Shown one piece after another: positions 1-58,650 of a DNA stretch of 58,650 nt. The stretch is from Pseudomonadota bacterium (GTDB lineage: Bacteria; Bdellovibrionota_G; JALEGL01; DATDPG01). The stretch covers positions 1 to 58,650 of the forward strand of contig JAZDDX010000021.1 of assembly GCA_043809315.1 (NCBI GenBank). The letters are read 5' to 3'. Made by a program: the position numbers and the translations under genes. Within the stretch, counting starts at the first letter, position 1; each line of letters begins with the position of its first letter. The notes beneath the pieces were generated by a model. It saw only the letters and a program-made list of their open reading frames with translations. It did no database searches and was not told the DNA's origin.

Positions 1-239
1 GTCCCCATGTAGTACTGGATGTTGAACGTCGAGATCCATTCGTATTTCTCGACGAACTGCATCCCCGGCGTTCCGCGATCGAATTGGAAGTAGAGCTGGA
101 TCGCGAGGAGGAGCGGCACCGCCGTCGCGGCGACCGAGACCCACCGGATCGCGTTCTTGGCGTTCTTCGGCAGAAACAGAAGAACCGTCCCCCCGATCAG
201 GGGTACGAAAGTCATCCATGACAAAAGATTCGAGCTCAT
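1..239 (-). CDS. nuoM: NADH-quinone oxidoreductase subunit M (5' part; runs off window)
   Basis: Not in ORF track. Manual translation from ATG at 239 gives MSSNLLSWMTFVPLIGGTVLLFLPKNAKNAIRWVS...MQFVEKYEWISTFNIQYYMG, a typical NuoM N-terminus. Follows nuoL; GGGAG RBS upstream. Confidence 0.9.
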   Translation of the reverse strand, partial: MSSNLLSWMTFVPLIGGTVLLFLPKNAKNAIRWVSVAATAVPLLLAIQLYFQFDRGTPGMQFVEKYEWISTFNIQYYMG

Positions 240-258
240 GTTTTCTCCCACCTCGTTC

Positions 259-2274
259 TTACGATCCCACCTTAAGCGACATCCAAACGATCATGACGGC
301 GGCCAAGCCGGCCGCAAGCGCGCCGAGATAGGTCTGGATCTGGCCGGTCTGGATCTGACGCATACGGCGCCCCAATGCGATCGTCCGGCTTCCGATCAGG
401 TTCACCAGCCCGTCGACGACCCAACGGTCGAACGTCCCGTCCACGAAGACCACGATCCGAAGCAGCCACCCTGCCCCGTTCACGGCCCCGTCGACGATGA
501 CGCTGTCGAACCAGGCGCACAGGTCCGAAAACCTCCGTGTGCCGGCGACGACGGTCTTCGCGTACAGCTCGTCGACGTAATACTTGTTGAGAAGCGTCCG
601 ATAGATCCCCTCGTTCCGTTTCGCGAGGGCGACCGGAATCGACGGAGCCACACGGTAGAAACGGTACGCCGCGAAGCAACCGACCGCCGCAATCCCGACG
701 GAAATTGACGCCAGAAGCATCTCGGTCGTATGAGAGCCTTCCACGTGATGGACGATCACGGAGGAGGAGAGCCATTCCGGGAACGCCTCCGAGACGGAAG
801 CGAACGCAGGCCACCAGAGCCATCCGCCGACGACCGAAAGAACCGCCAGGATCATCAGGGGAACGGTCATGCTTAAAGGGGACTCGTGGATGTGGTGTTT
901 CACCTCTTCGGAAGCACGGCATTCGCCGTAAAAGGTCAGGAAGAGGAGCCGGAACATATAGAAGGAGGTCAAAAGCGCCCCGAGGGCCCCCATTCCCCAG
1001 AAGACCCAGCTCCGGTTCCAAGCCTGCCAAAGGATCTCGTCTTTCGAGAAGAAGCCGGCGAACGGGGGGAACCCGGCAATCGCCACAGTTGCGATGAAGA
1101 AGGTCCAGTAGGTGACCGGGATCTTCGACTTCAACCCTCCCATCTTCCGGATATCCTGTTCCCCTCCCATGGCATGGATGACACTTCCGGCCCCCAGGAA
1201 GAGGAGTGCTTTGAAGTAAGCGTGGGTCGAAAGGTGGAAGATGTCGCTGGCGTACGCACCGACGCCGCAGGCGAGGAACATGTAGCCGAGTTGGCTCACG
1301 GTCGAGTACGCGAGGACCTTCTTGATGTCGTTCTGTACCAATCCGATCGTTGCGGAGAAGAGCGCCGTCAACCCTCCGACCGTCGCAATCACGGTCAGGG
1401 TGAACGGGGCGAGATCGAAGAGGAAACTCAAGCGGGCGACCATGTAGACGCCAGCGGTGACCATCGTCGCGGCATGGATCAGGGCGGAGACCGGGGTCGG
1501 GCCGGCCATGGCATCCGGCAACCAGACGAAGAGTGGAATTTGGGCCGACTTTCCGGTTGCGCCGACGAACAGCATGAGGGTCGCGAAGGTGACGGCGCTC
1601 ATGCCGAAGATCGTGTGATGGGTGAAAAGAGCGGCGTGGGCACGAAGGACCGTGAAGTCGACGCTCCAGATGTCGAGGGCGAGACCCATCGTCCAAAGAA
1701 GGGTCATGATCCCGATCAGGAACCCGAAGTCGCCGATCCGGTTGACGATGAACGCCTTCTTCCCGGCGTCGGCGTTCGCTTTGACGTCGAACCAGAACCC
1801 GATCAGGAGGTAGCTGCAAAGCCCGACTCCCTCCCACCCGACGAACATGAGAAGCAGGTTGTCGGCAAGGACCAAAATCAACATCATCGCCATGAAGAGA
1901 TTCATGTAGGCGAAGAACCGCTCGTAATCCTTGTCGTGCCCCATGTACCCGGTCGAGTAGACGTGAATTAAGAACCCGACACCGGTCACGACGAGGGCCA
2001 TCGTGGACGAGAGGGAGTCGATCACGAAACGGATCCACGGCTCGAACTTCCCGACCGCGATCCAGGGGGTCAGGGCGTTGATCAGCACTTCCCCCTCCCC
2101 TCCGGCCCTGAGAGCCAAAAACGCCCGGACGGAGAGGACGAAGGAGACAAAAACACTGCCACAAGCGAGGGCGTGGACCATCCGGCGCCCGAACAACCTC
2201 TTCCCGAAAAAGCGGATGATGACCGAGGAGAAGAGCGGAAGCGCCGGGATCAGCCAGAGGTAGTTCGCTTCCAT
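259..2274 (-). CDS. nuoL: NADH-quinone oxidoreductase subunit L
   Basis: Motifs GWEGVGLCSYLLIGFW, GKSAQIPLFVWLPDAMAGPTPVSALIHAATMV, DIKKVLAYST. Confidence 0.98.
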   Translation of the reverse strand: MEANYLWLIPALPLFSSVIIRFFGKRLFGRRMVHALACGSVFVSFVLSVRAFLALRAGGEGEVLINALTPWIAVGKFEPWIRFVIDSLSSTMALVVTGVGFLIHVYSTGYMGHDKDYERFFAYMNLFMAMMLILVLADNLLLMFVGWEGVGLCSYLLIGFWFDVKANADAGKKAFIVNRIGDFGFLIGIMTLLWTMGLALDIWSVDFTVLRAHAALFTHHTIFGMSAVTFATLMLFVGATGKSAQIPLFVWLPDAMAGPTPVSALIHAATMVTAGVYMVARLSFLFDLAPFTLTVIATVGGLTALFSATIGLVQNDIKKVLAYSTVSQLGYMFLACGVGAYASDIFHLSTHAYFKALLFLGAGSVIHAMGGEQDIRKMGGLKSKIPVTYWTFFIATVAIAGFPPFAGFFSKDEILWQAWNRSWVFWGMGALGALLTSFYMFRLLFLTFYGECRASEEVKHHIHESPLSMTVPLMILAVLSVVGGWLWWPAFASVSEAFPEWLSSSVIVHHVEGSHTTEMLLASISVGIAAVGCFAAYRFYRVAPSIPVALAKRNEGIYRTLLNKYYVDELYAKTVVAGTRRFSDLCAWFDSVIVDGAVNGAGWLLRIVVFVDGTFDRWVVDGLVNLIGSRTIALGRRMRQIQTGQIQTYLGALAAGLAAVMIVWMSLKVGS

Positions 2275-2276
2275 CG

Positions 2277-2597
2277 TTACCCTTTCAGCTCCTCGACCCG
2301 GCTCACATCGACCGTCTTGAATACGCGGAAGACGGAGAGGACCAATGCCAATGCAACGGCCGCCTCAGCCGCGGCTAAGACGATGATGAAGAGCGCCGTC
2401 ACCTGCCCGGAATACGCCAGCGCTTTCTCGACCGGCGGCGTGAAATGCTCGAAGGCGACGAAGTTCAGCGCCGCGGCGTTGAAGATCAGCTCGATCCCCA
2501 TCAGGATCTGGATCGTGTTCCGCCGGATGAGGACGCAGGCCAGACCGGTGGCGAAGAGGAAGGCGCTCAAGAAGAGGCAGGACGAGAGGGAGGCCAT
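2277..2597 (-). CDS. nuoK: NADH-quinone oxidoreductase subunit K
   Basis: 106 aa, 3 TM; RRN..LMGIEL..NAA.LNF and AAAEAAVALA motifs. Confidence 0.97.
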   Translation of the reverse strand: MASLSSCLFLSAFLFATGLACVLIRRNTIQILMGIELIFNAAALNFVAFEHFTPPVEKALAYSGQVTALFIIVLAAAEAAVALALVLSVFRVFKTVDVSRVEELKG

Positions 2598-2598
2598 C

Positions 2599-3108
2599 TT
2601 ACTTGACCTCCTTTCGCACCAGGATCACCGCACCGATCATGGCGAACAGGAGAAGGACCGAAACGAGCTCGAACGGGAGGAGATATTTCGTGAGGAAAAG
2701 ATTCCCGAGGACCCGCGTGGTTGGAACGGCAACGGGGGTCTTCTCGATGAACTGCCCTCCCAGGAGTACGGACGCGATGACGACGAACGTCACAGCGGAA
2801 ACGCCAACCCCGACGTACCAGGGAGGCCCCTTTCCGGCGATTTCGACCTTCGTGTCGTAGATCTTGGCGGTCAAAAAGATACCGAAAATCAGAAGGACCA
2901 GGATCCCGCCGGCGTATATGAGGAGCTGCGCCATTCCCAAGAAATCAGCTCCGAGGATTACGTAGATCGTGGCAATACCTGTGAGACAGAAGAACAAGGC
3001 AACCGCCGCATGGAGAAGGTTACGTAGGATCACCACGAGCAACCCTGAGGCGGCCGTCAGGACCGCGAAGAAGGCAAAAACAATATCGAGGATCCCAGGG
3101 TGGCTCAT
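2599..3108 (-). CDS. nuoJ: NADH-quinone oxidoreductase subunit J
   Basis: Start revised to ATG 3108 (MSHPGILD, GGAAGGA RBS). QLLIYAGGILVL and YLLPFELVSVLLL motifs. Confidence 0.95.
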   Translation of the reverse strand: MSHPGILDIVFAFFAVLTAASGLLVVILRNLLHAAVALFFCLTGIATIYVILGADFLGMAQLLIYAGGILVLLIFGIFLTAKIYDTKVEIAGKGPPWYVGVGVSAVTFVVIASVLLGGQFIEKTPVAVPTTRVLGNLFLTKYLLPFELVSVLLLFAMIGAVILVRKEVK

Positions 3109-3194
3109 GAAGATCCTTCCTTTGTGGGTGGAGTCGAAGGAGTTGCCGAAGTTGTAGCGGCCGCGGCTTTCTGGGCTTCGTAGAGTTTTTCCTG

Positions 3195-3677
3195 CTATTT
3201 GGCGAGTTCGATGTCCTTGGGGCGCACGTAGCGGTACACCAGCTCCCGCATCGACGCGACGGTCCCTTCGAATTTCGTCGTATGGAAGATCGCCCCGGTC
3301 GGGCACGGCTCGACGCAGAGGCCGCAAAACATGCACTTGGAGATGTCGATGTCGAACCGGGTCGGATACTTCGTCTTTGGCGTCGGTTTCCCGGTGATCT
3401 TGTTGGCGATCGTGGTCTTCGCCCCTTTGACATCCTCAATGAGGATGCAGGCGATCGGGCAGGCCTGCTCGCAGATGTGGCAGCTGATGCAGATCTCCAT
3501 CTCGACGTCGAGGATTCCCCGATACCGCTCCGGGAGACGCGCCCGGACATCGACGTCGGGGTACTGAACCGTGACCGGCTGACGGAAGAGGTGCTTGAAT
3601 GTGACGAACATCCCCTTCCCGGTGGAGAGGACCCCTTCCCCGATGTCGCTGAACCAAGTAGTGAAGGGGTTAGACAT
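3195..3677 (-). CDS. nuoI: NADH-quinone oxidoreductase subunit I (2x[4Fe-4S]); frame continues past TAG to 3105
   Basis: TVQYPD, ERYRG, CISCHICEQACP and CMFCGLCVEPCP motifs. Confidence 0.96.
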   Translation of the reverse strand: MSNPFTTWFSDIGEGVLSTGKGMFVTFKHLFRQPVTVQYPDVDVRARLPERYRGILDVEMEICISCHICEQACPIACILIEDVKGAKTTIANKITGKPTPKTKYPTRFDIDISKCMFCGLCVEPCPTGAIFHTTKFEGTVASMRELVYRYVRPKDIELAK

Positions 3678-4962
3678 GGGTCCCTCGCAGCAGCATGAAT
3701 CCGGCGGTCCAGAGAAGACAGACGAAGGCGATCGGGACCAACTTTTTCCAGCAGAGATCCATCATCTGATCGATCCGATACCGGGGAAGCGTCCAACGGA
3801 GCCAGATGATGACGAAGACGAAGAAGTAGACCTTCCCGAGGAAAAGGATCGCCGTGACGGCCCAGAACTCAGAATAGGCCTGAACGACGAACGCCCCCGC
3901 GAGACTCAGAACCGCCAGGACAATCCAAGCCGATCGGGAGAAGATGTTGAACGGGATCCCCGAAAGGAGGCTGAAGATCGATTTGCCGCGCAAGAGCTGT
4001 GGGATGAGCCGGGAAAGGTAAATCACGCTCTTGGCGACGAAGAAGAAGGCGAAAAAGAGAAGGAACGCCGCCACGAAATAGTTCGTTCGTGAGGGCTGCC
4101 ATCCACCGAGGAACGCAGTCACGGCGATCGCGCTGATCAGGAACATGTTGGCGTATTCCCCCATGTAAAAGATCCCCCAACGGATCCCCGAGTATTCGGT
4201 GTTGTAGCCGGAGACCAGTTCCGATTCGGCCTCCGGAAGATCGAACGGGATCCGGTTCACCTCCGCCAACGCTGCAATGAAATAAACGAAGAATGCGATG
4301 AACGGTCCCGGGAAGGCCGAGAAGAGGAACCAGTGACGCGCCCCACCCGCCTGGGCGGCATTGAGATCCTGAAGGCTCATCGAGCCGGCGAGAAGAACCG
4401 GAATCATCAGGGCCAACCCAACGGGGATCTCGTAGCTGACGATCTGCGCGGCCGAACGCATGGCTCCCAGGAGGGACCACTTGTTGTTCGACGCCCAGCC
4501 GGCCAGGAGGACGCCGACGACGACGAACGACGAGACGGCGATCAGATAGAGAAGCCCGACGTTCAAGTCGGCTGCAAAGAGACGGGGCCCGAACGGGATC
4601 GTCACAAAGCTTAAAGCGGCGGCTGCAAAAACGACGTAAGGAGCGACACGGAACAGAAAACGATCGGCCCCCCGTGGGATCATATCTTCTTTGAGGATCA
4701 GTTTGATCCCGTCGGCCAGAAACTGGAGAAGCCCTTCGGGTCCGACCCGATTGCACCCGACGCGGGCCTGCATACGCCCCGCCACACGTCGTTCGACGTA
4801 GGTCGAGAACCCCCCCATGAGGCCGGCGCCGATCCCGAAGATCAGGACGGTCGCGGCGAGGACCATCCCGATGAGATAAACCAGCTCGATCGGAAGGCGG
4901 TTTAAGAACGGACAATGAGCCGCGGCAATCAACTGGTCGAGAGCGTTCTGGAGATTACTCAT
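3670..4962 (-). CDS. nuoH: NADH-quinone oxidoreductase subunit H (with hydrophobic insertion)
   Basis: [62 protein letters not shown]. Confidence 0.97.
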
Positions 4963-6101
4963 CGGTCGATCTCCGGCGCGACGACATCCAGGCTGGCGAT
5001 CAGCGTGACGAGGTCGGCGATCATCACCCCGTGCGATGCTTTTTCGATAATCGTCATGGCGGCGAACGATCCGCTTCGGATCTTGATCCGGTACGCCTTG
5101 TCGGTTCCGTTCGAGACGACGTAGTACCCTAGCTCGCCGCGAGCCGATTCGACCGCGCCATAGGTCTCACCGGCCGGCGGTTTGGGGGTTCGAGAGATCT
5201 TTGCCATGATCGGGCCTTCGGGAAACTTATCGAGGGCCTGTCGGAGGATTTTGGCCGACTCCCGCATCTCGATCAGACGGACGACGAACCGGTCGTACGA
5301 ATCGCCGACCGTCCCTTTCCACCCTTTCCCGACGGCGGTCTTGAAATCGAATTCGGGGTAGACGGCGTACGGAAGCTGTTTGCGGAAATCGAAATCGACC
5401 CCCGATGCGCGGAGGTTCGGTCCCGCCAGAGCGTAGGCGATCGCATCCTCTGCACTGATCGGGCAAACGTTCGCCAGGCGGTTGATGAAGATCTTGTTCC
5501 CGGTGATCAGGTTATCGAATTCGTCCATGAGCGGCTCGAACGCCTTCAGGAACGCGAGGATCCGTTTTGGAAGGTCGGGCGGCATGTCGAACGCCACGCC
5601 GCCGATCCGGACATAATTATAGGTAAGACGGGCCCCGCAGAGCGCTTCGATCAGATCGTTCAGCTTCTCCCGCTCCCGGATCGCATGGACGAACGGCGTG
5701 ATGGCCCCGATATCCATCGGGAAGGTTCCGGCGGCGATCAGATGGCTTGCGATTCGGCAGAGCTCGTCGGCGATGACACGAAGATACTGCGCCCGAATCG
5801 GCACTTCGGTTCCGAGAAGCTTTTCGACTGCCCGGGCGTACGCATGGTTGGCCGTCATGGCGGAGCAGTAGTCGACACGATCGGTGAACGGCATGAATCC
5901 GTTGTAGTCGACCATCTCCCCGATCTTCTCGATCGAACGATGGAGGTACCCGACCTCCGGGATCGCTTTGCGGATCACCTCTCCGTCGGTGAAGGTCCGG
6001 AAGCGGAGCACCCCGTGCGTCGAGGGGTGCTGAGGCCCCATGTTGATTTCCATTTCGTCTTCGCTGAGGACGACGATTTCCGGGTCGAGCAGCATGCTCA
6101 T
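4959..6101 (-). CDS. nuoD: NADH-quinone oxidoreductase subunit D
   Basis: [24 protein letters not shown]-terminal DVVAPEIDR; no NiFe CxxC motifs. Confidence 0.97.
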
Positions 6102-6613
6102 TTCTTCAGGGTTGGAAGTTCCGGCATTCCGGTCAGGTACTCCCGGGTCGTGGAGATGCCGTGATACTGGTCCTGCTCCTTGTAATCTTTCCGTAACGGG
6201 TGGCCGATCCAGTCATCCGGAAGAAGCAACCGGCGGAGATCGGAGTGCCCCTCGAAACGGATCCCCAGGAGATCGAACGCCTCCCTCTCGTGCCAGCTCG
6301 CGGCCGGCCAAACCCCCTCGACTGTCGGCAAAACCGGAGTCTCGCGTGGGACGCGCGTCTTGAGAACGAAAGCATGGAGATGCTTCATCGAGAAGAGGTG
6401 GTAGACCAGCTCGAACTCGGCGTCGTAATCGACTCCGCCGAGGCTCCGGAGGTAATCCAGGCGGATCGTCGGCTCGTCGCGCAGGAAACGGCCGATCTCG
6501 ACGATCTTCGTCGAAGTCACCCGAGCCCAGGGGTCCTTGGCGTCGAGCTTGATCTCGACGACATCATTGCCGAAACGGCTCTTGAGAACGGATGAAATCT
6601 CTTCCGGGGTCAT
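6098..6613 (-). CDS. nuoC: NADH-quinone oxidoreductase subunit C
   Basis: [38 protein letters not shown] signature. Confidence 0.97.
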
Positions 6614-6617
6614 CCGA

Positions 6618-7019
6618 TTATCCTTTTCCTTGGTCCGGGGAGATCGTTTTCACCCAGGTCAGATCCCCTTTGCGCCAGACGTACGCGAGCCCCACGATCA
6701 GGATCCCGACGAAGGCGGCGATCTCCAAGAACGCGACCTTCCCGACGCCGCGATCGATCCAGTCCCGGAAGACAACGGCGCACGGGAACATGAAGGCGAT
6801 TTCGACGTCGAAAACGAGGAAAATCAGGGCGAAGAGGTAGTACCTGGGGTTGAAACGGATCCAGGGGGTCCCGACCGGCAGCTCGCCGCATTCATAAGGA
6901 GTCTCTTTTTCCGGACTGGGCGCACGCGGGGCCAAAAGGCGAGCAATCGTGATGCTTACGAAAACGAAGATCACCCCGAACAAAAGGAAAACCAGCGCGC
7001 TTGCGAAGTCGAAAAGCAT
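6618..7019 (-). CDS. nuoA: NADH-quinone oxidoreductase subunit A
   Basis: KETPYECGE, YYLFALIFLVFDVE, YVWRKGDLTW motifs. Confidence 0.97.
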   Translation of the reverse strand: MLFDFASALVFLLFGVIFVFVSITIARLLAPRAPSPEKETPYECGELPVGTPWIRFNPRYYLFALIFLVFDVEIAFMFPCAVVFRDWIDRGVGKVAFLEIAAFVGILIVGLAYVWRKGDLTWVKTISPDQGKG

Positions 7020-7114
7020 CGTTTGTGGTCCCCCGAGGGGCGATTCTTATAAACACAAAATACCAGCAATTCCATAACTTTCTGGCCGGGTAGTCCGGGC
7101 TTCGCTACAATATT

Positions 7115-7510
7115 ATGGAGATGGAACCAACCTCAGGAAACCCAGCCCCCGTCGAAGCCGCCACGGCCGAAAAACGAAAACATCTTCGGCTTCCTCTCCG
7201 GGTGCTGCGCGTTGAAACGGAGCTGCGCGGCGAGGTTTTCTTTGGTCACGCGACGAACATCAGCAAGACCGGTCTCTTCATCCAGACGACGAATCCGAGA
7301 CCGGTCGGTTTCCAGATCAAGATCCGGTTCGAGATGCCGAGGTTCAAAAAGAAGATTCAATGCATGGCCGAGGTGGTCTGGGCGCAGGAGTTCACCGGGG
7401 AAAAAGGGATCGAACCGGGAATGGGTCTCAAATTCCTGGACCTGGCTCCCGAGGAACTCCAGATGCTCGACCGCTTCGTCGAGGAAAAGACCGGGGAACG
7501 AAAGATCTGA
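7115..7510 (+). CDS. Stand-alone PilZ-domain protein (TIGR02266-like), putative c-di-GMP receptor
   Basis: RKHLR (RxxxR) and NISKTG (D/NxSxxG) motifs; VVW...GMGLKF. Confidence 0.85.
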   Translation: MEMEPTSGNPAPVEAATAEKRKHLRLPLRVLRVETELRGEVFFGHATNISKTGLFIQTTNPRPVGFQIKIRFEMPRFKKKIQCMAEVVWAQEFTGEKGIEPGMGLKFLDLAPEELQMLDRFVEEKTGERKI

Positions 7511-7515
7511 GAGGC

Positions 7516-7806
7516 TTAGAACTCGCCGCCGTTCAAGGCGTCGCGCAGTACCTGTGAAGGTTTGAACGTAACCACTTTCCGCGCCGTGATCTCCATTGCC
7601 TGACCGGTCTGCGGATTTCGCCCCAATCGCGATTTCTTCTGGCGGACCGTGAACGAGCCGAATCCCGAAATCTTGAGATTTTCCCCCCGCTCCAGCGTCG
7701 TTTTCATCGTGTCGAAAAGAAGCTCGACGATGTCGGTCGAATCTTTCTTCGGAAGTCCGATCTTCTGGCAGATTTCATCGATAATGCTGGCTTTGGTATA
7801 GCTCAT
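7516..7806 (-). CDS. ihfA: Integration host factor alpha subunit
   Basis: KISGFGSF.VRQKKSRLGRNPQTG and ARKVVTFKPS; AGGAGG RBS. Confidence 0.9.
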   Translation of the reverse strand: MSYTKASIIDEICQKIGLPKKDSTDIVELLFDTMKTTLERGENLKISGFGSFTVRQKKSRLGRNPQTGQAMEITARKVVTFKPSQVLRDALNGGEF

Positions 7807-7830
7807 GAGTCCTCCTGATGGACGAATTTC

Positions 7831-7859
7831 ATAATAGATTTGGGGGCTTAAAAAGGCAA
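7831..7859 (-). promoter_or_regulatory. Putative sigma70 promoter of ihfA
   Basis: TTGCCT-17 nt-TATTAT on the minus strand, about 25 nt upstream of the ATG. Confidence 0.55.
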
Positions 7860-7918
7860 GTCTATAAATGGGCGCTGGCTTCTGCTAAAAAAGTGTGTTG
7901 GCATAGGCCAATTCCGCG

Positions 7919-11181
<3,263 letters not shown>

Positions 11182-11270
11182 CTAGATCTGTCTCACCGCG
11201 TGGAGCGGATTTTGTCAACAAGAGGGGAAATTTGCCTGCCTGGTGGTCGGATAGGTAATGTACCGCCCCG

Positions 11271-12587
11271 ATGGCAACGATCGAGGCAAAACAGGTCCAT
11301 ACGGTTCTGGAGAACTTCATTCTTGCGGACGGACTCCACCCCGTTTTCGACCCGGTCCGGAGCCATGGTTCGTATCTATTTGACGCCCGGGACGGTCGGG
11401 AGTACCTCGACCTCTTTTCCTTCTTCGCCACACAGCCGATCGGATTCAACCATCCCAAGATGGTCGCGGCGGAGTTTCAGGAGCTTCTCGGCCGGGTCTC
11501 GGTCAACCGTCCCACTCTGTCGGACATCTATACGTCCGAGTACGCCTCGTTCGTCGAGACGTTCGCCCGCATCGCCGGGCGCGGGATCTTCCGTTACTAC
11601 TTCTTCGTCGAAGGGGGATCGCTTGGCGTCGAAAACGCTCTCAAAACCGCGATGGACTGGAAGGTCCGCAAGAATCTTGCGACGGGACACGGTGAAAAAG
11701 GGCACCAGATCATCCATTTTCGCGAGGCGTTTCACGGAAGATCGGGGTACTCCCTCTCGCTCACGAACACCTTCGACCCGAGAAAGCACCAGTACTTCTC
11801 CAAGTTTCCCTGGCCGAGGATCACGAACCCGAAGCTCCGCTTTCCGGTGACTACGGAGGTCCTGGAAGAGGTTGCCCAGCTTGAGAAACAGGCGGTCACG
11901 GAAATCAAAGAGGCTCTGGCGAAGAATCGCGATGATATCGCGGCTCTTATCATCGAGCCGATCCAAGCTGAAGGGGGTGACAACCACTTCCGGTCGGAGT
12001 TCCTGCAGCAGCTTCGGAGGCTGGCCGACGAGAACGACTTCCTCCTGATCTTCGACGAGGTTCAGACCGGTCTGGGGCTCACGGGGAAGATGTGGGGATT
12101 CGAGCATTTCGGCGTCGTTCCCGACCTGATCTCATTCGGGAAAAAGGCCCAGACGGCCGGATGCGCTTCGACGAACCGGATTGACGAGGTCCCGGAGAAC
12201 GTCTTCCACACTCCAAGCCGGATCAATTCGACGTGGGGAGGAAACCTGACCGACATGGTGCGAAGCCAAAAGTACCTCGAGATCATCGAAGAGGAGAAGT
12301 TGGTCGATAACGCAGCCCGCGTGGGGGCGTATCTCCTTCACCGCCTGGAAGAGCTGTCGGCCCGTGAATCGACCATTTCCAACGTACGTGGGCGTGGCCT
12401 GATGATCGCGTTTGATCTGCCCGACTCGAAAGCGAGAGACCGGCTGCGCGATGGGATCTATAAGAACGGGGCGATCATCCTCCCTTGCGGGGCGCGAAGC
12501 CTCCGCCTGCGGCCCCACCTCGATTTCACGCAAAAAGCGGCCGACCAAGCGGTCGATCTCATCACGAAGTCTCTTTCTGCTCTTTAG
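11271..12587 (+). CDS. lat: L-lysine 6-transaminase (class III PLP aminotransferase)
   Basis: GVENALKTAMDWKVRKN, AFHGRSGY.LSLTNT, EPIQAEGGDNHF, DEVQTG, FGKK, SRINSTWGG. Confidence 0.9.
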   Translation: MATIEAKQVHTVLENFILADGLHPVFDPVRSHGSYLFDARDGREYLDLFSFFATQPIGFNHPKMVAAEFQELLGRVSVNRPTLSDIYTSEYASFVETFARIAGRGIFRYYFFVEGGSLGVENALKTAMDWKVRKNLATGHGEKGHQIIHFREAFHGRSGYSLSLTNTFDPRKHQYFSKFPWPRITNPKLRFPVTTEVLEEVAQLEKQAVTEIKEALAKNRDDIAALIIEPIQAEGGDNHFRSEFLQQLRRLADENDFLLIFDEVQTGLGLTGKMWGFEHFGVVPDLISFGKKAQTAGCASTNRIDEVPENVFHTPSRINSTWGGNLTDMVRSQKYLEIIEEEKLVDNAARVGAYLLHRLEELSARESTISNVRGRGLMIAFDLPDSKARDRLRDGIYKNGAIILPCGARSLRLRPHLDFTQKAADQAVDLITKSLSAL

Positions 12588-13096
12588 TGATCTTTCCGGA
12601 GCTCGCCGACGGCGGGTCCTAAGATCGGGAGGATGATCTTATCCATCGCCATCCGGACGGCCCCCGGGGCTCCGGGCAGGCAGAAGAGAAGTTTTCCCCG
12701 GAAGGTTCCGGCGGTCGCTCGGGCGAGAACCGCAGTCGGCCCTTTTTCGGCCAAGGCCAGCGAACGGAAATACTCGCCGAACCCCGGCAATGTCCGCTCG
12801 ATCAACCCCTCGATCGCCCCGTAGGTCGAATCCCGTCTCGTGATCCCCGTGCCGCCGTTCACAATCACGGCGTCGAGGTGGAGTTGATCCACCGCCTGGC
12901 GGATGGTCCGCACCACGTCGCGCGCTTCGTCCGGGACCACGTTGTACCCGGTCACGACATGACCCGTCCCTTTCAGGCGCTCGACGATCGTCTTTCCGCT
13001 CTCGTCGTTCCGGGGAGTGCGGCTGTCCGACACGGTCAGGACAAAACAAGCCACGCTCGAAGGGTCGAGATTCTCGATTCCGGTTTTCTTTTTCAT
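12584..13096 (-). CDS. moaB: Molybdenum cofactor biosynthesis protein MoaB/MogA
   Basis: Start revised to ATG 13096. LTVSDSRT..NDESG, NGGTGITRRD.T, LPGFGEYFR, CLPG.PGA. Confidence 0.9.
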   Translation of the reverse strand: MKKKTGIENLDPSSVACFVLTVSDSRTPRNDESGKTIVERLKGTGHVVTGYNVVPDEARDVVRTIRQAVDQLHLDAVIVNGGTGITRRDSTYGAIEGLIERTLPGFGEYFRSLALAEKGPTAVLARATAGTFRGKLLFCLPGAPGAVRMAMDKIILPILGPAVGELRKDH

Positions 13097-13101
13097 GAAC
13101 G

Positions 13102-14256
13102 TCAAACCCTCGTGTGCGGATCGAAGAGTTTCATATGTTCGTCCATCGCGAAACGATCGGTCATTCCAGCGATGTAGTCGCAAACGATTCGCGCAGTGGG
13201 ATCGTTCCGGGACCGGTCGGCGAACTCGCGCGGAAGTTGTTCGGGCCGCTCCAGATAGGTGGCAAACAGATCGTGGATGATCCGGCGGGCTTTCTCCTCC
13301 ATCCGGATGACGCGATAGTGGCTGTACATGTTGCGGTGGAGGAATTTTTTTAGCTCGGAATTATGGGCGGCGACCGCAGGAGAGAACGAGGCGATCGGAG
13401 TGCCGAGCTTTTTGAGGTCGTCGAGAGAAGAGATCTTGTGCTTGGCGAGGTTCGCAAGCGTCTGCTCGGTCAGGTCGGCGACGAGCGTCGTGATCATCAG
13501 GGAGATCGTCGGTTGTTTCAGGGCCTGAAAGGGGTGAGACGGCCACCGACGCCGAACTTTCTCGGAGGCCTGCTTCCAAAGAGCGACGGAATCAATCGCA
13601 TCGGGATCGATCATGGCGGAGGAGAGGCCGTCGTCGACGTCGTGGTTGTTGTAGGCGATCTCGTCGACGAGATCGATCAGCTGCGCCTCGAGGGAAGGCT
13701 GTTCGTCCGGGATGAGATCGGGCGGGACCTGGGAGTAATTCCAGCCACCGGAATGTTTGATGATCCCCTCCCGGACTTCGAACGTTAAGTTCAACCCCGG
13801 GAAGTCTGGATACCGGTGTTCGAGGAGGTCGACGACCCGCAGACTCTGCGCGTTGTGCTCGAACCCGCCGTGCTCCTTCATCAGCTCCGCCATCACGCGT
13901 TCCCCGGCATGCCCGAACGGGGTGTGCCCGAGATCGTGGGAGAGGACCAACGCCTCCATGAGATCCTCATTGAGCTTGAGGGCTCGGGCGATCGTCCGGC
14001 CGATCTGGCTAACCTCGAGACTGTGGGTGAGCCGGGTCCGGAAATGGTCCCCCTCGTGGTAGACGAAAACCTGCGTCTTGTACTCCAGGCGGCGGAAAGC
14101 GGTGGAGTGAATGATCCGGTCTCGATCCCGCTGGAAATCGGAACGGAAGGGAGCCGGCTCCTCGGGGTATCTCCGCCCCCTCGAAGCCGAGGCGCGCGCC
14201 GCGTAGGGTGCCAACCGCGCGTCTTCCGAATTCTCGAGTTCCTGGCGTGTCAGCAT
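13102..14256 (-). CDS. dgt: dGTP triphosphohydrolase (HD family)
   Basis: Start revised to ATG 14256. FQRDRDRIIHS.AFRRL.YKTQVF, RTRLTHSLEV, HDLGHTPFGHAGE, DYIAGMTD. Confidence 0.96.
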   Translation of the reverse strand: MLTRQELENSEDARLAPYAARASASRGRRYPEEPAPFRSDFQRDRDRIIHSTAFRRLEYKTQVFVYHEGDHFRTRLTHSLEVSQIGRTIARALKLNEDLMEALVLSHDLGHTPFGHAGERVMAELMKEHGGFEHNAQSLRVVDLLEHRYPDFPGLNLTFEVREGIIKHSGGWNYSQVPPDLIPDEQPSLEAQLIDLVDEIAYNNHDVDDGLSSAMIDPDAIDSVALWKQASEKVRRRWPSHPFQALKQPTISLMITTLVADLTEQTLANLAKHKISSLDDLKKLGTPIASFSPAVAAHNSELKKFLHRNMYSHYRVIRMEEKARRIIHDLFATYLERPEQLPREFADRSRNDPTARIVCDYIAGMTDRFAMDEHMKLFDPHTRV

Positions 14257-14301
14257 GGGTTCTTTTTTTATGGACGAGCTTCCCTCAAGGAATCTAAAGT
14301 G

Positions 14302-15387
14302 ATGCACGAAGTCAAGATGAAAAGGCCATCTCTCCTCGCAGTCTCACTCCTTCTACTCCATTCGAGCGCATTTGCCGACCCGACGTTGTTCGGCACCGCT
14401 TCGGAGAAATACGGACCGAAGCCGGGAGCCTTCACCGTCTCGATGGGAACCGGTCCGTATCTCCACGGACGGGCGCAATCGTTTGCAACGTCGTCCGACA
14501 AGTTGACGAAGATCTGGAACTACACACTGCGTGCCGGTTATGCCCTTACGGAGAATTTCGAGGGGGAAGTGAACTTGGGATTCACACCGACGACAGGGAG
14601 ATTCGGCGCACTGAGTGTCTGGGACTACATGTTCAATCTCCTCGGCCAGCTTCCGGTGACCGATCGGTTCACGCCGTATGTCACGATGGGCGGCGGAGCG
14701 ATGACGTTCGACGAAGAGAATGGCCTTCGGGAAACCCGCGCGGCGATCGACTACGGTGTGGGTGCGAAGCTGTTCGTTTGCAAAGATCTCGCGATCCGAC
14801 CCGATCTGCGAGGTTTGACCTCCTTCCATACGCTCCACACGGCGTTCCTGGGGACGCTCAACCTGACGTACTATTTCGGCCACGCCCAACCGACTCCAAA
14901 CCCGACCCCGACCCCGGTACCGACGGAAGTCCCGACCGTTGCGCCTACAGCGGTCCCCTCCCCCGTTCCGACCACGCCCACGCCGGCTGCGGTTACCGTG
15001 GAGGAGATGGAACGGGAACTTCGGCCTTTTTCCGGCGCCGTTCCGTGGATTCAGTTCGATACCAATCAAGCTACGCTCAAGAGCGAGTCGTTCCCGAGGC
15101 TCGATCTGGCGGTAGAGGTGTTCAAAAAGTATTCGAGCGTGCGGATCGATATCGCCGGCCATACCGACTCAACCGGTTCCCAGGCCCGGAACGCGAAGCT
15201 TTCCCAGGAACGGGCCGACACGGTGAAGGGGTATTTGGTCACCCATGGCATCGACTCCAAACGGATCACGGCGGTCGGATACGGGAAGAGCCGGCCGATC
15301 GCCAACAACCGAACCAAGGCCGGGCGGGCGAAGAATCGGAGGATCGAGTTCCAACTCTCCAACCTCGTTCCCTCCCCTTCCCAGTGA
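14302..15387 (+). CDS. OmpA-family outer membrane protein (beta-barrel + Pro/Thr linker + peptidoglycan-binding domain)
   Basis: Start 14302 or 14317 with signal peptide (SAFA); GHTDSTG, LSQERA, G.GKSRPIA.N, NRRIEF. Confidence 0.92.
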   Translation: MHEVKMKRPSLLAVSLLLLHSSAFADPTLFGTASEKYGPKPGAFTVSMGTGPYLHGRAQSFATSSDKLTKIWNYTLRAGYALTENFEGEVNLGFTPTTGRFGALSVWDYMFNLLGQLPVTDRFTPYVTMGGGAMTFDEENGLRETRAAIDYGVGAKLFVCKDLAIRPDLRGLTSFHTLHTAFLGTLNLTYYFGHAQPTPNPTPTPVPTEVPTVAPTAVPSPVPTTPTPAAVTVEEMERELRPFSGAVPWIQFDTNQATLKSESFPRLDLAVEVFKKYSSVRIDIAGHTDSTGSQARNAKLSQERADTVKGYLVTHGIDSKRITAVGYGKSRPIANNRTKAGRAKNRRIEFQLSNLVPSPSQ

Positions 15388-15938
15388 AACTCTCCGTCCG
15401 GCTTGGCGCTCTTTTTCTCCTTCTGCCGGTGATTTCGGCTTGCGAATACGCTCCGCTTCTCCCCTGGTACTGGAAGCGGTATGAGCACCCGACCTATCGG
15501 TTCTCTCTGAAAGTTCCGCGAAATTGGCAGGTCGAACTTTCCGGCGCCATGCAGGCCGCAGCGGTCTTTCTGGCCCCCGAGGAAGATCGGTTGTTTCGCG
15601 CAAATCTGAACGTCGTCGTGCAGCCGAAACCACCGAAGCTGGACCTTAAAGGAGAGGCGATGATTTCGCTCCAGCAATTGCGCCTCCTGATGAGCGAATA
15701 CGAGCTGCTGTCGGATGCTCCGACCCGATTGGGCTCCTTCGAGGCGTACGAGATCCGGGGAAAATATCGCGGTGCGGAGGGGTATCGGGTCTTACGGACG
15801 ATCCTCGCTCTCTCCGATGACGCGGAATATGTTGTGACGTTCACCTGCCGGGAAGAGCGGGAAACCGCTTTTCAGGAGGTCGTGAAGAAGATCCTCGCCT
15901 CTTTTCAGGCGCCGCGAAGCTTGAGCGCTCGCTCGTGA
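15384..15938 (+). CDS. Lipoprotein, PsbP/DcrB-like fold (tentative)
   Basis: GTG overlapping the OmpA stop (GTGA); lipobox ISAC; FSLKVPRNW, ANLNVV, YVVTFT..F...LASF pattern. Confidence 0.65.
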   Translation: MKLSVRLGALFLLLPVISACEYAPLLPWYWKRYEHPTYRFSLKVPRNWQVELSGAMQAAAVFLAPEEDRLFRANLNVVVQPKPPKLDLKGEAMISLQQLRLLMSEYELLSDAPTRLGSFEAYEIRGKYRGAEGYRVLRTILALSDDAEYVVTFTCREERETAFQEVVKKILASFQAPRSLSARS

Positions 15939-15958
15939 GTTGTTAGAGTCCCCTCTCC

Positions 15959-17347
15959 ATGAATCGAGGAATTCCGCTATTTCTCGCTGTTTTGATGTTC
16001 GCCTGTGCTTCGGGTGAATGGAGGGCTACCCATTTGAAATCCGCTTCGATCGTCGGATCCGACGTCTTTGAAATCGACAGCTTCAATTTCGCCAAGGGGC
16101 TGACGGTGAAGAAGTTCCGGCTCAGCAATGGGCTGAAGGTCATCGTTCTCGAGGACCACTCGGCGCCGATCTTCGCCTACCACACCTGGTTCAATGTCGG
16201 TTCCCGGAACGAAAAGGAAGGGACCACCGGGATCGCCCACCTGTTCGAACACCTGATGTTCAAGGAGACGAAGAACCTGAAGGAGGGGGAGTTCGATCGG
16301 ATCCTGGAGGAACAGGGAGGAAGCATCAACGCCGGGACGTACGTCGACTGGACCTTCTACCACGAGACAGTGCCGGCCGGGGCGTTCGCGCAGACGGTTT
16401 CTCTCGAGGCGGACCGGATGCAGAACATGATCCTGAGCGACATGCAGGTGAACTCGGAGCGGGACGTGGTCGCAAACGAGCGGCGATTCCGGGTCGATAA
16501 CTCCCCGAGTGGGACGATGTATGAGGAGCTGTTCAAGAAGGCTTTCGTGAAACACCCGTACCACTGGCCGGTGATCGGTTGGATGAAGGATATCCAGACG
16601 ATCCCGACGAAAGACTGTATCGAGTTCTACCGGACGTACTACGCCCCCAACAACGCGACGGTGGTTGTCGTCGGAGACGTCGACACGGAGAATGTCTTGA
16701 AACGGATCAACCAAGCGTACGGAAGAATCCCGGCCTCCAAGATCCCCGCGGAATTGATCCCGTCGGAGCCGCCTCAGGAGAAGGAACGGCGCGGGACGCT
16801 CAAGCAAGAGGTTCCGTCGGAGAAGCTTCTGGTCGGGTACCGCATCCCGAACGCCCTCAGCCCCGACTATCCGGCCTTGGAGGTCGCCCACGCGATCCTT
16901 TTCGACGGGAAGAGTTCCCGTCTCTATCGGAAGCTGATCACGGATACCCAAATCGCGTCCGAAGCCGGGGGGTGGGTGAACCAGACGAAGGACCCGGGCC
17001 TCTACATCATCGACATTACGATGAAGTCGAAGATCAAAGCCGATAAGGCGGAGAAACTGGTTTACGAGGAGCTGGCCCGTCTCTCGAAAGAGAAGGTGCC
17101 GGCGCGCGAGCTCGAGAAGGCGAAGAATCGGCTCGAAACGTCGTTCTGGGGAAATTTCAAGACGATGGACGGAAAAGCGCAGGCGATGGGGTTCTACGAG
17201 ACGACGGCTGGTGATTACCGAAAACTCTTCGATGAAGTGAAGAGCTACCGTGCGGTGACCGTCGAGGACGTGAAACGGACCGCCGAAACGTACTTTGCTC
17301 CGCGGAACCGGACGGTGATCACCGGGATCCCCCTTTCCAAACCGTGA
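15959..17347 (+). CDS. M16B zinc peptidase, catalytic subunit, probable lipoprotein
   Basis: Inverted zincin motif HLFEH, NAGT..DWT.Y, EADRM; lipobox LMFAC. Confidence 0.93.
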   Translation: MNRGIPLFLAVLMFACASGEWRATHLKSASIVGSDVFEIDSFNFAKGLTVKKFRLSNGLKVIVLEDHSAPIFAYHTWFNVGSRNEKEGTTGIAHLFEHLMFKETKNLKEGEFDRILEEQGGSINAGTYVDWTFYHETVPAGAFAQTVSLEADRMQNMILSDMQVNSERDVVANERRFRVDNSPSGTMYEELFKKAFVKHPYHWPVIGWMKDIQTIPTKDCIEFYRTYYAPNNATVVVVGDVDTENVLKRINQAYGRIPASKIPAELIPSEPPQEKERRGTLKQEVPSEKLLVGYRIPNALSPDYPALEVAHAILFDGKSSRLYRKLITDTQIASEAGGWVNQTKDPGLYIIDITMKSKIKADKAEKLVYEELARLSKEKVPARELEKAKNRLETSFWGNFKTMDGKAQAMGFYETTAGDYRKLFDEVKSYRAVTVEDVKRTAETYFAPRNRTVITGIPLSKP

Positions 17348-18759
17348 ACCGGACGACAACCGTGCGAACGATCCGAAATCCGCTCTTTGGAATCCTTCTG
17401 ACAGGAGGTCTTGTGGTCACATCGACGCCATCCGCTCTTTCTACCGAACGTTCGATCGCGCAGTGGACGAAGATCGAAGGAATCGACACGATCCTGGCGG
17501 AGAAGCACGACCGTCCGATCGTGAACTTGAACTTAACCTTCCCGTCCGGAAGTTTCTCCGATCCGGAGGGGAAAGAGGGGTCGGCGAACCTCGCCGGGGA
17601 GATGTTGCTTCGGGGGACACGGTCCCACACGCGGGAACAGATCGAGGAGAAGCTCGACTATCTTGGGGCCACGCTGGAGGTCTCAGTCGGATACCACTCC
17701 ACCTCGATCGACGGGCAGGTCCTGACCCGGAATCTCGCCCCCTTCCTCGACCTCGTCATGGAAGTGATCTCCGAGTCGGACTTCCCTGAGGCGGAACTCA
17801 AGAAACTCAAGGATGAAACGATCGCCCAGCTCTACCTACGTCTGGAGGACGACGCCGGGTTGGCTCGCATGAACTTCACGAAGATGCTCTATGCCGGTCA
17901 CCCATACGCCCGGGACCCGATGGGGACGGTTGCGTCGATCGGATCAGTTACCCGGGATGATGTCGCGGCGCTTGCCGGAGCGTCGTTTCGGCGGGGGGGG
18001 CTGCTGGTCGGGGCTGCAGGGGATCTCACGAAGACCGATCTCGCGGGGATCGTCCGCGGCCTCACGAGTAAACTTCCCGAGGGAACCCTTCCCCGGGTGG
18101 ACCGCCCCTTCGACACCAAGCTTTCGGGGCGGCGGATCCTTCTGGTCGACAAGCCGGAACGGACGCAGACGCAGTTCGTGATCGGCCAACCGGGGATCGA
18201 TGCCCGGGATCCCGATCTGTTCCGACTGAACGTCTTCCTGACCGCATTCGCCGGACATATGTTTCATGCGACCTACATGCAGGAGATCCGCGTGAAGCGC
18301 GGATGGTCATACGGGGCGTACGGCTCAATCGATGCGCGCCGGAACGGAGGATCGGCCTATCTCTATACCTTCCCGAAGGTGACCGACACCCTCCCCGCGC
18401 TCACCTTAAGCCTCGATCTGTTCCGGAAAGCGATCGACGGAGGTGTGACCGACGACCAGATCGACTTCGCGAAGAAACATGTCACTCGCTCCTTCCCGTT
18501 CCAGATCGATACGCCCGAGAAAGTCGTCGGTCAGCGGATCATGCAACGTCTCTTGGGGCGTCCGGACGATTATCTTGAGAAGTATGTGTCGAGAATGGAG
18601 GCGGTGACGGCGGACGATGCTCGGGCCGCCGCGAAGAAACACTTGTCGACGGAAAATGTCGACATCGTGATCCTCTGCACAGCCAAGGATTTTGAGAAGA
18701 CGATCGGCGCCGCCCTGGGCGCCAAAGAGGTTCAAGTCGTCCCGTACGATCGGATGTAG
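17344..18759 (+). CDS. M16B peptidase partner subunit (no HxxEH)
   Basis: GTGA overlap with the previous gene; M16 fold with IRVKRGWSYG (R/Y pair); zinc ligands absent (ANLAGEML). Confidence 0.88.
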   Translation: MNRTTTVRTIRNPLFGILLTGGLVVTSTPSALSTERSIAQWTKIEGIDTILAEKHDRPIVNLNLTFPSGSFSDPEGKEGSANLAGEMLLRGTRSHTREQIEEKLDYLGATLEVSVGYHSTSIDGQVLTRNLAPFLDLVMEVISESDFPEAELKKLKDETIAQLYLRLEDDAGLARMNFTKMLYAGHPYARDPMGTVASIGSVTRDDVAALAGASFRRGGLLVGAAGDLTKTDLAGIVRGLTSKLPEGTLPRVDRPFDTKLSGRRILLVDKPERTQTQFVIGQPGIDARDPDLFRLNVFLTAFAGHMFHATYMQEIRVKRGWSYGAYGSIDARRNGGSAYLYTFPKVTDTLPALTLSLDLFRKAIDGGVTDDQIDFAKKHVTRSFPFQIDTPEKVVGQRIMQRLLGRPDDYLEKYVSRMEAVTADDARAAAKKHLSTENVDIVILCTAKDFEKTIGAALGAKEVQVVPYDRM

Positions 18760-18762
18760 CGG

Positions 18763-20655
18763 TCAGCTCAGGTACGGATAACCGGAGAACCGGCGTTTGT
18801 ACTCCTCGACGAGCTTCGAGGCCTCGGCGTTCTGCATCACCCCTGCCGCGACCTTCTCTTGGAGGGCGGCCTTGACCGACCGGATCAGCTTTTCCGGCTC
18901 GTACCCGTACGCTTCCAGGGCCTTTCCGATCGTGTCTCCGCGTCGCGCGCTTTGGATCACGAATTTCCCGGTCTCGTCGACGATGACGTGCGCTTCGTTG
19001 GCACATCCGAACAGATTGTGAAAGTCTCCCATCGTGTCCTGATAAGCCCCGATCAGAAGGAATGCGAGATAGTACGGCTCGTTCGGCCGGAGGTCGTGAA
19101 CCTCGAGGGCCGGTTTGATGTCTTTCAAGTCGACGAACTTGTCGACCTCCCCGTCCGAGTCGCAGGTGATGTCGACGATCGTCGCCCGCCGGTTCGGCTT
19201 TTCGTTTAAACGATGGATCGGAACGACCGGGAAGAGCTGGTCGAGAGCCCAGTGATCGGGGATCGACTGGAAGACGGAGAAGTTGCAGATGATCTTCTCG
19301 AAGAGGCGGTGTTCCAGTTCGACGAACTCGTCCGCCACGAACTTGGCGCTCTTGCTGTACTTGACCGCTTGCCGGGCGATGTCCCAGTAGAGCCACTCCC
19401 CCTTGGAGCGGTCCTCCAACTCGAGCATGCCGAGGTTGAAGAGGGAGTTCAACTCGTCCCGTCGCTCGACGGCGTCGTGATAGAACTCGCGGAAGTTCTT
19501 CACGTTCATGTTCTTCTCGATATAGAGGAGATCTTCGACGACATGCGGCTCTTTGCCGGTGAAGGTCGGCTTTTTTCCGGAGAGTTCGTTGATCTGGTCC
19601 CGGACGTCGACGATCAGAACCGAGTGGTACGCGGTCAACGCGCGGCCGCTCTCGGAGACGATCTTGGGGTGCGGCACGTGCTCGTGCTGGCAGACGTCGG
19701 CGATCGTGTAGACGACGTCGTTGGCGTACTCGTCCATCGAGTAGTTGACGGAAGCGTCGGAGGAGGTCTTGCTTCCGTCGTAGTCGACGCCTAAGCCCCC
19801 TCCCACGTTCAGATACTCGATCGCGACCCCCATCTTCCGGGTCTTCGCGTAGACGCGGGCCGCTTCTTTGATCGCGTCCTTGATCCGCCGGATCTCGGTC
19901 ACCTGCGACCCGATGTGAAAATGGAACATCTTGAGCTGCCCGATCAGCCCGGCTTGGTTCAAACGCTCGATCGCGGCCAGGAGTTGGCTCGTCGTCAGGC
20001 CGAACTTGCTGGCGCTGCCCCCGGACTTTTCCCAGAGCCCGGACCCTTTGGCGTTGAGTTTCACCCGAAAGCCGAGCCACGGAACCGGTTTTCCGGCTTT
20101 GTGCATTTCGATCAACGGGTCGAGTTCGAACGGCTTTTCGACGACGACGACAATCGGGCGCCCGAGCTTGAGGCCCAGCGACACGGTCTCCAGATGGTCC
20201 TCGTCCTTGAACCCGTTGCAGATCGTGAGGGCCCCTTCGGGAAGAGGCATGGCGAGCGCGGCGATCAGTTCCGGCTTGCTGCCGACCTCGATCCCGAGCT
20301 TCCAGTCGTAGCCGGCTTGGAGAAGCGTCTCCACGACGGCACGCTGCTGGTTCACCTTGATCGGAAAGACGGGAAGATACGACTGCTGGTAGTTGAACTC
20401 CTTCATCGCCCGGTCAAACGCTTCGGAAAGCGATTTGGCCTGCGTGGCGAGAATCTGGGGAAAGCGCAGCAGAAGCGGGGTTCCGAGGCGGCTCTTCTTC
20501 AGCTCTTCGACGATCTTGATGATTTCGACGCGATTCCCGTTCGTCTTCGTCGGAATGACCTCGAGGAACCCCCCCTCGTCGACACCGAAGAAACCGGCGC
20601 CCCAAGAATCGATTCCGTACAGGTTTATCGCATCTTCTACGCTGAACCCCTCCAT
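18763..20655 (-). CDS. speA: Biosynthetic arginine decarboxylase
   Basis: Start revised to ATG 20655 (GAGGAG RBS). YGI.SWG.GFF, FPIKVNQ (PLP Lys), HFHIGSQ, GGGLGVDYDG, ESGRA, DITCDSDG. Confidence 0.97.
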   Translation of the reverse strand: MEGFSVEDAINLYGIDSWGAGFFGVDEGGFLEVIPTKTNGNRVEIIKIVEELKKSRLGTPLLLRFPQILATQAKSLSEAFDRAMKEFNYQQSYLPVFPIKVNQQRAVVETLLQAGYDWKLGIEVGSKPELIAALAMPLPEGALTICNGFKDEDHLETVSLGLKLGRPIVVVVEKPFELDPLIEMHKAGKPVPWLGFRVKLNAKGSGLWEKSGGSASKFGLTTSQLLAAIERLNQAGLIGQLKMFHFHIGSQVTEIRRIKDAIKEAARVYAKTRKMGVAIEYLNVGGGLGVDYDGSKTSSDASVNYSMDEYANDVVYTIADVCQHEHVPHPKIVSESGRALTAYHSVLIVDVRDQINELSGKKPTFTGKEPHVVEDLLYIEKNMNVKNFREFYHDAVERRDELNSLFNLGMLELEDRSKGEWLYWDIARQAVKYSKSAKFVADEFVELEHRLFEKIICNFSVFQSIPDHWALDQLFPVVPIHRLNEKPNRRATIVDITCDSDGEVDKFVDLKDIKPALEVHDLRPNEPYYLAFLLIGAYQDTMGDFHNLFGCANEAHVIVDETGKFVIQSARRGDTIGKALEAYGYEPEKLIRSVKAALQEKVAAGVMQNAEASKLVEEYKRRFSGYPYLS

Positions 20656-20736
20656 CGAACCTTCTCCTCTCATCGGTATTGCGCGCAACGTATACAGATA
20701 TTTGTCTTCGGCGTGCAAGAGAGAAATGCAAAATCT

Positions 20737-20765
20737 TTGACAGGGATGATGCGCATCACTAGCGT
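20737..20765 (+). promoter_or_regulatory. Putative sigma70 promoter of speB with a palindrome in the spacer
   Basis: TTGACA(20737)-17 nt-TAGCGT(20760); perfect palindrome TGATGCGCATCA at 20747-20758. Confidence 0.55.
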
Positions 20766-20789
20766 CCGGACCGCTTGGGAGAAGGTCCT

Positions 20790-21698
20790 TTGAAAAGCCC
20801 GTTCGAACGAAAACTCCAGTTTCTCGATCCCGGAAACGACCGGACCGACGCGGATCGGTCGCGGGTGGTCGTTCTTCCGCTGCCACTGGAAAAAACGACT
20901 TCGTATGTCCGGGGAACCGGGCGGGGGCCGGAAGCGATCGTGGAGGCGAGCACGCAGGTCGAGTTCTTCGACCCCGAACTGCTGGACGAGCCGTGCCGCC
21001 TCGGAATCCACACCGATTGGTCGCTGGCCGATCCGGCGATCTACCGGGAGAGTGTGGAGGAGATCCTGGCCCGGATCTCTAGGCGGACCGCGGAGCATCT
21101 CGGGAAAGGGAGGTTCGTTCTCGGCCTCGGCGGGGAACACACGGTCACGGTCGGTCTGGCCGAACCGTACCTCACCCGGTTTGCCGGAGAGCTGACGATC
21201 GTCCAGATCGATGCCCACGCCGATCAGAGAGAGGAGTATGAAGGGACGCCGTACAGCCACGCGTGTGCCATGAGGCGGCTCGCGGGGCGGGCTCCGATCG
21301 TCTCGGTCGGGGTCCGGGCGCTCGAAACGGCGGAGTATGAGGCCGCTCCGGGGCGAGGAGTGAGGATCTTCTTCGCCCACGAGATCCGGAAGAACCCACG
21401 TTGGATCGAGCAGGTGGTCGGGGCGATCGATACCCCGAATGTCTACCTCACGTTCGATCTGGACGGGTTGGATCCGTCGATCGTACCGTCGGTCGGAACA
21501 CCGGTTCCGGGAGGGCTTCGGTGGGACGAGAGTCTCGACTTTCTGCACGAGATCGCCCGGCGCCACACGATCGTCGGGGCGGACGTCAACGAGCTCTGCC
21601 CGGGGGAAGACAAACGGAGCGACTTCGCGGCGGCGCTTCTTGCGTACAAGATCGTCGGATACGCGCTCGAAAAAGAGCTACGGGGTCGACCGGTTTAA
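20790..21698 (+). CDS. speB: Agmatinase
   Basis: GGEHTV, DAHAD, SHAC, DLDGLDP, GTPVPGG ureohydrolase motifs; TTG start after GGAGAAGG; divergent from speA. Confidence 0.93.
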   Translation: MKSPFERKLQFLDPGNDRTDADRSRVVVLPLPLEKTTSYVRGTGRGPEAIVEASTQVEFFDPELLDEPCRLGIHTDWSLADPAIYRESVEEILARISRRTAEHLGKGRFVLGLGGEHTVTVGLAEPYLTRFAGELTIVQIDAHADQREEYEGTPYSHACAMRRLAGRAPIVSVGVRALETAEYEAAPGRGVRIFFAHEIRKNPRWIEQVVGAIDTPNVYLTFDLDGLDPSIVPSVGTPVPGGLRWDESLDFLHEIARRHTIVGADVNELCPGEDKRSDFAAALLAYKIVGYALEKELRGRPV

Positions 21699-23342
21699 GA
21701 GCTTTTCGAGGCGCACTCGTGCATTTCGGTGGTTCGGGTCCTTGAGAAGAGCCCGTTCCAGGTAGGAAATCGCCCCCTCCCGATCCCCGATCCCCTCCCG
21801 TGCGCGGCCGAGCAGATAGTCGAGGGAGGCATCCTCGGCACCCCGACGGACCACCGACTGGAGGCGCTTTGTCGCCTGTTCGTAATCTCCGCTCTCGAGA
21901 AGTGACATCCCTAGGTACCGCTCTGTCTCGATATTCTTGGGGTCGAGTGCAAGGGCATCCGCGTATCTCTGAGCCGCCTCGGGATACTTTTCAGCCTTGT
22001 AGAGAGCTCCCGCGAGGTAAAGGACGGTGGGGAGGTCGTTCGGGCGGAGTTGGAGCGCACGATCGACGAATGGGACCGCCTCGAACGGCTTCCCTGCGTC
22101 GAACTCGACCCTTCCCCTCTCCAGGTAGATTTCCCCCCGGTCGAGAACGCTCAACGTGAGGTCGGTGCGGGAAATGAGAGAGTCGAAATGGGTCCGAGCG
22201 GCATCCAGCTGACCTGCCATCCGGGCGGCATGGCCGAGAGAGAAGCGCAGATTCCAATCGGCGGGATCAAGATCAGCGAGCGGCTCGTAGTAGAGCATCG
22301 CCTCCTTCCACCTTTTCTGGGCCTCGAGGGCCGTCGCGAGTCGTCGGGTCAGCATCGGATCGTTCGGCTCGATCCCGGCGAGTCTTCGGGTCAGCAGTTC
22401 GGCATCGGAAGCCCGACCGCCGGCCAGGTACGCAGCCGCCAAGGCTTCCCCGGCCGGGAAGAACGTGGGGTTCCTGCGGTGGAGCTCTTCGAGTGTTTTT
22501 CTCCCTTCGGCGGCTCGCCCGGTACCCAGCTGGGCGCTTCCGAGAGTAAAGCGAATCACCGGATCGGTGGAATGCTTTGCCGACTGGGCGGCTTCCGGCA
22601 GGAGCTCGGAATATTTCCGTGCGGCCACGAGGCTCAAGAAGAGTGCCTTCAGAGCTTCGGGATCGTCCGGAATCCGGCTCCGGGCGCGATAGGCAAGCTC
22701 ATACGCATACGTGATCCAGGGCTTGTTCCGTTCCCGGTCGCCAAGGGCGGCGTAGACCTGTGCGGTGAGTACCTGCAGGTCGTGCGGGGGGGAGTCGTTC
22801 CCGCGCATAGCATCGGCCAGGATCAGGCGCACCTTTCGAAGCGGGGTCGGTGCAAAGGTGGAGATCTCCGCCCGGAGCGGCCCGAGATCCAGAGAAGGTT
22901 TTTGAGAGACCGGTTCGATCGTGGGGGGAAAGGTCGGGAACGGGACCACGTGGACGGCCGTCGCGGTCGGCGCCAGCGGAAGTGGGGTTGCGGTCGGCCT
23001 GGGGGTCGTTCCGACGATCGGGCGGACCACTGGGATTCCAGGGAAAAAGCGGGAGCTCAAGGTGGGGAAAACGAGGACGGCCAGAAGGGCCGCGACGAGG
23101 ATCGCTCCACCGTAGAGAAAAAACCTCCCTCTGGTCGGGGGGGACGGGGAGCGGTCCGGTTTACGGAGGGGGGCTGCGCGGTTTCCGCGGCGGACGGCGG
23201 TCGACTCGGTCGGATCGGAGATTCCCAACGGAACGAAGAACGATTCACCGCAGACGGGACAGCGGACCCGGACCTCCTGCCCGGCATATTCATCCGCATC
23301 GATCTCGAGGGTGTTCTGGCAGGCGGGACAGGTGACGTTCAT
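21678..23342 (-). CDS. Zinc-ribbon (MJ0042-like) + single TM + periplasmic TPR protein
   Basis: N-terminal CPAC..CPVC, hydrophobic segment, Pro/Thr linker, multiple TPRs (e.g. YADALALDPKN). Confidence 0.85.
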   Translation of the reverse strand: MNVTCPACQNTLEIDADEYAGQEVRVRCPVCGESFFVPLGISDPTESTAVRRGNRAAPLRKPDRSPSPPTRGRFFLYGGAILVAALLAVLVFPTLSSRFFPGIPVVRPIVGTTPRPTATPLPLAPTATAVHVVPFPTFPPTIEPVSQKPSLDLGPLRAEISTFAPTPLRKVRLILADAMRGNDSPPHDLQVLTAQVYAALGDRERNKPWITYAYELAYRARSRIPDDPEALKALFLSLVAARKYSELLPEAAQSAKHSTDPVIRFTLGSAQLGTGRAAEGRKTLEELHRRNPTFFPAGEALAAAYLAGGRASDAELLTRRLAGIEPNDPMLTRRLATALEAQKRWKEAMLYYEPLADLDPADWNLRFSLGHAARMAGQLDAARTHFDSLISRTDLTLSVLDRGEIYLERGRVEFDAGKPFEAVPFVDRALQLRPNDLPTVLYLAGALYKAEKYPEAAQRYADALALDPKNIETERYLGMSLLESGDYEQATKRLQSVVRRGAEDASLDYLLGRAREGIGDREGAISYLERALLKDPNHRNARVRLEKLLNRSTP

Positions 23343-24061
23343 CAGGGGATGCCGAGCCCGAAGTCGATCTCGCCGCCGCCGGCCACGAGGACGTCATGCT
23401 GCCCCACGAGGTTCAGGCTCTGGCCGGTGAACTTGATGCGGTACGACCCGGCGGGGACGTTGAAAATGATGTACGAACATTGTCGATCGCCCATCCCTCC
23501 TGTCTTGGGTACCCCGTCGTTGTCGAAATAGATCGGCGCGTCTGCCGTCGCGGGGGATCCATCGGCCGCATTCAGAAGCTGGACGGCCGCAATTGCGGCA
23601 CACTTCCCCTGCCCTCCGGTCGGATCGACCTGCCCCATGACAACCCCAAGGTTCGAATCGATGGCCGGGATGAAGTGGGGCACGACATTCTCCTTGATCG
23701 ATTGAACGGTCCCGACCGGAACGGCCGCGAGCTGCAATGCCTCGGAGCCGTCGTTCTTGAACGGAAAGGAGGTGACCGGGTCGAGGGAGGGGTCGCTGAC
23801 GCGGAACAAATAAATTTCCCCCTGGGTGAGTCCGCTCACGCGGAGCGCGAGCGATTGGGAAGTCGTTCCGGCCGTGTCGAAATCGACCCGGATTGCCGCC
23901 TGGTTCTTTCCCGTGATGCCGATCGTCGGCTTGGACGGGACGGTCTTCGCCGAGTCGGTCGAAACGAGAATTCCGGACAAGGAGGAGCCGGACTTGGCAC
24001 AAGTTGCGGCTCCTGCCGCGGCGGCGACGAGAACCCCTATTCCGTAGTGACGGAGTCGCAT
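23342..24061 (-). CDS. Hypothetical exported/lipoprotein with beta-sandwich (carboxypeptidase-regulatory-like) C-terminus
   Basis: Start revised to ATG 24061 (MRLRHYGIGVLVAAAAGAATC); YIIFNVPAGSYRIKF motif; overlaps both neighbours. Confidence 0.65.
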   Translation of the reverse strand: MRLRHYGIGVLVAAAAGAATCAKSGSSLSGILVSTDSAKTVPSKPTIGITGKNQAAIRVDFDTAGTTSQSLALRVSGLTQGEIYLFRVSDPSLDPVTSFPFKNDGSEALQLAAVPVGTVQSIKENVVPHFIPAIDSNLGVVMGQVDPTGGQGKCAAIAAVQLLNAADGSPATADAPIYFDNDGVPKTGGMGDRQCSYIIFNVPAGSYRIKFTGQSLNLVGQHDVLVAGGGEIDFGLGIP

Positions 24062-27000
24062 CCGGGTTCTCCCGCGAGGGAATCGTACATGATGAATCGA
24101 TTCATCTTTCGGTCGGGGTTGGTGCCGTTCCACAGTTTCCGATTGATCTTCCGGATCCGCAACTCGTACGGTCCGGTCGTGTTCTCGATCCCCCCGACGA
24201 TGATCGTGTAGCTCTTCCCCGGAGTTAAGTGCAGAACCTGTTGGGCAGACGAAGTCCCGTAGGGACCGCAAGTATCGCCCGCGCATGGGGTCGTGTCGGT
24301 CTCGACGTTCGTGTAGATTCTTTGGCTTCCCGAGGTATCCCAGACCGCAAGGGCGGAGTTGTTGAGGCTCCCCTGGAGATTCCCCCGGATGTGAGGTTCC
24401 CTCGGGGTAACGTTCCCCCAGAGGATCGATCCTTCTCCGGTCTTGACCGTCCATTGGTTCAAGTTGTTCCCTTCATCCACCCCGACGCAATTGCTGTCGC
24501 TATCGCGACTGTCGCGATCGACCGCAAAGACGTCACCGTCGTCGTATTTGGCATCGAGGAAAGTGTCTTCGTCGGCACCTCCGATCCCAATCCGCCCTCG
24601 GGCCATCTCCGACAGGATCTGTTCCGGAAGGGATGCGGGTACCGTGATCTCCCCAGCGGCAAGAAAATCATCCGGGGAATCGGGTACTGTGTCGGGGGGA
24701 GGCGGAATCGGGGCGCTCGACGTGAGGAGGTGGCAGTTCATCGTGAGGCCGTTCACGCTTCTCGGATCGTACGGAGGGGTCGTCTCATCTCCGACCGGAG
24801 GATAGGCCGGAACGGGCAAGAGGAATTCCCGCGCAAAGAGGACATCCGGGTAGGGCGAGCCGTCGTACGAGATCTCCATGAAGGTATCGGTCCCGTAGCG
24901 GTCGTTCAGCCACTCATACCCTCCCAAACTGGACGGCGAGGTTTCGAGATCTGTAACGGGAAAAAGACCGCCTGTGCCGTACCCGGCGGTGTCAACGCCG
25001 ACCGGAGGCTTTTCGATCAGATCCGGCGTGGTGTCGCAGTCCCAGCCGAGAATATTCCCGTTCCATGGCCCGAAGGTTATGGGTGGCCCGGGGCTGGTCA
25101 TGACGGGAATCGTCCCGGTATTTTCAACCAGGCCCTCGTAAACCAGTTTCGGGGAATCGACCTCGTCCCTCACGACACAGCGGCTGCCGACGATGTTCGT
25201 ATAAAGATCTGGGTTGGGGGGGGGTTGGGCAACTGGCGGGTCGCCCCCCTGATCATCCCCGCAGATCAACTGTGACGTCATCCAGCGGTACGGCTGGCGC
25301 GTGTCGGTGTTGCCGACAACGGGCCCCCGGATCGGATGCGGGAGGTACGGATACGGCACATCCTTGGATGAGACGATCGCCAGCATCGGTTTGAGGGACG
25401 AGGTGTCGGAACCGTTGTCGAACTGACGCCGGACGATCACCGCCAAATCCCCTTCGTCGGTGCGTCCGACGAGATCGGGGACGTCGAGGATATATTTGTC
25501 GGTATCCGGCGCTGTCGTCGATGTTGCGCATTCATCATAATCCGCAGGGCAGACCGCGATTGTGCCGGGGGCGTCGATCTTGCCGATGATCGAGAGAAAC
25601 TCCTGCGCTTCCTCCCCGACGTCTGCGCTGTCAACGAGGCTTGCGTAGTCGATCTTCTTGGCGATCCCCTCACCGGTCCAGTACGGGTTCGGCCCGGCCG
25701 TCTGAAGATCCTCGGCATGCTGGTCGATGGAGCCGAAAATGCTCTCGGAATAGACCCGCGGGTAGGTGATGTTGGAGCGGCGGATCAGGAACCCCTTGAG
25801 CGCGGAGCTCGACCCCTTCAGCGAAATCGTCTGGACCGCCTGAAACAGTCCTCCGAGGCGGACATACATCGCGGCATACGGGTAGACATATCCGAAGAGT
25901 GTGTTCCCGGGGGCGAGGAGGTGTTCGTCGGTGTTCTCGAACCGGATGCCATCCTCGTAGACGAACGTATTGAGGTCCATCCCGATATGGCCGGAGCCGC
26001 CCAAGCGGATGCTCCCCGTTCCGTCGTCGATCGTCGTGGGTCCGTAGACCGTCTCATCCTCCGGCGTGAACCGATAGTAGTACTTGACCGCCGTCTGTCC
26101 CGTTTGCTGGAGGTCGGCGCGATCGGTCCCGCTGGTCGCCAGAGCGATCGTCCAATCCTTGAAGATCGCCTGGAACTTCGTCTCCTTCGCCGAATCGAAC
26201 GAAAAATCGGCTGCCTCTTCAAGATTCTCCGTCCCGGTTTTTCCGGACACGAGAAGCTTCTGAAAGACGGAAAGGCCGTCGGCATATCCGTCCCCATCGC
26301 TGTCGGTGAACGGTTTGTCGATCTGTGACTGGAGGTAATAGAGCATGAACAGGTAGTTGAGCCCGGTCGTGGCGGGCTGATCGAGATCGTCGGAAACGCG
26401 AAGATCGTGGAGCTGGGGGGTCGCGAGGAACCGCCAGACCGCCGATCGCCAGATGTTGAACCCGCAGAGGTCGGCCATGACGGCCCCCATACCGTCGTCG
26501 ATCCAGTCGTCCTCCGCAGCCGCCTCACTGACGAAGACATGCTGGTTGAAGCTGATGATTTTCGTCGTCTGGAAGGCAAGCCAGGCGGCGAGGCTCTTGT
26601 TGACATAAGAATCGGCCGGGAGTCCGAACCAGGTTTCGGAATCACCGAACAGTTTGTTCATGTAGTTTCCCAAGGAGTCGGGGGCGTGAACGAAAATGAC
26701 CTCTTTCTCGTTCGATCCGGGATTGGAGATCGGATCGAACGGAAGAAGATTCCGGGAGTCGAAGTACGAAGCTGTGTGGATATCTCGATTCAGGATCGGG
26801 GTGATCACGACATCGATCCGGGTATTGACGTCGACGTCGGAGGGGTTCCCCAAAAGGAGTTTGAGCAGCGGATAGATGTTCCCGTCGAAGATGTCCGCGG
26901 CAAGCTTGAGATGCACGTTGTTCAAGGTATCCATGTTTCCGCAGAGGGGAATCGGGGGGGTCAGGACCGTGGCTGTTGTGAAGCAGTACGGTGCGTCGCG

Positions 27001-27708
27001 ATCCATCCAGAGGTTGATATTCAATCCTTGGTACCGAAGGATCGCCGAGGTGGTGGTGAACACTTTTGAATCGCTCACGCTCGAACGGATCCGGAATTCA
27101 GCTTCATCCCCCGGGCCTGCCGCGCGGGGTGTCGTCATTCCCAAGAGAGAACGGACCGAGGGGGAAACCCGGGGGATCGTTTTGAAACGGGCCATCTGTT
27201 GGGCTTCGCGATCGGTCGGCTTGGCACCCGTCGGTTGATCGGAGCTTGCGACCGGGGGCTTGAGCGGTTCGTTCTCGTCGACGGCCGGGTTTTGCCGTGT
27301 CCGGGTAAGGGCCGACGTCGCGATCGGGGTCGACTCGATCGGCGCGAAGAGTTGGAAGCTCAGCGGAGATCCGCTCGTATTGTACAGGATGAGGGTGTAC
27401 TCTTCCTTCCGGTTGTCTTTCGGCGTGTCGCAGGTGGCGTCGGAATTGACGAGAGGGAAACGAGCTTTGCCGCCGGAATCGACATCGACCCGCGCGACAT
27501 CCCCCGGTTGACACAGGCCGGCTTTCGTTCCGATGACCACCGTATCACCCGAACCCGGCGTCGTCGGTGTCGCATTCGGTGTCGGGACGGCGGTCGGGGT
27601 TCCTCCTCCTCCCCCGCCCCCTCCGCCGCAAGCTGCCAGAGCCAGAAGCGAACCTAAAAGGGGTCCAAAAAGGTTGAATCGGGAAATTCTGGTCATCCAG
27701 GTCTCCAT
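24037..27708 (-). CDS. 1223-aa lipoprotein with degenerate M30/hyicolysin-like metallopeptidase domain and Cys-rich C-terminus
   Basis: Lipobox LAAC then a poly-Gly run; GNPSDVD.N.RI, YFD, SNEKEV, FNQH, W..DG context; C-terminal PPC-like LTPGKSYTIIVGG...GPYEL. Confidence 0.75.
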   Translation of the reverse strand: METWMTRISRFNLFGPLLGSLLALAACGGGGGGGGGTPTAVPTPNATPTTPGSGDTVVIGTKAGLCQPGDVARVDVDSGGKARFPLVNSDATCDTPKDNRKEEYTLILYNTSGSPLSFQLFAPIESTPIATSALTRTRQNPAVDENEPLKPPVASSDQPTGAKPTDREAQQMARFKTIPRVSPSVRSLLGMTTPRAAGPGDEAEFRIRSSVSDSKVFTTTSAILRYQGLNINLWMDRDAPYCFTTATVLTPPIPLCGNMDTLNNVHLKLAADIFDGNIYPLLKLLLGNPSDVDVNTRIDVVITPILNRDIHTASYFDSRNLLPFDPISNPGSNEKEVIFVHAPDSLGNYMNKLFGDSETWFGLPADSYVNKSLAAWLAFQTTKIISFNQHVFVSEAAAEDDWIDDGMGAVMADLCGFNIWRSAVWRFLATPQLHDLRVSDDLDQPATTGLNYLFMLYYLQSQIDKPFTDSDGDGYADGLSVFQKLLVSGKTGTENLEEAADFSFDSAKETKFQAIFKDWTIALATSGTDRADLQQTGQTAVKYYYRFTPEDETVYGPTTIDDGTGSIRLGGSGHIGMDLNTFVYEDGIRFENTDEHLLAPGNTLFGYVYPYAAMYVRLGGLFQAVQTISLKGSSSALKGFLIRRSNITYPRVYSESIFGSIDQHAEDLQTAGPNPYWTGEGIAKKIDYASLVDSADVGEEAQEFLSIIGKIDAPGTIAVCPADYDECATSTTAPDTDKYILDVPDLVGRTDEGDLAVIVRRQFDNGSDTSSLKPMLAIVSSKDVPYPYLPHPIRGPVVGNTDTRQPYRWMTSQLICGDDQGGDPPVAQPPPNPDLYTNIVGSRCVVRDEVDSPKLVYEGLVENTGTIPVMTSPGPPITFGPWNGNILGWDCDTTPDLIEKPPVGVDTAGYGTGGLFPVTDLETSPSSLGGYEWLNDRYGTDTFMEISYDGSPYPDVLFAREFLLPVPAYPPVGDETTPPYDPRSVNGLTMNCHLLTSSAPIPPPPDTVPDSPDDFLAAGEITVPASLPEQILSEMARGRIGIGGADEDTFLDAKYDDGDVFAVDRDSRDSDSNCVGVDEGNNLNQWTVKTGEGSILWGNVTPREPHIRGNLQGSLNNSALAVWDTSGSQRIYTNVETDTTPCAGDTCGPYGTSSAQQVLHLTPGKSYTIIVGGIENTTGPYELRIRKINRKLWNGTNPDRKMNRFIMYDSLAGEPGCDSVTTE

Positions 27709-27814
27709 GATAGATGCCGGAAGAACATCCCCTTGCCCGGCGGGACGGGCTCGATGGGATTGTGAAGTACGAGGAGTTCTAATAACTTAATCATACTAAG
27801 GAAGGGGCTTCGGA

Positions 27815-29275
27815 CTGTCAATCGCACGGAAGATCTCGACGTTTCACCGAACGATTTCAGATCGTCTTCCCCCAAGGGGGGAACTATCTGGGATCCCGGC
27901 GTACGTGGTGATTCTCTGGGCGAAGCAGCAGTCGTTCACCGGCCTCCTGACCTTCGAGCGGGATACCCGGGTCAAACATCTGTACCTGGAGAACGGCGCG
28001 GTCATCGGTTCCCGATCCAACCTGATCTCGGAAGACACGGCCGGACTTCCGGAACGTCTCATTACCTTGGCCGGATGGTTCAGCGGCCGGTACTCCGTTC
28101 ACCCGGGGGTCTCCGTCCCATCCGAGGACCCGACCCCTCCTCCGATCCCCCTCTCCGACTTTTTTTCCGAACTGGAGCTTTTTCTCTTGTCCGGAAAAAT
28201 CCCCGAGCGCGCACTTGTTCCCGTAGATGACCTCCCGGTGAAAGGGTCGTTCCGGGAGACGAGCGGCGCCGGGCTTTTTTTCTCGCTGGCACTCCGCGGA
28301 GCGACCGGTCGTCTGCTTTTCGCACGCGGACAGCGAAAGAAACTGTTCGAACTGGAACGCGGGGTGATCCTGTCCGCTTCGTCCAGTGATCCCCGGGAGA
28401 CGCTGGCGGAGGTCCTTCGGCGTTGCCAGATCCTTCCGTTCGAGAAGATCCGCCGGCTCGAATCGATCTGCCTGGCGCAGAAGGCGCGGTTCCGGGACCT
28501 CCTGCGGGAAGGAAACTTTTTGTCCGAATCGGGGGTTTCGTCGGCCCTTCTGATCCTCCATTCGGAACGCGTTCTCGAGGCGTTCTCCTGGAGATCGGGG
28601 AACTACGAGTTCCGGGGGGAGTTCGTCGAAGAGCCGAGTCAGAGACTCGCCACGTACGGCGCCGTTTCAACCGAGGGGGCCGTGCCGGCGGAACGGCAGG
28701 AGCCGACGGAAAAGGAGCTGCTTCTCGTTCCGGATCACCTCAAGGAGACCGCCGGCGCGCTTACAGAACTGTTCGGCCCGCCGCCGAACAATTCGCTCCT
28801 GCTGGCGTCCGAACCGGCCGGCGACTCTTTCGAGGGACTCCTCCGAGGAATCGCAGCCTGCTGGAAGGAGCGGGACGGCATCCGGACGCTGATCGTAACC
28901 GTTGGAGCGGAAGGATCGCGGGAGGCGACGGGATCGCTCCGGGAGAATCCGGGGGATTCGGCGAGATGGATCGGTTTTCCGGACGGAGCCGAGGGGGCGG
29001 CGATCCTGCGCCTTACGGAAACGGGGGGAATCGACTCGTTCGCGCCCCTCCGCCAGGATCTCGGAGCGCGCTTCGATCGGATCCTCTGGTCGGTCCCGAT
29101 CCCCGGGGAGCGGTCGCCCCTTCTTGATTTCGACGACCCGATCGTCCTGGTGTTGACCGCGAACCGGACAGAGAAAAAAAGAATGGCCGAACTGTTGGAG
29201 CGATTTTCCCCCGGTCGAATTGCCGGGTTCCTCTTCCGCGAGGTCAGCCGCCGTCGATCGCGTCGCCGACGGTGA
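27815..29275 (+). CDS. Tandem DUF4388/PatA-N-like protein with degenerate MinD/CpsD-like C-terminal domain (start uncertain: CTG 27815 or GTG 27905)
   Basis: Two units of TG.L.F.R....K.L.LE.G.VI...S; F.WRSG.YEF. Frame is open back to TAA at 27797. Confidence 0.7.
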   Translation: MSIARKISTFHRTISDRLPPRGELSGIPAYVVILWAKQQSFTGLLTFERDTRVKHLYLENGAVIGSRSNLISEDTAGLPERLITLAGWFSGRYSVHPGVSVPSEDPTPPPIPLSDFFSELELFLLSGKIPERALVPVDDLPVKGSFRETSGAGLFFSLALRGATGRLLFARGQRKKLFELERGVILSASSSDPRETLAEVLRRCQILPFEKIRRLESICLAQKARFRDLLREGNFLSESGVSSALLILHSERVLEAFSWRSGNYEFRGEFVEEPSQRLATYGAVSTEGAVPAERQEPTEKELLLVPDHLKETAGALTELFGPPPNNSLLLASEPAGDSFEGLLRGIAACWKERDGIRTLIVTVGAEGSREATGSLRENPGDSARWIGFPDGAEGAAILRLTETGGIDSFAPLRQDLGARFDRILWSVPIPGERSPLLDFDDPIVLVLTANRTEKKRMAELLERFSPGRIAGFLFREVSRRRSRRRR

Positions 29276-30899
29276 AGTCGAGGATCAGCCGTTGGAACTC
29301 ACGACGGGCGAACGGGCGGCGGATCCCTTTCCGGGCCTGTTCTCCGAATGCCGGATCGGTGGCGAGCGTCCGGTAGACCTCGATCGCTTCGGACCGCTTT
29401 CGGCCGGCATCGAGAATCCGTGCGTGCGTGAACGCGGTTCGTGCGGCGGGATATCCCGCTTCCGGGAGGGCCCTCCCCCTCCGGATCGTGTGTTCGGCCG
29501 CTTCGAAATCCCCACGCATTCCCTGAACCACGGACAACATGAGAAGATACAGACCTTCCTCGGGAGCCGCGTCCGATGCCTCCCGCAGGTGTCGTTCGAC
29601 CTCCAGGAGGTCTCCGCCGGGGAAATAGGTTTCGTACGCGTCGTGATAGGCCCGCCGTCCTCTCGCGGCGGCATCCTCGGCATCTGCCGGCCGGGTCAAT
29701 CCCAGTCGGAACGGCGAACCGAAGCACCGGTGTGCGTGAAACGGCTCCTTCGAAACGGGGGGGGAGCCGCAGGCGAGATGGAAGCGTCGCTCCGCCGGCT
29801 CGAACACGACGGAGGAAACGGTATGGACCTGGGCCACGGTTCCGCCGAACCCGCTCTCTCGCTCACCCGTCCGGTCGCAGCTGTCGGATAGGATTTCCGC
29901 CATGCGCAGGGGGTCGATCGGCGTCGGTTTCGAAAGGAGATCGCGACAGCGTGCGTATCGCGCTTCGGTATCGAGCTTTCGTCCCGGGGAAATCCAGTAT
30001 TCCTGGGACGCGACATCGGAGAGCAGAAAGTGATTCGTGCAGACGAGAGGTTCGTCGGCCATCCACCGAACCCCGAACTGCTTGGCGTCGCATTCGACGA
30101 CGGCCGCTTTTCGTTCACGGTGCGAGGTCAGCGTAAAGGTCCATCCGGCCCCTTTCGGATAATCGCGAACGATTGCGATCGCCTCGTCGATCGTGCCGGC
30201 GCGGCGGATCACTTCGTGGCCGATCGAAAGAATGGGAATTCCCTCCGTCGTGACACGCCGCGAATAATTCATGTTGATTGCGAGCGTCAGGCCTGCCTCG
30301 TTCATCGAGGTTACGCCGGCGGTCTCGACGCCGAGCGACGTAACGGACAGGTATTTCTGTCCCCCTTCGGGGGCATATTCCACGACCGCAGGGAAGTCGC
30401 TCCAGCGAGTGCCCCCGGGGAAATCGAGGTTGCGAGCGTGGAGCAACCCCTCCCGGGCACGGGCGTTCGAGAACGCGACGGCCGTCGTACACCCCCATCC
30501 CGCCCCCGCGAGCTGGGCCGGTCTCCCCCAGGTGAAGCGTTTCGCAAGAAGGTAGGCGTAAACGTCCGGCATTACGTACGCGCGCAGGACCAGATCCGCC
30601 GGCAACCCGCTTCCCTCCGCGAGGCCCTCGAGGGTCTCGCGGTATCGCACCGGGATCTTCTCGATGAATGGGCGCTCGACCGCTTCGGCGATCCCACGCC
30701 GGGCGATGCCGCGCGCGAGGCGCGAGAGGGATCCCGGAACGCGAAACCGGAACACGAGATCGAGGAACGTTCCGAAAAATCGGATGCACTCGAGCGCCTC
30801 GGCGGCGCGAGCGGCACTGCCGTGGGTGCGCCCGATCTGACGGGGAGATCCCGAAAGATGAAGGAGCGCGACGGCTCTGGCGCCTTTCCTTTGCTCCAT
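29244..30899 (-). CDS. C45-family Ntn hydrolase/acyltransferase with C-terminal TPR
   Basis: G/CTT autocleavage site, HARNLDF, SMNEAGL, CTNHF; TPR-like tail. Start revised to ATG 30899. Confidence 0.85.
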   Translation of the reverse strand: MEQRKGARAVALLHLSGSPRQIGRTHGSAARAAEALECIRFFGTFLDLVFRFRVPGSLSRLARGIARRGIAEAVERPFIEKIPVRYRETLEGLAEGSGLPADLVLRAYVMPDVYAYLLAKRFTWGRPAQLAGAGWGCTTAVAFSNARAREGLLHARNLDFPGGTRWSDFPAVVEYAPEGGQKYLSVTSLGVETAGVTSMNEAGLTLAINMNYSRRVTTEGIPILSIGHEVIRRAGTIDEAIAIVRDYPKGAGWTFTLTSHRERKAAVVECDAKQFGVRWMADEPLVCTNHFLLSDVASQEYWISPGRKLDTEARYARCRDLLSKPTPIDPLRMAEILSDSCDRTGERESGFGGTVAQVHTVSSVVFEPAERRFHLACGSPPVSKEPFHAHRCFGSPFRLGLTRPADAEDAAARGRRAYHDAYETYFPGGDLLEVERHLREASDAAPEEGLYLLMLSVVQGMRGDFEAAEHTIRRGRALPEAGYPAARTAFTHARILDAGRKRSEAIEVYRTLATDPAFGEQARKGIRRPFARREFQRLILDFTVGDAIDGG

Positions 30900-30935
30900 T
30901 CTTGCTTTATACACTGTTAACGAAGGGTCCACCTC

Positions 30936-32726
30936 TTGTCGAAGCCTTCTGAAGCCGTCACCATCGAAGATCTCTGTCTCTTGGCGAACTCGTTCGCCGA
31001 ATTATCGGAGTACGACAAAGCGGTGGCGGTTTATGAGAGCGCTTGCCGCCTCTACCCCGCCGATCTTGCGTTACGGATCAATCTGGGGCGTGTGCGGAAT
31101 CTGAAAAGAGAGGCATTCGATTCGCCGGCCGACATTCTTCCCAAGGAGCGCCCCGCCGCGTCGAAAGATCTCTGGGCGAACCGGTATCAGGGGCTCGGCG
31201 AGATTTTCGTCCGGAACGGGCGGACGGCAGGGGCCAAGCAGATCTTCGAAATTTCCAAGGTGAGCAACCCGAATTTCTTTCTGCCCTATTTCAATCTGGG
31301 GACCCTCTATCTGAGGGCGAGGGAAATCACCCCCGCCGTCCGCGAGCTCGAACAGGCCCGACGCCTGAATCCGTTTCATGAAACGACCGTCGCACTTCTC
31401 GGGGACGCCTACTTCGAGCAGCGGGAATATCAGGAGGCTCTCTGCTGTTTCGTGGATGCGCTGATCCTCTCGGGGGAGGTCTCTCGGCACGAAGGGCCGT
31501 ATCGGAACAAGATCAAAGAGGTGATCCCCAAGATTTCCGGATTCACCCCGAAAATGAGGAACGATCTGATCCGGGAGAGGAGAAACCGGATCAACTCCCT
31601 GTACGAGGAGTTGGAGACCGAACTCACGAAGATCCTTCCGGAGAAAAAAGAGGCGGACGACCCATCGAAGAAGACGGCGGTTCCGGAACAGGTGGCTGAA
31701 GCCGTCGCGAAAGCGGAAGAAGTCGAGCGGGAGGAGGCTCGGCGGGCTTACAATGTCGCGGTTCAGATGAAACGACATCTGATCTTCCGGAACATGGCGG
31801 ATGAGGATGTCCTAAAGATCGCTCGGTTCACGTCCGAGATGCAGGTTCTCCAGGGGGAATTCGTCTATCCGGAAGAAGACCCGGTTTACGGCCTTTACTT
31901 TGTCAATGGCGGAAAGGTCGAGCTCCAGAAACAGACTGCGTTCGGGCCGATCGTCTTCTCGACGTTCGAGCGGGGGAGTTTTTTCGGGGACGACGTCTTA
32001 TTGAGTGGAAGGGAACGGTTCACGGGAGCGTTGGCGGTCCAGGAAAGTGACCTCCTCTTCCTCGACAAGGCGGGATTGGCGAACCTGTTCGCCCGGGAGC
32101 GGTCGATCGCGATTCATTTCCTCTGGTACTTCTGGAAGTCGCTCAGCCTCCAGATCCGGGAATCGAACGACCGGATGACGAGCTTTTTCGCGAACACCGA
32201 GGAGGAACCCCGAACCGATCGCGCCCTGGGCGCTACCGGCGGAAAAGCAACCCACGTCGAGATCGACAGGAAAATGGAGGTTCTCCATGCCAAGGGGCTT
32301 TCCTCGAAGGAACTCAGTCACATCGCCCGCCTGAGCAACGAGGAGACGTACAACCAGGGGGAGACGATCTTCCACGAAGGGGACCTCGGCGACCGGCTTT
32401 ACATCGTTCTTGCGGGGGCGGTCCTCATCAGCAAGAAGATCCCCGGAGCGGGGGATGAGGCCCTTGCGGTGCTCCGTACTGGAGATTTTTTCGGGGAGAT
32501 GGCCCTCGTCGGCCAGCATCACACTCGATCGGCCGATGCGCGGGCCCAGGAACAGGGAACGACCCTTCTCGTGATCAGCCGCGAGGCCCTCCGCGAAATC
32601 CTCTCGATCGACACGGCCTCCGCGTACCAGTTCCTGACGATCCTCTGCCGGATCTTGAGCCAGCGACTGCTCGAGATGAACGAGAAGGTTTACCAGTGGA
32701 GGATGATGTCGGGATCGTTCTCGTGA
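30936..32726 (+). CDS. TPR protein with two cyclic-nucleotide-binding domains, no HTH
   Basis: N-terminal TPRs; cNMP domains with FFGDD..L...ERF and IFHEGD.GD.LYI..FFGEMAL...RSADARA. Confidence 0.88.
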   Translation: MSKPSEAVTIEDLCLLANSFAELSEYDKAVAVYESACRLYPADLALRINLGRVRNLKREAFDSPADILPKERPAASKDLWANRYQGLGEIFVRNGRTAGAKQIFEISKVSNPNFFLPYFNLGTLYLRAREITPAVRELEQARRLNPFHETTVALLGDAYFEQREYQEALCCFVDALILSGEVSRHEGPYRNKIKEVIPKISGFTPKMRNDLIRERRNRINSLYEELETELTKILPEKKEADDPSKKTAVPEQVAEAVAKAEEVEREEARRAYNVAVQMKRHLIFRNMADEDVLKIARFTSEMQVLQGEFVYPEEDPVYGLYFVNGGKVELQKQTAFGPIVFSTFERGSFFGDDVLLSGRERFTGALAVQESDLLFLDKAGLANLFARERSIAIHFLWYFWKSLSLQIRESNDRMTSFFANTEEEPRTDRALGATGGKATHVEIDRKMEVLHAKGLSSKELSHIARLSNEETYNQGETIFHEGDLGDRLYIVLAGAVLISKKIPGAGDEALAVLRTGDFFGEMALVGQHHTRSADARAQEQGTTLLVISREALREILSIDTASAYQFLTILCRILSQRLLEMNEKVYQWRMMSGSFS

Positions 32727-33217
32727 ACCCTCGGAGACTCGCCTCCCCTCTTTTCGCGCTCTGTTTCTTCCTCGGCTGTTCCGATTCCGGTCCGACCTCT
32801 CCTCCTCCGATTTCCACGGATTGGAAAATCTCCGTAGATGGGAAGGAGGCATCTCTGACGGTCACCGAGATCACGGCGAAAATCCAAGGGGACGCAGGGG
32901 TTGTGCTTCGGGGATCGGGGGTCCTGGGGGGTGAGACGTTTTCTCTTTCGATCGATATCGCCGGCGCGGCTCCGATCGGATCGTTGCCGGCGACGCTTTC
33001 GGTCGGTGGTTCGGCCGTGGGGGTGACGCTCAAGATCGGGGAATCGAAGAACTACCGCGGAACCGGGGGACAGATCGTCTTCACGGCCTACGGCGGGAAC
33101 GAGGGGGACTCGATTGCGGGAACGGCGGACCTCACCCTGGCCGGGCTCGCGATCTCCCCGAAGAGCTTCTCGGCGTTCTCCGGAAGTTTCTCGATTACAG
33201 CGACGATTCCGAGGTGA
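32723..33217 (+). CDS. Hypothetical lipoprotein
   Basis: GTG overlapping the previous stop; lipobox FLGC; beta-rich. Confidence 0.65.
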   Translation: MNPRRLASPLFALCFFLGCSDSGPTSPPPISTDWKISVDGKEASLTVTEITAKIQGDAGVVLRGSGVLGGETFSLSIDIAGAAPIGSLPATLSVGGSAVGVTLKIGESKNYRGTGGQIVFTAYGGNEGDSIAGTADLTLAGLAISPKSFSAFSGSFSITATIPR

Positions 33218-33395
33218 ACCCCAATTTTCGCTCGATCTTCTGGATTTCCTGTTCTTCGGCGAACCGAAGTGTCGAGATCTTAGGGACGCGGGCCAGGATG
33301 CAGCGGAGGATTTCCACCTCCCCGAGACTCAAGCGTTCCGGTCGGGTCAGGCAACGATCGACCCGCTCGGCGACACGTTGTTGAAAAAGGGTCAC
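33195..33395 (-). CDS. Small hypothetical protein (start uncertain)
   Basis: Fills the gap; GTG 33395 gives VTLFQQRVAERVDRCL...; no recognisable motif. Confidence 0.3.
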   Translation of the reverse strand: MTLFQQRVAERVDRCLTRPERLSLGEVEILRCILARVPKISTLRFAEEQEIQKIERKLGFTSESSL

Positions 33396-33461
33396 GTGCG
33401 GCCGGTATATACCACCCGCCCTCAGGGCGATTCTACACAAATGTCGTGACGGTCTCTTTCG

Positions 33462-33782
33462 TTAGAACCGGTTGAATGAATTCCTGGCTGAAAACGTATT
33501 GATCCGCGTCCCGCCGAGCGGTTTGCGCTCGAGGTTCGGTTTTGCGGAAACGGCGCCCACCGGGGAGCGTGCCGCCAGCGTTTGCCCCGCAGGAACCTCG
33601 GCCGATTTCACGGGCTGGCTCATCGCAGGGTTCGCCTTCGCGAGAATTTTGCGCTCCAGATCCCGGATCAGCTTCTGCCGACGCACTCCCTGATAGGGAA
33701 CCGCGTATCGGGCGGCGGTGCGACGCAACTCGAAGAAATCCATACTGTTGAGCATCATTCTCGTGATCTCATTGAACGTCAT
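33462..33782 (-). CDS. Small basic hypothetical protein, possible Rho-N/SAP-like helical nucleic-acid-binding motif
   Basis: GGAGG RBS before ATG 33782; LNSMDFFELRRTAARYAVPYQGVRRQKLI resembles a helix-extended-helix motif. Confidence 0.6.
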   Translation of the reverse strand: MTFNEITRMMLNSMDFFELRRTAARYAVPYQGVRRQKLIRDLERKILAKANPAMSQPVKSAEVPAGQTLAARSPVGAVSAKPNLERKPLGGTRINTFSARNSFNRF

Positions 33783-33808
33783 TTTCTTCAGCTCCTCCGT
33801 ATGAATTA

Positions 33809-34018
33809 GCGCTGCAGGATTCGTACCGAACTCAACAGCGCCCGCGTCGCCACCGACCACAAATTATTCTTTAACTTTGAGGACTTCCGGCCGGGGGTCT
33901 GATTCCAAACCGGAGCCCTTTGCTCAACTGGGAGATCGTTGCCTCATACTGCGGGAACGATTCCCCGGGGCTTTTCCGCCCATGTCCCCCGTTCTTCACA
34001 GCAGGTTCCTTGGGCAGG
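33809..34018 (-). promoter_or_regulatory. Long structured 5' leader (candidate cis-regulatory RNA)
   Basis: Four hairpins visible (33968-33981, 33930-33965, 33881-33918, 33809-33841) between a putative promoter and the RBS. Confidence 0.45.
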
Positions 34019-34023
34019 CCGCG

Positions 34024-34053
34024 ATCATAATACCTCACCACCGAGGGACGCAA
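34024..34053 (-). promoter_or_regulatory. Putative sigma70 promoter
   Basis: TTGCGT-18 nt-TATGAT on the minus strand. Confidence 0.5.
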
Positions 34054-34127
34054 CCCCCTTTTTGATATGGTGAAGATAAAGCTTAGATATGTGGTACTAA
34101 CTGCTTGTTTTACAATTTGAATTTGTT

Positions 34128-35153
34128 CTATTCTTCGTCTTCTTCGTCGGTCGAATCGTTGCAGGCGTCGCCGGCGCCGGGAAAATGCGAAAACCGGCTG
34201 TCACAGGCCTCTTCGGCCGGGACATACCGCAGGTGCTGCAACGCCAAGGCTTTTGGGCGGACGATCCCATAGACGGAACGTCCCGAACCACGACGATCGT
34301 AGCGAGCGTAACCCCGACCCCCGAGAGAGGACCCGAGCCTCGAGCCGGTACGTTCGAGCTGCCAGCCGATCCCATCAACCGTTCGTTCGATTCCACCCAT
34401 GAGCCCGCGGACCAGCGATCGACCGATGTTTACAAATCTGTCCCCCAGTCCGGACAAGGTGAAACCGCCGCATGCGGCTCCGCCGCCCGAACAGCCGCGA
34501 GAGTGCCGGCGAGAGCCGCGGGATTGGCCACTCCCCTCCGGATCGAATTCATAAATGAGACTTTGGAACTTCTGTGTGTTGCCGCACTCGTATTCGTACA
34601 TGGCGTCGTCGAGGCGCGCGATCTGTTCGCTCCCATGAAGGAACTGCCCAGCATCCGGTTGACATAACCCTTCGCAGTAATCCCCGTTCATTTCAGGCAT
34701 GCCCCGAAAATAGGCGCTCCGATACGGGACTCGACCCATGTCGTTACGGAAAACGCGATTGGTCAGGCGGGTTCGGATCCCTTGATTGGCCGTCCAGCGG
34801 TTGATTCGGTTGAACGGACCGAGGGCCCCTCTCATCCCGATCGTGGGGTAAAGGTTTGAGTCCAGATCGACGCCGCGGAGTCCGTCCTGATAGACGTAAT
34901 CGGCGCACTCGTCGGGACAATCTTCCTCCCGATCGCAAAGCTGACGGCACTTCGCGAGGGAAAGGTTCCCCGACTGATGCCACGAGCTGTAGTTGGAGTT
35001 CGTGTTGTAACGGGAGGTGGACTGGAAGGCCGGCGCAATTCCCAGGGCCGAATTCGGGTTTGCTCCCGGGTTAAAGGCCCGCCCTCTTCCGCTCGAACAG
35101 CCGGCGGAGAGTGTAAGCGCCACCAAACCGACGATGGGAATGAGCCGTTTCAT
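34128..35153 (-). CDS. Cys-rich hypothetical lipoprotein with acidic tail
   Basis: Lipobox SAGC; CRQLCDREEDCPDEC, YCEGLC, C-terminal DEEDEE; start overlaps the upstream stop (TAATG). Confidence 0.75.
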   Translation of the reverse strand: MKRLIPIVGLVALTLSAGCSSGRGRAFNPGANPNSALGIAPAFQSTSRYNTNSNYSSWHQSGNLSLAKCRQLCDREEDCPDECADYVYQDGLRGVDLDSNLYPTIGMRGALGPFNRINRWTANQGIRTRLTNRVFRNDMGRVPYRSAYFRGMPEMNGDYCEGLCQPDAGQFLHGSEQIARLDDAMYEYECGNTQKFQSLIYEFDPEGSGQSRGSRRHSRGCSGGGAACGGFTLSGLGDRFVNIGRSLVRGLMGGIERTVDGIGWQLERTGSRLGSSLGGRGYARYDRRGSGRSVYGIVRPKALALQHLRYVPAEEACDSRFSHFPGAGDACNDSTDEEDEE

Positions 35154-35644
35154 TAGAAACCCGCCCTTACCTTTCCGCTGAACGAACCTTCGAGGAGGCC
35201 GTTGCCGGTTTGCATCTCATACGAACCGGACACGGTGTCCCCTGCATAGTTGCTGATTCGATCGAAGATCACCACGCCGTCAAACATCGCCAAGGGGAGT
35301 CCCTGAAACGATCCCTGGGCATAAACAAAGCCGCCACCAAGGGGGATCGGCTTCCCAAGGAAGCCGCGATAGGCACCCACGACGTCGTTTACGACGATCA
35401 CGAGGTAATCGCTGAAGATGTTCTGGGACCGGAACATGATCTTGACCGTAAGAGGAGAACTCATAGCCCCGTCGAATCCAGAAATCGCTGGACCGATCGG
35501 ACCCCCCGCATCGATTTCGACGGATTGAACCGCGAGTTCAAACTGTTGCCCGTTGATGACGGCCCTGGCTGAGTTATGGGAACTTCCGCAGGCGCCGAGT
35601 AGGGCGAATAGCGGGAGGATTATGAGGGTCAGGCACTTTTTCAT
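35153..35644 (-). CDS. Hypothetical lipoprotein
   Basis: Start revised to ATG 35644 (AGGGAG RBS); MKKCLTLIILPLFALLGAC lipobox. Confidence 0.75.
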   Translation of the reverse strand: MKKCLTLIILPLFALLGACGSSHNSARAVINGQQFELAVQSVEIDAGGPIGPAISGFDGAMSSPLTVKIMFRSQNIFSDYLVIVVNDVVGAYRGFLGKPIPLGGGFVYAQGSFQGLPLAMFDGVVIFDRISNYAGDTVSGSYEMQTGNGLLEGSFSGKVRAGF

Positions 35645-35675
35645 GGGATAACTCCCTTTCTTCTCTCTCCATACG

Positions 35676-35691
35676 AGCAAGACATGTGCCA
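35676..35691 (-). promoter_or_regulatory. sigma54 (-24/-12) promoter
   Basis: TGGCAC-ATGTC-TTGCT, exact consensus, 31 nt upstream of the ATG at 35644. Confidence 0.8.
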
Positions 35692-35815
35692 TGCCGCGTT
35701 GGATATAAGTATCTAAATACAGTGTATTCTTCCGTTAGCAACGACCGTGGATCAACCTAATTCTGCGACGTTGTTGCCACGTATTAGCGGCATCGTTGCC
35801 CGTACGCGGCATGGT

Positions 35816-36280
35816 TTAGCCCACCGCGTCATCTATGTCAAGGGAGTCCCCGCACTCTAAGGAGATCAGAGCAGATTCAATGTTGGGGGAGCCTGGGTCA
35901 TATTGGGAGGTGAAGAGTGCTCGTGGTGACCCTACCGTTTGGTAGATGATTCGAAGGGAACCGAGGAGTTGGTGGATCGTTGCCCCGCCCACCCAACGGT
36001 GGCGCCACCTCTTGAGAAGATTCGGAATCGTATCGGGCCAACTCCGGATTGCGGTTGCCGGGTGCGGGCCGAGAAGAGGAAGAAGGGAATCGAGGGAACG
36101 GAAGATCGCTTTCACGTTTCCGAAGGCGATCAGGGCGGAAAGGAAGGCGACCACCTCCTGGTCTTCCGGGACGGTGTAGCGATGCGGATATCGAAGCGGA
36201 TCGCTCTCGAGGTATTCCGGTCCGAAGAGGGCGGCTATCGACTCAAGTCGTGAAGGTACTGCTCCCCGTACTTCCGCCAT
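35816..36280 (-). pseudogene. 3'-truncated TIGR02757/DUF2400-family gene
   Basis: SDPL.YPHRY..PEDQEVVAFLSALIAFGNVKAI and RHRW match the family N-terminus; the C-terminal KR...FLRWMVR/PLDTH region is absent and the ORF ends at ~154 aa. Confidence 0.7.
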
Positions 36281-36903
36281 GCTTCCTCGGCTTGCTTTTT
36301 CTCTTCCCCGCTCGGCTCCTCCATGCGGTAGGTCGAGTGATTCTCCTGCCACCAGCGTTGGATCTCTTCGATCGATTTCGCTCGTTCATCCTTCGGGGCG
36401 TTATAGCGGTAAAAGAACGGCTGTTTGATCAGGTTCGCAATCCCCTTGTAGGCGATTCCCCGGACGTTGTCGTTCTCGTCGTCCAGATAAAGGATGAACA
36501 CAGGAATGGTTCGGGCGTCGCGGAGTTCCCCGAGCGTGTGGAGCGCGAACTCGCGGACGGGAGCATCCCGTGCTGTCGTAAGGAGAGCGGGTACCGCCTC
36601 CCGGGCGCGTACATCGCCGAGAAAGTCGATGGCATCCGGGCGGAATTTCGACTTCGGGTCGATTGCGAGAGCGATCGCCCGTTTGATCTTCGCCTCCCGG
36701 TTCGGTTCCTTTCGTAAGATCTGGCGAAACTCCAAGACCCGCTTTCGATAGGAAGCCGGGGTATTTTTGAGATCGATGTCGGGGTTGTACGTGGCTTCTC
36801 GTTTGGGCGCAGGGGCCGTTTGTTTCGGGTGTTTCGGGCGGGCTCCAGAGGGATAGGAAGCGAAGAGTATCCCGCATAGGACGACGGCGTACATACCCCG
36901 CAT
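36235..36903 (-). CDS. Exported HEAT-repeat protein
   Basis: Signal peptide; AIDFLGDVRAREAVPALL and VREFALHTLGELRD..TIP HEAT/PBS repeats; terminal WW motif. Confidence 0.8.
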   Translation of the reverse strand: MRGMYAVVLCGILFASYPSGARPKHPKQTAPAPKREATYNPDIDLKNTPASYRKRVLEFRQILRKEPNREAKIKRAIALAIDPKSKFRPDAIDFLGDVRAREAVPALLTTARDAPVREFALHTLGELRDARTIPVFILYLDDENDNVRGIAYKGIANLIKQPFFYRYNAPKDERAKSIEEIQRWWQENHSTYRMEEPSGEEKKQAEEAWRKYGEQYLHDLSR

Positions 36904-36928
36904 GGCGGCGATCATTATATCGGGAAGT

Positions 36929-37003
36929 TGGTGCCCCCGCGAGGAATTGAACCTCGATTTAGGGATTAGGAATCCCCCGTTCTATCCGTTGAACTACGGG
37001 GGC
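36929..37003 (-). tRNA. tRNA-Arg(CCT)
   Basis: GCCCCCG acceptor stem, anticodon loop TT-CCT-AA, GGTTCAATTCC T-loop, encoded CCA; 75 nt. Confidence 0.95.
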
Positions 37004-37021
37004 CGCCGCAGGCTTCACCGG

Positions 37022-37537
37022 TCAGACGACGACCAGGGAGTGGATCTCGATTCCGTTCAACTTCTGCCGGCCGGCCAGAGCCTTGAGCTCGATCACGAAT
37101 GCGGCGCCCACGATGTCGGCCTCGAATTTCCGGAGAAGCGAGATCGCCGCCGCCGCGGTTCCCCCCGTGGCAAGCAGATCGTCCACGAGAAGCACACGCT
37201 GCCCCTTGCCGACCGCGTCGACATGCATTTCGATCGCATCTTTTCCGTACTCGAGGGAGTACTCCTCCCTCGCTTTTTTCCACGGCAGCTTGCCCGGTTT
37301 CCGAATCGGGACGAAGCCGGCGCCAAGATCGCTTGCCAACGCCGCCCCGAAGATAAAGCCGCGGGATTCAATCGAGCAGACCAGTTCGATTTTTTTCCGC
37401 TCGAAAGGCTCGGCCATCGCTTCCAGGACTTCGGAGAAAGTCACGGGATCCTTGAGAAGCGTCGTCACGTCGTAGAAGAGGATCCCGGGCTTCGGGAAGT
37501 CCGGAACCGTGCGGATTTTCTTCAAGAGTTCGTTCAT
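37022..37537 (-). CDS. apt: Adenine phosphoribosyltransferase
   Basis: PDFPKPGILFYDVT, IESRGF, RKPGKLP, YSLEYG, VLLVDDLLATGGT; GGAGGA RBS before ATG 37537. Confidence 0.98.
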   Translation of the reverse strand: MNELLKKIRTVPDFPKPGILFYDVTTLLKDPVTFSEVLEAMAEPFERKKIELVCSIESRGFIFGAALASDLGAGFVPIRKPGKLPWKKAREEYSLEYGKDAIEMHVDAVGKGQRVLLVDDLLATGGTAAAAISLLRKFEADIVGAAFVIELKALAGRQKLNGIEIHSLVVV

Positions 37538-37590
37538 GAGTGTTCCTCCCTTACGGGCCACCCCCCCCAAAGTCAACTACAAAGGGGGTT

Positions 37591-40500
37591 TCAGGCGGCG
37601 GAAACAGCGGCCGGAGCCTCGATGCCGGGCCGGTCCGCCGCGACGTCCGCGACCTGACTCACGCGAACGGAGACCATCCGGGAGACCCCGGGTTCTTCCA
37701 TCGTGACGCCGAACAGATTCACGGCGGTCTCCATCGTCGTCTTGTTGTGCGTGATCAGGATGAATTGGATCTGTTTCGACATCTCCGCCACCATCTTGTT
37801 GAAGCGCCGGACGTTCAAGTCGTCCAGTGGTGCGTCGACCTCGTCGAGGACGCAGAAGGGCGGGGCCTTGTGTTCGAAAATCGCAAAGAGAAGTGCGATC
37901 GCCGTGAGCGCTTTCTCACCGCCGGAAAGGAGGTTCATGTTCTGGAGCTTTTTCCCCGGAGGTTGCGCCACGATGTCGACCCCGGTCTCGAGGATGTTCT
38001 CCGGATCGAGCAGCACGAGCTTCGCCCGCCCTCCCCCGAACAAACGCGGGAAGAGTCGCTCGAATTTCTCGTTCACCGCCTCGAACGTCGCGACGAACCG
38101 TTCCCGTGTAGTGGCGTTGATCTTCCGGATCGCCGTTCCGAGAGCCTCAAGTGACTTCTCGAGATCCTCCTTCTGCGCCGCCAGGAAGTCGTGCCGTTCC
38201 TTAAGCTGGGCCACCTCCTCGATCGCCGCCAAGTTCACGTCGCCGATCTTGGACATCCGGTCCCGAAGCTCGGCGAGGTCGGTCCGGGCTTTTGGAACTT
38301 CCTCCTCGTGGATCGGAGCAAAGCCAGGCTGGGTCACCCATTCCGGAAGGCGGATGCCGTGGCGTTCCATCAACTGCGTAACGAGATGCTCGGCCCGTAA
38401 GATCTCCTCTCGGACCCTGAGGTGAATGCCGTTCAGGCGTTCGGTCAGCTTCTCCCGTTGCTCCCGGGCCGTCTTGAGTTCCGCTTCGAACGAATGGATC
38501 TGGGTGGCGCGTTCGTCGTGCTCGGTCCGCGCTGCCTGGTAAATCTCCTGCTGGGCCTGATGCCGGACGATCGCATCTTTCCGTTCCATATCCAGCGTCG
38601 CCGCTTCGACGGTCTTTCTCTCGGCCTCGGCTTCATGTCGCGAGATGCTCTCGGACAACCGTGTTTGCTCCGCAGCCGCATCGGCGTCCTGCTGTAAGAA
38701 AGATCGGTGCTGCCCGTCGAACGAAGCCTGCCGTTCGGCGAGAGAGGCCTCCCGAACCCGAAAGTCGGTCAGAAGCTCCGCCTGTTGCGCGAGATCGGTA
38801 CGGGCCGCAGCCAACCGACCTGCCCGTTCCTCGAGGAGCGTTTCCAGTCCCCGTTTTTCCGCCTCGAGCGAGGAGCTCGACGCGGCCGCCGTTTCCGTCC
38901 GGTGCTGGAGCGCGACCTTCTCCGCCAGCAATCTTTCGAGTTCGGTCTCCGCCGTCGTGACGTTTTGACGCTCGTTTCGGAGCGTCTCTTCCAAGCGATG
39001 GGTGTCCTTTTCCTTTGTGAACGACTCCTGATCCTGTCGTTCGAGATCCAGACCGATCTTCGCGAGTTCGTGTTCGCAGGCATCGATCTGGACCAGAAGG
39101 TGGGCGGTCCTTCCTTCCAACTCCGTTTTCAGAGCTTCGTTCTTCCGAGCCGAGTCGGTCAGATCCGCGATCTCCTGTTTGACTTCGAGGATCCCGCGTT
39201 CTTCGCTTCCGTCCCCGCCGACGACGATCCCTTCCGCGGTGACGAGATCCCCGGCGGGGGTCACCATCCGTTGAGTCAACCCCTCGCTTCGCAGAAGAAG
39301 TGCGGTCGGCAGGCTTTCGACCACGAGAACATCGTGCAAGAGAGTCAACACCCCTTCGCGGCATTCCCCCTCCGCTTCGAGGTAATCGGTCAGCCATCCG
39401 ACCACCCCGGAACGGCCCGCCATCCCTTCCGCGCGCGGTTTGGTCCCGGCGATCGATTTCGGAAGGAAGGCCCCGCGTCCCCGTTTCTCCCCTTTGAGAA
39501 AGTCGATGGCGCGGAGGGCGTCGTCGGTCGAATCAACGACGATGCATTCGATCAACTCGGAAAGGGCGGCCTGCACGGCCCGCTCGAATCCTCGGTTCGG
39601 ACGGATCAATTCCCCCAAAAGCCCGAGAATCTTCCCGATCGGCGGTTCGGAAGTGACGCGCCTCTCCATGACCGCGCGAACCCCTTGGCGGTATCCCTGA
39701 TAGGTTCGCGTGAACTCCTCGAGAGCTTGAAGGCGGCCCCGCTGTCCTTCGAGTTCGCGGAGAACGGTCCCGAGCTTCTCAGCCGTCGTCTCCCGTTCCT
39801 CCACCATGGAAGAGAGCTGGCTCCGGATGCTTTCGCGGCTCTGCCGGAATCCGAAGCGGAGCTGTTCGGAAGCGCCGAGCGACGCTTTACCGTGTTCGTA
39901 GGTCCGCTCCAGTTCGGAGAGACGGTCTCGCATCTTGTGGATCTCTCCCCGTCGTGTCTCGATCGTTTGATCGATCTCCCGGATCCGTTGCTGACAGTTG
40001 GCGAGCTGGTTCCGAAGCTCCCCTTCCTTTGCGACGATCTCGAGAAGTCTCCCCTTTTTCGTTTCCAGTTCGGCGGCGGCACTCGCTTCTCCTTGACGGC
40101 ACTCATCATGACGGAGCGACGTCTCCGCAAGGGTCCCCGCAAGCATCGCGCGTTCGGTCTCAAGAACGGTCAGTTGAGAAATGATTCGGTCGATCTCGGA
40201 TGCAAAACTCCCTCTCCGTTCCGTCAGCGTGACGATTCGCTCCCGTTCCGACTCCGCCGAAGCCCGGAGTTGCTGGGTCTCCCGGTGCAGAGATTCGATC
40301 TTCGATTCGAGAGAGGTGACCGCGGTCGCGCAGGAAAAGAGAAGATTCTGGGCCTCCTCGAGCCCCTCCTCCGACTCCAGAAGTTCGAGGCGGACTTTCT
40401 CGTGGCGAGCTTCTCTCGCGATGAACTCGGTGTCCTCCGCCGACCATTGCTCGGTCAGGGTTCCTTCATCCGTTGCGAGCGATTTCTGACGGTGATCGAT

Positions 40501-41217
40501 CTCGAGATACTCGCGGGCCGAGAGGGCGATATCGAGAACCCGAGCTTCGTCACGCGCCTTCCGGAACTTCTCAGCCTGCCGCGCTTGCCTCTCGAGCGAA
40601 CCGATCTGGCGCTTCAGTTCCACGAGAACGTCGCTGACCCGGAGAAGGTTCTGCCGGGTGTACTCCATCTTCCGTTGGGCGGCTTTCTTCCGATGCTTGT
40701 ACTTGGTGATCCCAGCGGCCTCCTCGATCACGAGCCGGCGATCCTCCGGACGCCCGGACACAATGGCTCCGACCTTCCCCTGTTCGATGATCGAGTACGA
40801 ACTCTGGCCGATCCCAGTGTCGAGGAAGAGATCGATGATGTCCCGGAGACGGCAAGGGATTTTATTGATGTAGAACTCGCTCGTTCCGTCGCGGAAGATC
40901 CGACGCAGGACGGCAACGTCGGAATACTGGCTGTACTGGGGGGGGCCGCTTCCGTCCTGGTTGTCGAGGGTCAGCGTGACTTCCATCATCCCGATCGGCG
41001 GCCGGGATTCGCTCCCGGCAAAGATCAGATCTTCCATCGAACGGCCGCGAAGTTCCTTGAACGAGAGTTCTCCGGTTACCCATTTGACGGCGTCGACAAC
41101 GTTACTTTTCCCGCACCCGTTCGGTCCGACGATCGCGGTGACGGGGACGTCAAAGTGGAACGTCGTCTTTTCCAGGAACGATTTAAAACCAACTACTTCC
41201 AGCTTTTTGATCTTCAC
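37591..41217 (-). CDS. smc: Chromosome segregation protein SMC
   Basis: GFKSF, GPNGCGKSN, long coiled coils, hinge GRGAFLP, LSGGEK, LDEVDAPLD. Confidence 0.99.
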   Translation of the reverse strand: MKIKKLEVVGFKSFLEKTTFHFDVPVTAIVGPNGCGKSNVVDAVKWVTGELSFKELRGRSMEDLIFAGSESRPPIGMMEVTLTLDNQDGSGPPQYSQYSDVAVLRRIFRDGTSEFYINKIPCRLRDIIDLFLDTGIGQSSYSIIEQGKVGAIVSGRPEDRRLVIEEAAGITKYKHRKKAAQRKMEYTRQNLLRVSDVLVELKRQIGSLERQARQAEKFRKARDEARVLDIALSAREYLEIDHRQKSLATDEGTLTEQWSAEDTEFIAREARHEKVRLELLESEEGLEEAQNLLFSCATAVTSLESKIESLHRETQQLRASAESERERIVTLTERRGSFASEIDRIISQLTVLETERAMLAGTLAETSLRHDECRQGEASAAAELETKKGRLLEIVAKEGELRNQLANCQQRIREIDQTIETRRGEIHKMRDRLSELERTYEHGKASLGASEQLRFGFRQSRESIRSQLSSMVEERETTAEKLGTVLRELEGQRGRLQALEEFTRTYQGYRQGVRAVMERRVTSEPPIGKILGLLGELIRPNRGFERAVQAALSELIECIVVDSTDDALRAIDFLKGEKRGRGAFLPKSIAGTKPRAEGMAGRSGVVGWLTDYLEAEGECREGVLTLLHDVLVVESLPTALLLRSEGLTQRMVTPAGDLVTAEGIVVGGDGSEERGILEVKQEIADLTDSARKNEALKTELEGRTAHLLVQIDACEHELAKIGLDLERQDQESFTKEKDTHRLEETLRNERQNVTTAETELERLLAEKVALQHRTETAAASSSSLEAEKRGLETLLEERAGRLAAARTDLAQQAELLTDFRVREASLAERQASFDGQHRSFLQQDADAAAEQTRLSESISRHEAEAERKTVEAATLDMERKDAIVRHQAQQEIYQAARTEHDERATQIHSFEAELKTAREQREKLTERLNGIHLRVREEILRAEHLVTQLMERHGIRLPEWVTQPGFAPIHEEEVPKARTDLAELRDRMSKIGDVNLAAIEEVAQLKERHDFLAAQKEDLEKSLEALGTAIRKINATTRERFVATFEAVNEKFERLFPRLFGGGRAKLVLLDPENILETGVDIVAQPPGKKLQNMNLLSGGEKALTAIALLFAIFEHKAPPFCVLDEVDAPLDDLNVRRFNKMVAEMSKQIQFILITHNKTTMETAVNLFGVTMEEPGVSRMVSVRVSQVADVAADRPGIEAPAAVSAA

Positions 41218-41335
41218 GGCCTACCCTACCAATGCACGGATATCAGAGTCGATGCTCGGGCGAAAGTACTAAAATGTATTGTAATGGCACTACATTGCCG
41301 GAACCGCAGTCATTTTTTCATTTAGATTCAACGAC

Positions 41336-43297
41336 TTACGGAATCGTTCTTCGTTCCCTGAGGGAGCGGAGATTCACGGCGGTGATACTCAGTGCCCCCT
41401 CGTGAATCAGGTACGCCGTCGGGTAGTTGGAGCCGTGGGGGGTAAAGATGGCCGCTTTTCGGGCGAGCCGGGCGTTTGAAATCGGCGGGATCGGATCGAT
41501 CCCTTCGGTGGTAACGAACGTGAAAAAGTCCCCGCGCGTTGTCGGCTGGGTGCGCGATCCGCGGATCGTCAACGCGGCGGCCCCTTCGTCACTCACGTAC
41601 GGGGTCTGCTCTTTCGCCCGCTCCTTCTGAACGCCCGACTGCGATCCGACGACGAGGTAACTCCCGGCCGGACGGATTCCGATCGTCTGACTTCCCTGCC
41701 CGGTTGCCCCCGAAGCAAGGGCAAGCCGTCCTTCGCTCGCCACGGATGCAACAGTAATCTCCTCTCCGGTAGCGCGGATGACAACGAGGTCGCCGGCCAC
41801 GACGCCCCAGGTTTGAAACGCTGCCGTGGCACCCGTGAGCTGGTTTCCAGTGATCTCGACTGAGAGTCCTTCGGAAGCGGGAATCACCCCCTCGTACGTC
41901 AGCTGCCAACGTTCGCTCCGGGTGACGTCATCCCGGGTCGTCACCGAGATCAGTTGCGGAGCTGAAACCGCCCCTTGATCGAAGAATTGGATCCCGGAAT
42001 ATCTCGATTGTGTTGTCCCTTCCGTTACGTTGGCGTCGATCCGGGTCCGTGTGGCCGCATTGAGAACGTCCGCCGTTCCCTGCAACGTCGGGATCAGGGC
42101 GTATGGCGTCGAATCTAGCGTGTAAGGCACGAAGGCCGATCCGAAATAGCTCAGCCGGATTGGGGAGAGTACGCCACCGGTCGGATCGAACGGCAGCGCC
42201 ATCCGATCTTCCGAGGAAAGGAGATAGAAGATCTTTCCTGCCGGATCGTATCCGACGGCACGGCTCTTGGCGGAGGAGGAGAACACCGCAACCGGGAACG
42301 GTGCCGATGCAGTTACGTCGAAAAACGTCGGGGCCGCCGAGTTCGAAATGTAGAGATGACCGTCCCCGATCGCCGCACCGCTGGGTACGACCGGCTTCCC
42401 CGATCCGTCGATCAACGGAACGACGGCCGAGATGGCGAAGGTAGCGAGATCGATAACGACGACCGAGGGTGGATTTGCCGCCGTCGGATCGAGGGTCACA
42501 GCGTACAGAAAGGTCCCATCCGACTGGAGCGCGATCGGTTGCCCGGCGACGGCGCGGAGATCGATCGGACTTGCGACAGTCGTTCCGAACTCGAACCGAT
42601 CCCCATTGTTGGTCTTCAATCCTCCGGCGGTGATCGTGAACGAGATCGCTCCGTCGTCGGAGAGGTAGGCGGTCCCCTCTTTGGCTCGAGCGGTCTGGAT
42701 CCCCGACTTCGAGCCGGTCACCCGATATCCATCCGAGGAGGAAAGAAATTCGACAAACCAGTACTCGGTCTTTGCGACCGAGGGGTCGACGATGATCTCC
42801 GCGAGCGACGGGTTGGAGACCGCTCCGGTGTCGCGAAACAGCGGACGACCCGCGAGGCCGGCCGCGGTCGCGCCGAGCGCGACGGGGGAATGCTCGAGAA
42901 CGTTCTTCTGGGGATCGGCTGGAGGGACGGCGTCGAACGCCACAATCCGAGAACCGTCCTGGTCTGCCACGAAGATCCGTGGCGGAAACCCGACCCGATC
43001 CTGGAGCACGAGAGCCGACGGACGCCCGCCGACCGGTACACAGGTGTCGGGGAAGCTGGGGTTGGCATCGGTATCGACGATCGTGTCGGTTTGTTGGTCG
43101 ACGACGGTCAGGCCGCGTGTGTAAGCATCGACGACGTAGACGAATCGGGCGGTTCTCCCTGCATACGCTACGTCGGAGGTCGAGGCGGCGATGTCGGACG
43201 GGTCGTGAAAGAGGGAAAAAGTCGGAGGGCCGCTGCTGCAGGCCGTGAATAGAAGGGACAGCGCCGGCAGGAAAACGATGGCGGATCGTCTCCTCAT
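41336..43297 (-). CDS. Beta-propeller-type lipoprotein with an internally duplicated module
   Basis: Lipobox FTAC; YncE-like blades; two copies of F.D.GAVS.P.L...E.W...GS.SG.Q..RAKE.T.Y.SD.G...TI.....GD.F.F.TT. Confidence 0.75.
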   Translation of the reverse strand: MRRRSAIVFLPALSLLFTACSSGPPTFSLFHDPSDIAASTSDVAYAGRTARFVYVVDAYTRGLTVVDQQTDTIVDTDANPSFPDTCVPVGGRPSALVLQDRVGFPPRIFVADQDGSRIVAFDAVPPADPQKNVLEHSPVALGATAAGLAGRPLFRDTGAVSNPSLAEIIVDPSVAKTEYWFVEFLSSSDGYRVTGSKSGIQTARAKEGTAYLSDDGAISFTITAGGLKTNNGDRFEFGTTVASPIDLRAVAGQPIALQSDGTFLYAVTLDPTAANPPSVVVIDLATFAISAVVPLIDGSGKPVVPSGAAIGDGHLYISNSAAPTFFDVTASAPFPVAVFSSSAKSRAVGYDPAGKIFYLLSSEDRMALPFDPTGGVLSPIRLSYFGSAFVPYTLDSTPYALIPTLQGTADVLNAATRTRIDANVTEGTTQSRYSGIQFFDQGAVSAPQLISVTTRDDVTRSERWQLTYEGVIPASEGLSVEITGNQLTGATAAFQTWGVVAGDLVVIRATGEEITVASVASEGRLALASGATGQGSQTIGIRPAGSYLVVGSQSGVQKERAKEQTPYVSDEGAAALTIRGSRTQPTTRGDFFTFVTTEGIDPIPPISNARLARKAAIFTPHGSNYPTAYLIHEGALSITAVNLRSLRERRTIP

Positions 43298-44505
43298 TCG
43301 ATCGTTCCCAGCAGGTCCCCGGTCGTCAAATCGAGGAGCGTGATGTTGTTCGAGAGAAAGTTGAGAACGTATAACACGCCGTTCGCGTCTCGCGTCGGCT
43401 CACGGACGAGCCTCGACGGGGCGCTCCCCGGGATCGCGATCTTCCGAAGAAGCGCGCGGGTCGTCGTGTCGATCACGCTCACGCTGTTGTCCCCTTCATT
43501 GGAAACAAAGATCTTCGTTTCGTCCTTCGAGAGCGCGACCCCTTCCGGATCTTTTCCGACGAGGATCAGGTCGACCACCTTGGGATCGATGACTTTGTAA
43601 TCGTTCCCATCGTCCCGGATCCCGGCGACGTCGAGGACGACGACCGCGTTCAGGGCGCGCTGGACGATGTAGGCGAGGCCGTTCTGCGCGACGGCCATTC
43701 CGCGGGTTCCGGGGGAAGCGGCGATCGCACTGAGATCGACCATCCCCTCCACCTTCAGATCTTTCGGGTCGAAGACATAGATGTCGCTCGTGCGGGTCGA
43801 AGTGATGAAATAGAGGGTTCCGTCCGCCGTGGGAACGAGTTCATTCGCGCCGAGGCCCGGCCTGCTTTCTTTGATTCGGAAGTTGGCGGCCGAAAAGAGG
43901 ATCAGGCCGTTGAGCAGCCCGTCTTCGGGGTTAAGGTCGATCGGGGCGAGCGTCGCCGCCGGAACGACGGTCACGCTCCCCGAAAGGTTGTTCGTCGCGA
44001 TCAGAAGATCCCCCGAGGGGGTTCCCGGGACGAACGTGACATCGAACGGGTTGCTGTCCGCCATGATCGCATTTGCGATCGTACCGCTCGGCCCGCGATT
44101 CTGAGGGGTCGGGGCATCGACCGCCGAGAACGAGATCGCGGTCGAGGTTCCGGGAATAGAGTACGAATATACGAGAATCGCGTCGTCCCCGCGGTCGGCG
44201 ATGTAGATCCGCGGTCGGCTTGGATCGGTGTCGACCGCCATCTTTCCGGCGAAGTTGGGGATCGGGATCGCGGTATCGGGTAGGAGCTTCCGATTGGCCA
44301 GATCGACTGGCATGAGCGATCCGGCCACCTGGGTTAAGCCCACGTTCGCACTGGCCACCACCGCAAGGTTGTTCCCGACGAACGCCATCGAAACCGGATT
44401 ATTGAGGCGCGCTTGCCCGCCCGGAACGATCAAGGGGGCCTCTGTACAGGCGACGCAGGCCGCAGCTAGCATCCAGACCATCGGAAATCTTTGTCGGGTG
44501 AACAT
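43294..44505 (-). CDS. YncE/YVTN-family beta-propeller lipoprotein
   Basis: Lipobox CVAC; VGKDPEGVALSKD..KIFVSNEGDNSVSVIDT (YVTN-type blade); ATGA overlap with the next gene. Confidence 0.8.
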   Translation of the reverse strand: MFTRQRFPMVWMLAAACVACTEAPLIVPGGQARLNNPVSMAFVGNNLAVVASANVGLTQVAGSLMPVDLANRKLLPDTAIPIPNFAGKMAVDTDPSRPRIYIADRGDDAILVYSYSIPGTSTAISFSAVDAPTPQNRGPSGTIANAIMADSNPFDVTFVPGTPSGDLLIATNNLSGSVTVVPAATLAPIDLNPEDGLLNGLILFSAANFRIKESRPGLGANELVPTADGTLYFITSTRTSDIYVFDPKDLKVEGMVDLSAIAASPGTRGMAVAQNGLAYIVQRALNAVVVLDVAGIRDDGNDYKVIDPKVVDLILVGKDPEGVALSKDETKIFVSNEGDNSVSVIDTTTRALLRKIAIPGSAPSRLVREPTRDANGVLYVLNFLSNNITLLDLTTGDLLGTIE

Positions 44506-44558
44506 GAAAGGGTGCGCCGTTTACGGGGTCGCCACCCTAACGAAAAGAGGGCGTTAGC

Positions 44559-45104
44559 TCAAGGAGTAACGATTCTCGGGTCGATCCAAAGGGCCGACGA
44601 GGAAAGGGCGGAATGGCCCGGCGAGGAGACGGCGAGGATCAACAGGACCGCCCGGCCTCGGAACGCGGAAAGATCGACAGTGAAGTCGTTCGGTTCCCCT
44701 CCCGGAGCGGCAACGACATCGGCCAGTTGAGGGAACGTGCTCCCGTCCTGGACGTACGCCGTGAAGCGCACGGCGGCCGTACTTCCGGGAACGAGGCCGA
44801 CACGGGCCGAGAACGCGACCGAATCCTGATCGGGGACGTCGACCGTAAAAACGCCGTTGACGTAGGTGGAGCCGTCTCCCGGGGGAACGACGAGAATCGT
44901 GCTCCCGGTATCGGTCAACGACGCCAGGTTGGGGTGATCGCCGTTTTCGGCGTACCAGACCGCCTCGGTCAGACGATCGGAGAAACCGGCGGGGTCGTTC
45001 TGGGGCGGAAGCGTAGCCGCGGCTCCGCAAGCTGCAACGATCGGCAGAAGAAGAGAGACCGAAAAGCGGCGGGCGAAAGAACAAGGCATCGGGATCAAAG
45101 ACAT
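44559..45104 (-). CDS. Hypothetical lipoprotein (beta-sandwich, NPCBM-like, tentative)
   Basis: Lipobox VAAC; VDLSAFRGRAVLLIL...ALWIDPRI; start at 45104 or 45089. Confidence 0.6.
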   Translation of the reverse strand: MSLIPMPCSFARRFSVSLLLPIVAACGAAATLPPQNDPAGFSDRLTEAVWYAENGDHPNLASLTDTGSTILVVPPGDGSTYVNGVFTVDVPDQDSVAFSARVGLVPGSTAAVRFTAYVQDGSTFPQLADVVAAPGGEPNDFTVDLSAFRGRAVLLILAVSSPGHSALSSSALWIDPRIVTP

Positions 45105-45205
45105 TATATCCTCTCCCCCCCTTTTTCGCCATTTTCCCCGATTATGGGTTGCACACGACGCCATAGACGGGTAAATACCCCCTCCTTAAAAGGGAGGTAT
45201 ATCAA

Positions 45206-45724
45206 ATGCTTAAAGTCGGTCAGCCGGCCCCCCATTTCGAGGGACAGGCGTATTGGAACGGTAGCTTCAAGGATGTCTCGCTGAAGAACTACAAGGGGAA
45301 GTGGGTGGTTCTGTTCTTCTACCCTCTCGACTTCACCTTCGTATGCCCGACGGAACTCCGGGCGTTCGCTGCGGACGAGAAGAGCTTCAAGGATGCCGGA
45401 GCGCAGGTCATCGCCTGCAGCACCGACAGCGTCTTTTCGCACAAGGCATGGTTCGAGCAGGATCTCAAAGAAGTTCAGTACCCGGTGATCGCCGACTACA
45501 CGAAGACGATTAGCCGCTCGTTCGATGTTCTGAACGAGGAGAAAGGGTTCGCAAATCGAGGCGTCTTTATCATCGATCCGGAAGGGATCGTGAAGTACGC
45601 TTCGGTCAACGACACCAGTGTCGGCCGGAGTACCGAGGAAATCCTTCGGGTCCTCCAAGGGACGCAATCGGGTGAAATGTGTCCGGCGAACTGGAAGCCG
45701 GGGCAGAAGTACCTGAAGAAGTAG
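45206..45724 (+). CDS. ahpC: Typical 2-Cys peroxiredoxin (AhpC/Prx1)
   Basis: FFYPLDFTFVCPTE, RGVFIIDP.G, GRS..E.LR, CPANW; GGGAGG RBS. Confidence 0.95.
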   Translation: MLKVGQPAPHFEGQAYWNGSFKDVSLKNYKGKWVVLFFYPLDFTFVCPTELRAFAADEKSFKDAGAQVIACSTDSVFSHKAWFEQDLKEVQYPVIADYTKTISRSFDVLNEEKGFANRGVFIIDPEGIVKYASVNDTSVGRSTEEILRVLQGTQSGEMCPANWKPGQKYLKK

Positions 45725-45732
45725 TCGAGCGG

Positions 45733-45808
45733 GCCACCCTAGCTCAGTTGGTAGAGCAGCTGATTCGTAATCAGCAGGTCCCCGGTTCGAATCCGGGGGG
45801 TGGCTCCA
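45733..45808 (+). tRNA. tRNA-Thr(CGT)
   Basis: GCCACCC/GGGTGGC stem, GCTGA-TTCGTAA-TCAGC anticodon arm, GGTTCGAATCC, CCA; 76 nt. Confidence 0.96.
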
Positions 45809-45815
45809 GAAGATC

Positions 45816-46328
45816 TCAGAGTCGAACGGCCATTCCGAGTGAGACGATCACCGGGATGGCCGTTTTGCTTGTGCCGAAGAGAAGAATTTCCGCTCCTCCG
45901 CGTGCCACGAGATCCAAGTTGCCTCGGCCGACCCGTGCGAGCGGATAATGAAGTTCGACTCCCGCGCTGACGCCGTAGAGAAGATCACTCGTGCCGGCCT
46001 GGGAATAATAAACGAGAGGGAACCCCCCGTAGACCGCCGTTCGCAACGCACCGATCCGAGGCCACCCGACGATGTGAACGAAAGTCGGCGTGGCCGAGAA
46101 CAAGCGGCCATGACGGAATCCGGTTTCGAGGTTCAGCCCCAGGTCGGCGGTCGGCCAGACGGGGTACCGGACGTCGATTCCCGCCCGGGTCTGATCGGGG
46201 AAGTTGTGGGTGCCGAATGCCAGACCGCCGTGGGGGATCAAGGTGATCGGTGCTCGCGCTTCGGCCTCCCAGGCTCCGAAAGCGGCCAGAAGAAGGATAA
46301 GACAGGCTGAGACACGTCGGGGGCGCAA
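45816..46328 (-). CDS. Small outer-membrane beta-barrel-like hypothetical protein
   Basis: Signal peptide (AEA); alternating amphipathic strands; C-terminal LGMAVRL. Confidence 0.6.
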   Translation of the reverse strand: MRPRRVSACLILLLAAFGAWEAEARAPITLIPHGGLAFGTHNFPDQTRAGIDVRYPVWPTADLGLNLETGFRHGRLFSATPTFVHIVGWPRIGALRTAVYGGFPLVYYSQAGTSDLLYGVSAGVELHYPLARVGRGNLDLVARGGAEILLFGTSKTAIPVIVSLGMAVRL

Positions 46329-46457
46329 GATAAGTGCCTAAGATCCTTATGTTCTTTCCGAAAAAAGTCCAGATTTAGTTCGAAAGTGACCTCTCAGGGG
46401 GGCGGGCGATGTTAAACTAACAAATGTTATCTAATTGATACTATTGAGATTTGTCAT

Positions 46458-46473
46458 TGGCACACCTTTCGCT
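46458..46473 (+). promoter_or_regulatory. Putative sigma54 promoter of the lytic transglycosylase
   Basis: TGGCAC-ACCTT-TCGCT (GG-N10-GC) preceded by an AT-rich tract. Confidence 0.6.
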
Positions 46474-46542
46474 CTCTTTAGAATATCGGAGGGGGGGTTT
46501 GACGCGGCAAGCCTCGTTTGCTAAAGAAGCCCCCATAGAGAC

Positions 46543-47277
46543 ATGTCGATTGCGATCTCAAATAAGCGCCGGTTAGGGGTGCAGAGTGGAGCCACAGGAT
46601 GGCTCCTCTACCTTGCCCTCTGGTCGGTCTTCCTCGGCTCCTTCTACGGGGCCTACCGCTTCCACCAGCTGAGTCTGGAAGCAGACGCGGAGATCTCCCC
46701 GATCGAGGGGGGGATCAGCTCCTACGACGCGATCATTCAGCGGTATGCCCGGAAGAACGGCATGGATTGGCGTCTGATGGCTTCGATTATCTCGGTCGAG
46801 TCGTCGTTTCAGCGGACGGCGGTTTCGTCCAAAGGGGCCCTGGGGCTGATGCAGATCATGCCTTCGGTGGCGATGGAACAGAGGACGGAGTTTTCGACCC
46901 ATCCGGAAAAGAACATCCAGGCAGGGATCGCTCACTTCGCAGCCAAGCTTCGGAAGATCCGTGGGACGACCCGGTGGGACACGATCCGTCTGTCGCTGGC
47001 GGCCTACAACGTGGGCTTAGGGCATCTCCGGGATGCACAGAACCTGGCGATCGAAAACCACTTGAGCCCCCGGAAATGGGAAAACGTGGCCCGGATGCTG
47101 CCGCTTCTGGAGGACCCGACCTATTTCGAGAAGGCACAATACGGCTACTGCGAGGGGAGTTCCGTGGTCGACTATGTCGCCAAGGTCCTCGACCGGTTCG
47201 CCTTCTACCGTTCGATGTACTCGCGGCGCGTGGTCCAGGTGACTCAATCGGACGCCTCGCCGGTTCCGCGGACGTAG
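46543..47277 (+). CDS. Membrane-anchored lytic transglycosylase (SLT, MltF-like catalytic domain)
   Basis: DWRLMAS...VESSF, GALGLMQIMP, LAAYNVG.GHL.DA, YGYC.G; N-terminal TM. Confidence 0.92.
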   Translation: MSIAISNKRRLGVQSGATGWLLYLALWSVFLGSFYGAYRFHQLSLEADAEISPIEGGISSYDAIIQRYARKNGMDWRLMASIISVESSFQRTAVSSKGALGLMQIMPSVAMEQRTEFSTHPEKNIQAGIAHFAAKLRKIRGTTRWDTIRLSLAAYNVGLGHLRDAQNLAIENHLSPRKWENVARMLPLLEDPTYFEKAQYGYCEGSSVVDYVAKVLDRFAFYRSMYSRRVVQVTQSDASPVPRT

Positions 47278-47324
47278 ACGAAACGGATAAGGCTTGATAG
47301 GAATTCGCCCTCTTTTTCCACCGT

Positions 47325-47400
47325 GGGGCTGTAGCTCAGCTGGGAGAGCGCCTCGTTCGCAACGAGGAGGTCGTCGGTTCGAACCCGATCAGCTCCACCA
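47325..47400 (+). tRNA. tRNA-Ala(CGC)
   Basis: GGGGCTG/CAGCTCC stem with G3:U70, CCTCG-TTCGCAA-CGAGG arm, GGTTCGAACCC, CCA; 76 nt. Confidence 0.97.
47371..47400 (+). repeat. att-like direct repeat, copy 1 (tRNA-Ala 3' end)
   Basis: TCGTCGGTTCGAACCCGATCAGCTCCACCA; 29/30 identical to 48059-48088. Confidence 0.95.
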
Positions 47401-47442
47401 ATTTGGGGACACACGACTGGACCCGGTGCTATTCTGCAAGAT

Positions 47443-47619
47443 GTGAAGACGCCGGAGATCGACATCTCTCTTCTAGAAGCGGGTCTGTCTCTGACTCCCG
47501 AGGAACGTCTTAGCCAACACCAAGAGGCCTTGAATCTTCTCGAGGCCCTCATCAAAGCCAGAACCGAGATTGCCGATGGCAGATCTAAACCGACTTCTCC
47601 AACGACTTCTCGATCGTAA
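47443..47619 (+). CDS. 58-aa putative antitoxin/partner protein
   Basis: Not in ORF track. GTG start gives MKTPEIDISLLEAGLSLTPEERLSQHQEALNLLEALIKARTEIADGRSKPTSPTTSRS; overlaps the nucleotidyltransferase start. Confidence 0.7.
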   Translation: MKTPEIDISLLEAGLSLTPEERLSQHQEALNLLEALIKARTEIADGRSKPTSPTTSRS

Positions 47620-48058
47620 GTTCGAGTTCGTATTGGTCGGTGGCTTTGCCGGAGTTCTTCACGGCGCCTCCCAGGTCACGCGCGACATCGACATTTGCAT
47701 GGCGCTGGATCCGTCGATAATCGGTCAGTTGAGATCCGAGTTGGCTGATCTCCATCCAGTTCACCGGCAAACCCCGCAAAAGCTGTCGTTTCTCGACCAT
47801 CCGACCGGACTTGCGACCGTCCGGAATCTCTATCTTCAGACCGATCTCGGTCCGCTCGACATCCTGTCGGAGATCATCGGCGTGGGGCCGTTTGACGTCG
47901 TGGCTTCCGGTGCTACGACGATTTTCTTGTATGGAATGAAATGTCTCGTGATTGGGCTTGATGACCTGATCGCCTCGAAAGAGGCCTTGGGGCGCGACCG
48001 GGATCGTCTCGCCGTCACGGAGTTGCGAGCGATTCGTGACAAGATTCAGAAGTCCTAA
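47576..48058 (+). CDS. Nucleotidyltransferase (DUF6036/AbiEii-like, pol-beta superfamily)
   Basis: VLVGGFAGVLHG...TRDID, G.LDI, LIASK.ALGR.RD motifs. Confidence 0.85.
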   Translation: MADLNRLLQRLLDRKFEFVLVGGFAGVLHGASQVTRDIDICMALDPSIIGQLRSELADLHPVHRQTPQKLSFLDHPTGLATVRNLYLQTDLGPLDILSEIIGVGPFDVVASGATTIFLYGMKCLVIGLDDLIASKEALGRDRDRLAVTELRAIRDKIQKS

Positions 48059-48088
48059 TCGTTGGTTCGAACCCGATCAGCTCCACCA
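48059..48088 (+). repeat. att-like direct repeat, copy 2
   Basis: TCGTTGGTTCGAACCCGATCAGCTCCACCA, starting immediately after the NTase stop codon. Confidence 0.95.
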
Positions 48089-48130
48089 TTTCTGTCTTCT
48101 TCGCAATGCCTAAGGACTGCGACAGGTTCT

Positions 48131-48976
48131 TCATCCGCACGCTCCATCACGAGTTGCTACGCAGTCTGCCACTTCTGTAATGGTATTCTTGCTAGGACTG
48201 CAACCTGTAGTTTTTTGCGTAACGTTACATGAAACCTTGGAAGCCCCGTTCTTATCCGTCACTTGCACGCAGAGAGTAGAACAGGATGCGTCGATAGCTC
48301 CACCCCCTGAGCCTCTCCCGACGATCACGGGTCCGTTACCTCCATCCACAAGTACATCATACGGCATCTCGATCGAGCTTTTGGAGACCCCACAGCCATC
48401 GGCTGATGCTTGATGGCCCTCGATAGAGAACGTCATATTCAGACAGGAATAAATGTAATTGGGAGTTTCATGCTGCTCTCCAAAAACAATTGCTCCTCCT
48501 GCATTGTTGAATGAAAAGGGTACCGCGGGACAGTTGAGGCTATTTGAATCAAAACTGAACGTGTCACGAACGTCACCGCTTGTGGCCGTCACCGTGCCGA
48601 ATCCTGTACAGGTATCCAGAACTTCACCCGACAAATAATCGGCCACTTTCAAGAAGCCTTGATCGCTCACGCATTTGACGTCCACCGTTTCTTCCTTCTG
48701 ATCCGCCGTTCTTGTAATGCACTGATCAAGAGGAGTTGGAATTGGTTCGTTCGACTTGGGCCATGGGATCACGTAGATCTCTCCCGTGGCAATACGTTCG
48801 GCGTTCAATACGGCCAAGAAACGGTTGATTGCGTCTGTTGCGTTTATTGCGGTCAGTTCCCCGCTTGGTGACCGAAATTCCGGATCTACGTTGGTTGGAT
48901 CACGTACGTCCAATCCGCCGCGGCCGCAGCCAACTATCGCCAAGCTGATAAAGAACATCATGACGTTTGTTTTCAT
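48131..48976 (-). CDS. Cys-rich hypothetical lipoprotein (lower GC)
   Basis: Start revised to ATG 48976 (GGAAGG RBS); lipobox IVGC; 12 further Cys; many A/T-ending codons. Confidence 0.75.
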   Translation of the reverse strand: MKTNVMMFFISLAIVGCGRGGLDVRDPTNVDPEFRSPSGELTAINATDAINRFLAVLNAERIATGEIYVIPWPKSNEPIPTPLDQCITRTADQKEETVDVKCVSDQGFLKVADYLSGEVLDTCTGFGTVTATSGDVRDTFSFDSNSLNCPAVPFSFNNAGGAIVFGEQHETPNYIYSCLNMTFSIEGHQASADGCGVSKSSIEMPYDVLVDGGNGPVIVGRGSGGGAIDASCSTLCVQVTDKNGASKVSCNVTQKTTGCSPSKNTITEVADCVATRDGACG

Positions 48977-49032
48977 GGACGTTCGCCTTCCATCCAATCC
49001 GGGGTCACGCCGAGCCAAAGCCCTTGGGTTCA

Positions 49033-49155
49033 TCATGCTTGCGCCTTCATGAGGTAAGAGTCCTTTAGTTTTAGATACAGAAGCACGATCAGTGCTGCCA
49101 AAGTCGCGGCGGCGATTCCGATCAGACCGATGATGATCGAGGATAATCGTTTCAT
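49033..49155 (-). CDS. 40-aa single-TM small protein
   Basis: GGAGGA RBS; MKRLSSIIIGLIGIAAATLAALIVLLYLKLKDSYLMKAQA. Confidence 0.6.
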   Translation of the reverse strand: MKRLSSIIIGLIGIAAATLAALIVLLYLKLKDSYLMKAQA

Positions 49156-49256
49156 CGGCTTCCTCCAATCGCAGTTTGATCCGAACCACAGAATAACAGC
49201 GTCGCCAGAAGAACAAGAATGATTCCGAAAAGCGCGTCGATCATGAACTTGGGTAG

Positions 49257-49272
49257 AGCACGTTGCGTGCCA
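49257..49272 (-). promoter_or_regulatory. Putative sigma54 promoter
   Basis: TGGCAC-GCAAC-GTGCT (GG-N10-GC) upstream of the 40-aa ORF. Confidence 0.65.
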
Positions 49273-49395
49273 CTCCCTTCCCCGCACGAAATCGTGTCAG
49301 GGGAACGGTTCCTGACACGCGAGGTGTCAGGTTCGCCGTCAGCCTACCCCGCCTCATTGACTCCCTCCCCTTTCGTGGTAGACCGGCGCGCGGGA

Positions 49396-50115
49396 ATGTC
49401 ATTGCCTTGGTCGAAAATCGAGGTTCCCCGGGGATCGATCATTTTCGTCGGGAATTTCGGAAGCGGAAAGACCGAGGTAGCGATCAACTTCGCCCGATAT
49501 GTCCGCCAGCAGGGGGAGAGCCCCGTTCACGTCATCGACCTCGACGTCGTCAACCCATACTTCCGTTCGCGCGAAGCGATCCACGTTCTTGCGAAAGAAG
49601 GGATCTCGGTGATCGCGCCGACCGGGGAAAAGTTCTATGCCGACCTTCCGATCGTCGTCCCGGAGGTTCGGAGCCTTCTTCTAACATCCAAAGGACGCGT
49701 CATCCTCGACGTCGGCGGAGATGACCTCGGCGCGACGGTTCTGGCTTCGATTCGCGACGCCATCCCCGATGGCTCGTATCAACTTTGGATCGTCTTGAAC
49801 GCCCGTCGTCCGTTCACCGACACCATCGAAGGCTCCCTGAAGATGATTCAACAGATCGAAACCGCCAGCAAATTGAAGGTGACCGGTATCGTTTCCAACA
49901 CCCATCTCTTGCACGACACCACGCCGGAGATCGTCGGCGAGGGAGTTAAGATGGCGCGGGAGGTCGCGGAGCGCCTCTCCCTCCCCGTTCCGTTCGTTGC
50001 AGTCGCGGAAAAAATCGTTCAATCTGTGGGATCGGAATCGGGCGGTCTGCCGGTTCTGCCTTTGCGGTTGACCATGCGTCGGCCGTGGGAGAAGGAAGGG
50101 AGCGCGGGTGCCTAG
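49396..50115 (+). CDS. P-loop NTPase (MinD/ParA/CobQ-like) associated with 2-oxoacid oxidoreductase
   Basis: GNFGSGKTE, DLDVVNPYFRSRE, ADLP, DVGGDD.GA, N..RPFT, SNTHL; start revised to ATG 49396. Confidence 0.85.
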   Translation: MSLPWSKIEVPRGSIIFVGNFGSGKTEVAINFARYVRQQGESPVHVIDLDVVNPYFRSREAIHVLAKEGISVIAPTGEKFYADLPIVVPEVRSLLLTSKGRVILDVGGDDLGATVLASIRDAIPDGSYQLWIVLNARRPFTDTIEGSLKMIQQIETASKLKVTGIVSNTHLLHDTTPEIVGEGVKMAREVAERLSLPVPFVAVAEKIVQSVGSESGGLPVLPLRLTMRRPWEKEGSAGA

Positions 50116-50335
50116 AATCGTCGTCAACGAAGAGCGCTGCAAGGGGTGCGAACTCTGCGTAGCCGCCTGTCCAAAGAAGATCATCGAGATGTCGAAGGCG
50201 ATCAATCGGCAGGGATACTTCTTCGCCCAAATCACGAACCGCGATCTCTGCACCGGCTGCAAGCTCTGCGCCATCGCCTGTCCCGACGTAGGGATCCAGG
50301 TCTTCGGAAAACGGGTGAAAAGGGAGGCGAAATGA
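50108..50335 (+). CDS. 2x[4Fe-4S] ferredoxin (delta subunit of 2-oxoacid:ferredoxin oxidoreductase)
   Basis: CKGCELCVAACP and CTGCKLCAIACP. Confidence 0.93.
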   Translation: MPRIVVNEERCKGCELCVAACPKKIIEMSKAINRQGYFFAQITNRDLCTGCKLCAIACPDVGIQVFGKRVKREAK

Positions 50336-51426
50336 CGCGCCAATTAATGAAAGGAAACGAAGCGATTGCCGAGGCAGCGATCCGTGCCGGGGCGAAACAT
50401 TACTTCGGTTATCCGATCACCCCTCAGAACGAGGTCGCCGAGTACCTTTCGAAACGGATGAAGGAGGTCGGAGGCGTTTTTGTGCAGGCGGAAAGCGAAG
50501 TGGCGGCCAGCAACATGTTGTTCGGGGCGGCAGCCAGCGGAAAACGGGTTTTCACTACCTCCTCGAGCCCTGGAATCAGCCTCATGCAGGAGGCGATCAG
50601 CTACATCGCCGGAGCTCATCTTCCGGTCGTTATCGTAAACATCATGCGGGCCGGTCCCGGGTTGGGTGGGATCCTTCCAGCGCAGTCCGATTATTTTCAG
50701 GCAACGAAGGGAGGAGGACACGGAGACTACCGGATCCTCGTTCTGGCTCCCTCCTCGGTCCAGGAAGCGGTCGACCTGGTTGCGGAAGCGTTCGAACTCG
50801 CCGACAAGTACCGGAATCCGGTTCTCATCGTCGGAGACGGAATGACAGGGCAGATGATGGAGCCGGTCGAATTCCGTTCCGGCGTTACCGATCGGATGAA
50901 TGACGCCGCTGAGTGGGCAACCGACGGCGCAAAGGGCCGACCGCCGCGGATTATCCGGTCGCTTTTCCTCGACCCTCTGGTCCTCGAACAGAACAACCAC
51001 CAACTCGCCGAGAAGTATGTCCGGATGGAGAAAGAGGAAATCCGGTACGAAGAGTACGAAATCACCCCAGCCACGGAGATCGTCCTCGTCGCGTACGGAA
51101 CGATGGCGCGTATTTGCAAGACGGTGATCGACGACCTCAAATCGGAAAAAGTTCAGGTCGGTCTGTTCCGTCCGATCTCGCTCTACCCCTACCCTCTCGA
51201 AGCCCTCGAGAAGATCTCGGATCAACCGAGCGTAAAAGCGTTCTTGAGCGTCGAGATGAGCATGGGGCAGATGGTGGAGGATGTCGAACGGGCGGTGAAA
51301 GGGAAGAAGCCGGTCAGTTTCTTCGGAAGGTGCGGGGGGATCGTCCCGTCGACGGAAGAAGTGACCACTGAACTGAAGAGACTCCTGTCGGAATGGGGCG
51401 GAAAGGGATCCCGTGGAAACCGTTGA
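50332..51426 (+). CDS. vorB: 2-oxoacid:ferredoxin oxidoreductase alpha subunit (VorB-type)
   Basis: Start ATG 50332. [48 protein letters not shown]. Confidence 0.9.
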
Positions 51427-52204
51427 CCAGGAACAACTGATCTTCTCGCGGCCGGAGAGCATGAAGGATGTTCCGACGCACTATTGCCCGGGATGTACGC
51501 ACGGCGTGATTCATCGTCTGGTGGCGGAGAGCCTTGACGAACTCGGCATCCGGGAAAAAACGGTCGGGATCGCCCCGGTCGGTTGCGCGGTTCTCATCTA
51601 CAACTATATCAACACCGACTTCATTGAAGCGCCGCACGGTCGAGCCCCCGCCCTCGCAACCGGAATGAAACGAGTCCGTCCCGATCTCACGGTCTTCACC
51701 TATCAAGGAGACGGCGACCTGGCCTCAATCGGGACGAATGAGATCCTCCATGCGGCGAACCGCGGGGAGAAGATCACGGTCGTCTTCGTGAACAACGCGG
51801 TCTATGGAATGACGGGGGGGCAGATGGCCCCGACGACATTGCCGGGACAGAGAACGACCACGTCACCGGCCGGCCGGGATGTCGCGACGGCCGGTTATCC
51901 GCTGCGGGTTGCAGAACTCCTCACGACGTTGATGACTCCGGCCTACATCGCACGGGTCTCGGTCCACGATCCGGCCCACACGATTCGGGCCAAAAAGGCG
52001 ATCAAGCGGGCCTTCGAATACCAGCTCAAGGGGACCTGCTTCAGCCTCATCGAAGTTCTCTCGACCTGCCCGACCAACTGGGGGCTCACCCCTTCGCAGT
52101 CGACGGAGTGGCTAGCCAAGAACATGATCCCAGTCTTCCCCTTAGGGGAATTCAAAAGCCCGGAACCGAAACCCTCGACGGAGAAACCCGATGCAACAGT
52201 ATGA
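51413..52204 (+). CDS. 2-oxoacid:ferredoxin oxidoreductase beta subunit (TPP-binding)
   Basis: [42 protein letters not shown]. Confidence 0.95.
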
Positions 52205-52730
52205 AGTGACCTTCGCGGGGTTTGGCGGACAGGGGATTCTGGCGATCGGCCAGATCCTCGCCAAAGCGGCGATGGATGCGGGAAAGCATGTCACATGGCT
52301 CCCCTCGTACGGTCCGGAAATGCGAGGCGGGACGGCGTATTGCACGGTGGTCCTCTCGGAGCACGAGATCGGCAGCCCGATCATCACCACCCCGACTTGC
52401 GCGACCGTCATGAACCGGCCGTCGTTCGACAAATTCTCCCCCAAAGTCAAACCGGACGGGCTCTTGGTCGTGAACTCCAGCCTCATCGACGTCCAGAGCG
52501 ATCGTAAAGATATCGGACAGGTCTACATCCCCGCGAACGACATCGCGATCAAAGCCGGGAGTGCCCGTGCGGCTAATATGGCGATCCTCGGCGGTTTTCT
52601 AGGCCGAGCCGGCGTCATCGAGCCCTTGGCAGTTCGCAAGGTGATCGAGGAAAAGTTCGGCGCCAAAAAAGAGGTTCTCCGGATCAACCTGGAGGCGTTC
52701 GACCAAGGAGTTACGCTCGCCCGCTCGTGA
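52191..52730 (+). CDS. 2-oxoacid:ferredoxin oxidoreductase gamma subunit
   Basis: [27 protein letters not shown]. Confidence 0.95.
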
Positions 52731-54190
52731 GAGAACGTCTCTCCGTCCTGTTTTTTCTTTTCGTCACTGCGCTCGTTGTCTCGTACCCGCTCAGTCCCGA
52801 CTTCTTGGGTCCGGGCGCCGATCGGGAAGTCTATCGGTACATCGGGATGGTGGTTCGGCACGGGGGAATGCCCTATCTCGACGCCTTCGACAACAAGCCT
52901 CCCGTGATGTTTCTGATTACGGCGCTGGTCCACGAGTTCGGGCCTTGGGGGATCTGGCTCGCGGAATCCTTGGCGATCGCCGGCGGAGCCTTCTTCCTCT
53001 TCCGGATCGCCGAAGAACAAAAGACGCCCATCGTAGGCATGTTCTTGGCGCTCTGGTTGATTCTCCTGGTCCGGACCCCCTTGGTCGCGGAAGGGGGCGG
53101 ACTGACGCGAGGGTTTTGTCCGCTGCTGTACCTGGGGGGAGCTTGGGTTCTTCGGGGGAGCTCTCGATGGAGATTCGCAATTGCGGGAGTGGTGGTGGGA
53201 TTGTTGATCGAACTTCAGCCAGAGGAGATCTTACCGTTCGTTCCGTTCGTGGGCATTGCTTGGATGGAAAGTCCGGATCGTCGACGGAATCTGATGAAGA
53301 TCGGGGTCGGGGTTTTGGCGGTCGTCGCACCGATCACGATCTGGCTCGCCGTTCGGAGCGCCCTGGGAAGTTTCTGGGAAACGTTCGCCTTTGATCGAGT
53401 TTGGGTTGGCGCGGCGCGCGGGGATCTTGCTTCGCGGTGGTGGTTGCTGGTCACCCGCCTGTGGGATCTCGAACTTCTTTTCCCGTCTCTTTTCGCACTG
53501 CTCTTGGCAGGGATCGCCCTGGCCCGTTCGGCCCGACATCGATGGCTCATCGGAGCTGTTCTAACTGTGGTTCTTCAGTTGGTCGCAATCCGAGTTTTGC
53601 GCAGGGGATACGGCCATTACTTCCAGCCGCTCGTGCCGCTCGTTCTTCTCCTCGTTCTCTTCTCTCTCGAGTCGTTGGTCAACCGGTGGAGAACGTTCGC
53701 ACTCTCCCTCTTCCTGCTCTCCGCCGCTCTCCCGGCGGGACGTTCTCTGAGCGATGCCTGGGACACCCTCTTGTCCCCGAAGGGGGTCTATGCCTCCGTC
53801 GTTCGAGATCCGTGGCGCCAAATCTTGGAACCATACCGGGGACAGCGTGGTTCCTTGTACGTTATGCGGAGACAGGGAGCGCTCGCCCTGTATACCGACT
53901 TCGACATCATCGCTCCGACTCGGTGGATCTATACGCTCGGGTGGGAACGCCGGCCGCCCGGGCGGGAGATGCGGGAAATCCTTGACGGAATCGAACGGTT
54001 CCGGACGCGTTACATCTACGACTTCACCACGGTGCGTCCGTTTTCGTCCGCTCTTCAGGAGGTCTGGGAGGCTCACCTTAAAGCCCACTACCGCGTCCGT
54101 TCTCTCCTTCCAGAGGGAGCCCGTCTATGGGAACGCCTCCCGTCTGAAAAGTTGCGCGGAGAAACAGCAGCTGATCTAAACAGAGGATAG
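52727..54190 (+). CDS. Integral membrane glycosyltransferase (GT-C, ArnT/PMT-like)
   Basis: D...Y.YIG....G.MPY.D.FDNKPP first-loop motif; many TM helices; YGHYF. Confidence 0.75.
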   Translation: MRERLSVLFFLFVTALVVSYPLSPDFLGPGADREVYRYIGMVVRHGGMPYLDAFDNKPPVMFLITALVHEFGPWGIWLAESLAIAGGAFFLFRIAEEQKTPIVGMFLALWLILLVRTPLVAEGGGLTRGFCPLLYLGGAWVLRGSSRWRFAIAGVVVGLLIELQPEEILPFVPFVGIAWMESPDRRRNLMKIGVGVLAVVAPITIWLAVRSALGSFWETFAFDRVWVGAARGDLASRWWLLVTRLWDLELLFPSLFALLLAGIALARSARHRWLIGAVLTVVLQLVAIRVLRRGYGHYFQPLVPLVLLLVLFSLESLVNRWRTFALSLFLLSAALPAGRSLSDAWDTLLSPKGVYASVVRDPWRQILEPYRGQRGSLYVMRRQGALALYTDFDIIAPTRWIYTLGWERRPPGREMREILDGIERFRTRYIYDFTTVRPFSSALQEVWEAHLKAHYRVRSLLPEGARLWERLPSEKLRGETAADLNRG

Positions 54191-54206
54191 GCTTCCACGG
54201 GAATCG

Positions 54207-55760
54207 ATGAAATCGAAGATTCGAAAAGTACGGCGAGTGAGCCTGACGCAGGACGAGATCGAGGATCTCCACGCCATCGGTGCGGCACTGGCCGCCGAAC
54301 GGGACCTGGATCGACTCCTCTCGCAGATCCTGGAGAAGTGCCGACGTATCGTCCGGGCCGACGCCGGGACCCTCTTTCTGGCCGAACGGGCCGGCGGGGA
54401 AGAAGAGCTGTCCGGGCTCCGGTTCAAGCTTGCACAAAACGATTCCGTGCCACTCCGGTTGGGGGAGTTCGTCATCCCGATCAACAAGAAAAGCATCGCA
54501 GGGTACGTCGCCACGACCGGCGAGACCCTTCGACTGCCGGACGTCTACCACATCGCGGAAACCTACCCGTTTCGTTTCAATCCTGAGGTGGATCGGGAAA
54601 CCGGGTACCGTTCGAAATCGGTTCTAGCGATCCCGATGACCGATCACCGGGAACAGTTGATCGGCGTCGTTCAGCTTTGGAACAAGAAGAAGAAATCCTC
54701 GGTCGTCACCTTTACGTCGGCCGATCAGAAGCTCGTCGCCTCCCTGTCGGCACAGGCTGCCGTGGCGATCGAGAACGCCAAGCTCTATGCGGAGATCCGA
54801 CAACTCTTCAAGGGTTTCATCCGGGCGTCGGCGACGGCGATCGAGGCTCGGGATCCATCCACACGCGGCCATTCCGAGCGTGTGGCGGTCCTGACCGTGG
54901 CGTTGGCGGAGGAAGTGAATCGAACCCCCACGGGACGCCTGCAGGCATATCAATTCACGCCGGAACAGATCATTGAGATCGAATACGCCACCCTTCTCCA
55001 TGACTTTGGGAAGATCGGTGTGCGGGAGAACATTCTCACCAAGTCGAAGAAGCTCTTCGATTGGGAACTCGCTCTGATTCGAGAACGTCTCGGAGCTTGG
55101 TATCGCGAGGCCGAGCTCGCCGTCGAGAGAAGGAAGTCGGAGCACCTGGCAAGCGGCGGAAAACCGGGGGACGCCGGCTGGAGTCAGATTGAAGCCTTGT
55201 CGGAGGCTTCCCTGACCGAGATCCGGGAGATCGAGGGGTTGATCCTCCAATGCAACGAACCGACGGTGATGCCGGAAAAGGTCGGCGCGGAGTTGTCCCG
55301 CCTGGCTGAAATCTACGTCACGCACCCGGACGGGGAGAAGGTTCGGATCGTGTCGGACGAGCAGATCCGCCGACTGCGGATTCCACGGGGAAGTCTGTCG
55401 GACGAGGAACGGCGACAGATCGAGTCGCACGTCACACACTCCTTCGAGTTCCTTTCCAAGATCCCCTGGACGCGCGATCTCAAGGGGATTCCCGAGATCG
55501 CCCACGGCCATCATGAAAAGCTCGACGGAACGGGTTACCCGCGAGGGATCCCGATGGAACAGATCCCGTTTGCGGCCCGGATGATGGCGATCGCCGATAT
55601 TTTCGATGCCCTGGCGGCGCGGGATCGGCCGTACAAGAAAGCAGTGCCGGCGGAGCGTGCTCTCGACATCCTCCGGATGGAAGCGGCCGAGGGAAAGCTC
55701 GACATCGACCTGGTGAATCTCTTCATCGAGCGGAAGGTCTACGAGAGAACCCCCAGCTGA
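54207..55760 (+). CDS. GAF + HD-GYP cyclic dinucleotide phosphodiesterase
   Basis: GAF (SIAGYVA..GE, D..TGYR, QAAVAIEN); GHSERV, LLHDFGK, HHEKLDGTGYP, DIFDAL..RDRPYK. Confidence 0.95.
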   Translation: MKSKIRKVRRVSLTQDEIEDLHAIGAALAAERDLDRLLSQILEKCRRIVRADAGTLFLAERAGGEEELSGLRFKLAQNDSVPLRLGEFVIPINKKSIAGYVATTGETLRLPDVYHIAETYPFRFNPEVDRETGYRSKSVLAIPMTDHREQLIGVVQLWNKKKKSSVVTFTSADQKLVASLSAQAAVAIENAKLYAEIRQLFKGFIRASATAIEARDPSTRGHSERVAVLTVALAEEVNRTPTGRLQAYQFTPEQIIEIEYATLLHDFGKIGVRENILTKSKKLFDWELALIRERLGAWYREAELAVERRKSEHLASGGKPGDAGWSQIEALSEASLTEIREIEGLILQCNEPTVMPEKVGAELSRLAEIYVTHPDGEKVRIVSDEQIRRLRIPRGSLSDEERRQIESHVTHSFEFLSKIPWTRDLKGIPEIAHGHHEKLDGTGYPRGIPMEQIPFAARMMAIADIFDALAARDRPYKKAVPAERALDILRMEAAEGKLDIDLVNLFIERKVYERTPS

Positions 55761-55764
55761 TCCG

Positions 55765-57798
55765 ATGCCCCTGTTTCTTTTTTTTCTCCTGGCCTCGTTT
55801 CTTCCGTTCTTCGTAGGGATTTATCCCGGGTGGTTCGACAGCGGTGAGCTTTCCCTTGCCGCGCAATCGCTGGGGGTGGCCCATCCCTCGGGACATCCTC
55901 TCTACACAATGGCAGGCAACCTCGGAACACTGTTCCCGGCTGGCTCGGTAGCCTTCCGGACATCCCTCTTTTCGGTCCTCTCGGTCGCAACCGGCATCGT
56001 CTGCTTGGCAAGGGTCGTTGAAGAGATCTCGGACGTAAAAAGCGACTCGAAATGGGATTTGAGCATCCGCATGGTGCTCGCGGTCCTGGTCGGACTCCTC
56101 GTGTCGACCCACCCTTCGCTGGGACTCCAATCGGCGCGAACGGAAGTTTACGCTCCCGCGTTCGCTCTGGAAGCATTGGGGTTGCTGCTTCTGGTTCTAT
56201 CCGGTCGCCACAAATCCATCCGGATCCTTTACGCGGCCGGATTCGTCACGGGACTCACCCTTTCGCTTCAGCCTCTGCTCGGGCTTACGTTGGTCCCGCC
56301 GTTTTTCTGGACCGCTCTCACGTTGAAGTCCCACTCCTGGCAACGGACGGCCACGGCTTGTTTGTTTGTCGGTTTCGGCCTCATGGTCTGCCTCTATCTT
56401 CCGCTTCGCGCGGCGACGAATCCCACGATCGACTGGGATCATCCGACCACACTCTCCCGCTTCTATTTCGAATTAACCGCACGTGACTTTCGTCAGTTCT
56501 TCCACGTTCCGATCTCCGGAAAGGCTTACTCCGGACTCGGACACGGGGAGTTCTGGAAGCTGATTCGACCGGTCGATCTCGTCTTCGTTCTTTTGGGTGG
56601 ATTCGCTGCGTTTCGTCTCGCGGGGATCAAACAGGCCGGGATTCTGTTTTGGACCGTCGTTTCCGCTCTGGGCGTTTGGCTTTCCAAAGAGTTCTCCCTT
56701 CGGAACCCGGATGCCCAGGGATATTTCGCTTTTCCAGCCGCTCTTTTCATCTGTCTTGCGATCATCGGCGCCACCCCCCTCCTTTGTGGGCGGCATCGCT
56801 ACACAAAGGTCGCCTTTCTGGCGGCCCTTCTTCTGATCGTCGCGGTTCGATCGATTTCTCTTTCAGACGGGATCCGTTCGTGGCGTGCCGACGGGGCGGA
56901 GGAGGCCGACCTCCTGAGTTCTCATCTCGATCGCGCCCCATCTCGCGCGGTGCTTCTTCTCGGAAGCGATCACTGGGTTTTTCCAGTTTGGTATCGGAGT
57001 TACGTCGAAGGGCGTCGGCCTGATGTGGCGATTCTTGCTCAGGCACTGCTCCGGGCCTCCTGGTATCGGGATCAGATCGACCGCCGATACGGACCCCTCG
57101 AAGGTCGTCCGCTTTGGGCGGAGGAGCCGACCCAGGGAGCCACGAAGCCGGCCGGTTATCTCTTTGCAGAGCATACCGTCGCGCTCGACGAGGACCGATT
57201 CAACCGTGCCTGCCGTGTGGCCCGAGCAGCCGATCCGTTCGAGATCCGCAGTTCGATCTGCGCGGAGGTCGTGATTCGCTCGGCGACCGGTGAAATGAAC
57301 CTCAAACGCTATTCACGGGCGGCCGCTCTTCTCGAAGATTTCCTGGGTCTTGCACCATCGAATCTCAAATGCGATACCCCCGAACTGGTGCAAATCCCGT
57401 ATCCCCTGAGCCTGGGAGCGCCTCCCGGTTTCCTGGTCGACCCGGCTCGTCCGAGGATCTCTCTGGTTCTTCTTTACCTGGGTTGCGGGCGTCCGGACTT
57501 GGCTGAAAAAGTTCTTACACTCGATCGAGATCCTCCGAATGTCGATCTCCGCCTCCTGGGCGCGTTCTTGAGCTGGAAAAGAGAACGGTTGGAGGAGGCC
57601 ATCGAAGGTTTGGCGATCGACCGGGATTGGAACCGATACGATCGCGGGCTGATGCATCTCGCCCGTGCGACGCTGCTCGGGTTGGCGCACCGCCGTTCGG
57701 AAGCGGAGGCGGAACTTCATGAGGCGGAGAGACTTCTTCCCGATCACGTGGCGGTCGCGCGGTTACAATCGACGCTCGAAGCAAAGGGGAATAGATGA
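55765..57798 (+). CDS. DUF2723 (TMEM260-like) GT-C membrane protein with TPR-like C-terminus
   Basis: DSGELSLAA..LGVAHPSGHPLY, EVYA, YLPLRA...P...W..P motifs. Confidence 0.85.
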   Translation: MPLFLFFLLASFLPFFVGIYPGWFDSGELSLAAQSLGVAHPSGHPLYTMAGNLGTLFPAGSVAFRTSLFSVLSVATGIVCLARVVEEISDVKSDSKWDLSIRMVLAVLVGLLVSTHPSLGLQSARTEVYAPAFALEALGLLLLVLSGRHKSIRILYAAGFVTGLTLSLQPLLGLTLVPPFFWTALTLKSHSWQRTATACLFVGFGLMVCLYLPLRAATNPTIDWDHPTTLSRFYFELTARDFRQFFHVPISGKAYSGLGHGEFWKLIRPVDLVFVLLGGFAAFRLAGIKQAGILFWTVVSALGVWLSKEFSLRNPDAQGYFAFPAALFICLAIIGATPLLCGRHRYTKVAFLAALLLIVAVRSISLSDGIRSWRADGAEEADLLSSHLDRAPSRAVLLLGSDHWVFPVWYRSYVEGRRPDVAILAQALLRASWYRDQIDRRYGPLEGRPLWAEEPTQGATKPAGYLFAEHTVALDEDRFNRACRVARAADPFEIRSSICAEVVIRSATGEMNLKRYSRAAALLEDFLGLAPSNLKCDTPELVQIPYPLSLGAPPGFLVDPARPRISLVLLYLGCGRPDLAEKVLTLDRDPPNVDLRLLGAFLSWKRERLEEAIEGLAIDRDWNRYDRGLMHLARATLLGLAHRRSEAEAELHEAERLLPDHVAVARLQSTLEAKGNR

Positions 57799-58538
57799 AA
57801 CAACCGAGTCTCTCGATCTTCCTGCCGATGTATAACGAGGAAACGAATGTCGGGGAAATTCTGCCGAAGCTCCAGACGGTTTTACGAGAAATCACGGAAG
57901 ACTATGAAATTGTCGCTATCGATGACGGTAGCCGGGATCGGACCGTCGAGCGGGTCCGATCGTTCGCGGCGGGAGACCCGAGAATCCGCTTGGTACAGCA
58001 CGAGGTGAACCGTGGATATGGGGCCGCTCTTCGGACTGGATTTCAAAGCGTCACCAAAGAGATTGTCGCATACACCGATGCCGACCTTCCGGTTGATCTC
58101 GAGATCCTGAAAGTCGTTGTCCCCCGGATGGAGTCGACACCGGTCTTGATCGGCTCCAGGAGCCAGCACGAGACGCTCAAGCGAGGGCTTTTCGGAACGA
58201 TCTACCGACTGACGCTCCGGATTCTGTTCGGCCTCCGGGTTCGGGACGTGAACTTCGCCTTCAAATTGTTTCGGAAGGAGGTCGTCGACCAATTCAAAGC
58301 TCGCCTTCGTTCCGGAAGTGTATTCATCGACGGGGAGGTTCTCGTTCTGATCCACCGGATGGGGATTCCGATCGTTGAAGTTCCGATGACCTACCGTTTC
58401 CGCCAGCATGGCGTGTCGACGCTGGGAAGCTGGAAACAAGCTTTTTTCACATTTCGAGAAATTCTCGAGTTCTTTCTGAAAACGGGATGCTGGAAAGAAA
58501 CCGACGGCAGGCAAAAAAAAGCGACAGACGACAGATAG
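57795..58538 (+). CDS. GT2 glycosyltransferase (polyprenol-phosphate sugar synthase-like)
   Basis: P.YNE, DDGSRD.T, NRGYGAALRTG, DAD, D.NFAFKLF; ATGA overlap with the DUF2723 gene. Confidence 0.92.
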   Translation: MKQPSLSIFLPMYNEETNVGEILPKLQTVLREITEDYEIVAIDDGSRDRTVERVRSFAAGDPRIRLVQHEVNRGYGAALRTGFQSVTKEIVAYTDADLPVDLEILKVVVPRMESTPVLIGSRSQHETLKRGLFGTIYRLTLRILFGLRVRDVNFAFKLFRKEVVDQFKARLRSGSVFIDGEVLVLIHRMGIPIVEVPMTYRFRQHGVSTLGSWKQAFFTFREILEFFLKTGCWKETDGRQKKATDDR

Positions 58539-58650
58539 CACGGGATGGGGTGTGCTTTACGAGGAGTCAGCGATACGTGGGATGAGTTGAACCTCGTTAC
58601 CGATTCCAACTCTCCGCTTCCGTGGTTTTCGTGTGCTTCAGAGTCTTTCC

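Follow-up and report, generated by a model that had tools for sequence, protein, structure and literature searches.

The 3′ end of the single tRNA-Ala(CGC) gene of this genome is followed, 688 bases on, by a second copy of itself, and the insert behind the tRNA is one operon of two overlapping genes, encoding a 58-aa protein and a 160-aa nucleotidyltransferase (NTase) that together resemble, in modelled structure, the MenAT1 toxin-antitoxin (TA) pair. One uncharacterised family of such pairs, which spans several phyla, keeps target-derived direct repeats at about 12 independent sites, of which the islet described here is the cleanest case, with a 29/30 repeat at a single-copy tRNA. We regard the recurrence of these repeats around one gene pair as the interesting part, and suggest that the islet itself is most likely a CIME-like remnant or hitchhiker. 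The window referred to below is the whole stretch analysed, 58,650 bp of contig JAZDDX010000021.1, from a 2.42-Mb assembly with 45 tRNAs; the features of the islet all lie on its + strand.

Anatomy of the islet at tRNA-Ala(CGC)

An intact tRNA-Ala(CGC) with encoded CCA was located at 47325..47400 by ARAGORN, and it is the single tRNA with this anticodon among the 45 of the assembly. Repeat and DNA searches place the left (attL-type) copy of the repeat at 47371..47403; it starts 2 nt before the T-stem and extends to 3 nt past the CCA, with the T-arm and the 3′ acceptor strand both included. The right (attR-type) copy, found by the same searches at 48059..48091, would be the displaced 3′ end of the tRNA and follows the NTase stop codon (TAA, 48056-48058) without a gap; over their full length the two copies are 94% identical (31/33). 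A preliminary description of this DNA had reported a repeat of the last 30 nt of the tRNA, 25 nt of it exact and 29/30 overall, 688 bp downstream and adjoining the NTase stop, and this is confirmed for 47371-47400 against 48059-48088. Its view that the repeats are att-like also holds, in that they are real copies and start at the T-arm. With up to three mismatches, the 25-mer occurs exactly twice in the window, against 0.00 occurrences expected from 100 shuffles. The sole difference over the 30 nt is a C-to-T change in the right copy, by which a C-G pair of the T-stem becomes U.G.

Between the copies there are only two coherent ORFs, in agreement with the earlier statement that the insert holds a two-gene module alone. 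The upstream ORF (47443..47619; ORF list, alignment, profile search and complex model) starts with GTG and encodes the 58-aa putative antitoxin, while the downstream one (47576..48058; Pfam, alignment, structure model and Foldseek) encodes the putative toxin, an NTase with a predicted MenT1-like fold; the two overlap by 44 nt. The length of 160 aa for the NTase refers to the ATG at 47576, and the ORF list puts a TTG start at 47570. A leaderless start had been suggested behind TGCTATTCT (47427..47435), a putative extended -10-like motif that was read from the sequence 7 nt before the GTG; a strict promoter scan gave no promoter at TGCTATTCT.

The GC content of the islet is 55.3%, compared with 59.7% for the genome, and falls at the 9.6th percentile of 660-nt windows. 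Across 15 genomes at the level of the order, the best NTase match outside the window has 47% identity, and four relatives from the same family carry distant NTase paralogs only (at most 34% identity), at other places. Three relatives of other genera (G001, G002 and G004) keep the SLT gene upstream of tRNA-Ala(CGC), with the module absent behind the tRNA, and their downstream flanks are unalignable with the window. A word-index search returned 641 NTase relatives at E<=0.001; the closest, 76% identical, sits on a 1-kb contig, a JGI metagenome scan reached at most 58%, and no sequence of the same species was found. PLSDB (72,556 plasmid records) contained two distant matches only, at 32-33% identity, and viral contigs contained no relatives of the module. 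The sequencing reads (two runs from one study, the best with 0.10 of sampled words) yielded three low-depth pieces of the organism, at 47500-47679, 48430-48592 and 49114-49290, none of them across a junction; such pieces came from one of the two runs, and neither a same-species empty site nor an excised circle was seen. Two read joints had been reported, from 47349 or 47353 to 48064; these carry 22-26 foreign letters, belong to the tRNAs of other organisms and were rejected.

The gene pair and its likeness to MenAT1

In the preliminary description the 58-aa ORF was an unannotated frame. Its conservation shows that it is a true gene, because the motif AGFDLSLI..L.LTPEER..QH..AL was seen on inspection in an overlapping upstream frame at all 80 of the 80 genome loci fetched via the NTase, an automatic rule recovered the small ORF at 133 of 160 genome and metagenome loci, and a profile of the small protein, run against 1.84 billion cluster representatives, matched 2,152 of them at E<=0.001 (524 at E<=1e-10), which gives the family a size of about 2,150 cluster representatives. 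D7, L15, R22, H26 and L30 are invariant in an alignment of 31 sequences. Pfam, NCBIfam and PADLOC gave no match for the product of the small ORF, and Pfam, applied to the 31 members, found no family common to them; when the profile was compared with all PDB chains at E<=10, two unrelated weak matches were obtained, and the MenA1/MenAT1 entry was absent.

By sequence the NTase lies outside AbiEii/DUF1814, since at E<=1 Pfam matches only DUF6036 (E 6.4e-5, 23.3 bits, cut-off 23.6) and DUF2204, both weakly; among 25 members of the NTase family, 20 match DUF6036 and 15 match DUF2204. The PADLOC AbiEii model is matched weakly (E 0.005), NCBIfam has no match, and the ESM Atlas offers unnamed clusters only, with scores of 0.79. 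The AlphaFold (AF2) model of the NTase has a pLDDT of 89.6, and Foldseek ranks MenT1 of the MenAT1 complex first (8an5_B, E 1e-6, TM 0.65, 24% identity), with 8an4 near; TM1012, LnuA and ANT(2'')-Ia are further good matches (ranks 2-3 and 8-12). A profile alignment sets T35-R36-D37-I38-D39 on the TRDVD of MenT1. The motifs of the NTase are G22-G23, T35-R36-D37-x-D39, K135 and D143; G22, G23, T35, R36 and D37 are invariant across the 25 sequences, as are K135 and D143 in the family, and the latter two are candidate counterparts of the C-terminal catalytic residues K137 and D152 of MenT1. The earlier comparison with toxins of the MenT type is upheld by fold, and the model suggests that both the fold and the N-terminal catalytic motif (GG..., TRDxD) are MenT-like. 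The second NTase copy in G045 is no recent duplicate but a divergent paralog.

A complex model of the two proteins reached an ipSAE of 0.78 (median of three runs), compared with 0.24 for the best control; 116 of 157 solved complexes reach that mark, as do 2 of 215 mismatched pairs. Agreement in contacts between the three runs is 100%, with a pLDDT of at least 73 for the partner. In the model R22, H26 and L30 of the small protein contact NTase residues 27-36, the region of the catalytic loop. As the MenAT1 complex has already been solved, the pass may come in part from likeness to it. Gene order and overlap are conserved across loci. From the MenT1-like fold together with the invariant residues modelled on the catalytic loop, we infer that the pair is a MenAT1-like TA module that is outside both published families by sequence; the toxicity, the tRNA substrate and the antitoxin function ascribed to it are predictions from fold and model.

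The account of MenAT1 in PMC10435456 describes MenA1 as a 68-aa helical antitoxin that is encoded upstream of MenT1 and blocks its active sites; it also describes MenT1 as adding CMP to tRNA 3′-CCA ends, with acceptor-stem constructs ending in CCA being sufficient. MenAT1 (Rv0078B-Rv0078A of Mycobacterium tuberculosis) and the islet pair have in common a short helical protein of ~60-70 aa encoded upstream of a small NTase, an alignable TRDxD loop, and a small protein that, for the islet, is predicted to lie over the active-site face as MenA1 does; MenA1 in addition bridges two MenT1 protomers. The islet NTase is shorter than MenT1 (160 vs 197 aa) and has weak DUF6036/DUF2204 matches instead of an AbiEii/DUF1814 match in Pfam, and the small protein has no homology to MenA1 detectable by sequence in the PDB profile search at E<=10. 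HEPN-MNT pairs differ from the islet pair: HEPN domains carry an Rx4-6H motif, while the partner here has just 58 aa, no Pfam match and an Rx3H spacing (R22, H26).

Target-derived repeats around related pairs

A survey of homologous pairs for tRNA-end flanks had been suggested, and repeats, some of them from tRNA ends, do flank some of these pairs. We aligned 350 nt upstream with 365 nt downstream of each module at the 150 loci with enough flank, and found direct repeats scoring at least 15 (reversed-sequence null maximum 13) at 13 of the 150. In a stricter flank test, 11 of 122 true positions were positive, compared with 5 of 528 positions shifted by 1.2-2.4 kb in the same loci; with a score of at least 20 the numbers were 10 true and 0 shifted (Fisher p 1.3e-5). 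Because L057 and L059 represent one orthologous site, the 13 loci correspond to about 12 independent sites.

The identity of the repeats varies considerably, as does their length (16 to ~112 nt). While the repeat in the window is the 3′ end of tRNA-Ala, that of L038 consists of the 3′ end of tRNA-Val(GAC) plus 12 nt of trailer, and that of L091 is the 3′ end of tRNA-Ser(GCT). L172, L050 and L175 have tRNA-3′-end-like fragments on the opposite strand, which in L175 form tRNA-like blocks of roughly 100 nt. L172 and L175 had been considered as complete tRNAs, and this was dropped, the repeats being fragments and not genes; Rfam at E<=0.01 found nothing on L175, L050, L197, L198 and L186. Six repeat pairs, half of the total, consist of sequence other than tRNA. 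In L124 it is the final 74 nt of a DUF885 gene, stop codon included, in L016 part of the 3′ end of a psd gene, and in L057 and L059 the signal-peptide codons at the 5′ end of a GDSL-lipase gene; L069 (112 nt), L075 (66 nt) and L072 (16 nt) have repeats without assigned identity. The distance from repeat to repeat is 649-1015 bp, leaving room for the operon only.

T-arm-like motifs are 6.4x denser within 230 nt of the module (12 in 70.7 kb) than in the rest of the loci (15 in 564 kb), and seven tRNA-adjacent loci have no repeat on the far side. Williams (2002) is said to have provided the original analysis of where within tRNA genes integrase att sites lie. A T-loop sublocation is described for integrase att sites in bioRxiv 10.1101/2020.11.02.365908, and the partial tRNA-derived repeats (the window, L091, L038, L172 and L050) begin, in five cases out of five, in the 5′ T-stem or the T-loop.

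Several loci have a more complex arrangement. L049 is a tandem array of a tRNA-Arg, an ATPase gene, a tRNA-Arg 3′ fragment, the module, an HNH gene and a further fragment, which is what accretion at an att site would give. L059 is not a plain att junction, because its right repeat lies 83 nt inside native sequence common to relatives without the module. G041 has, in addition, two incomplete copies (93% and 86% identity), both joined to a tRNA-Ser 3′ fragment with no tRNA gene adjacent, and the relative G046 shows this arrangement too.

We also looked for clean empty sites of the sister islets L091, L069, L059 and L038, and obtained one-sided matches only, because the flanks are non-syntenic. 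For L069 there was no empty site; a single relative, G073, carries the pair (76% identity), but at a position that does not match. At the tRNA-Val(GAC) site of L038, three relatives (G116, G120 and G124) are without the module, the similarity ending at the 3′ end of the tRNA; in G120 a terminator-like hairpin follows directly after tRNA-Val. G121 has the module at the tRNA-Val site, at ~66-71% nucleotide identity.

The earlier observation that there is no integrase holds both between the repeats and on the 58-kb contig: PF00589 has no match on the contig of the islet, and its 10 matches in the genome are all elsewhere; the genome encodes roughly seven non-Xer tyrosine recombinases. At the related loci, a home-made profile for integrases, based on 9 recombinases from the genome of the islet and used without an independent positive control, matched none of 4,528 ORFs from 160 loci. 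Pfam, applied to 167 flanking ORFs at 75 of these loci, gave no recombinase either; for the other 85, absence refers to the home-made profile by itself, and the search reached ~2.5-3 kb either way of the pair. The neighbouring genes belong to the core set, for example rpoC, secA, relA/spoT, nuo genes, psd and lytB. The pair is patchily distributed and occurs in several phyla as a solitary insertion between core genes. A search of the literature on TA modules between direct repeats at tRNAs had nothing but generic island papers among the matches listed, and the pattern may be published already.

A proposed origin, its rivals and its relation to known elements

We believe that 47401-48058 is, with somewhat better than even probability, an integrase-made but integrase-less (CIME-like) minimal islet that carries a MenAT1-like TA pair and is kept by addiction. 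The segment would be horizontally acquired DNA that entered by site-specific recombination within the T-arm-to-CCA part of the single-copy tRNA-Ala(CGC), at its 3′ end; this would have restored a complete tRNA and moved the old 3′ end to 48059-48088. A foreign origin agrees with the lower GC content, the lack of close NTase orthologs in the family relatives and the absence of the module behind tRNA-Ala(CGC) in G001, G002 and G004. As the insert is without a recombinase, it would count in ICE/IME terms as att-flanked, integrase-less and CIME-like. The NTase would most likely add nucleotides to tRNA 3′-CCA ends and so block charging, and the 58-aa helical protein would neutralise it by binding over the catalytic loop; addiction by the pair could be the reason why the pair is what is left between the att copies. 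The reading given in the preliminary description, a TA-like cassette that is either the remnant of a larger island or mobilised in trans, is still the best in our view and is strengthened by the roughly 12 sites flanked by target repeats. The T-arm starts, the L049 array and the tRNA-Val site of L038 favour junctions made by an integrase. There are also points against this explanation. If the islets were decayed islands, some integrase-bearing intermediates would be expected, and there are none among the 160 loci; L049 alone shows extra genes, yet it too is without an integrase. In addition, repeats as diverse as tRNA sequence, gene 3′ ends, a gene 5′ end and tRNA-like blocks would need many different integrases. 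The junction of L059 also counts against it, and so does the failure to obtain a same-species empty site, a circle or a read across a junction.

It is these points that keep alive a route without any dedicated recombinase, which we consider unlikely for the islet but still take seriously. Here the element would be an integrase-independent minimal cassette, in which a circle of the operon plus a captured target end enters by a single Campbell-type crossover via RecA or another host pathway, can be excised again via the direct repeats, and spreads among genomes with conserved tRNA and core-gene ends. The variation of the repeats from 16 to ~112 nt over tRNA ends, coding 3′ and 5′ ends and whole tRNA-like blocks is in line with this, and the route is still live because none of the 160 loci has a recombinase nearby, core genes make up the flanks, L059 looks in its geometry more like a homologous segment in duplicate than like a core att site, and G041, like G046, has partial copies on tRNA-Ser 3′ fragments without a tRNA gene. 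The five T-stem or T-loop starts out of five, however, are unlike randomly captured fragments and like the sites of tyrosine integrases. The model also leaves the capture of the first target fragment unexplained, a homology of 25-30 nt is near the lower limit for RecA, and no circle was seen in the reads. That there was no insertion at all, the second copy being what is left of a tRNA duplicated in tandem on the spot or else a product of faulty assembly, seems to us scarcely credible. G001 does have a disrupted tandem tRNA-Ala(CGC) copy with a promoter at the same locus, and the reads obtained span neither junction of the window; against this, the similarity stops exactly at the T-arm, with nothing tRNA-like upstream of 48059, and the islet has an atypical GC content. 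Faulty assembly is unlikely because the copies differ at one base, the exact block is just 25 nt, and the architecture is repeated with different tRNAs in independent assemblies, which speaks equally against a local duplication.

Two further alternatives concern function. The pair might not be a TA module, the NTase being a benign small-molecule or antibiotic NTase (as LnuA or ANT(2'')) or else an antitoxin of the MNT type, with the small protein acting as its regulator or chaperone. TM1012, the function of which is unknown, LnuA and ANT(2'')-Ia are good fold matches too, and the Pfam matches to DUF6036/DUF2204 are weak; we nonetheless think this quite improbable, given that MenT1 is the best fold match and has the TRDxD loop in common, that the small overlapping upstream gene product is predicted over the active-site loop as in MenA1-MenT1, that the insertions are solitary and patchy among core genes of several phyla, and that the partner is far too small for HEPN and has R-x3-H where HEPN has Rx4-6H. 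The other alternative gives the downstream tRNA 3′-end copy a working part in the module: on the operon transcript it would serve as decoy substrate or RNA-level antitoxin, or else as a signal for processing and stabilisation. The copy lies 0 nt from the NTase stop in the window, 7 nt in L091 and 39 nt in L038, and the modification of acceptor-stem constructs ending in CCA by MenT1, as described in PMC10435456, would make such a role conceivable. Yet these are the only 3 of 161 loci where a tRNA-end copy on the strand of the module lies no more than 40 nt from the NTase stop, the tRNA-like repeats of L172, L050 and L175 are on the opposite strand, and six repeat pairs are of non-tRNA sequence. 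Moreover, no acceptor helix can form in the downstream copy, because the 5′ acceptor strand is absent, and a strict promoter/terminator scan placed no terminator-like site there. The preliminary proposal that the T-arm/ACCA copy acts as a processing signal or substrate mimic finds no support in the survey of the family, and we hold it to be very improbable.

The islet as we prefer to read it, integrase-made and integrase-less, comes closest to the CIME, defined in PMC5704250 (section 2.3) as an att-flanked element without integrase that has no recombinase or transfer genes. The likeness lies in direct repeats of a tRNA 3′ end at both ends, in the lack of recombinase and transfer genes, and in the tandem relative L049. 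Unlike CIMEs, the islet is far smaller (688 bp, one operon) and its descent from an ICE or IME is putative; its cargo recurs at many different targets, and no integrase-bearing relatives were seen among the 160 loci. With islands and prophages that integrate into tRNA genes by a tyrosine integrase at the T-loop sublocation, it has in common a repeat from T-arm to CCA, a regenerated tRNA, atypical GC and a presence that varies among relatives, but it has no integrase gene, which would normally adjoin the tRNA-proximal att site, and it is smaller by two to three orders of magnitude. Units of one or two genes with the recombinase encoded elsewhere are also known as pdif modules and integron cassettes, and TA pairs are common among their cargo. 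They are bounded by XerC/D sites and by attC, respectively, while the islet is bounded by duplicated target ends.

To our knowledge, chromosomal TA pairs are scattered among core genes in most bacteria, and the route by which they arrive is largely unknown. We speculate, with more doubt than conviction, that the family as a whole consists of minimal mobile TA cassettes of ~0.65-1.0 kb that lack a recombinase and move with a short copy of a target end (the T-arm-to-CCA part of a tRNA, or a core-gene 3′ or 5′ end), by resident integrases or by Campbell-type recombination; if true, solitary TA modules of the chromosome, whose spread among core genes has long lacked an explanation, would have a concrete and testable route. 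The family of TA pairs is undescribed, and on fold and model it would add a short DUF6036-like branch with a new type of antitoxin to the MenT-like tRNA-modifying toxins. The defined junctions of the islet let excision, circle formation, and integrase or RecA dependence be probed.

The spacers on either side of the pair deserve a separate remark. On the left, most of the 42-nt gap between the tRNA and the small ORF is occupied by a REP-like palindromic element (47401..47429, recognised from genome copy counts; 21-nt core 47405-47425) that is specific to the lineage. The genome has 22 copies with up to three mismatches; with up to two, there are 15 in G000, 10 in G002, 4 in G004 and none in G001 or G003, and a reversed-pattern control gave 0. 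The copy at 47401..47429 is without the right AATT arm. The left spacer is in this sense a host-lineage element and not obviously foreign, which counts against the explanation that we favour. On the right, the T-rich stretch past the second copy (48089..48130) is probably the native trailer of the tRNA, because it resembles the trailer of tRNA-Ala(CGC) in the relative G004, a weak likeness in which 9 of the first 12 bases are common.

The tRNA-Ala(CGC) locus and the DNA behind the islet

The distal repeat that closes the islet is immediately followed by a 361-aa ORF (48131-49216, minus strand) with a GC content of 50.8%, compared to 59.7% for the genome. This ORF has no match in Pfam and may represent an earlier arrival of foreign DNA at this tRNA.

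In G001, a relative of another genus, the promoter region is present twice: upstream of the intact tRNA-Ala(CGC) it recurs together with ~56 nt from the 5' end of the tRNA (L002, contig C175, ~1590-1850, minus strand), and this partial copy is broken in the T-loop by ~130 nt of unassigned sequence. Within this bacterial family, the tRNA-Ala(CGC) locus appears to be a hot spot for rearrangements.

A REP-like palindromic element between tRNA and small ORF

The spacer between the tRNA and the small ORF is largely occupied by a REP-like palindromic element (47401-47429), whose stem, AATTCGGG...CCCGAATT, encloses a 21-nt core; in this copy the right arm is absent. Allowing up to 3 mismatches, the genome of the window holds 22 copies, several of which are inverted pairs and three of which immediately adjoin tRNA genes; places outside the window include C16:58136-58156, C23:11593-11613, C11:124740-124794, C33:10423-10481 and C38:111073-111134. 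The core is kept across genera, with 10 copies in the relative G002 and 4 in G004; a search for it in the relatives G001 and G003 gave 0 copies in either.

Other settings of the NTase family

Two distant NTase paralogs (31-32% identity) are encoded in the genome of the window, both on the minus strand, at C24:91520-91984 (L014) and C29:96407-96793 (L015). At the C24 paralog, the motif of the small ORF recurs as LSLTPAERL in a 51-aa ORF, which sits downstream of the NTase rather than upstream, with a 4-nt overlap.

Many family members stand alone as insertions, each at the 3' end of a core gene that is highly conserved: behind rpoC (L022, L027), secA (L039) and a nuo/Mrp antiporter-type gene (L043, L053), and between relA/spoT and gmk (L029). 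No flanking repeats were found at any of these loci at the survey's threshold (score of at least 15).

At L038, where the module lies between tRNA-Val(GAC) repeats, a second, unrelated NTase gene (3569-4015, plus strand; Pfam Adenyl_transf/Polbeta/NTP_transf_2) immediately follows the distal repeat.

The L091-type module, which at L091 lies between tRNA-Ser(GCT) repeats, has additional copies, partial or degraded, at L197 (G041:C17), L198 (G041:C10, ~36.3-36.8 kb) and L186 (G046:C254). In front of each lie a tRNA-Ser 3' fragment of 20-28 nt and a common ~19-nt stretch, and there is no tRNA gene near any of them. Judged by eye from sequence motifs, ORFs adjoining the L198 copy may encode an AbrB-like antitoxin and, with the motif HPFLDGNKR, a toxin of the Doc type.
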